DNA from: the human T2T-CHM13v2.0 reference genome, Homo sapiens
DNA: 64,000 bases
NCBI RefSeq assembly: GCF_009914755.1
Contig: NC_060926.1
Strand: one strand, 5' to 3'
Part shown: one piece after another, positions 1 through 64,000 of the stretch
Position numbering within the stretch: position 1 is the first letter of the stretch
Layout: each line of letters opens with the position of its first letter
Notes under the pieces: generated by a model
Told to the model about the DNA's origin: nothing
What the model saw: the letters and a program-made list of their open reading frames with translations, nothing else
Database searches by the model: none
Made by a program: the position numbers and the translations under genes

Positions 1-233
1 AAAAAAAAAAAAAAAAGGCCAGGTGTGGTGGCTCACACCTGTAATCCCAGCACTTTGGAAGGCCGAGGTGGGCAGATCACCTGAGGTCAGGAGTTCAGGA
101 CCAGCCTGGCCAACATGGTGAAACCCCGTCTCTACAGGGGTTTTGTAGAGGTAGGGTTATTTTGTAGAGGTATTTGTAAAAATACAAAAATTAGCCAGGC
201 GTGGTAGTGCGCTCCTGTAATCCCAGCTACTTA

Positions 234-395
<162 letters not shown>

Positions 396-2155
396 TTACA
401 GCAGTATATTTAAATAGACTGACAATACTATATAACAATTAAAATTTATTCAGTGCCTGGCCGGGCGCAGTGGGTTATGCCTATAATCCCCAGCACTTTG
501 GGAGGCCAAGGCAGGCGGATCACCTGAGGTCAGGAGTTCGAGAACAGCCTGGTCAACATGGTAAAACCCTGTGTCTACTAAAAATACAAAAATTAGCCAG
601 GTGTGGTGATGTGCGCCTGTAATCCCAGCTACCTAGAAGGCTGATGCAGGAGAATTGCTTGAACCCAGGAGAGGGAGGTTGCAGTGAGCCAAGATCCAGC
701 CACCACGCACTCCAGCCTGCGAGACATAGTGAGACTCTGTCTCAAAAAAAAAAAAATTATTCAGTGCCTATCATGCACTGGGCAGGGTGCTAAGCACTTT
801 ACATGTATTATATCATTTAATCCTTACATACTTTCAATGAGTACTTTCAATACTTACTATTTTTATCTTATTTTATAATAAGGAGACTAAAGGTCACTCA
901 GCTACTAAGTGACAGAGCCAGGATTCAAAGCTGGACAATTTTCTAGGTGCTGACTTTCTTAGCCACCGTACATACTGCTAATCCTTATCTAACATTGCCA
1001 GGCATAATAGGAAAATACATTTAAGATCAATCTTCCTGTCCTAATTTTCACATCACCTATTTTAGGAGAGAGAATAGAATATCAAAAAGCAACAGTTTTA
1101 TTTTAAATTTGAAAGAGTTTAAATTTGGCAAAACATATGGTTGGTACAAAAATGCTTTTCTTAGTCATTACAGAAAAAGTTCTAATTTGACAACTGAGAG
1201 CCATTTTTGTACTTTGCCATGCAGTTCCAGCTAGCTGAAGTTAAACCATTTCATGGATAAAGAAAAAAATTGAAAGTGAACTCCCATACATTTTGTTTAA
1301 ATCCTTTTTCTAATTAGACAACCAGACAATTCCTAAAAAATGAAAAAATAGCCGCAATGTCCAAGTACTTCATTTAAAATATGTATATTTCTAGTAAGAC
1401 ATTCTTCTGAAAATCTGTGTTATAAGGGAATGATTTTTCAATGACACATTAAAGAAAGGGCTGCCAACACTTTCTGTAAATAATCTTCTAACTCTGGCTC
1501 TGAACCAATCATTTCTTGCAGCTTGTATTAATAATTTATTGCTAACCAAAATCTGCACACAGTACTCTACCAATATTTGAAAAATTAAATCTGGCTTCAA
1601 CTGGGTGCATCAGCTCACACCTATAATCCCAGCACTTTGGGAGGCCAAGGCAGGAGGATCACTTGAGGGCAGAAGTTCGAGACCAGCCTGGGCAACAGAG
1701 ATCCTGTCTCTACAAAAAAATACAAAAATTGGTCAGCTGTGGTGGCATGTGCCTATAATTCCAGCTACATAGGAGGCTAAGGCAAGAGGACTGCTTGAGC
1801 CCAGGCAGTAGAAAATGCAGTGAGCCAAGACAAAAAAAAAAAATCTGGCTTTATTCTACTCAATCAATTTGAGAAAAACTACACCTGCAGAAAGCAAAAT
1901 TTTTAGAAATCCTTGAGGGTAAAAACTACAAATGCAAAATAAAAAGTCACTTAAGAGCATATACTCTATACTATCTAAAGTAGAAAGTATGAAAATGAAT
2001 GACATCATCACAGAACTTTTTACTGTTGACAATAAATAAAGCTATTACTAAAAAACTAATTCAGGCTGGGCACGGTGGCTCACGCCTATAATCCCAGCAC
2101 TTTGGGAGGCTGAGCCAGGCAGGTTACTTGAGCTCTGGAGTTCAAGACCAGCCTA

Positions 2156-2410
<255 letters not shown>

Positions 2411-4197
2411 TCAATTGGGTTTAATTTTGTATTTCAAAAATGACTCCCAGGTCCATCATCCAGAAAGATGCTCATGAAAATGTCATGAGACTTACAACAG
2501 GAAACAGGACAGAATGATAAAAAATATTTCTTCCTTTTTTTTTTTTGAGACAGTGTCTCACTCTGCTGCCCAGGCTGAAGTGCAGTGGCATGATTACAGC
2601 TCACTGCAGCCTCAACCTCCTAGGCTCAAGTGATTCTCCCACCTCAGCCTCCTGAGTAGCTGGGACTACAGGCATGCACCACCAAGCCCAGATAATTTTT
2701 GTATTTTTTTGTAAAGACAGGGTTTGACCATGTTGCTGAGGCTGGTCTTGAATTTCTTGGGCTCAAGGGATCTGCCCGCCTCAGCCTCTCAAAGTGTTGG
2801 GATTATAGGCATGAGCCACCATGCCAGCCTATTTTTTCCTATTATGCTTGGTACTAATAGGTACCTAAGGAGGTAGATGTAAACTCCCCCAAAATACAGA
2901 TTAGTGGTGCTTAAAGTCAATATCAATGACTAAAATTAATGGGTTTCCTATTTGAAAAGCCTATATGACCACATATTTCAGTCCTACAAAGTTTAAAAGT
3001 CCAATTAAAGTGGTTTAATCAGCTGAGTTACTCAGTATTTACAATATTTATATCTAAGCTATTCTGTGATCCAAGCAGTCAGGCAAGCCTGCAGGAAAGT
3101 GTTCCTCTTCTGGCCCCTGGCTACAGAAGGGGTAAGGTCTACCCTGATTTAACTCACGCCCTTAGCCAGAATCAGCCAGAGTATGGCCACAGGAATGTGT
3201 TCAAGCTAGCAATGGAAAGGAGAGGCTGAATTTATATGCTTACAGCTCCATAACACATATAGGTATACATTTACATACATACACACATGCAGACACACAT
3301 ACCCTCTCCCCTTAAACTTCCCTAACTCTACATTACAGTCATCACACTTCAAATTATTTTAAATCATATCTATTTCCCAAATTAAAGAAAATTAAAGTAT
3401 ATATCTCGTTAACAATCAAGATTATTAACAAAACCATAGTAATTAATTTTGACAAAAAAGCTTTTCTTTCTTTTTTTTGAATGTAGTTTTTTACTACATT
3501 CAAAATCCTGTGTTCTAAGGTCTGGATGAAAGCCAGAAATTTACTAATTTTAAGGGTATTCTTATCCAAAAAAAGGACAGCAGTAGCTTTAAATACATAG
3601 AATTCTTTGAAACACAATCCCCATTTGAAACTTCTTTTTGAGACAGGGTCCCACTTTGTCACCCAGGCTGGAGCACAGTGGTGTGATCACGGCTCACTGC
3701 AAGCTTGAACTCCTGGGCTAAAGGGATTCTCCCACCTCAGCCTCCCAAGCAGCTGGGACTACACGTGTGCGCCACCATGCCCAGCTAATTTTTTGTATTT
3801 TTTGTAGAGACAGGGTTTTGCTGTGTTGCCCAGGCTGGTCTCAAACTCCTGGGCTCAAGCGATCAACCTGCCTCAGCCTCTCAAAGTACTGGGATTACAG
3901 GCATGAGCCACCACACCCAGTCAGATTTTAACTTCTACAGTATTTTCATTTTGGAAATCATTTATTGAGCAACTCTTGTGTTGCAGGGGATATGTTATAC
4001 AACATACTGAGATTTCATAGATCTATTGGACAATATCCTTGCAAATACATTTTCTACTTAGAAGCCTATAAGAAAAATATAGCTTTTTTTCCTATATTCT
4101 ATCTATAGGCTTCTAAATAGAAAATATACAAATTCTCATCTTTTATGATCCACAAAATCCTAGCACAGTTCCATCAGTTTCTGAAACACAACTGCTA

Positions 4198-4389
<192 letters not shown>

Positions 4390-4535
4390 TCATGTATAAA
4401 AAAGACCTATGTAAAATTTAAACATAACCCGCAATAGAAATAATTAGAGAACTGACTTTTCATCTTCCATCTACATTATTTCCACTTACTTAGGCAAGCA
4501 ATATCTACAAACAATTCAAAATCAGGTAGAGCTCA

Positions 4536-4888
<353 letters not shown>

Positions 4889-5125
4889 TCAAAAAAAAAA
4901 AGAAACAGAATTGTATCTACATTAGTAATTTATAACCCATAGTCCCAGACTCTTGGTTATACAGGAAGGAAGCAAATAACTATAAGCTTTTTTATTTTTT
5001 TAAAAAATTTAGAATTAGGCAATAGAGTCACATGGTTCAAAACTGGTAAGGGAAAAAAGCATAAATAGTGAAAGCCTCCCTCCTTTCCTGTCCCTTACCA
5101 CGTTTCCCTCTCTCAAGATAACCTA

Positions 5126-5717
<592 letters not shown>

Positions 5718-6994
5718 TGATCCTCCCGTATCGGCCTCCCAAAGTGCTGAGATTACAGGCATGAGACACCACACCTGGCCCGTCTTTTTTTTTTGAGACT
5801 GAGTCTCACTTTGTCGCCCACGCTGGAGTGCAGTGATGCGATCCCAGCTTACTGCAACCTCCACCTCCTGGGTTCAAGTGATTCTCTTGCCTCAGCCTCC
5901 CTAGTAGCTGGGATTACAGGTGTACACCATCACACCCGGCTAATTTTTATATTTTTAGTAGAGACAGGGTTTCACCACGTTGGCCAGGCTGATCTCCAAC
6001 TCCTGACCTCAAGTGATCCACCTGCCTTGGCCTCCCAAAATGCTGGGATTACACAGCCAACGATCTTGATCACGCTTTTCGTGTTTTGTTTTGAGACAGG
6101 GTCTTGTTCTGTCACCCATGCTGGAGTACAATGGTGTGATCAGGGCTCACTGCAGCCTCAACATCCTAGGCTCAAGTGATTCTCCCACCTCAGCCTCCCA
6201 AGTAGGTGACACTACAGCTGTATGCCACCATGCCCAGCTAGTTTTTTTTTTTTTTTTACTTCTGGTAGAGATGGATTACCACTATGTTGCTCAGGCTGAT
6301 CTCCAGCTCCTGGCTCAAGTAATCCTCCCACTTTGGCCTCCCAAAGTGCTGGGATTATAGGCGTGAGCCACCATGCCCTGCCTTTTATATGCTTTTTGGA
6401 TGGAAACATATTAACCCAGTGTTGTAACTTCACTTCACTTTTTTTTTTTCTTTTTTTTTTGTGAGACGGAGTCTTGCTCTGTCGCCCAGGATGGAGTGCA
6501 GTGGTGCGATCTTGGCTCACTGCAACCTCCGCCTCCTGGGTTCAAGCAATTCTCCGCCTCAGCCTCCCAAGTAGCTGGGATTATAGATGCCCACCACCAT
6601 GCCCGGCTAATTTTTGTATTTTTAGTAGAGACAGGGTTTCACCATCTTGGCCAGGCTGGTCTTGAACTCCTGACCTCATGATCCACTAGCCTCGGCCTCC
6701 CAAAGTGCTGGGATTACAGGCGTGAGCCACAGCGCCAGGCCTCTAACTTTACTTCACTCTTACAGAGAAAACTTAATTGGCTATTTTTTATGGCTTTGAC
6801 AAACTGAAAACAAAGGAAGAAAATGAAAGCAAATATTACTGGAAAAGGAAGTAAAAGGAGACTTTAATAGTAAAAATTCTTAAAATCCCAATGCAATTTA
6901 CTTTAAAATCCGGTTTACTTGAAAATATCATCGCTATCCATTACCACTGCCACTTCATAGGAGCCATGGAAAAATTTTAAGTACAGGAGTCATT

Positions 6995-7640
6995 TATAAT
7001 TGCCAATGGGTTCACTTTGCCCACTGTCCAGATACTGCTAATTCATCAAGACAGGGGATTTGCAATAAAGAGTTTAATTCACATGGAGCCAGCTGAAAGG
7101 GAGAGTGGAGTTTTAGTACTCAGTCTCTCTGGATCTGAGGCTAGGGGTTTTCAAGGATAGACTGGCAGGCCAGGGAACGGGTGTTGCTGACTGGTTGGGG
7201 ATGCAATCATAGGGGTGCGGAAAATGATCCTCCTGAGTGCTCAGCCCGTTTGTGGGCGGGGCCACAGGACCAGTCAGAAATGCAAAAACCTGAAAAGGCT
7301 AATCTTAGGTTCTACAAGAGAGATGTTTTCTGCAGGAGTAATTGGGGAAGTTGCAACTCTTAGGACCGCCAGAATAATGGCTGGTAATCATTTACATCTA
7401 CACCTTAGCAGAATTCAGGCTCCTCTCATCCTCCAAACCTGGTGGTCTTTCATTAGCTTTATAAAGGTGGTTTAATTTTGGGAAAGGGCTATTATCATTT
7501 AAACTATAAACTAAATGTCTCCCAAAGTTAGCTTGGCCCAAGCCCGGGAATGGGCAGTCTAGAGGTTAAAGGCAAAATGATGGTCAGTTAGAACGGTCTT
7601 TCACTGTCATAATTTTCTGTTAAAATTTTTTCCAAAGGCC
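6995..7640 (-). mobile_element. LTR8-like ERV1 solitary LTR in NFU1 intron 1
   Basis: GGGTTCACTTTGCCCACTGTCCAGA...TCAAGACAGGGGATTTGCAATAAAG resembles the recalled reverse complement of LTR8/LTR8A. Boundaries approximate. Confidence 0.65.
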
Positions 7641-8059
7641 AAAATTGTTTGTGATCATACACAAGATCACATTTATCTAATTATCTTCTGCTTAAAATAG
7701 GCAAGAAGCAACAGCGGCTGCCACATTTTTTTCTCTCTCTCACAAAACTGGAATTCTTCTCGTGGAAAAGAAAGAGTGGGCACCAATTAAGTATTAACAA
7801 AATACAGATGAACTGTTTACTACCTTCAATAATCTTTATATGCCATTGATAAGCAAAAGACTACTGGGATACTGTGGGACTGTAACCCATAGAGTTTCTT
7901 AGATGCTATTGGAGAGATAAAAGGATTGGCACCGAGGATTCAAGAGAACAATGGAATCAACACTGAATGGGAATCAAATAATCTGTGAAGTCCTGACTGC
8001 CACTCCCCACACTAGCTCCAGTGTTGATCACAGTAAGAGCTGTCACCACTTTATTTTGA

Positions 8060-8397
<338 letters not shown>

Positions 8398-9439
8398 TAA
8401 TATATTTTTCTTGCTAGACTGCATACTCATTAAGGGGAGAAACTATCTTCATTTCTAGCTGCTAGCACAATGACCTCAGTTCTTCATCTCTACAATGAGA
8501 TTAGTTTCACAGCTACCTCATAAATAATCCAGAGAATCCATGTAAAGTGCTTAAACCAGTGCCAGGCCATGCAGTAAGTGCTCAATAAATGGCAGCTGCT
8601 ACCATTATTTAATTGGTGCCCAATAATTACTAATTGAGTGCAGTTCAAGGTTTGGGGTAAAAATGCCTTTTTCTATAGCTCAGTATCTAAATCTGTGAAT
8701 ACTCTGGAATTTGGAAATGCACTAGAAGAATAATATTCTCGTCCCTTCAGCCCAGGGAAAAGGCAGCAGAATGAATAAAGAGGAAGCACATTCCAACATA
8801 CAGGTTTAAAGTCTTGTTTTTTTAAAGTAAGAGTGGATTACATTATTCAAGGAAGACATCTACTCAAACACAGGAGGTAACTAACAAAAAATTCTACCAA
8901 CTTAAATCTTTTTAGGATATACATTTAAACTTCAAGAGCACCATTAACACTACAATGTCTAATACTCTAGAGGGCAAACTCTCCGTAGGCCATTTTCTCC
9001 AGACGTAAAATTAAGGTACACCTACATAAATGTCCTCTTAGCAATGTTCACAGAAGTCTTTGAAAGGTGAAACTCAAAGGTAGGGCTCAGGGAGGCGGAA
9101 AAAACAAGGGAACAGAGTGGGCTTAATGGTGGTGGGTGCAGGGAATCTAGGGGTCCTGGTTCTCGTCGGAATTCCATCACTTAGAAACTGTGTAACCTTG
9201 GACATGTCACCTCCTCTTTCAGGGCCTTACTGGGAAAATGAGGAAACGAGACAAGGTATTTTCTTCCCTTCTGTGTGACATTCTGATTCTGCGTTTAGAA
9301 GAGGAGGGAATGCACCCGGTAGAGGGCCTGGGGGCGGGAGAGGCACACGATTTTAAAACAGCTCCTCCGTTCTGGCTCTACAGCCAGTCTCTACAAGCTT
9401 CCGTACCGCAGAGACTCAAGAACTGGGTCTCTGAGCCTG

Positions 9440-9990
9440 AGAGGAAGCTCCAGAGAGTCCGCCCGGATTAGGCCACAGAAGCGCCGAGCTCCCGCACAGA
9501 CAGCCTCAGGGCTCACCCCCAACTACGGCGACAGGGCGGACCCGCCGGCTCCATCAGATGCACTACCCACCCGCCTCGAGAGAGGGTCTGCAAGGCGGCG
9601 ACCGCTCCGCTGGCTAAGCCCAGCGGCACACCTATTCGGAGCTCCAGGCTCGTCACCTACCGCCTGCGCAGCCCGGCGGCAACAGCCGCAGCTCCCCAGC
9701 CCCGCCTGGCCGTCGCCGCCATCTTAGTCCGGAGTGCCTAAGGGTCTCCCTGACAGAACCACGAAAGATCTGCGCAGCCGCAGGCTGGCCGGTAGCTGGG
9801 CGGGCACTGGGAAGAGCCCACCCTACCGGCTGCGGGCGGTCCTGCTGCGGATAAGTGCGGTGGCCTACGCGCCGAGGTTTGCAGGCTACTGCGTCACCCT
9901 GACCAAGAGAGGCCGGGGAACCTTTCCCGTTTGCGCCAACGCTTGGTTAATTCACGCAGCACTGTGAACGCATGCGTGTTTCCGTACTTT
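9440..9990 (-). promoter_or_regulatory. NFU1: CpG-island promoter and 5' UTR of NFU1
   Basis: Sharp rise in GC and CpG against an AT-rich, CpG-depleted background. YY1-type AAGATGGCGGC overlaps the start codon (9715-9725). NRF1-like GCATGCG at ~9970. Second candidate donor CCG|GTAGGG at 9827/9826. Confidence 0.9.
9661..9722 (-). CDS. NFU1: NFU1 coding exon 1 (62 nt; start of mitochondrial targeting peptide MAATARRGWGAAAVAAGLRR)
   Basis: Minus strand AAG ATG GCG GCG ACG GCC AGG CGG GGC TGG... in good Kozak context, ending at donor GCG|GTAGGT (9661/9660). Translation matches the recalled human NFU1 N-terminus; lies in a CpG island. Confidence 0.96.
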
Positions 9991-10397
9991 GTTTTCCCTG
10001 TTGGCTAGGTTTTTAGCTGGTGCTGGTGCTGCCTTGCGAATGCTGTTTCCAGCCCCTAAACCTGACCCATTCCCTCCTCTAGGACCCTACTCAGCCTCCA
10101 GGCCCAGCTCAGTGACTGCCCCCAAAGACTCCCTGGAGCATTCTTTCTAAAAGGTTCTCGCATTTCTCCTGCCCTTTTCCCATGGGTCTGATGTGGAACT
10201 GTGTCTAACCCTTCCTCATAGCTGTGCTTGTCAGCTGCCACTTGGTCATCTTGGACCAACCCGCACAGAGGATGTATCTGGTACAGTGCTGCCCTTCTCC
10301 GATTAACATGAGACTTGACTAGTTTCCAGGGCAGAGTGCCAAAGCCCATTACCTATTCTTCCAGAACCTTCCTGGAGTATTCCATTTTCTCTAGGAC

Positions 10398-10920
10398 AAC
10401 GGTTCTCAAAGTGCGGACTAGGGGCCAAAAAAAAGCAGGAGAACACGTTAGAAATGCACGTTAGAACATGTTAGAAATCCTGGGCCCCACTTTATACTTA
10501 CTGAGGCACAATCTCTGTAGGTGGGGACTAGAAATCTTTGTTACTTGCTTTTTTTTTTTTTCTTTTTCCAGAGACAGGGTCTATCTCTGTTGCCCAGGCT
10601 GGAGAGCAGGAGTGCGATCATAGCTCACCAAAACCAACTCCTGGGCTCAAGTGATTCATCCTCCAGCCTCAGCCTCCCAAAGCACTGGGATTACAGGTGT
10701 GAGCCACGGTGCCTGGCTTTTATTAGCAGTAGTAGTAGTAGTATTTTTGTAGAGAAGAGGTCTCCCTGTGTTGCCTGGGCTGCTCTTGAACTCTGCTGGC
10801 CTCAAGTGATCCCTCTCACCTGGGCCTCCAAAAGCTCTTAGGTTACCTCACCCTGCCTAGTAGTGTTTTAACAAACCCTTCCCAGGATTCTGATGCCAGC
10901 TAAAATTTGAGAATCACTGT
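10398..10920. mobile_element. MER5-like hAT remnant interrupted by an Alu (~10549-10835)
   Basis: Ends GGTTCTCAAA... and ...TTTGAGAATCACTG; internal TTAGAAATGCA motif. Confidence 0.55.
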
Positions 10921-11551
10921 TCTGGAAGACAGAGGACTGGTTTCCAGAATGGAAACAGCACACCTGTTGTTGAACAGGTTGAGGCCACACCCAAGACAAC
11001 CCTAGTAATTTCTATGGCCCACAGACACATCTAAGAGGGTGGGTGGGTTTCAGGCCTGCAGCTCGCCCGGGCCCGCACACTGAGTGGGCTGTGCCTCCTA
11101 CGAGTTTGGTTCATTCCCAATGCTGCGTACTTGCTTTTAACTACTAGTGATCTTCCCCCATCCAACCCCCCACCCAGTGATCTTCCCCCATCCAACCCCC
11201 CACCCACCCCCCCCCACACACCCATTCTAGACCGCAAGGCAGTCCAAGGCTCTGTTTTTGACCCTCAATCAAAAATAAAATGTGGCTCTTCCACCTTGGA
11301 ACAATCGTTCTTCTCAGACTTCAATTTTTCCCTCTCTGATGGATTCCTTATCATAAGAAAAATCCTGCCTTGCCCCAAATCCTCTTCCACACTCTTTTCT
11401 TCCCTTCAGAACCAAGTGGCTTAAAAAAATGGTCTGCACTCTTAGTCTCTAGTTTTTCACTTCCCACTCCTCAAACCCCTGAAACGAGGCTTCTATGTCC
11501 CACCATTCTTAGGGCCTGCTCTAGTCAAACCACCCACAGCCTCTGTGCTAC

Positions 11552-12447
11552 TGTGTCCGGAATTGGTGGGTTCTTGGTCTCGCTAACTTCAAGAATGAAG
11601 CCATGGACCCTTGTGGTGAGTGTTACAGTTCTTAAAGATGGTGTGTCCAGAGTCTGTTCCTTCAGATGGTCAGATGTGTCCGGAGTTTGTTTCTTCTGGT
11701 GGGTTCGTGGTCTCACTGACTTCAGGAGTGAAGCTGCAGACCTTTGCGATGGGTGTTACAGTTCATAAAGACAGCACGGGCCCAAAGAGTGAGCCACATC
11801 AAGATTTACTACAAAGAGCAAAAGAACAAAGCTTTCATAACATGGAAGGGGACCCAAGCAGGTTGCCACTGCTGCCTCAGGCACCCTGCTTTTATTCCCT
11901 TATCTGACCCCACCCACATCCTGCTGATTGGCCCATTTTACAGAGAGCTGATTGGTCCATTTTACAGAGTACTGATTGGTTTGTTTTACAGAGAGCTGAT
12001 TGGTCCGTTTTGACAGGGTGCTGATTGGTGCGTTTACAATCCCTGAGCTAGACATAGAGTGCTGATTGGTGTATTTACAATCCTCTAGCTAGAGTAAAAG
12101 TTCTCCAAGTCCCCACTAGGTTAGCTAGACACAGAGCACTGATTGGTGCATTTACAAACCTTGAGCTAGACACAGGGTGCTGATTGGTGTATTTACAATC
12201 CTTTAGCCAGACATAAAAGTTCTCCAAGTTCCCACCAGATTAGCTAGATACAGAGTGCTGATTGGTGCATCCATAAACCCCAAGCTAGACACAGAGTGCT
12301 GATTGATACATATACAATCCTCTGGCTAGACATAAAAGTTCTCCAAGTCCCCACCTGACTCAGGAGCCCAGCTGGCTTCGCCTAGTGGATCCCATGCCAG
12401 GGCCATGAGCAGAGCTGCCTGCCAGTCCTGCACCACAAGCCTGCACT
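11552..12447 (-). mobile_element. LTR12-family (ERV9) solitary LTR, 5'-truncated, promoter oriented toward NFU1
   Basis: Plus strand begins TGTGTCCGGAATTGGTGGGTTCTTGGTCTC (U5 end of LTR12). Tandem repeats contain 9 intact CCAAT boxes (11927-12265). AATAAAA TATA-like box at ~11890-11896. Confidence 0.92.
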
Positions 12448-12923
12448 AGAAAAAGTATCAGGCCCAGAGAGGCATTTAAAATGTAGCAGCAGTAATATCT
12501 CATTCGCCCTTGAGCTAAGTAACAACTTCTTGAAGTCACTTGCTATGTATACACTAGACTAATGTCAAGAAGCCGTTAACATGCCATGTACCCTATAGTT
12601 CAACAGTGCATGGCCAGTCACTAACAATGTTATTTCTGTAAACCAATGAGAATACCTGCTGAGCATGGTGGCTCACACCTGTAATCCCAACACTCTGGGA
12701 GGCCAAGGTGGGCAAATTGCTTGAGCCCAGGAGTTTGAGACCATGCTGGGAAACATGGAGGGTTTACAAGCATGAGCCACTAACCCTGGCAGAATAAAAA
12801 CATGTTATCTGAGGAAGGTGAGCCCCTTTAAATTATGAGGCCCATTGACTAGCCTAAAAAAGAAAAGTATCAGGGCCGGGTGCTGTGGCTCACGCCTCTA
12901 ATCCCAGCACTTGGGAGTCTCTA

Positions 12924-13283
<360 letters not shown>

Positions 13284-13707
13284 TTAATTTTGCCTCAGCT
13301 TCTTTCTTTTAGGTCAATATTTGCCTACAGTACTGTTTAATTAGGTTTCCTGTTACTCACAGATGATCAAAATCCTGTGTGGAGTAATATTAAGATGAAC
13401 AAAACAATTCCTGGTCTCAGGGAGCTCCTGGAGAAGATTTGTAAATCAACAAAGGCACTAAGGGAATAGAACGCTATGTGGGGGAGAGGAAGCATTGTCA
13501 AATGTGAAATGGTGTTTAACTTTCTTTGGGTTATATTTATATGAATGAGTTATTAATGTGTGTTTCAAAATTGTGTGAGATTCCTGTAATTCTGGTATGT
13601 CTTAGTATATGACATCAGTAATAATTATGATTATTATGTTACATCGTTGTGTGCCACAGAAATAACCAAATTTCCTTGTCAATTGTGTCTTTAACCATGG
13701 CTGTTCT

Positions 13708-13830
13708 TTTTTTTTTTTTTTTAATACTTTAAGTTTTAGGGTACATGTGCACAATGTGCAGGTTAGTTACATATGTATACATGTGCCATGCTGGTGTGCT
13801 GCACCCACTAACTCGTCATCTAGCATTAGG
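13708..13830 (-). mobile_element. Very short young L1 (L1PA2-like) 3' end
   Basis: CCTAATGCTAGATGACGAGTTAGTGGGTGCAGC...CTTAAAGTAT + poly(A); perfect 17-bp TSD TTAACCATGGCTGTTCT (13691-13707, 13831-13847). Confidence 0.92.
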
Positions 13831-14354
13831 TTAACCATGGCTGTTCTAAGAGTTTTGTCATCCACAGACAATTGTTGTTTTATTTTGATTCTTCTCAAAA
13901 AGTAGTTTATAATCAGCTGCAGTCCAAAATTTTCTTCTTTAAGGAAATTCATGGAAAGGACTCTAACAAGTACTCTTGAATACAAGTTTCCGATAACTTT
14001 GGAGATCATAGCATTGGACTATGAAAATGCTTTCCAGGACTCTAATTAAAAAGCTGATGTATTCATGAGGATTGCTAACCCAACATCAAAAAGAACAAGA
14101 GTTAATTAATGGGACTAAACCAATAGAATATTAAAGTAATTTTTGTATGTGTGTGAAGTAATTTTTAATGACTGTTTTTTGTTTGAAACATTGCTGATAA
14201 TTTTTGTTTTGTTTTTACAGAGTCAAGAAAACTTTTTTCTGTTGAGCTATTTATAGCTTACAACAAGTTGGGTAAAATATACCTTTCTGATCAAAATTTG
14301 AAGCATATTCTTTCTCTCTAAATTTCCCCAGAATTTGGAAACTATTTGTGAGAT

Positions 14355-14395
<41 letters not shown>

Positions 14396-15315
14396 AGACA
14401 AGGTCTCACTCTGTTGCCCAGGCAGGATTGCAGTGGTGCAATCTCAGCTCACTGCAGCCTCAACTTCCCAGGCTAAACTGATCCTTCCACCTCAGCCTCC
14501 CAAGCAAGTAACTGTGACTACAGGTGCCCAACACCACACTCAGCTAATTTTGTTTATTTTTTGCAGAGACAGGGTCTCACTATGTTGCCCAGGCTGCTCT
14601 CAAACTCCTGAGCTCAAGCAGTCCTCCTGCCTCAGTCTCCCAAAGTGTTGGGATTACAGGTGTGAGCCACCACACCCGGCCTATTTGTGAGTATTCTTAA
14701 TATATAGCAGTATAGTTATTTGCATAAATTCAGTAAGAATCTGTTTTCTTTTGTAACAGGACAAAATTTGAGACACTGGTTATTTTATCAAGGCTTTGAC
14801 TGGAATAGCATTTTTTTCAGATGTACTCCGACTGCTTTGAGGAATTGACATTGACTTTATAGAGCCAATAAAAAGCCCTTTGGAAAGACTGGCCTGGTAC
14901 CATGTCTATCCAATTCTTTTACAAAGTTCCTGACCTGTAATAAGTAAAGATTGTCACTTTCTGACAGGCCCAGGAAACTCAAGTTACTTTGGAACCTCAA
15001 GAAAAGTGGAATTCACCCCCAATTCATACAGGTATCTACAGGCATACATAAATCCTTGGCTTGGATAACCTCAAGAGGCTTTTAAAAAGTCAAATCTGCT
15101 ATTCCTTATGAAATGGTTCCCACAAAGCCAATTTAAAAGGAGCCTCTATGGTCAATCACTACGCTTACAGCATTGTATGCAAATAATCAGGCCAAGTACA
15201 ATAAGACTAAAACTTATTTTGTAAATAAATTGGTCCTACTATGATTTATCCTTGATAAAAATGGGAAACTAGAAAAAGAAAAATTACGTTTCAGAAGAAA
15301 ACTATAGTGTACCTG

Positions 15316-15714
15316 TTTCACTCACATCCGTGTGAAGAGACCACCCAACAGGTTTTGTGTGAGCAACAGGGCTGTTTATTTCACCTGGGTGCAGATGGGC
15401 TGAGTCTGAAAAGAGAGTCAGCAAAGGGAGATAGGGGTGGGGCCATTTTATAGGATTTGGGTAGGTAAAGGAAAATTACAGTCAAAGGGGGTTGTTTTCT
15501 AGCTGGCAGGGGTAGGGGTCACAAGGTGCTCAGTGTGGGAGCTTTTGATCCAGGATGAGCCAGGAGAAGGAATTTCACAAGGTAATGTCATCAGTTAAGG
15601 CAGGAACAGGCCATTTTCACTTCTTTTATGATTCTTCAGTTACTTCAGGCCATCTGGATGTATGTGCAGGTCACAGGGGATATGATGGCTTAGCTTGGGC
15701 TCAGAGGTCTGACA
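15316..15714 (-). mobile_element. HERV-H 3' LTR (LTR7 family)
   Basis: About 94% identical to 21249-21648 by manual alignment. Preceded by the PPT; contains minus-strand AATAAA at ~15375-15380. Confidence 0.95.
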
Positions 15715-18700
15715 TTCCTGTCTTTTTATATTAATAAGAAAAATAAAACAAAATAGTGGTAAAGTGTTGGGGCGGTGAAAATTTTGGGGGGTGGTATGGA
15801 GAGAGAATGGGTGATGTTTCTCAGGGCTGCTTCAAGCGGGATTAGGGGCAGCGTGGGAATCTAGAGTGGGAGAGATTAAGCTGAAGGAAGATTTTGTGGT
15901 AAGGGGTGATATTGTGGGGTTGTTAGAAGAAACATTTGTTGTATAGAAGTATTGGTGATGGCCTGGATATGGTTTTGCATGAATTAAAAAACTAAAAGGA
16001 ATAAGAGAAGGAGAAAAACAGGTATTAAAGGACTAAGAATTGGGAGGACCCAGTACATCTAATTAGAGAGTGCCCAAGGAGGTTCAGCATAGCCCTGCCA
16101 GCAAAGATTATTTATTTACTTTAAGAAGGAGTTAAGAGTGGCGGTTTGGAGATAGCACCAGGAGATATCAGCTGTGATGGCTTGGAGAAACAGTGTAAAC
16201 CGGCACTGTAAACAAGAGCAGGGCATTTATGTGTAGTTGAGAATGGTGAATATGAGTATGACCAGACAGAAGATAGTAGGGATGACAAGTTTTTTGGGGT
16301 ACAGTCCAAGTTGGTATGGTGTCTGGAATGAGACTGGGGCCTAATAAAAAGGAACGTCTATACAGGAGCTCAAATGGGCTGTACCCTGTAGCATTCCAAG
16401 GACAGGCCCAAATTCTGAGAAAGGCAAGTGATAAAAGTATTGTCCAGTCCTTTTTAAGTTGGTGGCTGAGCTTGGTGAGTTGTGTTTTTAAAAGACCATT
16501 AGTCCATTCTACCCTTCCTGAAGACTGAGGACGGTAAGGGATATAAAGATTTCACTGAATACCAAGAGCCTGAAAAACTGCTTGGGTGATTTGACTAATA
16601 AAGGCCAGTCCGTTATCGGACTGCATAGAGGTGAGAAGGCCAAACCGAGGAATTATGTCTGACAGAAGGGAAGAAATGACTGCGGTGGCCTTCTCAGACC
16701 CTGTGGGAAAGGCCTCTACCCACCCAGTGAAAGTGTCTACCCAGACCAAGAGGTATTTTAGTTTCCTCACTGAGGCATGTGAGTAAAGTCAATTTTCCAG
16801 TCCTGGGTGGCCCCGAGCTTGATATGTAGGCCTGAGTAATCCCTGAAGAGTAGTAGAATAGCAGATGGAACACTGAGAAGTGATTTCCTTGAGGATAGAT
16901 TTCTACGATGGAAAGGAAATGAGAGGTTCTAAGAGATGGGCTAGCGGCTTGTAACCTACATGGAAGAGGTTATGAAATGACAACAGAATAGAATGGGCCT
17001 GTGAGGCTGGAAGGAGACCCTTGGTCCAAGAACCATTTGCCTTGTGTGGGAAAAGATTGATAGGTGGAAGTTTCAGTTGGGGAGTAGGTGGGAGTGGCCA
17101 GATGAAAAGGAGAAAAACTGCCATGAGGGATAGAAGTTGGAACTCTAGCTGCTTTTTTAGCTACCTTATCAGCATAAGCATCATCCTGAGCAATGGGATC
17201 TGATGCCTTTTGATGGCTGCTTTTTAAGCTACCTTATCAACATACGCATTGTCCTGAGCAATGGGATCTGATGCCTTTTGATGGCCCTTGCAGTGAATGA
17301 CTCCAGCCTCCTTTGGAAGTAAAGCGGCTTTGAGAAGAGTTTTTGTTAAAGAGGCATTAATAATGGAGGACCCTTGCATAGTGAGGAAATCTCTTTCAGC
17401 TCATGTAACAGCATGGTGGTGCAGGATATGGAAGGCATATTTAGAGTCAGTATAAATATTGACACATAATTCCTTTGCAAGGGTGAGGACTTGAGTTAAG
17501 GCAATGAGTTTGGCTTGCTGAGAGGTAGTGTAGTGCAGCAGAAAGTATATGCATCAGGTGTGAGGAAGAAAATAGATTTTGGAAGTTATGAGAACTGTAG
17601 AGAGTGAGTTGAGCATAGTTTGTGATTTTGAGGGCCTCTAAAAGTATTAGGGCGGTGGCAGCCACTGCACAGAGACATGATGGCCAGCCTAAAACAGTAA
17701 GGTCAAGTTGTTTGGACAAAAAGGCTATAGGGCATGGTCCTGGTCCTTGTGTAAGAATTCCAACTGCACAGCCCTGCACTTTGGCTGTGTGTAATGAAAA
17801 GGGTTGGGATGAGTCAGGGAGAGCTAACGTGGGGGCAGTCTCTAAAGCTATCTTCAAGGAATGAAAAGAGGAGTGGGGAAAGGATTTAGGATTTATGGGG
17901 TCAGCTAGGTTTCCTTTTGTGAGTTTATATAATGGTTTTGTTAGGATGGCAAAACCAGGTATCCAAAGGTGAAAGTATCCAATCATGCCTAGGAAGGAAA
18001 GGAATTGTGGTTTTGTAGAAGGTGTTAGGGTTTGAGAGATCAGTCAGACACGATCAGCAGGGAGAGCATGTGTGTTTTTATGAAGAATTATGCCAAGGTA
18101 GGTAACGGATGGAGAAGAAATTTGAGCTTTGGAGAAGGATACCCGATATCCTTTGGAGAATAAATGTTGAAAGAGCAGGAGGATGTCTTGTTGAGAAGAT
18201 TCAAAGGAGGGGCTACAAAGTAGAAGGTCATCAATATATTGAATAAGGTGAGCAGCGGAGGGATGGAAAGAAAGTAAATCATGAGAAAGAGCTTGGCTGA
18301 AGTAATGAGGGCTGTCCCTGGAGCCTTGTGGCAGTACAGCCCAGGTAAGCTGCTGAGACTGATAGGTGTCAGGATCAGTCTAGGTAAAAGCAAAGAGAGG
18401 CTGGGACAAGGGGTGCAGGGGAATAGTGAAAAAAGCATCTTTAAGATCAAGAATAGAATAGAGAGTTGTGGAGGAAGGTATTGAGGACAAAAGAGTGTAA
18501 GGGTTGGGCACTACAGGGTGGATAGGCAAAACAATTTGGTTGATAAAGTGTGCATCCTGAACTAACCTGTAAGGCTTGTCCGGTTTTTGGATAGGTAAAA
18601 TGGGGGAATTGTAAGGAGAGTTTATAGGCTTTAAAAGGCCATGCTGTAACAGGCAAGTGATAACAGGCTTTAATCCTTTTAAAGTGTGCTATGGGATGGG

Positions 18701-21228
18701 ATATTGGCGTTGAGCGGGGTAAGGGTGATTAGGTTTTAATGGGATGGTAAGGGCTTGAGATCGGTTGCCATGGAGGGAGTAGAGGTATCCTATAATTGTG
18801 GGTTAAGGTGGGGAGATACGAAAGGAAGACACGAAGGAGGCTTTGAACTGGGGGAAAAGGCGGCAATGAGGTGTGGCTGTAGCCTAGGAATAGTCAGGGA
18901 AGCAGATAATTTAGTTAAAATGTCTCAGCCTAATAAGGGAACTGGGCAGGTGGGGATAACTAAAAAAGAGTGCATAAAAGAATGTTGTCCAAGTTGGCAC
19001 CAGAGTTGGGGAGTTTAAGAGGTTTAGAAGCCTGGCCATCAATACCCACAACAGTTATGGGGGCAAGGGAAATAGGCCCATGAAAAGAAGGTAATGTGGA
19101 GTGGGTAGCCTCCGTGTTGATTAAGAAGGGGACGGGCTTACCTTCCACTGTGAGAGTTACCCGAAGCTTGGCATCCATGATGGTCTAGGGGGCTTCCGAG
19201 GCGATCGGGCAGCATCAGTCTTCAGCCGCTAAGCCAAGAAGATCCGGGAAGGAGTCAGAGAGCCTTGGGCCAGAGTTCCAGGGGCTCTGGGAGTGGCTGC
19301 CAGGTGAGTTGAAGAGTCCGATTTTCAGTGGGGTCCCACACAGATGGGACATGGCTAAGGAGGAATAACGGGCTGTGGGCATTCCTTGGCCCAGTGGCCA
19401 GATTTCCAGCACTTGTAGCAAGCTCCTGGGGGAGGAGGTCCTGGAGGAACACGTGGCTGCTGCGGTTCAGGCGTTTTGAAGTTTTTGTGTGCTGGAGATG
19501 TGGCTGGGGTTTCCCTCACAGTGGAGGCAAGGAATTGCAACTCAGAAATACACTGCTACTTGGCTGCCTCTACTCTATTATTGTACACCTTGAAGGTGAG
19601 GTTAATTAAGTCCTGTTTTGGGGTTTGAGGGCCGGAATTTAATTCTTGGAGCTTTATTTCTAATGACAGGAGCTGACTGGGTGATAAAATGCATATTTAG
19701 AATGAAACAGCCTTCTGACCCTTCAGTGTCTAGGGCTGTAAAGAGTCTAAGGGTTGCTGCCAAACAGGGCATGAACTGGGCTGGGTTTTTATATTTGATG
19801 AAAAAGAGCCTAAACACTAACCGATTTGGGAAAGGTCAGATAAAGGAAAGGAGCATTAACCTTGACTATGCCTTTAGCTCCAGCCACCTTTCTAAGAGGA
19901 AATTTCTGGGCAGGTTGGGGAGGGCTAGTTGCAGAACAAAACTGTAAGCTGGACTGGGTGTGAGGAGAGGAGGTGATAAAAGGATTACAGGGTGGGGGAG
20001 TGGAGGCTGAGGAAGAATTGGGACCTAGCTCAGCCTGGCGAGGAGCAGCCTGGGGAGGAGGGGAGAGGTCAGATGGGTCTGTAGAAAAGGAAGATTGGAA
20101 AGACTCATTGACACTTGGGGTTAGGACTGAGGGGACAGGCGGGAGGGAAAGAAGCAAGATTTGGGACGAGTTGCATTGGAAACAGAGACTAGGGAGGGAC
20201 CGATGTGTAAAAGAATGCCTGGATATCAGGCACCTCAGACCGTTTGCCCATTTTATGACAAGAATTATTTAGATCTTGTAGGATGGAAAAATCGAAAGTG
20301 CTGTTTTCTGGTTATTTGGAACCACTGTCAAGTTTGTATTGGGGTCAAGCGGTGTTGCAGAAGAAAATAAGGCATTTAGGTTTTAGGTCAGGTGTGAGTT
20401 GAAGAGGTTTGAAGTTCTTGAGAACACAGGCTAAGGGAGAAGAAGGAGGAATGGAGTGTGGAAGGTTGCCTATAGTGAAGGAGGCAAGTCCAGAGAAAAG
20501 AGAGGATAGGGACATGGAGAGAAGGGGTGGGGGGCGCTTGCCCTTAGGAAAGCAGAAAAGGGGTGGGAGGTGCTTGCCCCCCAGGAAAGTGGAAAAGGGG
20601 TAGAGACAGAGAGAGAAGGAGTGGGGGGGTGCTTGCCCCCCAAAAAAGTGGAAAAGGGGTAAAGACACGGAGAGAAGAGGTGGGGGATGCTTGCCCTCCA
20701 GGAAAGTGGAAAAGGGATAGAGACATGGAGAGAAGGGGTGGGGGGGTGCTTGCCCCCCAGAAAAGCAGTGCTTGCCGCTAAGGCTGAAGGACCAAGGCAG
20801 GCATCCCTGTGTGGTCAGACACCTCTGAAATGTGGGTGAATAATCAAGCAGGCAACCCCACATGATTAAACACCAAGGGAAGACTGTCTTCCCGAGTCCG
20901 TGACCAGCGCCGGAGTTTTGGGTTCACGGATAAAACGCATCTCCTGTCTCTACCAGAAAAGGAGAGGAACTGAAATTAAGAGAAGGGAGAGACCAAAGTG
21001 TGATTGAAGGAACTGAAATTAAGAGAAGGGAAAGACTGAAGGAGAAAGAGGTTGAGGGATAGTGAGAGAGGTTGGAGAAGAGAGTAAAAAGAGGCCGCTT
21101 ACCCGATTTAAAATTGGTGAGATGTTCTGTGGGCTGGTTGGTCTGAGGACCTGAGGTCATAAGTGGATCCTTCTCACAGAGCAAAGAGCAGGAGGACATG
21201 GGATTTATCTCCCAAGGGAGATCCCCCG

Positions 21229-21246
21229 ATCCGAGTCACAGCACCA
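21229..21246 (-). other. Primer-binding site complementary to tRNA-His
   Basis: TGGTGCTGTGACTCGGAT, 17/18 match to the tRNA-His 3'-end complement TGGTGCCGTGACTCGGAT. Confidence 0.93.
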
Positions 21247-21248
21247 AA

Positions 21249-21648
21249 TTTCATTCGCGTCCGTGTGAAGAGACCACCAAACGGGTTTTGTGTGAGCAAC
21301 AAGGCTGTTTATTTCACCTGGGTGCAGGCGGGCTGAGTCTGAAAAGAGAGTCAGCAAAGGGAGATGGGGTGGGACCATTTTATAGGATTTGGGAAGGTAA
21401 AGGAAAATTACAGTCAAAGGGGGTTGTTCTCTGGCTGGCAGGGGTGGGGGACACAAGGTGCTCAGTGGGAAAGCTTTTGAGCCAGGATGAGCCAGGAGAA
21501 GGAATTTCACAAGGTAATGTCATCAGTTAAGGCAGGAACAGGCCATTTTCACTTCTTTTGTGATTCTTCAGTTACTTCAGGCCATCTGGATGTATACATG
21601 CAGGTCATAGGGGATATGATGGCTTAGCTTGGGCTCCGAGGCCTGACA
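21249..21648 (-). mobile_element. HERV-H 5' LTR (LTR7 family)
   Basis: Minus strand starts TGTCAGGCCTCGGAGCCCAAGCTAAGCC and ends GGACGCGAATGAAA, directly followed by the PBS. Confidence 0.95.
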
Positions 21649-21792
21649 CCTGTTATTAGATTCTAGCCTTATTCATTGTTTTTGAGTTTTTATTATTTGC
21701 CTATAATTTGGACTGGATTCAGACTTATTTCCTGGCTGCAAGTCTCCAAACTAACATTTTCAACTTTTTCTTCCATTTTCTTGATTTGGAAT

Positions 21793-22510
21793 TGTTACTG
21801 GAAAGGGGTCCCGATCCAGACCCTAAGACAGAGTTCTTGGATCTTGCGTACGAAAGAATCCAGGGTGAGTCCGTAAAGTGAAGCAAGTTTATTAAGAAAG
21901 TAGAGGAATAAGTGGGGAGGGATAGCATTAGGCAATATACCTAATGCTAAATGACGGGTTAATGGGTGCAGCACACCAACATGGCACATGTATACATATG
22001 TAACAAACCTGCACGTTGTGCACATGTACCCTAAAACTTAAAGTATGATAATAATAATATAATAAAATAAAAAAAAGAAGTAGAGGAATAAAAGAATGGC
22101 TACTTCATAGACAGAGCAGCCCCAAGGGCTGCTGGTTGTCAATTTTATAGTTATTTATTGATGATATGCTAAACAAGGGGTGGATTCTTCATGCCTCTCC
22201 TTTTTAGACTATATAGGGTAACTTCCTGACATTGCCATGGTATTTGTAAACTGTCATGGTGCTGGCGGAAGTGTAGCAGAGAGGATGACCAGAGGTCTCT
22301 CTTGTCGCCATCTCGGTTTTGGTGGGTTTTGGCCGGCTTCTTTACTGCAAGTTGTTTTATCAGCAAGGTCTTTATGACCTGTATCTTGTGCTGAGATCCT
22401 ATCTCATCCTGTGACTTAGAATGCCTGGGAATGCAGCCCAGTAGGTCTCAGCCTTATTTTACCCAGCCCCTACTCACGATGGAGTTGCTCTGGTTCACAT
22501 GCCTCTGATG
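21793..22510 (-). mobile_element. MER41A-type solitary LTR interrupted by a truncated L1
   Basis: Minus strand begins CATCAGAGGCATGTGAACCAGAGCAACTCCATC...GGGCTGGGTAAAATAAGGCTGAGACCTACTGGGCTGCATTCCCAG. Lacks the TTCCGGGAA block of MER41B. Confidence 0.85.
21912..22077 (+). mobile_element. 5'-truncated L1PA 3' end
   Basis: L1 3' UTR (GATAGCATTAGG...CTAAAACTTAAAGTAT) with A-rich tail; TSD AAGTAGAGGAATAA at 21898-21911 and 22078-22091. Confidence 0.9.
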
Positions 22511-25500
22511 AATCATGAGAAATTAAAACTATGCTTTTCTTAAAGCTCTACAAGCAGAAGCCAGAGAACTTAAACTTTGGGAGAAATAACAGCAATTTAT
22601 ATATAAACAATCTTTGTGCCTATTGAATATGAACTATGCAAAGGGTTCACTTAAACACCTGATTCAAGTCACAATCCAGGAAAATCCGTCAGATTGCCAC
22701 TGCAATCTGAAGATGCTTCAGAGACTCTAGAAAAACTAGTCTATAGACTGCTTCAGACATTATAATGTGTCAATGTACAACTAAAAGAGTTAGGGAGATG
22801 ATTGCCCAAAGAATTGCCTTAATTGAGGAGACAATTACGTAGCCTGAATCAGGTTCCAGGATTACTTTCCCTTTGTTGCTGTTATTTGGCATTGCTTCTT
22901 TAGTTTCTCCCCGATCTCCGTAGGACATGACCCCCTAGGAATGAGGCTTCCTAGCGACTTGGAATCAGATGAAACTTACAACCACAAACTCGTGTCTTCT
23001 ACAGGGTTTTTTCTCTGAAAGATTTTGAAGAACGAGGACATGTGACAGAAAATTTAAAAAATTTCAGGACTTCCACTCCTTATTCCAAAGAGGCTGAGTT
23101 ATGCAACCCCCTCTTGCAAATGAATAGCTGTCACTAGCATTATGCGTTAGCCAGACCCGCATGGAAAGGTAAAAGGCCTCAGGCATCTCCGAATAACTTC
23201 CCCATAGATCATGCATAAGTAAATTCTTTGCCAGCCTCCCATAAACAAGGACACGCCAGTTGTAACTTTAGGTTTCCAGTGTATCTCGCTCCTAAAACTA
23301 AAGTCTGTTCCATTCCACACTGATAATGTTGATTACAAGCTTATCTTCCCAGGTGTAGAACAAAGACAAATGAGATCAGTCATTCCTCCAGCTACCCAAA
23401 GATGTTTGCATAATTGATTCTTCCTTTAATCCCTTTTTTCTTCAGACATTCATCTTATCTTATGTAAAAATGTAGATTTACTGGGCACTAACTAAAGTCT
23501 CCTAAGAATGTAACCATTCACCTTTACACCTACCTGCCCATCTTCCTACGTGCCTTCCTCCCCTTTAAGGAAAAGTATACATACTAAACCTCCTGAAAAC
23601 CTCTTTGGAAAAACAGCCACAGATACATCTGTGGCTCACGTTTTTTTCCCTGACACTCCCTGAAGCTGGCTTAATAAACCTCAATTGACTGAGATACTTG
23701 CCTCAGTCACTCATTCTGGTTATCTTTCCCAACATGGATGTCAGCAGTGACATTAACTACTAGTTCTGCCCCTTACTCTATGGCATCACTTGACTGTAAG
23801 CACCATATAGGCATGCCACCTTTATCTTCTTGATTTTATTCCTAGTGCCTGGCATTTAAGACATACTCAAGATATACTTGCTAAATTGAAACCTCTCTGA
23901 AGTTCTGTAGAACTAATCATCTTCTAATAAATATATTTTATTTCATTATTATGCTAATTATTTTTCCATCAGTTTCCCCTGTCTAGAATGTATGCCCCAC
24001 AAAGGTAGAGATATTTGCTTATATTGATAACTGATGTATCTCATATGCCTAGAACAGCACCTGTCATTCAGTAAGTGCTCCATAAATACTTCTTGAGGCC
24101 CGGCGTGGTGGCTTACACCTGTAATCCCAGCACTTTGGGAGGCCGAGGAGGGTGGATCACGAGGTCAGGAGATCGAGACCATCCTGGCTAACATGGTGAA
24201 ACCCTGTCTCTACTAAAAATACAAAAAATTAGCCAGGCGTGGTGGCACACACCTGTCGTCCCAGCTACTCAGGAGGCTGAAGCAGGAGAATGCTTGAACC
24301 CGGGAGGCAGAGGTTGCAGTGAGCAGAGATCGTGTTACTGCACTCCAGCCTGAGCGACAGAGCAAGACTCCGTCTCACAAAAACAAACAAAAAAAACTTG
24401 TTGAATGGATGAGCCTAACTTTCCTAATCTGTAAAATGCAGGGAACAATACCTACTGAAAATGGTTGAGTGATTAGAGAAAATGCATTCAAAGTGCCTTG
24501 AACTGAGCTTGTCACATAGGTAGTTACAACGATGCTGTTGCTTTATTCTCCTATAACACTTTTAGACCCGTTCCTGATGTTCTACAAGGAGTGACACCTG
24601 AGGTCAGCCGACTAATCTGTGTTATTCCTAGAAATGAGATGGATTTGAGTATTTCTGCTGGACTGATGTGGCAGGTGAAACAAAGAAATATTTACCTGAG
24701 GTATGGTGAACCCTTCTGGGAAAGAATTCATCCTGGGGAAGAATTCCTGTCTTGAGGAAAGAGTCAATTCATATGTTTGATCCAAGGTCAAGGAGCCCAG
24801 ATACTCAGACTGTCTTCTGGACCAGCCCCCATGAACTCTGCCTCAGGCTCAGGGAGAGTGTTTGAAATAAAGGAAAAGAAGGAAGTTGTTTCATTAAAAC
24901 ATCTAAGACTGTGTGAGCCCTGAGCCCAGGGTCCTGCTGCTTTCTAGCCAGTGAAAGGAGAGGGGCATGCTGTACCCCAGTGGAACCTGTGGAGCACAGT
25001 TAACTACTGATTGGATGTCAGGGTCTGAAGCAGGTTGCACCAGCCCGCATCTGGACAGGCGAAGTAGGAAGACATTACACCATAGGTGCCTTGGCCTTGT
25101 TAAATAAAATTATGGGAGGTCATTGTTTTGGACTGAGCTCCTGCACTAGGCCCCAACAGACCAGACCAAACTAAAATGGAGTCACTCACGCTAAATGCCA
25201 TGTAATCAAACTGAAACTTGTAGGAGGCAGATAGACCTCAAAACAGACCTGTTTCTTTTTTTCTCCTGAAAACAGGAGATTCCAGCATGACAAGGAAGTC
25301 CTCCTATGCTGTAACTCTTACAAAAAAGTAACCTGATGTTACCCAATCAGCTTTCTTTCTATTGTTCTGTTTCTTTGTTCCCACCTTACAAAACCCACTG
25401 TTCTGCCAGGCACAGTGGCTCACGCCTGTAATCCCAACACTTTGGGAGGCTGAGGTGGGTGGATCACTAGGTCAGGAGATCAAGACTATCCTGGTTAACA

Positions 25501-25835
25501 CGGTGAAACCCTGTCTCTACTAAAAATACAAAAAATTAGCCGGGCGTGGTGGCGGGCGCCTGTAGTCCCAGCTACTCAGGAGGCTGAGGCAGGAGAATGG
25601 CGTGAACCCAGGAGGCGGAGCTTGCAATGAGCCGAGATCTCGCCGCTGCACTCCATCCAGCCTGGGTGACAGAGCGAGACTCTATCTCAAAAAAACAAAA
25701 CAAAACCCACTGTTCTATTATTTCTCAGTGAAATTTGAGACCAAATAACTCCATGTATGATGGTGACAGAATGATATCAATGCCTAAAGTTTTGGTTAAT
25801 CTCTCAGATTGAGAGGTTGTTCAAAAGGGGGAAAT

Positions 25836-26233
25836 TGTTATGTTTGGCCTAAAGCTGCCCCCTTGCATATTTTAAGTTAGGTTTCTCTAGACACAGTGAA
25901 CTGTAACCCAACTTGATTTCTTAACAGACTCTTCTAACAAGCAGTCTCAGCCAGTCACAGGAGCCAAACTTCAGTCAACCACAGGCAGTCAAATGTTCAA
26001 ACCAGGTCAAATAAGGTAAATCCCCAGCTGTCACCAATTGAGCTGTTTCTGTACCTCACTTTTATTTTCTATAGATTACTTTCCTTTTTCTGTCCATAAA
26101 TCGTATCTAACCATGTGACAGTCCTGGAGTCGCTCTGAACCTACTCTGGTTCTGGGGGCTGCCTGATTTGTGAATCATTCGTTGCTCAATTAAGCTCTGT
26201 TAAATTTAATTTGTCTAAAATTGTTCTATTAAC
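25836..26233 (+). mobile_element. MER57-like LTR preceded by a polypurine tract and other ERV1 remnants (from ~25098)
   Basis: PPT AAAAGGGGGAAAT followed by TG...; ends TTAAATTTAATTTGTCTAAAATTGTTCTATTAACA. Confidence 0.65.
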
Positions 26234-26883
26234 AGCCTTCTGGGGCTGATTTGGTCGCAGGCAGCAGAGCAGTTGAAGAAGCAAATTAGTAAATGGTAGC
26301 AGAACAGAATCTGTTCCAAGCACACATGATCCCAGGAATGGATGGAGAGAGATGTCAGTCATGGGACTTTCCACAGAGAAGGTGGGAGCAGAGACACAGC
26401 CACATTGTACTGTGAGGTTGGTGAAGGTCTCAAAAAAGGATTAAGCAAATGACAACAAAGATAATACCTTCCATTTATCACTCTAATTACATACAGCCCC
26501 TTCTGCATTGTCTTTGGTTTGTTGATTGAGAGGGAAAAATATCTTCTTTCTTAAATAATCCAGAAAAAAACTTTTATTTATTTAAGACACAGTCTTGCTC
26601 TGTCTTCCAGGCTGGAGTGCAGTGGTGTGACCATGGTATACTACAGCTTCAAACTCCTGGGCTCAAGTGATCCTTCTACCTCAGCCTCCTAAGTAGCTGG
26701 GACTAGAGGTGCACACCACAGTGCCCAGTTATTTTTTTATCTTTATCTTTGTAGAGACAGGGGTCTCACTATGTTATACAGGTGGCTCTCGGAACTCCTC
26801 AAGTGATCTTCCTGCATCAGCCTCCCAAAGTGCTGGGATTACAGGCCTGAGCCACTATGCCAGACCTGGAATAAACATTTTAA

Positions 26884-27165
<282 letters not shown>

Positions 27166-28659
27166 TGAACTCCTGACCTCATGATCCGCCCACCTCGGCC
27201 TCCCAAAGTGCTGGGATTACAGGCGTGAGCCATCACGCCTGGCGCTCTTCTATTTTTTACCTAATGATTACCCCAAAAACCAACAAAACCTTGATTTCCT
27301 TCATCAAACTACTTCTCCCCTTTTACCTCCAAAGCCAGGTGTTCCTAGATTTGAGATCTAAGAGAATACCTGGGAACACCTGGTCATTCGGGTTTGTAGC
27401 TATGTATATGTATATGTAGCTGGAAGGCTACCTCTTCTGGCTATGAAGGGTGTGCCCTGTTTAACTCTAGAGGCCACAATAAAACAAGATGCAATGTGAA
27501 TCGTTCCCTGGAGTTAACCAGCATGGTAGCCCTGTGGAACAGGATATGGAATGGGACTTTCCTGCTGTCTTGGAGTTTTGGCTTAAGCCTCCAAGTCAAG
27601 GACACTGGGTGATATCAAAGGCCTCTAACATTTTAAAGTGGTTAGGCTTCCTGAAAGATGTTAAAAAAAAAAATTGGTGACACCTCCACCCAACCCATCC
27701 ATGTTACGTAAGACAAGCCAACTGAGAATCATCCTTAAAGGCCCTAGGTTGCCTATGATTAGAGGAGTGTGAGGTCTCACTCCCTGACTGCGGGCTTCCT
27801 GCCCTGCAGAAACTTTTGGGTCAGTCTCCCCAATTACTGGGGTAAAATATGGTAAGACGGTCCTTGGAGTGTCCTCAGGAGTTTGGGGATGAATTCCAGA
27901 GAAGAGAGGTGGGTCCAAGTAGCCCACAAGAGGCACAGCAAAGAGAGAAGGGACAGGAGACAGGCTTGCACTCTCATATTTGGTGGGACAAGGATGCCAA
28001 AACTTTCCATGGGCCAAGTGGGCACTGCAGAAGCAAGCCAGGGTGAGCCTTCCTGGAGGGATTCTGCTAATGAGGGGCGCTAGCAGGGAAGGGGACCCCA
28101 GCTTGCTGAGTAAAATGTACTTATCAGGGGCAGGAGGTAAGAGGAGCAGGTTGCAAGAATTACAGCGGGAGTCAAATCAGTTTTCTGTAAAGGGCCATAG
28201 GGTAAATATTTTTGTCTTTGCCGACCACATGGTCTCTGTTGCAACTACTCCACCCTGTCCTTGGATAGCAAAAGCAGCCATAGGCAATATATAAATGAAA
28301 GACTGTGGCTATGTTTCAATACAGAAAGTCTTGAGTTCCACTTCCTGTGAGGAGGAATATAATCTAATAATAGATTAATTGAAATTCTGTGTGAGAGATT
28401 TGTTTTTCTTCCCCATTTATCCTGTTTATTCAATCATTTTTTATATCAGTATGGGCTCATGGATGTTTATCCTATGTGTTATCATCTAATAATGCAGTGT
28501 TTATTTTATTGCTCAGTTTGTTCTAGCTTTGACCATGGGAGTTCTTTCAGGTTGGCTCTTGTGTTCCTGTGACTCTTTTTTTTTTTTTTTTTTTTTTTTG
28601 GTAGTGATGGGGTCTCACTGTGTTGCCCAGGCTGGTCTCGAATGCCTAGCCTCAAATGA

Positions 28660-28978
<319 letters not shown>

Positions 28979-31014
28979 TAAGCCACCACACCTGGCCCCC
29001 ATTTTTTTTTAAAGCCCTTTTTAACCTTCTGACACTACACTACAAGATGCTCCTGGTTCATCTTGTATATTTCCTGCTCCAGCCCTAGAATCAGCCATTT
29101 TTCCATGGAGCCCTGGCTCTTTTCGTTAGAGAATGGTATTTAAAAACTATGACTGAGTGCTAGGTGTGCTTGTTGTCCATTTACTTTTCACTCTCTTATT
29201 CCTTCATCTGTTCCTTCTCTACAGATTGTTTCTCCTCTGCTGCTGAGCTTAGCTGCTTGAGCATTCAAATATGCCCAAGTGCTTCTCCCATTAATTCTTC
29301 ATCCATGTCCACACCTGGGCTGCATTCTGAAGGGAATATGTCTCTTTTTGGGCCCCTAGGCTAAGCTCATATAACAGCAGGTTGAGGGACTACTTGGTCT
29401 CCTTCCATGTAAACTGACATGCTAAGCTAAGCCCTCTAGATCTTACTACTCAAATATAAGAAAAGAGGAACTCAAGGAAAAATACATAAGAGGAGAGGGG
29501 GAAAGAACTTTGACTTAAATCTAGAGAAGCAGATCTAAACCATCTGCTCATGGCTTTCCCCTGGGGTCTCACCCTGGTTCCTCCTACTTGGGTGTTAAGG
29601 GGTGATATAAGGGCACCTCCTTGGTCTACTGCCAACCAGCCTCAGGGGCAAAAGTGAGACACAAAGTGAATGCAGAGTCCACCTGTGGGAGCTTGTGTTT
29701 GCTACTCCTGTGTTCCCTACATGGAAGGCAGGGCACACCTTAGCAGAAGGCTCAGGGACAGTCTGAAAAGGGCTTCCCCCAGAGCAACTGCGGAGGCACA
29801 CATAAAAAAGACTATGCTTTTGCTTAATGTTAACTTGAAATAGGAAAAACATAAGAACTTCACATGGTAGAATTCGGTGGGGTGTATATTTAGGTCTTAA
29901 ATTTTCAGAAGTAGGCAACTTTGGCTTCATTCATGCATATAATACCAGAACTCTTTGGATTCCTGGGTCTTCTTCAAATGTCACCTCTGCAAACTCAGCA
30001 GAGGTGTAACCAGTTCTCCCTGAATCATAACAAAGTCAAGCTCATTAAAGTTCAGGCAAATAGCACTCTGTGTTATTTTCTGAAATTTGGAGAGGAAATA
30101 GGCAGGCAGATTCTCCTTCACAGTATGAATTTTAAAAATAATTCTTAGGTATATTTTTTCCTAAGACTTCTCTCTTTATGTTAATGCTGGTCTCTCTTCA
30201 GGAATATAAAAGTATACTACTAGGCTTCACACTAAGTGAAAGATACCTATGGATCCCTTCAATCCTAGAGAGATCTGATTTAAGAAATTGCACAAAGCAT
30301 AAATCACTTAATTAGGTCCATTTTAATAAAGGGTATAGGAGTTTACAACTCAAAACAATTCATAAAACCTATCAGATACATACGATAAATCACACCGAGA
30401 GTGCAATAACATAAATCCAATGGTCTGCAAATAAGAGGTATTGCAAAAATTGTTAAGATTGACTTTCATGTTTCCCCCCCTCCTTTCTCTTGTTCACAGC
30501 CCGAGATTATGTGTACATTGTTTTCTGAGGCCTGATGACCTCAATACTCCTTCTGGCTGGAGAGACCTCCTCATTCAGTCCATTCCAAATAGTCAGCAGA
30601 GGGAGTTCACCTCTTCTCCACGGAATGAGCGTGGTCCTTGTCCTTTATTATTTGGTTTCTATCTCCTAACAAATGACATTAAATGTTCCCTCATTCAAAA
30701 CATCTTGTGGGCCTTGTGGTGTTCTGGTCACTGCTACCCTCTCAATGCCACACATGAGCCCTCAGGGTGAGCCCTACAGAGTTTCATCCTTGTGGATAAG
30801 AAGATGTGTACTTGGGAACAAGGCTAAAGCCATGGCTGATTTCCCCAACCTTTTATCGCGAAGAACTCCAGTTGTAACTTTTGAGAGTTTTTTTGGCAAA
30901 AGGAACTACATTTACTCATGCCAAATACCTATGGTCACTTCTCAGTACTCTTTGGATACCTTTATTAGGAGAGCTTGAATTAACACCATGGAAGAAAGCA
31001 TGAAGATGAATGAG

Positions 31015-31039
31015 CACACACACACACACACACACACAC
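31015..31039. repeat. (CA)n microsatellite
   Basis: Direct reading. Confidence 0.95.
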
Positions 31040-33351
31040 CCCATTCACACTCAAATAGGAATCTCTGGTAGACTCAAAGAGTACAGCTGATTTGCCATTT
31101 CAGAGTGAAAAGGCTGCACTGTCTCACCCTGCCCCCAAAGTCTAACCTATCCTATTTTAACTGGTATTGGTAAAAACTATTTTTGCAATTCCTTGCCGAA
31201 AGGAATCAAACGGATCCCTTTAACATGTACATATAGTTCCATTATAATGCAATGCAGGTAACACTAACTTGATTTCAAGAACATTGTCAAAACTGGGGTA
31301 CACATCCTTCTATTAGAAATGGCTGGGGGACAGCTGAGAATAAATTTATGGAATTACAAATTATGGGAATACTGGACTAAGTCAAGAATGGTTACCATGT
31401 AGCCATTTTTACCAGCTATTCTAGAGTCCCTTCACACATAAACTTGACCCTGCATTCCGGGAAAGGTACCTCTGGGTTGTCACTACAGAGTAAGGCTGGG
31501 GTCCTGCCAACCTTCCTTCATCCTTTCTTCTAGTTCATAATAGGGAAGGTGAGCCATTTCATTCATTCATGTTTTGTTTGTTTTGTTTTTTTGAGACAGG
31601 GTCTGGCTCTATTGCCTGGGCTGGAGTGCAGTGACACGATCTTGGCTTAGTGCAACCTCTGCCTCCCGTGCTCAAGCCATCCTCCCACCTAAGCCTCCCA
31701 AGTAGCTGGGACTACAGGTGTGCACCACCATGCCTGGCTAATTTTTGTATTTTTTGTAGAGACAAGGTTTTGCCATGTTGCCCAGGTTGGTCTTGAACTC
31801 ATGAGCTCAAGCGATCGGCCCAACACAGCCTCCCAGAGTGCTGGGATTCCAAGTGTGAGCCACCACACCCCGCCCATTTCATTCTTATTTGGTGAGATTG
31901 TCACAGACTTGGCTGAAACTTAACAAGAAACTGTTTACAGCAACAAAGGAAGCAATTAAAGTTAACATGATCATTCAACTGTGCCATTCATCATGCACTT
32001 ATTGACATGCTCAAAATAGGGGAATGTTAAGTAAGGAAATGAAGTGGGAACAGGAACAAGGGAGCTAAGCCAAGAGGACTTCCAGGGACTTGAACAAAAA
32101 CAATTCCCAACCACATACTACTTTTCAAGCATTTTGAAACTCTTCTTTTCCTTTAGTGATGTTTTCAGTAACAAACTTGCAAGTGTTCTTGGTGGTTAAA
32201 AAACAAAACAAAACTACAAGTATCAGCTGAGAAAGACAAAGAAAAAACTAAGAATTTAAATTAGATAATTCCATTTAAAGTTTCCAATTCCTCGTTTAGG
32301 TGGAGTTGGAACATTAGAACTCAGGGGTGGTTTGGATATTAACAAGGTACTCCTGCCTCCTCAGAAGCTACAGTCTTTTCTGCAGCTCTCTTATGTACCT
32401 CTTATCAAAATAATTTCAGTCCCACATTTCTCGGATAAAACCACATCTGTGGTTTTATCCAGCAACCATTTCACAGTCGACTGGCACGTGTTCTCCAATT
32501 TCAGTTCCAAACACACAACACAGAATCACACTTTTCTTTATTAAAGGGACCCAAGTGATTTTTAAGCTGTATTCTTCCTGCTAGAGAATGAATTGAGTAG
32601 CATCCTTCTCTAATTTCCTACAATAAAATTTCCTATGTGATATACTGCATATATATTATATCTGATATATGTTTTGATTATTTTTCTTTATGGAAGCAAA
32701 TACAGAATTTCCTTGTCAGATCACTCTGATGATTATAATCTGCTACTTTGATTATGCATCAGTGAAATGTCCACCAAGCAGTTGAAAACACTGATGTACA
32801 TGTATTCTAAAACTTACTAAATAATGGGCCAGTAAGATACCAGTATCTTTCTAGAACGTTTAGAAAGAGATCTTAGTTGCCAGAGAAAACTCAGATACAA
32901 CATGGGCCTGTAAACACATACACTCTAGTCTACAAATATGAGACTTTTCAACTCAACAATAAGTGGGCCGAAAACAATATAGGGCGTATGACCTAGACTC
33001 CCTGGGTGCTGCTCAGCAGCTGCTTCAGCATCAAATTGTGTTCATCCCATTTTCTAATCTAACCAAGCACTTGGAACTAAAGGGCTGTATGTGAGCCCAA
33101 GAAACTGATATATTAAATATTTTTCACCACATATGACATCTTTCATTCAGTACTGCCTGTTAGTCAATTACTGTGGATTCTTTCAGGGTTCATCAATGCA
33201 TGTGTGGCTCGATGGTTTAGGAATAAATATATTCTGGCTCAATGCTTTCCACTGAAATGAAAGGTCACAACTTCTATGTTCCCTATCAAATGTGTAAAGC
33301 AAAAACACAACAAACGAAAACAAGAAAGTAGAGTTGTTTGTTGATTATATA

Positions 33352-33697
33352 CAGTCATGTGCTGCATAAAAACGATTCCATCAATGATGGACCACATATA
33401 CCATGATGGTCCCATAAGATTATACCATATTTTTACTGTACCTTTTCTATGTCTAAAATGTTTGGATACAGAAATACTTACCATTGTGTTACAACTGCCT
33501 ACAGTATTCAGTACAGTAACATGCTGTACAGGTTTGTAGCCCAGGAGCAACAGGCTGGACCATATAGCCTAGGTAGGTAGTAGGCCGTGCCATCTAGGTT
33601 TGTGTTAAGTACACTCTGTGATGTTCACACAATGACAAAATCACCTAAGGATGCATTTCTCTGAATGTCTCCCTCATCATTAAGTGGGGCATGACTG
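33352..33697. mobile_element. Tigger3a/MER7-like non-autonomous DNA transposon
   Basis: 346 bp with terminal inverted repeats CAGTCATG...CATGACTG and TA target duplication on both sides. Confidence 0.85.
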
Positions 33698-33924
33698 TAT
33701 TTTTTTTTCTCTTTAAGGAAATAAGACCCTACTGTAATACAAGTCGGCAGAATCTAACTGTTACTAATAATTAATGTAATCCACAAGTCAAAGTTTTTTC
33801 ATGCATCACCAAAAAAAAAAAAAAAAGTAATTTGCATGTGTTTGCATCCGTTTCTGTATTCAAAGAAGGTATGTAGAGTCTCCACCCATCATGTCTCCAG
33901 TGACAATTTTTTTTTTTTTTTTGA

Positions 33925-34239
<315 letters not shown>

Positions 34240-34434
34240 TGACGAAGTATTCAACTATGTAGTAAAATCACCATGATTTTATCCTGATTTGCACCTTGAG
34301 AATTAAAATAGTCACTTGATTAGAAGGGAATTATCAAATAACCAAAGGAAAAACATTTTGCTGGGCTGTTACAGAGATAATCCTGAATATTTGGAAAGGG
34401 GAATTAGAATGATCTCTTACTTTAAGAATTTCTG

Positions 34435-34700
34435 AACCAAACACCGCATGTTCTCACTCATAGGTGGGAATTGAACAAAGAGAACACATGGACACAGGAA
34501 GGGGAACATCACACTCTGGGGACTGTTGTGGGGTGGGGGGAGGGGGGCGGGATAGCATTAGGAGATATACCTAATGCTAAATGACGAGTTAGTGGGTGCA
34601 GCACACCAGCATGGCACATGTATACATATGTAACTAACCTGCACATTGTGCACATGTACCCTAAAACTTAAAGTATAATAATAATTTTAAAAAAAAAAAA
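34435..34700 (+). mobile_element. 5'-truncated L1PA (PA2-4-like) 3' end, antisense in the AAK1 3' UTR
   Basis: AAACACCGCATGTTCTCACTCATAGGTGGGAATTGAAC...G-rich tract...poly(A); flanked by AAGAATTTCTG. Confidence 0.92.
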
Positions 34701-34788
34701 GAATTTCTGGGCCAGGTGCGGTGGCTCACGCCTGTAATCCTAGCACTTTGGGAAGCCAAGGTGGGTGGATCACAAGGTCAAGAGTTCA

Positions 34789-35133
<345 letters not shown>

Positions 35134-35813
35134 TCATTCAACTAGAAAGACAATTTTGCATCCACTAATACATAAAAATCAGAAAGGAGAATTGGGAAAA
35201 AGCATATTCTTAGAATAACATTTAGCATCCACCAAAGTGAAGGACATAGGTTTCTGGCACAGTTGAAACCTTAGTTGGAAAACCAAACCTTGGCACAGTG
35301 CCAATTATTTATCTTTTGATCAGGACATTTGAAATAGGCAGAGACCACCAAAAAAGGACAAAGTGTTGAAAAGTAGCTGCTCATTTTTTACTGCCAATAT
35401 TCCTGAACTTTAAAGAATATCACACCTAATCAACCGCAATAGAATTGGGCATTCAGACTTGATTCTTAGATGAATTTCCAATAATTTTTAAATCATTGAT
35501 CTGGCTTGGTAAATAGCTCTCCAAACTTCTACAGCTAATGGAAAAATCACTTAACCTTTACTAGAAGTAACAGAAAGCATTAAAGTTGAAACCTAATGCA
35601 GCAGTTCTTTCCAGTGAGTTGAACTGCCTTAGCAGAAATCTTCCCATTGAGATACAGGCTTTATTTTTATTATTATATTTTTGGAGACAGTGTCTCACTC
35701 TGTCACCCAGGCTGGACTCACAACTCACTGCAGCCTCAAACTCCTGGGCTCAAGTGATCCTTCCAGCTCAGCCTCCTGAGTAGCTACAGGCATATGTCAC
35801 CATACCCAGCTAA

Positions 35814-36001
<188 letters not shown>

Positions 36002-36503
36002 TAGTAGAGATGGGGTTTCACCATGTTGGCCAGGCTGGTCTCAAACTCCTGACCTTGTGATCTGCCCACCTTGGCCTCCCAAAGTGCTGGGATTACAGGT
36101 GTGAGCCACCATGCCCAGCCTATTTTTTTATTTATTTTTTGAAGGGACAGGGTCTCGCTGTGTTGCCAGAGTTGGTCTTGAACTTCCTGGGCTCAACTGA
36201 TCCTCCTGCCTCAGCCTTCCAAAATGCTGGTATTACAGGTGTGTGGCACTGCACCTGGCCAGCTTTATTTTAAGGCACTAATAATAAAGGGTATGAAAAA
36301 AGCTAGGAATAAGTCAGATCTTTCCAGAAATAAAAGACAATTTTAAAAAACATCAGTTAACCTGTCTGGCCTATTTCAACATCTAAAGAGGATAGAGAAT
36401 GTAAAAGTTTTCATGCCTACCTGATTCAGCTCTTTTCCATTCTCCCAAACACTTATTTCCATGTCTCAGATTTACATTTCCTCAAAAGGCAGTAGAGATT
36501 TGG

Positions 36504-36504
<1 letters not shown>

Positions 36505-36535
<31 letters not shown>
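36505..36535. repeat. (AAC)n microsatellite, ~10 units
   Basis: Direct reading. Confidence 0.95.
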
Positions 36536-36536
<1 letters not shown>

Positions 36537-37734
36537 AACCACCCCAAAACAAGCAAGCCTAGTTTGTAGCCTAGTCTCATGATTAATGAATTCCCTAATG
36601 CTGGCATTTAGCCCACATACTGAGAGGCCGGAACTGTAACAAGGTGCTCTTTTCTAGTGTTGTAAGGGGAAAATGTATAAGGAAAATTAATTTTTCATAA
36701 TCAGGTAAATATAATTTGTTAATAGCAAAACAAGAAATTCCGGAGAGAAAAAAGATTTACTCTGAAACACCAGTTCCAGAAGGATTTCCCTACACCTTCC
36801 AACGTATTCTACTTTGCCATGAGAAAAAAACTAAATAAATAAAATGGGGTTCAAGTCAGTTAGGCGAGCAAACACCAAAAAACGAGTGATTTCATTGTGG
36901 AGGTAGGCATGATGGGGCAGGATTTCCCTCAAGTGGAAATGCTTCCTGTGCACACACACGTATACATGCACACACAAACCTGTACACTCACACTAATTTC
37001 AAAAGCATGGATGTGGGGAAAGCCCTGCCAGCATGACTAGACATGAGGAGTTAGCCCATCTGCCTGTATCTCTACACAGGCTCTGACGTACATTCCACAC
37101 CCATAGACAGTCATGCACGAGAGCCAGCCTGGCTTGCACACAGACTGAGAATCAGATCTGGAGACTCCTAGAGCTGCTGCTTCTACAGGAATTATTAGTA
37201 ACTGCAGGATTATACTTCCTGTTGATGTGCAGGGTTTTTATCTTGCTCTTCTTTCCAGACATCTCCCCTTTTCAAGAGTACTAAATCTTGATTTAGTGGA
37301 GGGACTAATCTTGATTCTTCGATGGGCATGACTTAGAACAGGAGCTACAGGAATTAAAACTAGCAACAATAGGGCCCCTTTGGGATTGGGGTGAAGAAGT
37401 ATTTCAGGATTTAAACAGTTTCTGTGGGTGGGGCGGGGGGAAAGCAGAGTTCTTGGTGGAAGTGGATGACCTCTGTGAAGGAGATGAAAATGCCTCCAAG
37501 TCCAGAAATCAATATAAACAAACAAACAAACAAACAAAAATGAACATAACTTAAAGGGGCTTCAACTAAATATCACTGCAACTGAGTTTGTTGACTCAAG
37601 AAATTCTGCTCTGACGCAGGGAATTGAAATATAAGAACTGATAATATTTCTTCTTCAGAAGGCTAAGCTGGGAGTGCCATGGCGGGTATTGAGGGTGGGA
37701 TAGAGACAAGAGGCTTGAGGCTCAGGTTTTGCTC

Positions 37735-38861
37735 CTAGGGTTTCTTGCCTGATTTTGAAGGGAAGGGTGCTAGAGCAAATGGATCAGCAGCTGGCAGCTC
37801 CGTAGTCCTGGAGGAAAGGGATGTGATAGAAACAGACCCAGCTATCGACTGCTTGTTGGTTTGTGAAACAATTTTGTAGGCAGCAATGGGCTGGGCTTCT
37901 GGACTTGGCTCGTCTTCTGGGCTATAGTGACGGGAATACTTGGATAAGGACTGGGGGCGGAATGGTTTGCCAGCCATGGGGCCTGAGACAGCTTCTTTCT
38001 GGAGCTGAGGTCCTTTGTTTCTGTCATTAGAATGACCCCCAGATTCCAGGCAGGATCCCCTGGGAGAGATGCTGTCCAGATGGTCTGCTGCTTGTACAGA
38101 ATGGGACAGGAGGTTAGACTGTTGCACAAAACCAGCTGTGGAATACTGAGCTTGGACAGAGGTGTACACAGCTCTCTCACGGCTCGCGGGCAGGGGGACA
38201 TCACCTGTCTGACTGAGGAGACCGGTCTGTGCAGGCAGCTCCTGGGAGGTGCATTGGATAACTGTTAACTCCTCCATGCTTTTCTTCTTAGTGAAAGGAG
38301 CTCTCAAAAACACGTCTGACTCCTCTGGCTGGGAAGGAGCCATACTGCTCTTGGAGACAAATGGGGCTTTGGAGAAAATGTCCATGTCATCATTTGGAAC
38401 CCTTGAGCTCCTGAAGGGAGCTATGGCAAAAACATCTGGCTCACTGAGCCCATCAGTGGCTGGCTGTGTGAAGGCTTGAAACTGGTTCTTTCTTCCACCT
38501 TGCACTGTCTTTGCTTGCTCAGGAGAGACTTCTGGTGGAGCGAATGGAACGGCTCCTCCCAGCTTCCCCGGGGGGGGTCTGCAGCTCTCATCTTCTTCTT
38601 CAGACTCCATAAGGAGAGGCCGAGACCCACTGCAGTCCAGCATGTCTCCTTCAAGGTCAGTCCCTTCCTCTTCGCTGCTGTGGAATGAGCTGTTGCTTGA
38701 AGGGCCATCTCTGGCCAAGTAGTCAGATTCTAAGTTGTTCTGAGTCTTTGTGCCAGGTACTCTGGAGGGGTCTGGATACAGCGGAAGGCCTTTAACACCC
38801 AGTGATTCTTTAAAGTGCTCTACAGTTATTACAGGACAGGGATTGGACTCCCTCTGGAGAT
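37735..38861 (-). CDS. AAK1: Alternative distal terminal coding exon of AAK1 (375 aa, BMP2K-like C-terminal tail) inside the canonical 3' UTR
   Basis: ORF-track 37735..38718 extends upstream with no stop to acceptor CATTAATTCTGCATTTTATGCTTTTCTAG|AT at 38862/38861. 1127 nt = 2 + 375 codons including TAG. Phase 1 matches all upstream AAK1 donors. Non-repeat sequence with BMP2K-like motifs. Confidence 0.85.
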
Positions 38862-40069
38862 CTAGAAAAGCATAAAATGCAGAATTAATGTGTAGGTCAA
38901 TTCAACTCTATTTGGAACATTTAATGGTCAACCCGCGGCAAAAACATTGTGGGACCAAATAATAGATGTTGAAAATGCAACAGGAAAAACATAAAAATAA
39001 AAGTCAGGCAAGGAAACTGCACACAAACTGGAACACAATCAACCACTGTCTCACGTTTTGGAACATGATAGGCACGACGTACAGGAAAGGAGATGAAGAT
39101 GTTAGGCACACAGACATTCAGCGTAACTATGCAATGCTCCTACACACAGGGCCAGGCACGGACACCTGCTCTACCTGGCACTGGCTCATTATGGAATGAA
39201 AACAAACCCAGTCATTCATCTCCACATATACCATGACAGTTTTGGATTATGTAGAAACACTGTCTGGGGATGACTCAATTCAGAATCTGGCATGTGGTCA
39301 TCCGCGCCACATGCAGAGGGACAAACTCTCTGAAAAGAAGCAGAATGTGGCTGCTTGATAAATGCAAGTTTACTTGATGACTTACATCACAAGCACTACT
39401 CAAAGAGCATACGAGTGCCCAAAATATAAATACTGAAGGTACCTTCTGAGGGGAGCATACAGCATCAAAATCAGACCAAATAAATCACCTTCAGCTGGAG
39501 TTGCCCCAGAATTTTGTTTTCAGTCTTCTAAGTTCATAAAGATCTCCTCTGCTTAAATGAATCTGCCATAAAGTTCTTTAAGCAGAAGGAGTAAAATGCA
39601 TGGGCCATTACAGAAGCATTAGCAAACTCCAATATACTAGTCTATTTCTATCTAGGTAGAGGTGCCTCAGGGTGCTCTGGCTTTTAAAATCAAATAGACA
39701 ATTATCAGAATGCAAGAGAGCTTACCTTCCAAGAAATATTAGCAGGTTAGAAGTATGTCATTGGGCACATGTTAGCAAGAGGGCAGGAAAAAGGCATATG
39801 TAACTAAGCAAGAAGAATCCAGAGAAAGGGTGGTTGGGGGTAAAGGTATCATTTCATCATGGGCTCAGTAAAGAGATACTACTGGAGTTTCCCAACCCAC
39901 CAGGATAAGAATATTAGATACAATGATTTGGAGCCATAGATGACCCAGAACCTCTGTAGAGATGGAACTCAATGATCCCCTTCCCATACTGACCCTCTCC
40001 CCTCCTATGCAAACCATTAGCTAGCAGAAATTTCTGCCAAAAATTATCCCCTGCTAAAGTTTCTGCATG

Positions 40070-40150
40070 AATTAAGCACACAGACCACAGCAGAAGAGGC
40101 ATTAAAATCAGTTTATTGGGAAACCAGTCACTTAGAGACATTACATTGTA
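40070..40150 (-). terminator. Candidate AAK1 polyadenylation site
   Basis: Minus strand has upstream TGTA, AATAAA (40117-40112), then a GT-rich downstream element CTGCTGTGGTCTGTGTGCTT. Confidence 0.6.
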
Positions 40151-43100
40151 AAGAGAATGTAGAGAGAGGTCTGAACATTTTATAAGATACTGTACAAAAA
40201 TACTATGTTTCTCTGAATCCTATAACTTTTTAGCAGTGCTTCTTTTTAAACAGTTCTGACCTTAAATATTGTTTTCAGAAACAGAACAAAAATGTGTTTG
40301 TCCTCCATTTTTATTTTCCTTTCTAACAGTTTGAATGCGTTCAGTGAATTCCAGATTGGGGCGTTAAGTTAAATTCTGTACTGGTGCCAAATGGCTTTCA
40401 GAATAGTATTTGAAGAATAAGATTTTGAAAAGAATAAATTTTTCCTTGTATTATAATTTTAGTATGTGCAGCTACATGGTGATACGAAAGCATCAGTCAG
40501 TGGACAGGAAATAAACAGAATACCTTCTTCCTTGCGATTTATGTGGACAGACATAATCCTAATTTCTCAGGCAAGTAAATTGATATTAGATTTGTCTCAG
40601 TGATACCAAGATGATAATTTCTGGGAGGAAATTCAAATAAAAGGGAGAAAAATAAGTTTTCCAAAATAAGGTTTGCAGAGCCTTAAAGAAGGACAAGAGG
40701 GCCCTAAAACTCCTTGAACCACCTTCCTCACATAGTATCAGTTGGACAAAGTTTTCAGTTGCCAAAACAAAAGCACAATTTCTCATCTTCCAAAACTACC
40801 TTGAAAGTTGATGTTATTAAGCTTGTTCTGCAGGAGAGCAAAATATCTCTTAGGGAAAAAAAATGGAAAACTTAGTCAAGCCAGTGACCAACTCTGGCAT
40901 CATACAGGTCAATAATCCAATGAACACTAGTTTGAACAGAGTCAGTGTTTTTTGGAAATTTAAACTGAATTCAGTTAAAACAATTTGTGCACAGAGACTG
41001 GCAAAAAAGCAGCTATCTATTGAACCAGGGGCACTTTGGATGCCTGAAGTGCTAGATTACATTTTGAGAACTAGGAAGTACCAAGGGGTGTGTGTATGTG
41101 CCCATATTCAGGGTTGGAGAGGATGGAAGAACATGTCTAACCCATCAAAATTATTTGTTAAAAAGTGGGTTTTTGGTCGAGAACCCATTTGGAAAACCTT
41201 CCAACTCAGAGCATATTCTATGACCTTCATGATGAGTACTGGGAAAATCAGACTTAAAATTCCAACAACTTTGAATAATTTACAAAAACAGTCACAAAAA
41301 CACCAGAATATCAAGTTTGAAGGGAAAATTAGTCTCCTGTCCTTCAAAACAAGGACAAGAGCTATTTCCTATCTTTCTTTCAGCATCAACAGGCTTTGTA
41401 GGAATGGAAAAGTACATTTAAAGGGTTGTCCTGAGAAGGCCAAGTCCCTTAACCTTTCTATTCTTGTTAGAGGAGGTACAGTGTGGCTGAGGCGGAGAGC
41501 AACCACACTTTGCAACTCTCCAGGCCTGGCACTCTGAAGGGCAAAGAAATGCCAGAGAATATGGGGGAAGCCCAGACCTCCACATTCCCTTAAGGAATTC
41601 TGGTGGTGGCAGCACCAGAAACAAGGTAGTCGAGAGAAGGATAAATTCCAAATATACTAGAAACAGAAGGTAACCATTAAATCTTGTTGGCAGATAAAAG
41701 TCTTTTTTTGAGTATGTGAATGTGTTCTTACAGGGAAAATGTGTTTTCAGGGTGAACAGTTCCTTTATATGAAGGTAGCATTGTGTCAACAAGAAAACGT
41801 GTTTGAAGCAGTCTCTTTACTAGCATTGAAGGATTTATACTAACCTAACCACATGCCTTGACCCAGTTCCTTTGGTAACCAATGGCACGTCATAGCAGAT
41901 ACCCTGTGGCCATAGAGCTCAGTAAACACTGCCTGTTGTACCTCAGGGGCTAAAGCCCAGGGCCTGGCTTCATAGTCTGCACAGGGTCTTACTTATCATA
42001 GAGCCTAACGTAGGGTTTTGTTATAATTCCCTCAAACTGGATCATGCCTCTTTTTATTTTGGTTTCACACATAAAATTAAGCAAGAAGTCAAAACATACT
42101 TCTTTTTCTTGCTCTGATGTAGGACTGTGTGCCAGGTTAGGCACGTTGACACTTTCAATATGGGTAACTCCATATTAGTCTATTTTGAGGCTCCAAATTA
42201 TGTAGATTTCAGCAAGAACTCACATGCTTCAGGGAAGAGAAGGAGTTCCTAAAATACCTGACAACTTGGCAACTATCCTCACCAGCTCCCTATTCACTTC
42301 CAAAGCAACCCAAAGTGCTGAATCATTTAGGATGGGTTTCCCCTGGAAACTCCATCTGATTGACATAGTGAGGGCCATCAGAATGCTCCCTACAGAATTA
42401 AAATCTGAAGACTTAAATGTCAGGCTGGATATTCCTTAATGAAATACATCACACAACACCAGAAGTTTACTTTTCCTCATACCAAAAACTGAAAGAACGG
42501 TTACAGGGAGTATCAAAGATATGATTCTTGCCAAAAACAGAAAACGAAGACTTGGAGCATTGAGAAGAAGCCTTCTCACATATAGTTAGTAAACAGAAAG
42601 CAAAATATCCCTTCACAAGAACTTGGAAATGCAGCAGCAATTGAAACGTAAAATTTTAGAACCAAACTGGGGAAATCAAGAGACGTACATCAAACTAATA
42701 ATTACCATGACCTTCTAGCTCACATAACAAAATTAAGCATTTGGTTCCACCATATATTAGGTAGCTGCATTAAAACCCACGACTGGGAAATGAGGGACCT
42801 CATGGAAGCCAAAAATGGCCAGCTGTGCCTCTCAGGCCAATGAGGCAATTAAATGAGTGAGTTTTCTCACTGGGGATAAAATTATTCTTGCCAACACAAA
42901 ATGTTTAATTAAGTTGGCCTGGGTATATTAGGGATTAAGTTAGAGGAGGGAAGCTGCAAACCTGCGCTCCATTTTACAACCCTGAGTCTGGTCATATCCA
43001 GTGTAGGCTGGCAGGCGTCTTATTCTCCTTGAGACTAAAACAGGGGTTTTACTCTCTCAGGTAGCCATGATTCATTAATATGTCCTCAGTGTGTAGCTAT

Positions 43101-46100
43101 ACTTTTCTTGTGCCCAGGTACTTATTGTCACTCAATACTGTGATTAAATCCTTTCTGCAAAAAAGTGGGTTTTCAGCTCAGGAAAAGAGCAACTTATTTT
43201 AAGTTATTTACATCTCTAAACATCATGCTCCCATTTGAACAGATAAAAGTCTTTATTCCCCTGTATGTTTACATAAGAAAGTTCTTTACAGACTTTTTTT
43301 TATACAATACTTGTGCAGCAATGTTCAAATTTCACGTTTTTACTGCATAAGATATCTTCATGTACAACTGTATGCTTTGTCTTCTTGGGAAGGACGCGTT
43401 AAAGACCTATGATAAACACACATCCACATGACAAAGGAGAGTGCAATAGGGCAGAGTAGAATACTCACAGGAAAAGAGTAAATTCAGGTCACTACATCAA
43501 AGTGTGAACCAAGAACGTGTCTTTAATTCTAGCAACTACCACCATTTGGTAACTTCTTTGCATAGGTTAGCATTACCCAAGGAGCCTCCCTATCCCGTAT
43601 TAGTGAAAGGAAATCTGGGAGAAGCAAAAGAGGTTTCTTGTTATAGATTTCCTAGCACTCATTCTGATTTAAGAAATCTAAGCACATCCAACTTCAGAAA
43701 CATTACTAATGTGGAAAAAGAAAAGGCTGACTTTGTGTTGATAAAATTATAGCCTTTAGAGAGGAATAAAGATAGCTTTGCAGTATCTGGAGTGTTTCAG
43801 GAAAGCTTCCATTCTAAATATTCATGTGATAGTTTTTCTGTTCTGCCAGGCAGCCTCTAATTTGCTTAACCCGGCACACTGGGCAATCCTGTCATTTTCA
43901 TCCCAAAGCTCAAAGTTAGTGGCTATGGGAGCCTGATAATCTTGCAGACAGAGAAGGTTAAGGACTCTGGGAAATCACAGAAAAACCTTATCAAGAGAGA
44001 CTTTATTTTGGCCCAAGGTATCTATAGCATGTATTTATTTAGCTGAGTGCAGATCCCTCCACATCATAGGCTGTCAGCCCCAAAGATCCCTTCATTCCCA
44101 CAGCACTGCTGAAGGCAGAACTGTTCCTAACCTGGGGAAGGTTATATTGGTTGATCAATTATCTGTCAGGAGAGTAGGAAATAAGTAATCAAAACAACCA
44201 AAAGTATTAATAATAAAACAAATATTACATCTTGAGAAAGTAGTTCGTTTCTTGGGTTTGTTTTTCCACAAGTATTAGCAATCCAAGTTGTGTAATTCTA
44301 ATTCAGGAAGAGCGAAGTCCAATATCAAATAACACTGAACAAAGTGACAACTTCTTTCAGAGGTGTTTTAATACCCATATCTTTCAATGTTTTAAACCAT
44401 TCTAAAGACTAAGGAATCACAGAAGTTTCCTTATTCAGAAAATTACAGAAATTAAGTCTTAATCATGTTCACTTTCTATTATAAGGTCCTCTCTGAGAAT
44501 TTTTTGTGGATTATCCTTTTTACTGTCTTCAACAGTAACCACTCTTCATCTTACAGGGTTGAATTTGCTTTCTGGAAATGGCTAAATGTTACTCAGAACC
44601 AAGAGTAGTAGAAAAAGTAGACAAAGAAAGAATATACTTCCAGGTGCTTTCTCAAAGTGATACTAATTAAATAATATAGCTGATTTTCTTATACCTTATT
44701 ACCTTCCTTGATATTATTTCTAAGGAGAGGAGTTTCAAAAATAACTTTAAGGATGGCAGCATCATTAGAATAAGTATTAACTTCTTAAGTAAAACTAGAT
44801 GACATTGAGGGGAACAACACTTAATTAGATGTCAAAATTCTGATATGTCTGCTAAAGAAATCATTAATTATAATAATTATAATCATACTTAGAAGTGTCC
44901 ACTTAAGCCTTATCTCCTCTGAGGTATGTATTTTTGAAAACATTGGGACTCATTTGAATGTTGTAAAGGGAAAAATCAATTTGTCATGTTTTCTGCTATA
45001 GTTACTCCTCTTACATAGCTGGAATAAAAGCAAATCAGAAACATATGCTTATAGTATTTGCCCGTTTTAAACTGGTAGATGCCTGATTATACATTTAAAA
45101 AGAAATCTTCTGATACCATTTTATTAGAATAGGTAGGTGTGTGTCCACGCATGTGTTTCTGTAATACTTAAAAAGGAAAATCTCTAAGATTATGATTTAG
45201 GCTTCTATTCAGATAATCAAGAAAGAGCAAGTTAGTAAAAGCCCATTATAATTCTTTAAAATGTAAACACTGCTACCGTAATAGCAGGAACTACAGAAGA
45301 TAACTGAAGAACATCAGGATTATATAAATCCTTCATAGCCCTTCTCAATATAATAATATATACTTAGGACCCTATACTTCTATAATCTTAAAGACCATCT
45401 AGTCCAAACCCATCGTATAACTCTAAGGAACAGCAACTCTGAGAGGTGAAGTGCCTGCTGAAGGTCACTCAGCCAGTGGCTGGCAAGGGCCAGGATGAGA
45501 TCCCAGGTGGCCTGTCCTGCCCAGGCCTCTTCTCCCCCGACCCTGTTCAATCCAGCTCAGGTCCCACACCTGTAAAATGAAGAGGATGGTGGACTAGAGG
45601 ATGGTCTCAAAGGTCCCTTTGTAGCTCAGGCTATGATTCCACAGGTACCAGGACACTATGCTCAACTCAAATAAACTCTTTCAGCTCAGGGATGATGCTC
45701 TAAACCAAGGAAGGCTCCGTTTACCAAAGCACTCATATGTGTTCCTTAACAGAAAAATAGTTCTCCCCTTTGAGGAGGCCTTACTCTAAATAAGCCCAAG
45801 ACAATTTCTTGTCATTATCTCCCTTAGGCTTCTACTGCCGTCTCTGGCTTCTAGTCTGCTCATTTTCATTAACTGCCTCCATTAAGCTTTACTGAGCCAA
45901 ATGACTAGATAATATATTTCAATGTAATTATGGGTAATATATGAAAAGAACAATTTAGAGATACCTAATTTCTAAACTGTACTCTTCATAGTTTCAATTA
46001 AATTGAGAAACTAGATATTTCATTATATTTCTAACATGTATATACGAAAAAAATCAAATATGAAAACATAGAACTCAAACATTATTCTTATTTAAAAATA

Positions 46101-48178
46101 AACATTTCCTTCATTAATTTATACATTCTTTCTATGTCCAGGAAAGAGAATACAATTCTGACCTGCAGCAATTTTCCTGTCCATAAAGGGGTAAACCAAG
46201 TCCTATTTTCACTGCTATCCAACCACAGAGAGCCCTTCGTGGATATCTTTTGCTTTTTAATCCTCGGCAGGAAGCTTGTGCCTCTCTCAGTTTTGGAAAT
46301 GGTCTGTTATTCAACTAGAGGCCTTTACCTAGCTCATCTTGTTTCAGCCAGCACGGGAAGTATTTAAAGACAGAAGGAAGGCTGGAAGATTCAGACTTTT
46401 CCTCCAATGCCTTTCAAAGGCTACTCGCACATTCCTAGGGTCAAACCTTGCCCTCCAGAATGCAGTGTTTTATAGGCTGTTGTTGCTGTTAAACTTTTTT
46501 CCCCCATAAAGTGCAAATGTGAGGAAGAAGAAACAAAAGTACTAGATAGCAAAACAAGCAAATGGACTTGGAATTTTATTTGTACAGATCTGATTAACTA
46601 AGAGTTTCCCTTTTGATGATGGACAATGGCACTAGAGGAAAAGAACAGGAGTGGGGTTCTCTGTGCCCACTTCTTTTCAAAAGGGTGATTTTATAAAAGT
46701 GCTTTCCACATAAGGAAATAAAATACACTTTAATGAGTAAGTACATATAGAGAGGGTGACCATGAGGCATGTTGTCATGTTAGTGCAGGGGCCTTTATTT
46801 ATTTTATGAACAATATCCTAAAGTTAATAAAGAACTATGCTTTATTATTTTTTTTTAATCTAGGAAGCCAAGGAAAACCAGCTGAACATATTCCATTGGC
46901 TGCAGCCTTCAATTTAAACATCAGAAAGAAAGGTAAGCTGGGCACACCCAGATTGTGTCCAGCTTGTCAGCACACTTATTTCTGATTATCTGAAAATAAA
47001 CAACATGCTTATTCTAGAGACAGAGGACCTGCTGAAAGCTTATAGCACACAAGTCTATTCAAAATGATTCCATATGTTACACTGTAGGATTGTTGTGTAG
47101 TTATACAAGGGAAAGAAATCAAAACCCTGTACAGACACCTGATATCAGACTTGAAATGCCAAGTGGAAACAGAACTATTCAGCATCTTCATTTATACACA
47201 ATTTACAATATTTGATTCAAAATAAAAATCACAAGAAAAATACATCTGTTTCTGCTACAATTCCTTCCCCTCCCCATCCTCCCCCCACCCCCGCCCCAGT
47301 GAAAAGTCTTCTAATAAAAGGTATCATATTACCACCGTCTTGTTTTGGTCTAATTCTGAGATCCCACTTGGAACAGTTAACATGAAAAGGAATGGCAATA
47401 CTTGGGATTTATATAACGTACACATTGTATCCAAGGATCTCAAATACTTGCAGTCACGTCTCCAGATCTGAGAAATCACGGTTCAATGGAAGCCAGAAAG
47501 CTGGACGAATGCTGGGCAGGTTGCATGGGGTGTAAAATCCCTTGGCTAAGTCTATGATCAAACAAGGTCAAAGTTGGTTGGCTAGAGCTGGGCTCAATTT
47601 CTCTTCTCAAATATATACTACCAGTCAGTAAGTTTTACCCTTTCTTAAACCACACACCCATCTCCAGGCTACTGCCTAGAGTTAAGACCAACTGAAGTAG
47701 CCATGTCCTCATGATAATGCATCAGGATAAAAAGCAAAAACAGGGAAATACATTCATCAGCATCTGGCCAAAGGAGACGGGGGTTGGGAGAATTGATCTG
47801 GGAGGCCATTCCTAGCAAGAACGAGACAAAAGTGTCAATTCACTAGTTTCAGTTACAGTTAAGCTTTTGGTGGAGTTGATTCCAGCAGAGGTGAAGCTCA
47901 TGGCATCTAGTGCTTGATTTAAGATAATGCTATTGAAGAAGGGTAATGAGAAAACACAGCAAACTAACAAGGAGGAACTGGCCAAGGAATATCTGGAGGG
48001 CCAAAGTGATTTTCTTTCCTTATCATTTCTACAGGAGAAGGCAAGGGGTAGGAGAAAAGGGCTGGAGGGCCCCTTATTTGCAGATTTTTTTAAAAAAATC
48101 ATTTTTTTCATAACTCCGTAATGAAAATGTATTTTACGGTATGAAGGTTACAGAACTGCATCTGCTACTGGGTCACGG

Positions 48179-48273
48179 CTACAGGTCTATGAGCTGATCC
48201 ACCAGCAGTAAAGACCTGGCTAGGTTGGGAAGACTGGACTCAGAGCTCCCACTGCTGTTTCTAGAGTGCCCAC
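48179..48273 (-). CDS. AAK1: AAK1 canonical last coding exon ((G)[30 protein letters not shown]), end of the 961-aa isoform
   Basis: Acceptor TCTCTCCACTTCCAG|GT, 95 nt to TAG at 48181-48179. Ends in clathrin-box-like LIDL; matches recalled AAK1 C-terminus. Confidence 0.95.
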
Positions 48274-49189
48274 CTGGAAGTGGAGAGATAGGAATTCAGT
48301 ACAAAACATAGAGGGTTAAGGTTTAGATGTGCAGAGCAAGCAAAGAAGAAAAACCAAACCAAAACCAAAACCAAAACAAAAAAAAACCAAAAAAACCAAA
48401 CCCTAGAGAAGCAATATTTTACATTTGCAAACCCTTACACGTTGATTTTGAAACATGTAAGTTAGCTGTCCACCACCTCCCACCAAAAGCTCAGGCACTC
48501 TGTGCACACCACAGTATAGGTAGGACATCTTGCAAAGAGGGCACTATTTTCAAATCAATACTTTTTTTGGTTGAGAATTGCTGGCTATATACCAACTTCC
48601 TGATAATATCAAGCCATCTCCCTTTGATAAAGTAAAAATCAATAATTTTTGCTTTGGGGAGAAACTAGTTATTAAGATACTGCAATAAGAACATGCTTTA
48701 AAAAATAAATAGATGGTCCCATGGTAATTTAGTGTTTTATGGCATGTTCACATGATTTTCCTCCATCAAAGTTGAAAAAGGATGCTCCATTAATGTCAAA
48801 AAGATGTGAATGATACCAAAACACAGCTGTTAATCTCTTTGGGAAAAATATTTATTATGGATTATTCTAATCATGATAAAAAATGTGATGTGCTTTTGAT
48901 ATATACCTTCAGGTTTCCACTGACTAAAGATCATTTTGCTTTTGGCTTCATGGTAAAAACTAACTTTTGGCCAACTGTTAAAGACTTCTCTCTAAATAAA
49001 CACCACGGTCAAACTTTAAAGATACCTATCTCTATCTATCTCTATTGGTCCAGCCTACAATGATTCTCATTACACCCAATGTCCTTCATTAAATGTTGAT
49101 GCTTTTCTTCCCCCTTGCAGATTAGGTGCATGACTATTTTGAAGAGAACTGAGGCCAAGCTCTTCTCTTTTCCCCATCCTTTTTCTTAC

Positions 49190-49300
49190 CTTGTGGGTTT
49201 TTGGTTATCAATACAGGAATAGGGTCAAACTCATCTTCAGCCACCTTGTCCGAGCCCTCAGGGACATCAAAACCTGAGATGAGATTACTATCTTCTGCAG
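49190..49300 (-). CDS. AAK1: AAK1 penultimate coding exon (111 nt; (A)[36 protein letters not shown])
   Basis: Acceptor CTGTATTAAG|CT and strong donor AAG|GTAAGA, phase 1/1. Confidence 0.95.
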
Positions 49301-50783
49301 CTTAATACAGAATGCAAGTACACAAGCAGAAACAACAGAGGCAGAGATTAGCAAATGAGAGAATGTGAAAGAGGCACAAAGATCTCAACTGTACAGCCCT
49401 GTTATTTTCAAAGGTGAAAGGATTTATCTTTCTGAGTTGAAATAAAAATAGCAAAACTGGAAAATACAGAGATATAGAAAAAAATGCTTTAGAGTTGGCC
49501 ATGTTGACTTTTATAATGATTAGGGAAAAGGGTTCTTGGAAGAATTCTATTATTTATAAGACATTAATTATAATTATTGTGAGGTATCTCTTCATTGTCA
49601 CTAATCCACAAAGGCATAGGAATAAGTCACTTGTCTTCACTGAGGGAACAGAGGCCAAACAATATTTGAAAAACTCAAAACCGGGGCTTGGGGGCAGGGC
49701 AGGGGAGGAGGAAGAGAATTGGTGGCTCTTTAAGAAGTAACCACTGTATATAATGCAAACAAAATACTGCTGGAAGGACTCACTGCACTGTGACTGGGAA
49801 AAAAAGACACTGAAACAACTCAGAAGCCTCAGGGAACGCTGAGGCACAAGATCACACGCACTGAGGCCTCAAGTAGAAGTTTGTTAGAATAGTCTTCTCC
49901 ATTCTAATTAAAGCTACCCTAACAGCAAGCAAGTGCTGGCTGAGCACTTATTTTGCAAATGATGCTTCTCTGTAATTCTACATTGCTGCTGACATACTCC
50001 TGCCAGACATCACTGTCTAAATAGGTAACTTCCCTCTACATAATCTATAAAAACATAATCATTTTAATGTCATCACGGGTAAAAACAAAAACTCAGCTAT
50101 TACCATTGCAAACCACAGAGGTGATTATTTTTAGTCATTCTGGGGAGGCTTCCTTCTTGAATTTTCTCCTGAAGGGACTTAAGCTCTTTCTTTTCTACAC
50201 ATTTTCTCTTTCCAGAAGACTACTTTCACTACCCAATCACAGAAAGTTCAGTAACAAAGTAAGCCAGGCATTGAGCCTGACACTGTCACAAACTGCTCAT
50301 TGAATAGAATCTGATTCAAGCTACCTCTGTCCAGGATTTCAGACCACTATTAACCCAAGACTGAAAAATGAAAATAGTAGATTAGAAAGAGAAATCCAGT
50401 AACCAATCATGACTTGAAGGTGAACTAAAATTCAAAACTTCTACAAGTTCAACCTTGCAAGGACTGACTTTTGAGGAAAGATGCTTATTTCTTTATTGCA
50501 GTCATCACTATGCAATAACTTTGAATCAGATATGATAAAACCATTTTACATTCTAAGGCCAACAAGCATCATATGATCATTATAGGCAGGCAGTAGATAG
50601 TCACTTCAACCATCTACTTGAATTGACTGCAAAGGTATCTAGCTCTTAAAGGTAACATGGAATATCTGCATTCTATGTTCTTGCCAGAAAGCAATACTTT
50701 CACCAATCTGTTGTCTAGGGCTTTTTTCAGATTTAATTTTATTTATTTTTAGTACCTGTCTGCTATTTTTTTTGTTTTTTTAG

Positions 50784-51070
<287 letters not shown>

Positions 51071-51260
51071 TAAGTCTTAGTAAATATTCTCACTGAGAGG
51101 TATTATAACACAGTATCTAGGAGATACTCAAGTTTTCCATACAAGGAGGTAGTTTTAAAACTTCACTAGTAAAGACTTTTGATAAGAAAAACTTTCAAAA
51201 GTTGTTTAGTTCTTTCCCCTCTAAGGACACATGTGGGCCTGAGAAGAAGAAAGCATTTAC

Positions 51261-51371
51261 CTTTATGGACTGGAGCAGAGATTGCTGTGGGGGCAAACTC
51301 TTCCAGAAGGTCAGTAGTAGGGTTAGAGAGCAGAGAGCAATCAAGCAGGGAATCTTCCCCGGTGAGAGAAT
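51261..51371 (-). CDS. AAK1: AAK1 internal coding exon (111 nt; (D)[36 protein letters not shown])
   Basis: Acceptor GGACTCAG|AT and donor AAG|GTAAAT, phase 1/1. Contained in ORF-track entry 51166..51423. Confidence 0.95.
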
Positions 51372-51430
51372 CTGAGTCCAGATTAACAGCATCCCAGGTC
51401 AGTGATGGCATTAAGTGGCACACACAACAA

Positions 51431-51662
51431 TATCATGAGATTAGATCTTAGCTTTTAAGTTACTGCATTTACACGTTACACATAAAAGCCAAAGCGGGAG
51501 AATAAAAACCAAAAGAAATGTGTGGAGCCTTCTGGATTTTCATCTGTATCATGAGATTAGATCTTAGCTTTTAAGTTACTGCATTTACACGTTACACATA
51601 CAAGCCAAAGTGGGAGAATGAAAACCAAAAGAAATGTGTGGAGGCTTCTGGATTTTCATCTA
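51431..51662. repeat. 116-bp tandem duplication in an AAK1 intron
   Basis: TATCATGAGATTAGATCTTAGC...GGATTTTCATCT(G/A) at 51431-51546 and 51547-51662, about 5 mismatches. Confidence 0.95.
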
Positions 51663-53169
51663 TAGAAACATGTCTTTCTAGATTCCTCTTAACATTAACA
51701 TAGAAATAGAGGATAATTTTTTGCTCAGAGGTTGCTGGTTAAATAGGTCTGTGATTTGGATGCTGAGCTAACTTTAGCACCTCAGTTCTTAGTGAATGCC
51801 ATTTGGGAGAAAAAACTTTACAATTAGAGTTTCACTTAAACTTTCCCTAAACACTCATAGAAGGAAGTTACTATAGGACAAAGTATCCAAACTGATTAGG
51901 AGAGGGTTGCCTCTGGCTTATTATTAGCAGAATGTGACAAGATTAAACAGTACCTTCTAGAACTCAACCAGGTTCCCACCCACAATGCCTCTAGCTAGTA
52001 TTCTTTACATTGAAATTGGCCCTTTGAACATGATTTTGACTTCAGAAAACCAAGACAAAAACTCAGAGTTTAAGTTTCTTTTTGAGACGGAGTCTCGCTC
52101 CAGCTCCCAGGCTGGAGTGCAGTGGGACGACCTTGGCTCACCGCAACCTCTGCCTTCTGGGTTCAAGCGATTCTCCTGCCTCAGCCTCTTGAGTAGCTGG
52201 GATTACAGGCATGCGCTACCACAACCGGCTAATTTTGTATTTTTAGTGGAGACGGCGTTTCTCCATGTTGGTCAGGCTGGTCTCAAACTCCCGACCTCAG
52301 GTGATCCGCCCACTTCAGTCTCCCAAAGTGCTGGGATTACAGGTGTGAGCCAAGGCACCCAGCCTGAGTTTAAGCATTTTAACACAGGGATTGTTTTCTG
52401 AGAAGTTTTCTAGGAGAAAACATTCAAATGAGGATAAGGAAAATAAATCATAATGTCTTTGGAGGTAATTTTTTTTTCACCTGCATGAATTTATCCTCAC
52501 ATTTCCTAGGCTTCTAATTGTTTCTATCCAAGTTTGAAAACCAGATACTTTTATCAAGGGAATTATGGACAAAAAAAAAAAAAAAAGAAGAAGGTTACCA
52601 AATCTGTATTTGTGGGCAGTTAAGAAATTCTATTAAGACTGAATTTTGAAATTAGGGTACAAGTAATACTACATCTAGGGAAGACTTCAACTTTGCCTAC
52701 AATTTTACAGCAAATTACCTATACAGGATTAAAGCACTGTGCTGGGAACGGAACATCAATATATAGAAGATGAGCTCCACGGACATCACTGGCATTGGCA
52801 GACTGGAAAGATGTACAGCAATCTGGAGGGTTAAGGGTATCCTTACAGCTCGGCAGAGTTCTTTAATTAAGGACATAGAGGGATCCCACCACCAGTGAAA
52901 AGAATTTTGAATAAAGAAATACTGTAACCAGAGAAAGCCCAGAGATCACTCCACAGAGAACATGGCTCCAAAAAGTACTCAGTTCTTTAGCAAGGAAATA
53001 TATCACTCAACATCTAGAAGCCGGGGCTGTGACAATTCAGAGTGTCCATTTCAGGAGGAACTACCTGGGCTTCAAAATAAGCCCAGGAACGACTGAGCCA
53101 GGTGAAAAGACTGGCTCAGAGGTTCACCACACCGACCAGTCCCTGCAGCTGCAGAGACACCTGACTGAC

Positions 53170-53271
53170 CTGTGCGATTCGAGGTCACAGATTCCGTCTG
53201 AGATGGGAGGCGCTGGGGAACTGGGGGCTCCAGTCCTGGTATGAGACTCTCAACAGCAACATCAGCTTTTT
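53170..53271 (-). CDS. AAK1: AAK1 internal coding exon (102 nt; (E)[33 protein letters not shown])
   Basis: Acceptor GTTACGAAAG|AA and donor CAG|GTCAGT, phase 1/1, open frame continuing the previous exon. Confidence 0.95.
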
Positions 53272-54160
53272 CTTTCGTAACAGAGCATTAAGAAGAGGAA
53301 AGGGTAAGGGAAAGGGAGTCAGAAGTTTCTTTAGGAAATTCTGTGAAGCTTTCTTCTTTTTTTTTAATTCTCATTTTTTGAGATGGTGTCTTGCTCCTGA
53401 GCTCAAGCGATCTATCCCACCTTGGCCTCCCAAAGTCCTGTGGTTACAAGTGTGAGCCACTGCACCCAGCCATGTGAAGACTTTCTTTTAACAGGTCTCT
53501 AAAATGCCAGTCTCAGGCAAGGTGGAAAGAAAAATAAGTTACTTTATTTCTGCTGCTCTGAATGTCTAGGCTTCACTGAGCATGCATGTGCAAGGTTAAA
53601 TACTGTGGCCAGTCTCACTAATGATCAGTTCTCATAAACAAATTCAGAACATAAGCCGCTCAGCAAACCTCTTCCATGTCAGAAGAGATGGGCTGAAAGG
53701 CACCTTAATTTTTTCTGGTAATTTCACTTTTATTAAGGGATAAACCTGGGGGCAAACATCCTCTGTGCCATGCAAAGGCCATTAATCCATCTCAAACCCC
53801 ATCCCAGGATGTAGCTGGGAGGCCTTTTGCACCACGTGACACCCCTCAGCTGCAGGCCTACCCCTATGCAAGGTCATGGCACTTCTGAGTTCTAGGACTT
53901 TCTGCCCAAAGGCATTATTAGGTGCCTCATGATTGGACCCTCCTGGAGTACAGGGGCCTTGGACATTTTGCAAATCTTGCCTGCCTTGCTGTTGGAACAT
54001 AGGAAAATGTGAGAGAGGAAGCAGACCAAGCCCCTGCCCTGGATTCTATTTATGGGGCTTAACCAGTGGGCAAAATGTTTTCTCAGTTACTGATACTTGG
54101 TATATACATGGACCTTTTTAAATTTTTTAATTTTGTTTAAGATGGGTCTCTGTCACTTAA

Positions 54161-54250
<90 letters not shown>

Positions 54251-54285
54251 TAGCACAGGTGTGCACCCCCACACCTGGCTAATTA

Positions 54286-54782
<497 letters not shown>

Positions 54783-54895
54783 TCATTCATAAGAGATCCA
54801 CTCTAGAAATCTCCAGATATCAAGAAAGGCAAAAAATAGACGTTGTACCCCCGAAAAGCAAGGAAAACACTTCATTTGGAGTGATACAAGTGAGA

Positions 54896-55020
54896 TTAAA
54901 TAGCCTTGGCTTCTGGGGTGGCAGGGCTATTCCCCAGGGATTGGTTAACTAGGTACTTGTCATTCTTGAAACAGGCACACATATCATGCATGACTGAAGA
55001 AACAGAGATGATGACTTTAC
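54896..55020 (-). CDS. AAK1: AAK1 short-isoform tail by read-through of the donor into the intron ([41 protein letters not shown])
   Basis: Frame stays open for 41 residues past the 55021 donor to TAA at 54898-54896. Matches the recalled C-terminus of the 863-aa AAK1 isoform. Confidence 0.85.
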
Positions 55021-55122
55021 CAATTACAGCATCAGAAGTGCTACCAAAAGGATCTGTCATAGGCAAGAGGTCAGGGAGCAGAAGAGAAGTGTCAGGAGAT
55101 TTGAGTCCCTCAATTAGTTTTT
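55021..55122 (-). CDS. AAK1: AAK1 internal coding exon (102 nt; (E)[33 protein letters not shown])
   Basis: Acceptor CCCAACGTAG|AA and donor TTG|GTAAAG, phase 1/1. Peptide matches recalled AAK1 C-terminal region with a DPF motif. Confidence 0.95.
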
Positions 55123-55374
55123 CTACGTTGGGCAGAGAGACAAAAAGAAAGCAAAAATGTAGTAAGATATTAAAGCCAGCGGATCATTCACTATTCTTTA
55201 AGCAAACACATTTTAGGGGTCAATATTTGGTACAGGTTCACCATAAAAATGAATGCTATTAATATCTTGTTAACAACAGGTTTTCAAAATTGGAAGTTTA
55301 AAAATGATTACTTCCTCAAGTGAAGTAGTCACTTTGTAAGGCATTCAAGATGCTGTCCTGGGTGCGTCTGCTTG

Positions 55375-55880
55375 TTTTTATTTGAGGTGTAATTTGCATA
55401 CAATAAAAGTCGCCCATTTTAAGTGTACAATGTGGTTAGTCTGGACAAATGTATACATTCATATCATTACCACTGAAATGATACAGAACATTTCCAAAAC
55501 CTGAGAAAATTCCTTCATAACCCTTTACAGTCAGTGCCTTCCTCTCACCACAGACCCTGGTAACAACAGATCTGCTTTCTGTCCCTACAGCTTTGCCTTT
55601 TCCAGAATTTCCTATAAATGGAACCACAGAGTATGTAGTCTTTTGTGTGTGGTTTCCTTCCTTTGGCATAATGCCTTTGAGATGAAAGTCATCCGTGTGG
55701 TCGCAAGTATCAATAGTTTGCTCTGTTTTTCTGCTGAGTCCTGTTCCATTGTATGGCTGTACCACACTTTGTTGATCCATTCACCAACTGAACATTTGGT
55801 TGTTTCCAGTTTTTAAGCTGGTAAAAATAAAGCTGCCATAAACATTTGCATATAAATCTTTGTATGTTCATTTTCCTTCT
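55375..55880 (-). mobile_element. Old L1M fragment
   Basis: TTTTCCAGAATTTCCTATAAATGGAACCACAGAGTATGTAGTCTTTTG...CCATTGTATGGCTGTACCACA, antisense L1 3' UTR pattern. Confidence 0.75.
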
Positions 55881-56801
55881 CGGGCTTAGTTTTGAATCTC
55901 TCTCTTTTTTCGGGGGTTGGGGGGGACTTTATTTAGAAACAGTTTATAACTCACCAAGATAATCAATTCAACCACACCTAAGCTGACTTCAACGATCATT
56001 TATTGTCTGCCAACTATGCACCTGTGACATGCTGGCAGTCATATTATTCTATGGTCAAATATCACAAAATTCACTTAAGCCCAAAAATGGATTACTCTTG
56101 ATGTCTTCTGGCCAAGAAATAAAAGGACGCCTGAGCCACCAGACTTGTCACACCTGGTAACTTAATGTTTGACAATGTGTGCACATTTGGATTCCTTCCA
56201 AAACAATTCTTTTAGCCCGATCCATCAAGAACCCTCTATTTACCTTTAAGCTATTAAAGGTAAAGCATTAACTTGAAACAAAATAATGAATCATAGAATC
56301 TTATAGGAAGAAGGGAATTTAGAGCTCACATTTCCTGTTAAGAGGAGACTTAGATCACATAAATTCTGTAACTTGCCCAATTAAAGACATGTCAACAACG
56401 TTCTTTTAAACCATGGAAATGTCATTAAGAGAACTAAAATTAAAATGTTTGCTTGAGAAAAAGAAGTGACTTAAAGTCCAAGAACGTGTATATAACGTTG
56501 TAATAAATCTGTATTCTTCTAGGCCATTTGGGAATTGAGATAAGCAAGAAATAAATTGATATTCATGGAAAAACAGGAACCAAATTTTAGGTGATCTTCA
56601 ATTTAGGTGATCTGTAACTACACAGGTCAAACAAAAGAATGGATTTCAGAGTCTTGGCAAGATAATTTGCTTTAGTATAATTAACACACTGCAGAAAAAG
56701 ACTTATATGTAAAGCCAATTCACCATCTCTGGAGTCTACGGAATGCAGATAACTTTGAATTAAATGACAATAAGCTACATATCTCATTTATACCTCGTTT
56801 A

Positions 56802-57295
<494 letters not shown>

Positions 57296-60006
57296 TTATA
57301 TTAGCATTAACCTTACACTGTATATGACATTATAAGATGTTAAAAATATCTCTAATAATTTTCAGCATACTGGTAAAAATAAGATGGTTTTCCTAAAAAG
57401 TCTAACTTTGCATTGCTCCAAACACTAGTTTTTGCTTCATTCCTCTCTCCTCAAAAAACTGTCACTTAAAAAAATGAAATTACTTGCTTCTTTTAAGTTA
57501 GCACTCATATATTTGCAATCTTGAAAAGCAATGGATAAAAAGTAAAGACCCAAAATTACTTGCTTGTCTTTCATGCAGCAGTTTATCTTGGTGCAAAACC
57601 TCAGGCTAGCATTCTTTCAGATTCTGAATTCTAGCCTCTCTGGTGACATGTTGTGACTCTGGCACAGTTCCTTAACCTTCTGACATTATCTCCTCATCTG
57701 TAAAATGGAGATGCCTCCCCCTACTTTTTTGTACTTGTCACTCAATACTATCTCCTGTAAGCCTTTCCCCACCTTCCTGCCACATCAGGAATCTTCTGGA
57801 GCATCCTGCACTCAATTCTCTCGCAGCCCTTAAGCATGACTGAAGGTAAGGAAGGGTCTTACGAACCTTTGTATCCCAGTTCTTGGTTTCCCCTCAGATG
57901 CCCTGCCACATCTATGCCTTTTGGCTTGACTGGGGAGGTGGAAAGAACAGGAATTGAAGAAAATCTCTCTTTTTTTTTTTTTTCTGAGATGGGAGTTTCG
58001 CTCTTGTCGCCCAGGCTGGAGTGCAATGGCACAATTTCGGCTCACTTGCAACCTCCCTCTCCCATGTTCAAGCGATTCTCCTGCCTCAGTCTCCAGTAAC
58101 TGGGATTACGAGTGTGCGCCACCACACTCGGCTAATTTTTGTATTTTTAGCAGAGATGGGGTTTCACTATGATGGCCAGGTTGGTCTCGAACTCCTGACC
58201 TCAGGTGATCCACCCACCTTGGCCTCCCAAAGTGCTGGGATTACAGATGTGAGTCACTGAGCCTGGCCTTTTTTTTTTTTAAGAGACAGGATAGTGCTCT
58301 GCCACCCGGGCTGAAGTGCTGTGGAACGATCACGGCTCACTGCAGCCTCGAACTCTCGGGCTCAACAGATCCTTCAGCCGCAGCCTTCTGAGAAGCTAGG
58401 GCTACAGGCATGTACCACCATGCTCGGCTAATATTTTTTATTTTTCATTTTAGTAGAGATGGGGTCTCGCTATGCTGCCCAGGACAATCTTAAGCTCCTG
58501 GCCTCAAGTAATCCTCCTGCCTCAGCCTCCTGAGTTGCTGACATTACAGGTATGAGCCACTGAACCTGGCTCAAGAATCTAATATTTTTATAAGTCATTA
58601 GCAAAAAGCACGTGGGAGGGTAAAGAAGTACATGAGTGTACACGTGTTGTGTGGTGAGACAGAATGGTGTAAACTGCCTGATTTAGGGGGGCTTATTTTC
58701 TGACCAAACCTCAAAGTAACAAGCTATTCACATAGATAACTTGTATGGTCACGGCTGCTTGGGAATACTCAAATACCAGAAATGTGGGAGGGAGGAGCTG
58801 CAGACAGAACAATACCAGGCACAAAGCTGGGAGTGAGAGCACAGGCCATGTCTATGTAAGGTGGACAGCTGTGCGAAAAGCTACTTGGACTCCCAGGACT
58901 CTCACAGGGAAGGAAGGCTCCCAGTGACTCAGTTGGCCTCCAGGTGCCATCACAATGATGGACGTCACTTACATTTGTAGAGCTTAATATCAAATATTTT
59001 CATTCATTATTCAAAAACCCCTGGGTTTGGGAATACTAATACAGTTTAAAAGAATGAAGATCAGAGACTATGAGAATGTGCAACTTGCCCAAAGTCACAG
59101 ATTAGACATGGTAGAGCCTGGACTTGTCTCTGAAGTTCTCTCTGTATCTGTCTAGGGGTCTGCCTATCTCCATCAATATAGGAATATGAGTCTTCACATA
59201 GACATGGTCCCAGGGACAACGGTAATGTTATCAGACAGGTTAGCATTGGAAAGAACCTCATATCTTATCTAATTCAGCCTTCTCCTCTATGAATGAAGAA
59301 ACCAGCTCCAGAAAGTTAAAGAAACTTGCCAAAGATCTCACAGCAAGCAAGCAAGAGAGCTAGCTGATACTAAGACTCAGATATCTGACCACACTGGAGT
59401 TTCATTCTTCTGGTTTAACTAAAGTTTTGATTGCTTTAAAATGTAAGGACTCTTAGAAGAGGTCACATCTAAAGCTATTACTGGTCATTTTTGGTCATTG
59501 TAAATGAAGAACTTGAGAAAAGGATGTAATGGGAGGCACAAGAAAGGCTATAGGATGCTGACAGTCTATAAATCATGGAGCCTGGAGGCCTTCCATCTGC
59601 ATCAAGGGCTGGCCCTGATATCCTTTGTTTTATAAATTCTGTCCTTTCCCTTACAGTTTAATAGAAACACACCGAAGCCAAGTATCATGATGGGGCATGG
59701 AGAAGAACAGCACAGAGAAGAGAGTGGTGAATGTAGGAAACTGTAGAAGTGTTCCTTAAGATCCAAAAACATCAATCACGCTTCACATCAGCATATCGTG
59801 ACTTAGTGATGTCTAATGAACAAAGACCTTTTTTCACCATGAGTTATGAGAAGTGACTTCTTTGGATGCAAAGGCAAAAGCCATTCTTCTGGGACAGTTC
59901 ATACCTGAAATGTACAAAGACTGACACTGTTATTCTCAATTATTTAAGGGGATAGACCAATGAAACCCCCAAATTATTCATAAATTGTATTTTAGTAATG
60001 ATTTAA

Positions 60007-60337
<331 letters not shown>

Positions 60338-60445
60338 TGATCCAAAGTGCTGGAATTACAGGTGTGAGCCACTGTGCTCGGCCAAGTTTTGCATTAGTTT
60401 TTAGGCTTACTCTGATATTTTTAGAACTGACTCCAGACTCTAAAC

Positions 60446-60456
60446 GTGTGTGTGTG

Positions 60457-60489
<33 letters not shown>
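60446..60489. repeat. Interrupted (GT)n microsatellite
   Basis: Direct reading. Confidence 0.95.
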
Positions 60490-60492
<3 letters not shown>

Positions 60493-61559
60493 AGGGAGGG
60501 GAACAAAAGTTGAATAACTATTGGGTACTATGTTCAGTACCTGAGTGATGGGATCAGTTGTACCCCAAACCTCAGCATCATGCTATGTACCCAGGTAACA
60601 AACATGCACACGTATCCCCTAAATCTAGAAAATAAGTTGAAGTTATAAAAAAAGATAGAGAGTATCATTTTATTGATTTATTTTTACCTTTTATTGTGAT
60701 ACTATACATTTTTTGAATTTTAGCTGGGGCCTGCAAAATCCCAAAAAGTAAAGAGTAAAAGAGCCTGAATTTAAGTTGCCTGATTTTTCTAAGCAATTTT
60801 CTCACCTGTAAACAGATTAAGAACTACTTTAAAGTGTTGTTGGGATTAAAAGGGTGTATTTATCAGAATTAATGCGTGTGTATAAATAAAGTGTTTGGTA
60901 CATAAAAGGGGATTAACGTCTCTTTTAAGTAAGAGGACTAAATGGGCTAGGGGGTCACCAAGCCACAGGTGCCTGTGATTACAGTAGTGAATATGGGTCA
61001 AGTTCCATATTTTACTCAAATGTCTTGGGTGAGAACAGAATAAGCAGAACTGTTAGAATAAAGTGAAAGGTGGGGAAGAGGCAGGATGGTCTAACAGAGA
61101 GGTACACAAGGTACTAAGAAACAGGAGACCTGCTCTACACTAAGTTTGTGTAGTACTTTGGGCAAATCTCTTACTCTTTCTAGACTGAAGTTCTCTTATG
61201 GACAAAATGAAGATAAACTGACCAGGCGCAGTGGCTCACACTTGTAATCCCAGCACTCCTACCTCAGCCTCCAAGTAACTGGAACTACAGATGCATGCCA
61301 CCATGCCTGGCTAACTTAAAACTTTTTTTTTTTTTTGAAAAAATGGCGTCCCTGTATGTTACCCAGTCTCATCTCAAACTCCTGGCCTCAGGCGATCCAC
61401 CCAACTCAGCCTCCCAAAGTGCTGGGATTACAGGAGCGAGCCACCATATCCAGCCCCTCTCCTAAAATATCAAAAGAGAAGCCGGCTATGGGGCTCACCC
61501 CTGTAATCCCAGCACTTTGGGAAGCTGAGGCGGGTGGATCACCTGAGGTCAGGAGTTCA

Positions 61560-61793
<234 letters not shown>

Positions 61794-62514
61794 TTATACA
61801 GGCTAATAAAACCAAGGGCTTTCTCAAGGCCCATTCTGACTCTGGTTAGGAATATGAGCAGGAGGAGTAGAACGGCAGGACTCACAGACATGGAAGGGCC
61901 GAATACCAGCCCCACCAAAAAAGAGGACACGGCCACTCCAGCCTTGTGGCTTTGGAAATCTATGTTCTGTCTGAGTTGGGGTGTAAGCCCTGAAGTCTCA
62001 TGACGAGAGATGATGTTTTAAAACTCTAGTCACCCTAAAAAAGAAATAAAATAAAATGAAATCTAGTCACTCTAAAGAGTTCTTAGCATTGAGAAACCAT
62101 TTGTGACATCTGCAAGTTGGAAGCAAAAGTCAAACATCATGCCCCATTCCAAGTTCATTTTAGAGAATTAAATCTGCAGAAAGATAAGCTTTCCAGAGTA
62201 AAAACACATATTATGATCAACCTTGGACTTCTCAGTATCACGAGACAGCAGTTGGAAATGAGGAAGAGGCCAGGCCAAAAGTTATGAGAAGAATGCCCGT
62301 CTTGACTATAAACTTTTGAGAAAACACAGCTTCTCTTGCTTAACTTCTCAAGAGATGATGAATTGCCATAAACCAAGAGGCACTTTTTTAAAAAAGTTTT
62401 TAATTCTAAGAAGCAGCACTGATGGGGCAACGAATGTCTTCTTGCTTAGTCTGTGGAACGCCGAGATCAGTACTGCAGACTTGTTATAAAGATCGTTTCC
62501 TCAAATCCTTGGGC

Positions 62515-63152
62515 ATTGTTGGTGGGAATGTAAAATGATGCAGCCTCTATGGAAAACAGTGGTCCTCAAAAAGTTAAAAATAGAATTAGCATATGATCCA
62601 GCAATTCCATTTCTGGGTATATACCCAAGAGAATTGAAAGCAGGATCTGGAAGAGAAATTTGTGCACTCAATGTTCACAGAGGCATCTCTCACAAAAGAC
62701 AAAAGATGGAAGCAACCCAAGTGTCCATTAACAGATGAAAGGAGAAAGAAAATGTGGTATATACATACAATGGAATATTACTTAGCCTGAGAAAGGAAGA
62801 AAATTCTGACATATCCTACAACATGAATGAACCTTAAGGATATGATACTAAATGAAATAAGCCAGTCACAAAAGGACAAATACTGTATGATTCCACTTAC
62901 ATTCGGTTCCTAGAGTAGTAAAATTCATAGAGACAGAAAATAGAGTGGTGGTTGCCAGGGGCTGGGGGGAGGGGAAATAGAGAGTTGTTGTTTAATGGGT
63001 ACAGAGTTTCAGTTTCACAAGTTGAAAAAAGGTGGGTGGATGGATGGTAGTGATGGCTGCAAAACAATGAGAATATACTTAATGCCACTGAACTGTACAC
63101 TTAGAAATGGTTAAAATGGTAAATCTCATTATGTACATTTTACTACAATTTA
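62515..63152 (+). mobile_element. Old L1M (L1MB-like) 3' fragment
   Basis: GGTGGGAATGTAAAATG...CCAGCAATTCCATTTCTGGGTATATACCCAAGAGAATTGAAAGCAGG, typical of the L1 ORF2 end and 3' UTR. Confidence 0.85.
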
Positions 63153-63233
63153 AAAGAATGATTTAAAAATATTGTCCCCAGTTTTCAGAGAAAATTCCTC
63201 AATCTTTCTAAAATATATCTATGTGTGTGTACC

Positions 63234-63256
63234 CACACACACACACACACACACAC
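63234..63256. repeat. (CA)n microsatellite
   Basis: Direct reading. Confidence 0.95.
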
Positions 63257-64000
63257 TTTTTAAGAGACAGGGTCTCACTCTGTCACACCCAGGCTAGAGT
63301 GTAGTAGTGTGATCATAGCTCATTGCAGCCTCAAACTCCTGGGCTCAAGGATCCTCCTGCCTCAGCCTCCCAAGTAGCTAGGACTACAGGCATGCAGCAC
63401 TATGCCTGGCTAATTAAAAAAAAATTTTTTTTTTTTTAGATACAGGGTCTCACCACGTTGCCCAGGCTGGTCTCGAACTCCCAGGCTCAAGTGATCCTTT
63501 CGCCTTGGCCCCGCAAAGTGCTGAGATTATAGGCATGAGCCTGGCCCAGCCTCTTTTCTACCATATTTTAAAATGCTGGTACTACTTATAGCTTATCTGT
63601 TTCCTAATGCATACAGAAGGCAAATAAATGGACAAGCAGCATTTGAGCATCAGTGAAATACTCTGAGACTCACTAGCCATGCATCATTTGGCAGCTTTGT
63701 AAGCATACAAATGTTCATGGCTATGATTTTCATATTCCAGACCTTCTAAGAAAATTTGTTTTATAGTGCTTTGAAAAATAAAAATATTCCTTAAAACAAA
63801 CCAACGAACCAACCTACAATTATCCAGTGCCCTTTACCCATAGTTTGACAATCACTGTATCCAGGAAATCTATTTTAATGGTTCTCAGTTGTGCAAAAGT
63901 TAAAGGTCATAAGAGCAAGTTTAATTTCAACAAGAGAAAAATATCATTTTATGATAACTAGGACTGCCCCACTGGGAATAGGGATGTAGAACCAAAGTTG

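What the first reader, a model, noticed from the sequence alone, without database searches (positions are those of the whole stretch)
37738..38640. The hidden tail is a BMP2K-paralogous array of D-x-F-x-x-x-P-F motifs
Seen: GGAVPF, DVFAIAPF, DIFSKAPF, DVFLRAPF and a terminal DPFALAPFPSK, plus acidic blocks SSEEEGTDLE and SRPLLMESEEEDE (CK2-type sites). Known, from recall: the long C-terminus of the paralogous NAK kinase BMP2K/BIKE has RPLLMDSEDEE, DVFGAVPF, DVFTKAPFSKK and ends DPFGAAPFPSKQ, in a similar order. Inference: the exon predates the AAK1/BMP2K duplication, so this is probably the ancestral full-length NAK architecture. The repeated motif is a candidate uncharacterised short linear motif for a trafficking adaptor (AP-2 ear, EH/PTB domain or COPII-associated partner).
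Basis: partly seen in the sequence, partly recalled or inferred. Interest (0 to 1): 0.8.

Follow-up and report, generated by a model that had tools for sequence, protein, structure and literature searches.

The report
AAK1's alternative BMP2K-like tail exon
This stretch is a real, already annotated alternative last coding exon of the human kinase gene AAK1; it replaces the protein's usual short end with a long floppy tail, shared with the sister kinase BMP2K, that carries four very old docking motifs whose exact binding partner is still unknown.

Summary
On the minus strand, 37738-38861 is an open frame, the longest in the window (388 codons between stops). It starts at the acceptor of a RefSeq "other transcript" exon and joins AAK1 exon 21 in frame. 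That join swaps the canonical 31-residue LIDL end for a 375-residue tail.

The tail is homologous to the BMP2K C-terminal exon:
- Pfam BMP2K_C, E 1.4e-62.
- My own AAK1-only versus BMP2K-only profile comparison, E 1e-14 local and 7e-20 global, colinear.
- The same intron phase at both acceptors.

Four D-x-F-x-x-A-P-F motifs are present in 19 of 19 AAK1 tails examined. Their fixed positions are 98% identical in distant AAK1 orthologues, against 29% for the rest of the tail. AlphaFold2 predicts disorder.

It is not hidden or new. Predicted AAK1 isoforms with this tail, already tagged PF15282, exist for many mammals. A 2019 preprint named DXFXXXPF motifs in BMP2K and showed that its C-terminal tail binds AP-2 appendages.

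Three points remain open or under-appreciated:
- No paper I could find discusses the AAK1 tail.
- The splice choice excludes the PDZ-binding LIDL end.
- The motif's binding pocket is unknown.

The claim of an ancestral NAK (Numb-associated kinase family) architecture beyond vertebrates is untested.

The parts
37738..38861 (-). Coding part of the alternative last exon of AAK1. The first 2 bases complete a codon split with exon 21, then 374 codons follow: a BMP2K-like disordered tail.
   Evidence: ORF, translation, in-frame join with exon 21, hub table exon 30304-38861, Pfam PF15282 E 1.4e-62, AF2 mean pLDDT 49.3 with no secondary structure
37735..37737 (-). TAG stop codon of the tail isoform
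38862..38863 (-). AG of the 3' splice acceptor (ttttctag|ATCTCCAG), intron phase 1
   Evidence: The BMP2K tail exon acceptor is also phase 1.
38413..38436 (-). Motif 1, DVFAIAPF (tail residues 142-149)
   Evidence: D, F, A, P and F are invariant or nearly so in 13 aligned tails. Present in 19 of 19 tails.
38359..38382 (-). Motif 2, DIFSKAPF (tail residues 160-167)
38293..38316 (-). Motif 3, DVFLRAPF followed by TKKK (tail residues 182-189)
37762..37785 (-). Motif 4, DPFALAPF (tail residues 359-366). It is the only copy with a canonical DPF and lies 8 residues from the C-terminus.
38650..38682 (-). Acidic serine block HSSEEEGTDLE (residues 60-70). HSS is conserved in distant orthologues and the block fits the CK2 consensus.
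38587..38631 (-). Block SGSRPLLMESEEEDE (residues 77-91). It is shared with BMP2K (HRPLLMDSEDEEEEE) and conserved in distant AAK1 orthologues.
37927..37965 (-). AAK1-specific invariant block PFRPQSLSKYSRH (residues 299-311). It aligns to BMP2K's DPFGAKPFH motif, but the D-x-F half is lost.
   Evidence: local pLDDT rise
38542..38559 (-). GGAVPF (residues 101-106). Not a motif copy, and conserved in mammals only.
49190..49300 (-). AAK1 exon 21, whose donor is shared by both 3' choices
   Evidence: hub table; (donor AAG|gtaag)
48179..48273 (-). Canonical terminal coding segment (31 residues ending LIDL). It is skipped when the 38861 acceptor is used.
   Evidence: hub table. LIDL is the PDZ-binding motif for PDLIM5 (PMC13346677).

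Best explanation
Shown: 37738-38861 (minus strand) is the coding part of an alternative last exon of AAK1. Exon 21 can splice either to the acceptor at 48273 or to the acceptor at 38861. The first choice gives the canonical 961-residue protein ending in the PDZ-binding LIDL. The second gives a protein of about 1305 residues and about 141 kDa, with a 375-residue tail in place of the last 31 residues. The tail is intrinsically disordered and homologous, block for block, to the C-terminal exon of the paralogue BMP2K. It holds four motifs, D-[V/I/P]-F-x-x-A-P-F, that are fixed in all AAK1 tails examined, set in fast-evolving linkers. It also holds acidic serine clusters and an AAK1-specific KYSRH block. 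The canonical isoform has none of the four motifs, and the tail isoform lacks LIDL. Inferred: like the BMP2K C-terminal tail, which is needed for coated-pit localisation and for binding the AP-2 alpha and beta2 appendages, the AAK1 tail is a multivalent, low-affinity docking array. Such an array would hold the kinase on AP-2/clathrin coat assemblies. The splice choice would then switch AAK1 between a PDZ/focal-adhesion-targeted form and a BMP2K-like coat-targeted form. Which pocket reads the motif is not known.
For: Exon and frame: plus the hub table. Coding constraint: 120 of 120 listed hits cover 100% of the tail at 84-90% identity, in models up to 1310 residues. There are 24 more distant representatives, three of which sit in the AAK1 kinase clade with 100/100 support. 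Homology: PF15282 at 212.7 bits against a cut-off of 27. Only three loci in the genome pass the cut-off: BMP2K, a chromosome X copy and this one. hhalign of 19 AAK1 tails against 15 BMP2K tails gives probability 98.3% and E 1.3e-14 locally (319 colinear columns at mact 0.1), and 99.3% and E 6.7e-20 globally. Both acceptors are phase 1. Motifs: 4 copies against 0.004 expected. There are 4 copies in 19 of 19 AAK1 tails and 7 copies in 15 of 15 BMP2K tails. The fixed positions are 98% identical in 17 non-mammal rows, against 29% for the other 358 positions (Mann-Whitney U test, p 1.2e-10). All AAK1 copies lie in this exon in 4 of the 5 full-length AAK1 models scanned; the fifth, P0130, has one extra copy (DAFGIDPF) upstream of the tail. 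Disorder: mean pLDDT 49.3, pTM 0.18, with the highest 10-residue blocks at the motifs; mean hydropathy -0.65. Function by homology: deleting the BMP2K C-terminal tail abolishes coated-pit localisation, and the alpha appendage binds this tail alone, not the tail-less protein (10.1101/870899, sections 6-8). Tail-plus BMP2K-L is enriched at the plasma membrane with EPS15R, while tail-less BMP2K-S is juxtanuclear (PMC7473771 passages). LIDL function: PMC13346677 passages.
Against: No experiment on the AAK1 tail itself was found. The functional inference rests on one unreviewed preprint about the paralogue, which describes AP-2 binding as weaker than that of EPS15. Only 1 of the 4 AAK1 motifs has the canonical alpha-appendage DPF. 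AP2A1, AP2A2, AP2B1 and FCHO2 do not occur in the eLife BioID tables held as text. The endocytic hits there (EPS15R, PICALM, AGFG1, NUMB) are reported as proximal to both BMP2K-L and BMP2K-S in the paper's text; the table passages I saw show EPS15R and PICALM in both lists. So they are not tail-specific. The 961-residue form is called predominant in RPE cells, so the tail form may be minor or tissue-restricted. I saw no human transcript counts or peptides. AAK1 motifs (A at position 6) and BMP2K motifs (G at position 4 in 86%) differ, so the partners could differ too.
Confidence: 0.6

Rival explanations
1. The motifs are relaxed versions of the tandem DPF-x2-3-DPF unit and dock on the mu-homology domain (muHD) of FCHO1/2 or SGIP1, tying the kinase to the pioneer module that activates AP-2.
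For: D-x-F-x-x-x-P-F has the same 8-residue register as DPFxxDPF. The preprint draws this parallel and shows that BMP2K stability depends on FCHO (abstract). Motif 4 differs from the tandem unit at only one of the six key residues.
Against: In SGIP1 muHD binding, single changes of D to E, P to L or F to W in either DPF severely reduce binding, and only Eps15, Eps15R and Dab2 were said to carry the unit (PMC4731787 passages). AAK1 motifs 1-3 differ at two of the six key positions (V/I for P, A for D). The preprint saw no obvious FCHO binding by the BMP2K C-terminal tail. FCHO2 is absent from the BioID tables.
Confidence: 0.1
2. D-x-F-x-x-A-P-F is a motif class of its own, read by a partner not yet linked to it (for example a PTB, EH, gamma-ear/GAE or COPII-associated domain). 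AP-2 appendage binding would then be a side effect of the DPF copies.
For: Position 6 is A in 76 of 76 AAK1 instances, and P-F is invariant at fixed spacing. This is more constraint than a bare DPF or D-x-F needs. The motif count is fixed at exactly 4 (AAK1) and 7 (BMP2K) across all tails examined. NUMB, EPS15R and SEC16A are proximal to BMP2K. From recall only: many BMP2K copies read D-x-F-G-x-hydrophobic, which resembles the GAE-domain consensus.
Against: The BioID hits are shared by tail-plus and tail-less BMP2K, so none is tail-specific. No solved structure contains these tails: the only PDB hit has E 1.2 and is unrelated.
Confidence: 0.2
3. In humans the frame is a conserved but essentially unused relic. 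The region acts as 3' UTR of the 961-residue mRNA, and the tail isoform is splicing noise.
For: The selected RefSeq transcript treats the region as 3' UTR (hub table). The 961-residue form is called predominant in RPE cells. No paper on the tail isoform was found.
Against: The frame is 388 codons open where other frames have stops every 20-25 codons. Identity is 84-90% across placental orders, and the four motifs are kept in very distant AAK1 orthologues. Acceptor and phase are intact, and RefSeq carries transcripts that use it (hub table).
Confidence: 0.05

Closest known systems
BMP2K (BIKE) long-isoform C-terminal tail, Pfam PF15282 BMP2K_C
   Same: Homologous terminal coding exon entered through a phase-1 acceptor. 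The blocks are colinear: HSS/acidic cluster, RPLLM-D/E-SE-acidic, D-x-F-x-x-x-P-F copies, a KPF block, and a terminal DPF-x-x-APFPSK near the C-terminus. Both are disordered arrays of the same motif.
   Different: AAK1 has 4 copies with A fixed at position 6. BMP2K has 7 in the exon plus 1 upstream, with G at position 4 in 86%. In BMP2K the exon belongs to the canonical long isoform. In AAK1 it lies 9.3 kb downstream of the canonical stop, inside the canonical 3' UTR, and competes with the LIDL-encoding acceptor. AAK1 exons 18-21 gave no match in the BMP2K locus. AAK1 has its own KYSRH block.
Tandem and single DPF arrays of Eps15, Eps15R and Dab2
   Same: Disordered arrays of Asp/Phe-based motifs in endocytic proteins, with the same 8-residue register as DPFxxDPF. 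Single DPFs bind the AP-2 alpha appendage weakly and gain strength by avidity (PMC4921775 passages).
   Different: Three of the four AAK1 copies have V or I instead of the first P, and all have A instead of the second D. P to L, and even the conservative D to E, severely reduce muHD binding.
Canonical AAK1 C-terminus (alpha-adaptin-interacting domain / AAK1L clathrin-binding region, ending LIDL)
   Same: The same gene and the same upstream exons. It is also a disordered coat-binding region with DPF, NPF and DLL motifs (PMC2173317 passages; review PMC10653628).
   Different: It ends in the PDZ-binding LIDL motif, which binds PDLIM5 and is absent from BMP2K. It contains none of the four D-x-F-x-x-A-P-F copies. 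The two ends are mutually exclusive.
BMP2K-L / BMP2K-S splice-variant pair
   Same: A NAK kinase made with or without the PF15282 tail by alternative splicing. For BMP2K the two forms localise differently and act in opposite directions (PMC7473771).
   Different: For AAK1 the tail-less form carries a specific PDZ ligand. No functional comparison of AAK1 forms with and without this tail was found.

Membership tests
Pfam PF15282 (BMP2K_C) | Profile match above the curated gathering score, covering the whole model | tested here: met
   212.7 bits against a cut-off of 27, E 1.4e-62, profile positions 1-263 of 263. In the whole genome only BMP2K, a chromosome X copy and this locus pass the cut-off.
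Pfam PF15282 (BMP2K_C) | Homology to BMP2K tails shown without a profile that may already contain AAK1 sequences | tested here: met
   hhalign of AAK1-only (19 tails) against BMP2K-only (15 tails) profiles: E 1.3e-14 local and 6.7e-20 global, colinear over 319-337 columns. Pairwise BLASTP alone is weak (E 8e-6), and phmmer with the human tail found no BMP2K representative.
Pfam PF15282 (BMP2K_C) | Lies C-terminal to a NAK-type kinase domain in the same polypeptide | tested here: met
   The join with AAK1 exon 21 is in frame. Orthologue models carry Pkinase plus PF15282 in one chain. Human transcript support comes from the hub table only.
Tandem-DPF ligand of FCHO/SGIP1 muHD | Two DPF triplets joined by 2-3 residues, all six residues contributing | tested here: not met
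   0 of 4 AAK1 copies have D-P-F-x2-3-D-P-F. Copies 1-3 differ at two key positions and copy 4 at one (criteria from PMC4731787).
AP-2 alpha-appendage DP[FW] motif | A D-P-F or D-P-W triplet in a disordered region | tested here: inconclusive
   1 of the 4 copies (residues 359-361) has DPF, and the region is predicted disordered.
CK2 phosphorylation sites | S/T-x-x-[D/E] consensus (recalled) and actual phosphorylation | not testable with these tools
   S61, S62 and S86 fit the consensus and lie in conserved blocks. No phosphorylation data were seen.
Ancestral NAK-family architecture (beyond vertebrates) | A colinear tail in single-copy NAK kinases of invertebrates or early chordates | not tested
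   All 24 representatives found are AAK1-type. Atlas neighbours are chordate AAK1/BMP2K clusters. No eukaryote genome other than the window's own could be searched.

The most novel reading that the evidence does not exclude
D-[V/I/P]-F-x-x-A-P-F is a distinct short linear motif class, fixed in number and sequence across all AAK1 tails examined. It would be read by a dedicated pocket that is neither the alpha-appendage DPF site nor the muHD tandem-DPF cleft. By choosing between two acceptors for its last exon, AAK1 would toggle between a PDZ-targeted focal-adhesion kinase (LIDL end) and a BMP2K-like coat kinase (motif array). The roughly 145-kD brain species seen in 2002 could be this roughly 141-kDa isoform.
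Probability: 0.2. Interest if true: 0.6.

Novelty: already known. Interest (0 to 1): 0.3.

Why it matters
AAK1 is a drug target (neuropathic pain, antivirals), and almost all of the work I read uses the 961-residue form. Two of those papers treat the AAK1 and BMP2K C-termini as different (10.1101/870899 discussion; PMC13346677). The second builds an evolutionary argument on the LIDL end being absent from BMP2K. The annotated but undiscussed tail isoform shows that AAK1 can also carry a BMP2K-type end, and that this end excludes LIDL. If the isoform is expressed at meaningful levels, it bears on three things: redundancy between the two kinases, isoform-specific knock-outs and rescues, and antibody band assignment. 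It also offers a clean, deeply conserved four-copy array on which to find what reads the D-x-F-x-x-x-P-F motif.

Tried and rejected
- A single-sequence search of the own genome with the tail found only itself (1 match among 18 scored candidates). The Pfam profile was needed to reach BMP2K.
- phmmer against 1.84 billion representatives gave 24 hits, all AAK1-type, with no BMP2K and nothing invertebrate. The invertebrate question stays open.
- Pfam PF15282 itself misses the three most distant full-length AAK1 models at E <= 0.001. Its match to mammalian AAK1 may therefore partly reflect AAK1 rows in the model, so I ran the independent hhalign test.
- The first Atlas call failed. A stored bat homologue gave only chordate AAK1/BMP2K clusters, with scores of 0.86-0.91.
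I had prepared the AP-2 alpha-2 appendage, residues 701-939 of P0363, against tail residues 135-195.
- The PDB sequence search gave one chance hit at E 1.2. Rfam gave nothing at 37000-39500.
- The DNA repeat search gave two short two-copy families unrelated to the motif units, so the motifs are not recent DNA duplications.
- GGAVPF was rejected as a motif copy.
- The muHD reading was lowered.
- A literature search for a 145-kDa brain AAK1 band gave nothing relevant; in PMC8044098, the one hit I opened, the 145 kDa figure refers to synaptojanin.
- Henderson & Conner 2007 (PMC1924820) is not held. What I say about AAK1L comes from the review passage and from recall.
- The eLife BioID tables contain no AP-2 or FCHO2 entries.
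- tblastn of AAK1 models against 55 kb of the BMP2K locus found shared kinase-proximal and WNPF/NFSKLT exons, but no counterpart of AAK1 exons 18-21.
- Rows dropped: 7 of the 24 representatives were left out of the conservation alignment as truncated or fragmentary (P0128, P0129, P0131, P0132, P0143, P0144, P0145). 14 of the 120 listed BMP2K hits and 7 of the 120 listed AAK1 hits were sampled for profiles.

Full report
**What is there.** The window is the 3' end of human AAK1, which lies on the minus strand. Between the TAG at 37735-37737 and 38901 lies a 388-codon stop-free frame. It is the longest of the 7 frames of at least 150 codons in the 64-kb window; the next is 227. The other two minus-strand frames over 36000-41000 carry a stop about every 20-25 codons and never run more than 140 codons. 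The frame is also richer in G+C (52%) than the 1.1 kb on either side (42%).

**How it is used.** The hub table lists, for other RefSeq transcripts, a last exon 30304-38861.
- Position 38861 follows a good acceptor (ttttctag|ATCTCCAG).
- Joined to exon 21 (49190-49300, donor AAG|gtaag), the frame runs on without a break.
- The first two exon bases complete a split codon (phase 1), and 374 codons follow.
- The canonical transcript instead splices exon 21 to 48273 and stops 31 residues later, at ...LIDL.

So the same donor has two acceptors 9.4 kb apart, and the two C-termini exclude each other. One is 31 residues with LIDL. The other is 375 residues of tail, giving a predicted protein of about 1305 residues. 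Orthologue models of 1304-1310 residues weigh about 141 kDa, and the tail alone weighs 40 kDa.

**Is it coding?** Several results say yes.
- The tail found 1167 proteins at E <= 0.001 among 8000 candidates.
- The 120 listed all cover 100% of it at 84-90% identity and are 905-1310 residues long. Where they are named, the names are AP2-associated protein kinase 1 of mammals, apart from one 'hypothetical protein' row. All 120 carry PF15282 as a precomputed domain.
- A search of every representative of a 1.84-billion-protein library gave 24 further hits (7 at E <= 1e-30). These are unnamed.
- Three of them are full-length and fall inside the AAK1 kinase clade, outside the mammals, with 100/100 support against BMP2K.
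- An open frame kept at this identity across placental orders, and recognisably in orthologues only 29-37% identical, is not what untranslated sequence would show. This last step is inference, because I had no other vertebrate DNA for a dN/dS test.

**Homology with BMP2K.**
- Pfam BMP2K_C matches tail residues 157-370 over the whole model (212.7 bits, cut-off 27, E 1.4e-62).
- In the whole genome only three loci pass the cut-off: the BMP2K last exon on chromosome 4 (425 bits), a copy on chromosome X (388 bits) and this exon (215 bits). The other 8 matches score 17-19 bits.
- Pairwise BLASTP is weak (E 8e-6), and the Pfam model may itself contain AAK1 rows. It hits mammalian AAK1 at 222 bits but misses three distant AAK1 models.
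- I therefore compared an AAK1-only profile (19 tails) with a BMP2K-only profile (15 tails from primates to turtles). hhalign gives probability 98.3% and E 1.3e-14 locally, extending colinearly over 319 columns at mact 0.1. Globally it gives probability 99.3% and E 6.7e-20 over 337 columns.
- The shared order of blocks is: HSS-acidic, RPLLM-acidic, the D-x-F-x-x-x-P-F copies, a KPF block, and DPF-x-x-APFPSK at the very end.
- The BMP2K exon is also entered in phase 1.

Both paralogues therefore inherited this terminal exon, which is the simplest reading. Upstream of it they share kinase-proximal and WNPF/NFSKLT exons, but I found no BMP2K counterpart of AAK1 exons 18-21.

**The motifs.**
- Strict D.F...PF occurs 4 times in the AAK1 tail (shuffle mean 0.004, 0 of 3000 reach 4). 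It occurs 7 times in the BMP2K exon (mean 0.008, 0 of 3000).
- Every one of the 19 AAK1 tails has exactly 4 copies, and every one of the 15 BMP2K tails has exactly 7.
- In AAK1 the consensus is D-[V 58%, P 26%, I 14%]-F-x-x-A-P-F. A is found at position 6 in 76 of 76 instances, and K/R/S-rich residues follow.
- In BMP2K position 4 is G in 86% of instances, and position 6 varies (V, A, T, K).
- Against 17 non-mammal AAK1 rows, the 16 fixed motif positions are 98% identical to human. The other 358 positions are 29% identical (Mann-Whitney U test, p 1.2e-10), and the 62 flanking positions within 10 residues are 31% identical.
- In 4 of the 5 full-length AAK1 models scanned, all copies lie in this exon. 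The fifth (P0130) has one extra copy upstream of the tail. BMP2K has one extra copy upstream of its tail exon.
- GGAVPF is not a copy and is conserved in mammals only.
- The motif units share no DNA repeats.
- AlphaFold2 with a 13-row alignment gives mean pLDDT 49.3, pTM 0.18 and essentially no secondary structure. The highest 10-residue blocks (61-65) sit at the four motifs and at the KYSRH block. Hydropathy is low and the net charge is -11.

This is the signature of short linear motifs in a disordered chain.

**What is already in print.**
- bioRxiv 10.1101/870899 (abstract, sections 6-8 and passages read) reports 'nine, similar DXFXXXPF consensus motifs' in the BMP2K C-terminal tail and likens them to the EPS15 DPFXXDPF unit.
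- It shows that deleting this tail abolishes coated-pit localisation. It also shows that both halves of the tail pull down AP-2, and that the GST-alpha and GST-beta2 appendages pull down BMP2K in a tail-dependent way.
- It saw no obvious FCHO binding, and it states that the C-termini and motifs of AAK1 and BMP2K 'appear distinct'. It is the only paper holding 'DXFXXXPF'.
- PMC13346677 (passages) shows that the LIDL end of the 961-residue AAK1 binds the PDLIM5 PDZ domain. It calls this end absent from BMP2K and calls the 961-residue form predominant in RPE cells.
- PMC7473771 (passages and supplementary tables) shows that tail-plus and tail-less BMP2K localise differently. Its BioID tables list EPS15R, PICALM, AGFG1 and NUMB but no AP-2 subunit or FCHO2, and the paper reports these endocytic hits as proximal to both variants.
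- Six searches found no paper on an AAK1 isoform with this tail.
- The AAK1L of Henderson & Conner 2007 (paper not held; described in a review) is, from recall, the 961-residue form and not this one.

**How it most likely works.** The following points are shown: the exon, its frame, its homology, its disorder and the conservation of the motifs. The function is inferred from the paralogue. On that inference the tail is a multivalent, weak docking array that holds the kinase on AP-2/clathrin assemblies. Using the 38861 acceptor would then trade the PDZ-binding LIDL end for a BMP2K-like mode of recruitment. I put this at 0.6.

The muHD reading is weaker, at 0.1. SGIP1 muHD binding is severely reduced by P to L or D to E in either DPF (PMC4731787), and AAK1 copies 1-3 differ at two such positions. 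A dedicated unknown reader (0.2) is kept alive by two facts: A is strictly fixed at position 6, and the copy number is fixed. A relic reading (0.05) is hard to square with the conservation.

**Verdict.** The feature is real but already in the annotation and in Pfam, and the motif has been named in the paralogue. The residual value is threefold:
- the literature I could search has not connected AAK1 to this tail;
- the two AAK1 ends are mutually exclusive;
- the motif's reader is unknown.

The claim about invertebrate NAK ancestry could not be tested here.

Noticed in passing
L003 958-2295 (G000:C23:72619888-72620679 region, chromosome X): A third PF15282 locus: a copy of the BMP2K tail exon plus 3' UTR. 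It is 91.7% identical over 2758 nt and truncated at its 5' end inside the exon. It still has an intact 445-codon frame, 387.5 bits to PF15282, and dN/dS 0.42 against BMP2K (25 synonymous, 40 non-synonymous differences, 408 codons). It looks like a retrocopy. From recall it is probably the pseudogene BMP2KL.
   Followed up: partly
window 34022 (minus strand): The acceptor of another RefSeq 'other transcript' exon (30304-34022) lies in Alu-like sequence. Joined to exon 21, it gives a stop after one codon, so it would make a protein lacking both alternative ends.
   Followed up: partly
window 37927-37965 (minus strand; tail residues 299-311): The block PFRPQ-x-L-x-KYSRH is invariant or nearly so in all 13 aligned AAK1 tails. 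It has no BMP2K counterpart beyond 'KPF' and seems to be a BMP2K-type motif copy rebuilt into something else. Its function is unknown.
   Followed up: partly
literature: PMC2173317, section on cofractionation: The first AAK1 paper saw a species of about 145 kD in rat and bovine brain, against about 100 kD in liver, and guessed at tissue-specific splice variants. The tail isoform is predicted at about 141 kDa and the tail-less form at about 101-104 kDa. This is a lead only, because proteins rich in Q, P and A often run slowly on gels.
   Followed up: partly
L012 7854-7904 (BMP2K locus, chromosome 4): An extra motif copy (EDPFGSVPFISHSGK) lies in a BMP2K exon about 23 kb upstream of the tail exon. 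It matches the copy at about residue 647 of BMP2K orthologues.
   Followed up: partly
proteins P0130, P0133, P0138: Pfam PF15282 gives no match at E <= 0.001 on the three most distant full-length AAK1 models, although their tails align end to end with the human tail. The family's reach in databases is therefore probably understated.
   Followed up: yes
window 49294-49300 (minus strand): Exon 21 has two acceptors 6 nt apart (...attaag|CTGCAG|AAGA; hub table lists 49190-49300 and 49190-49294). The shorter choice would drop two residues.
   Followed up: no
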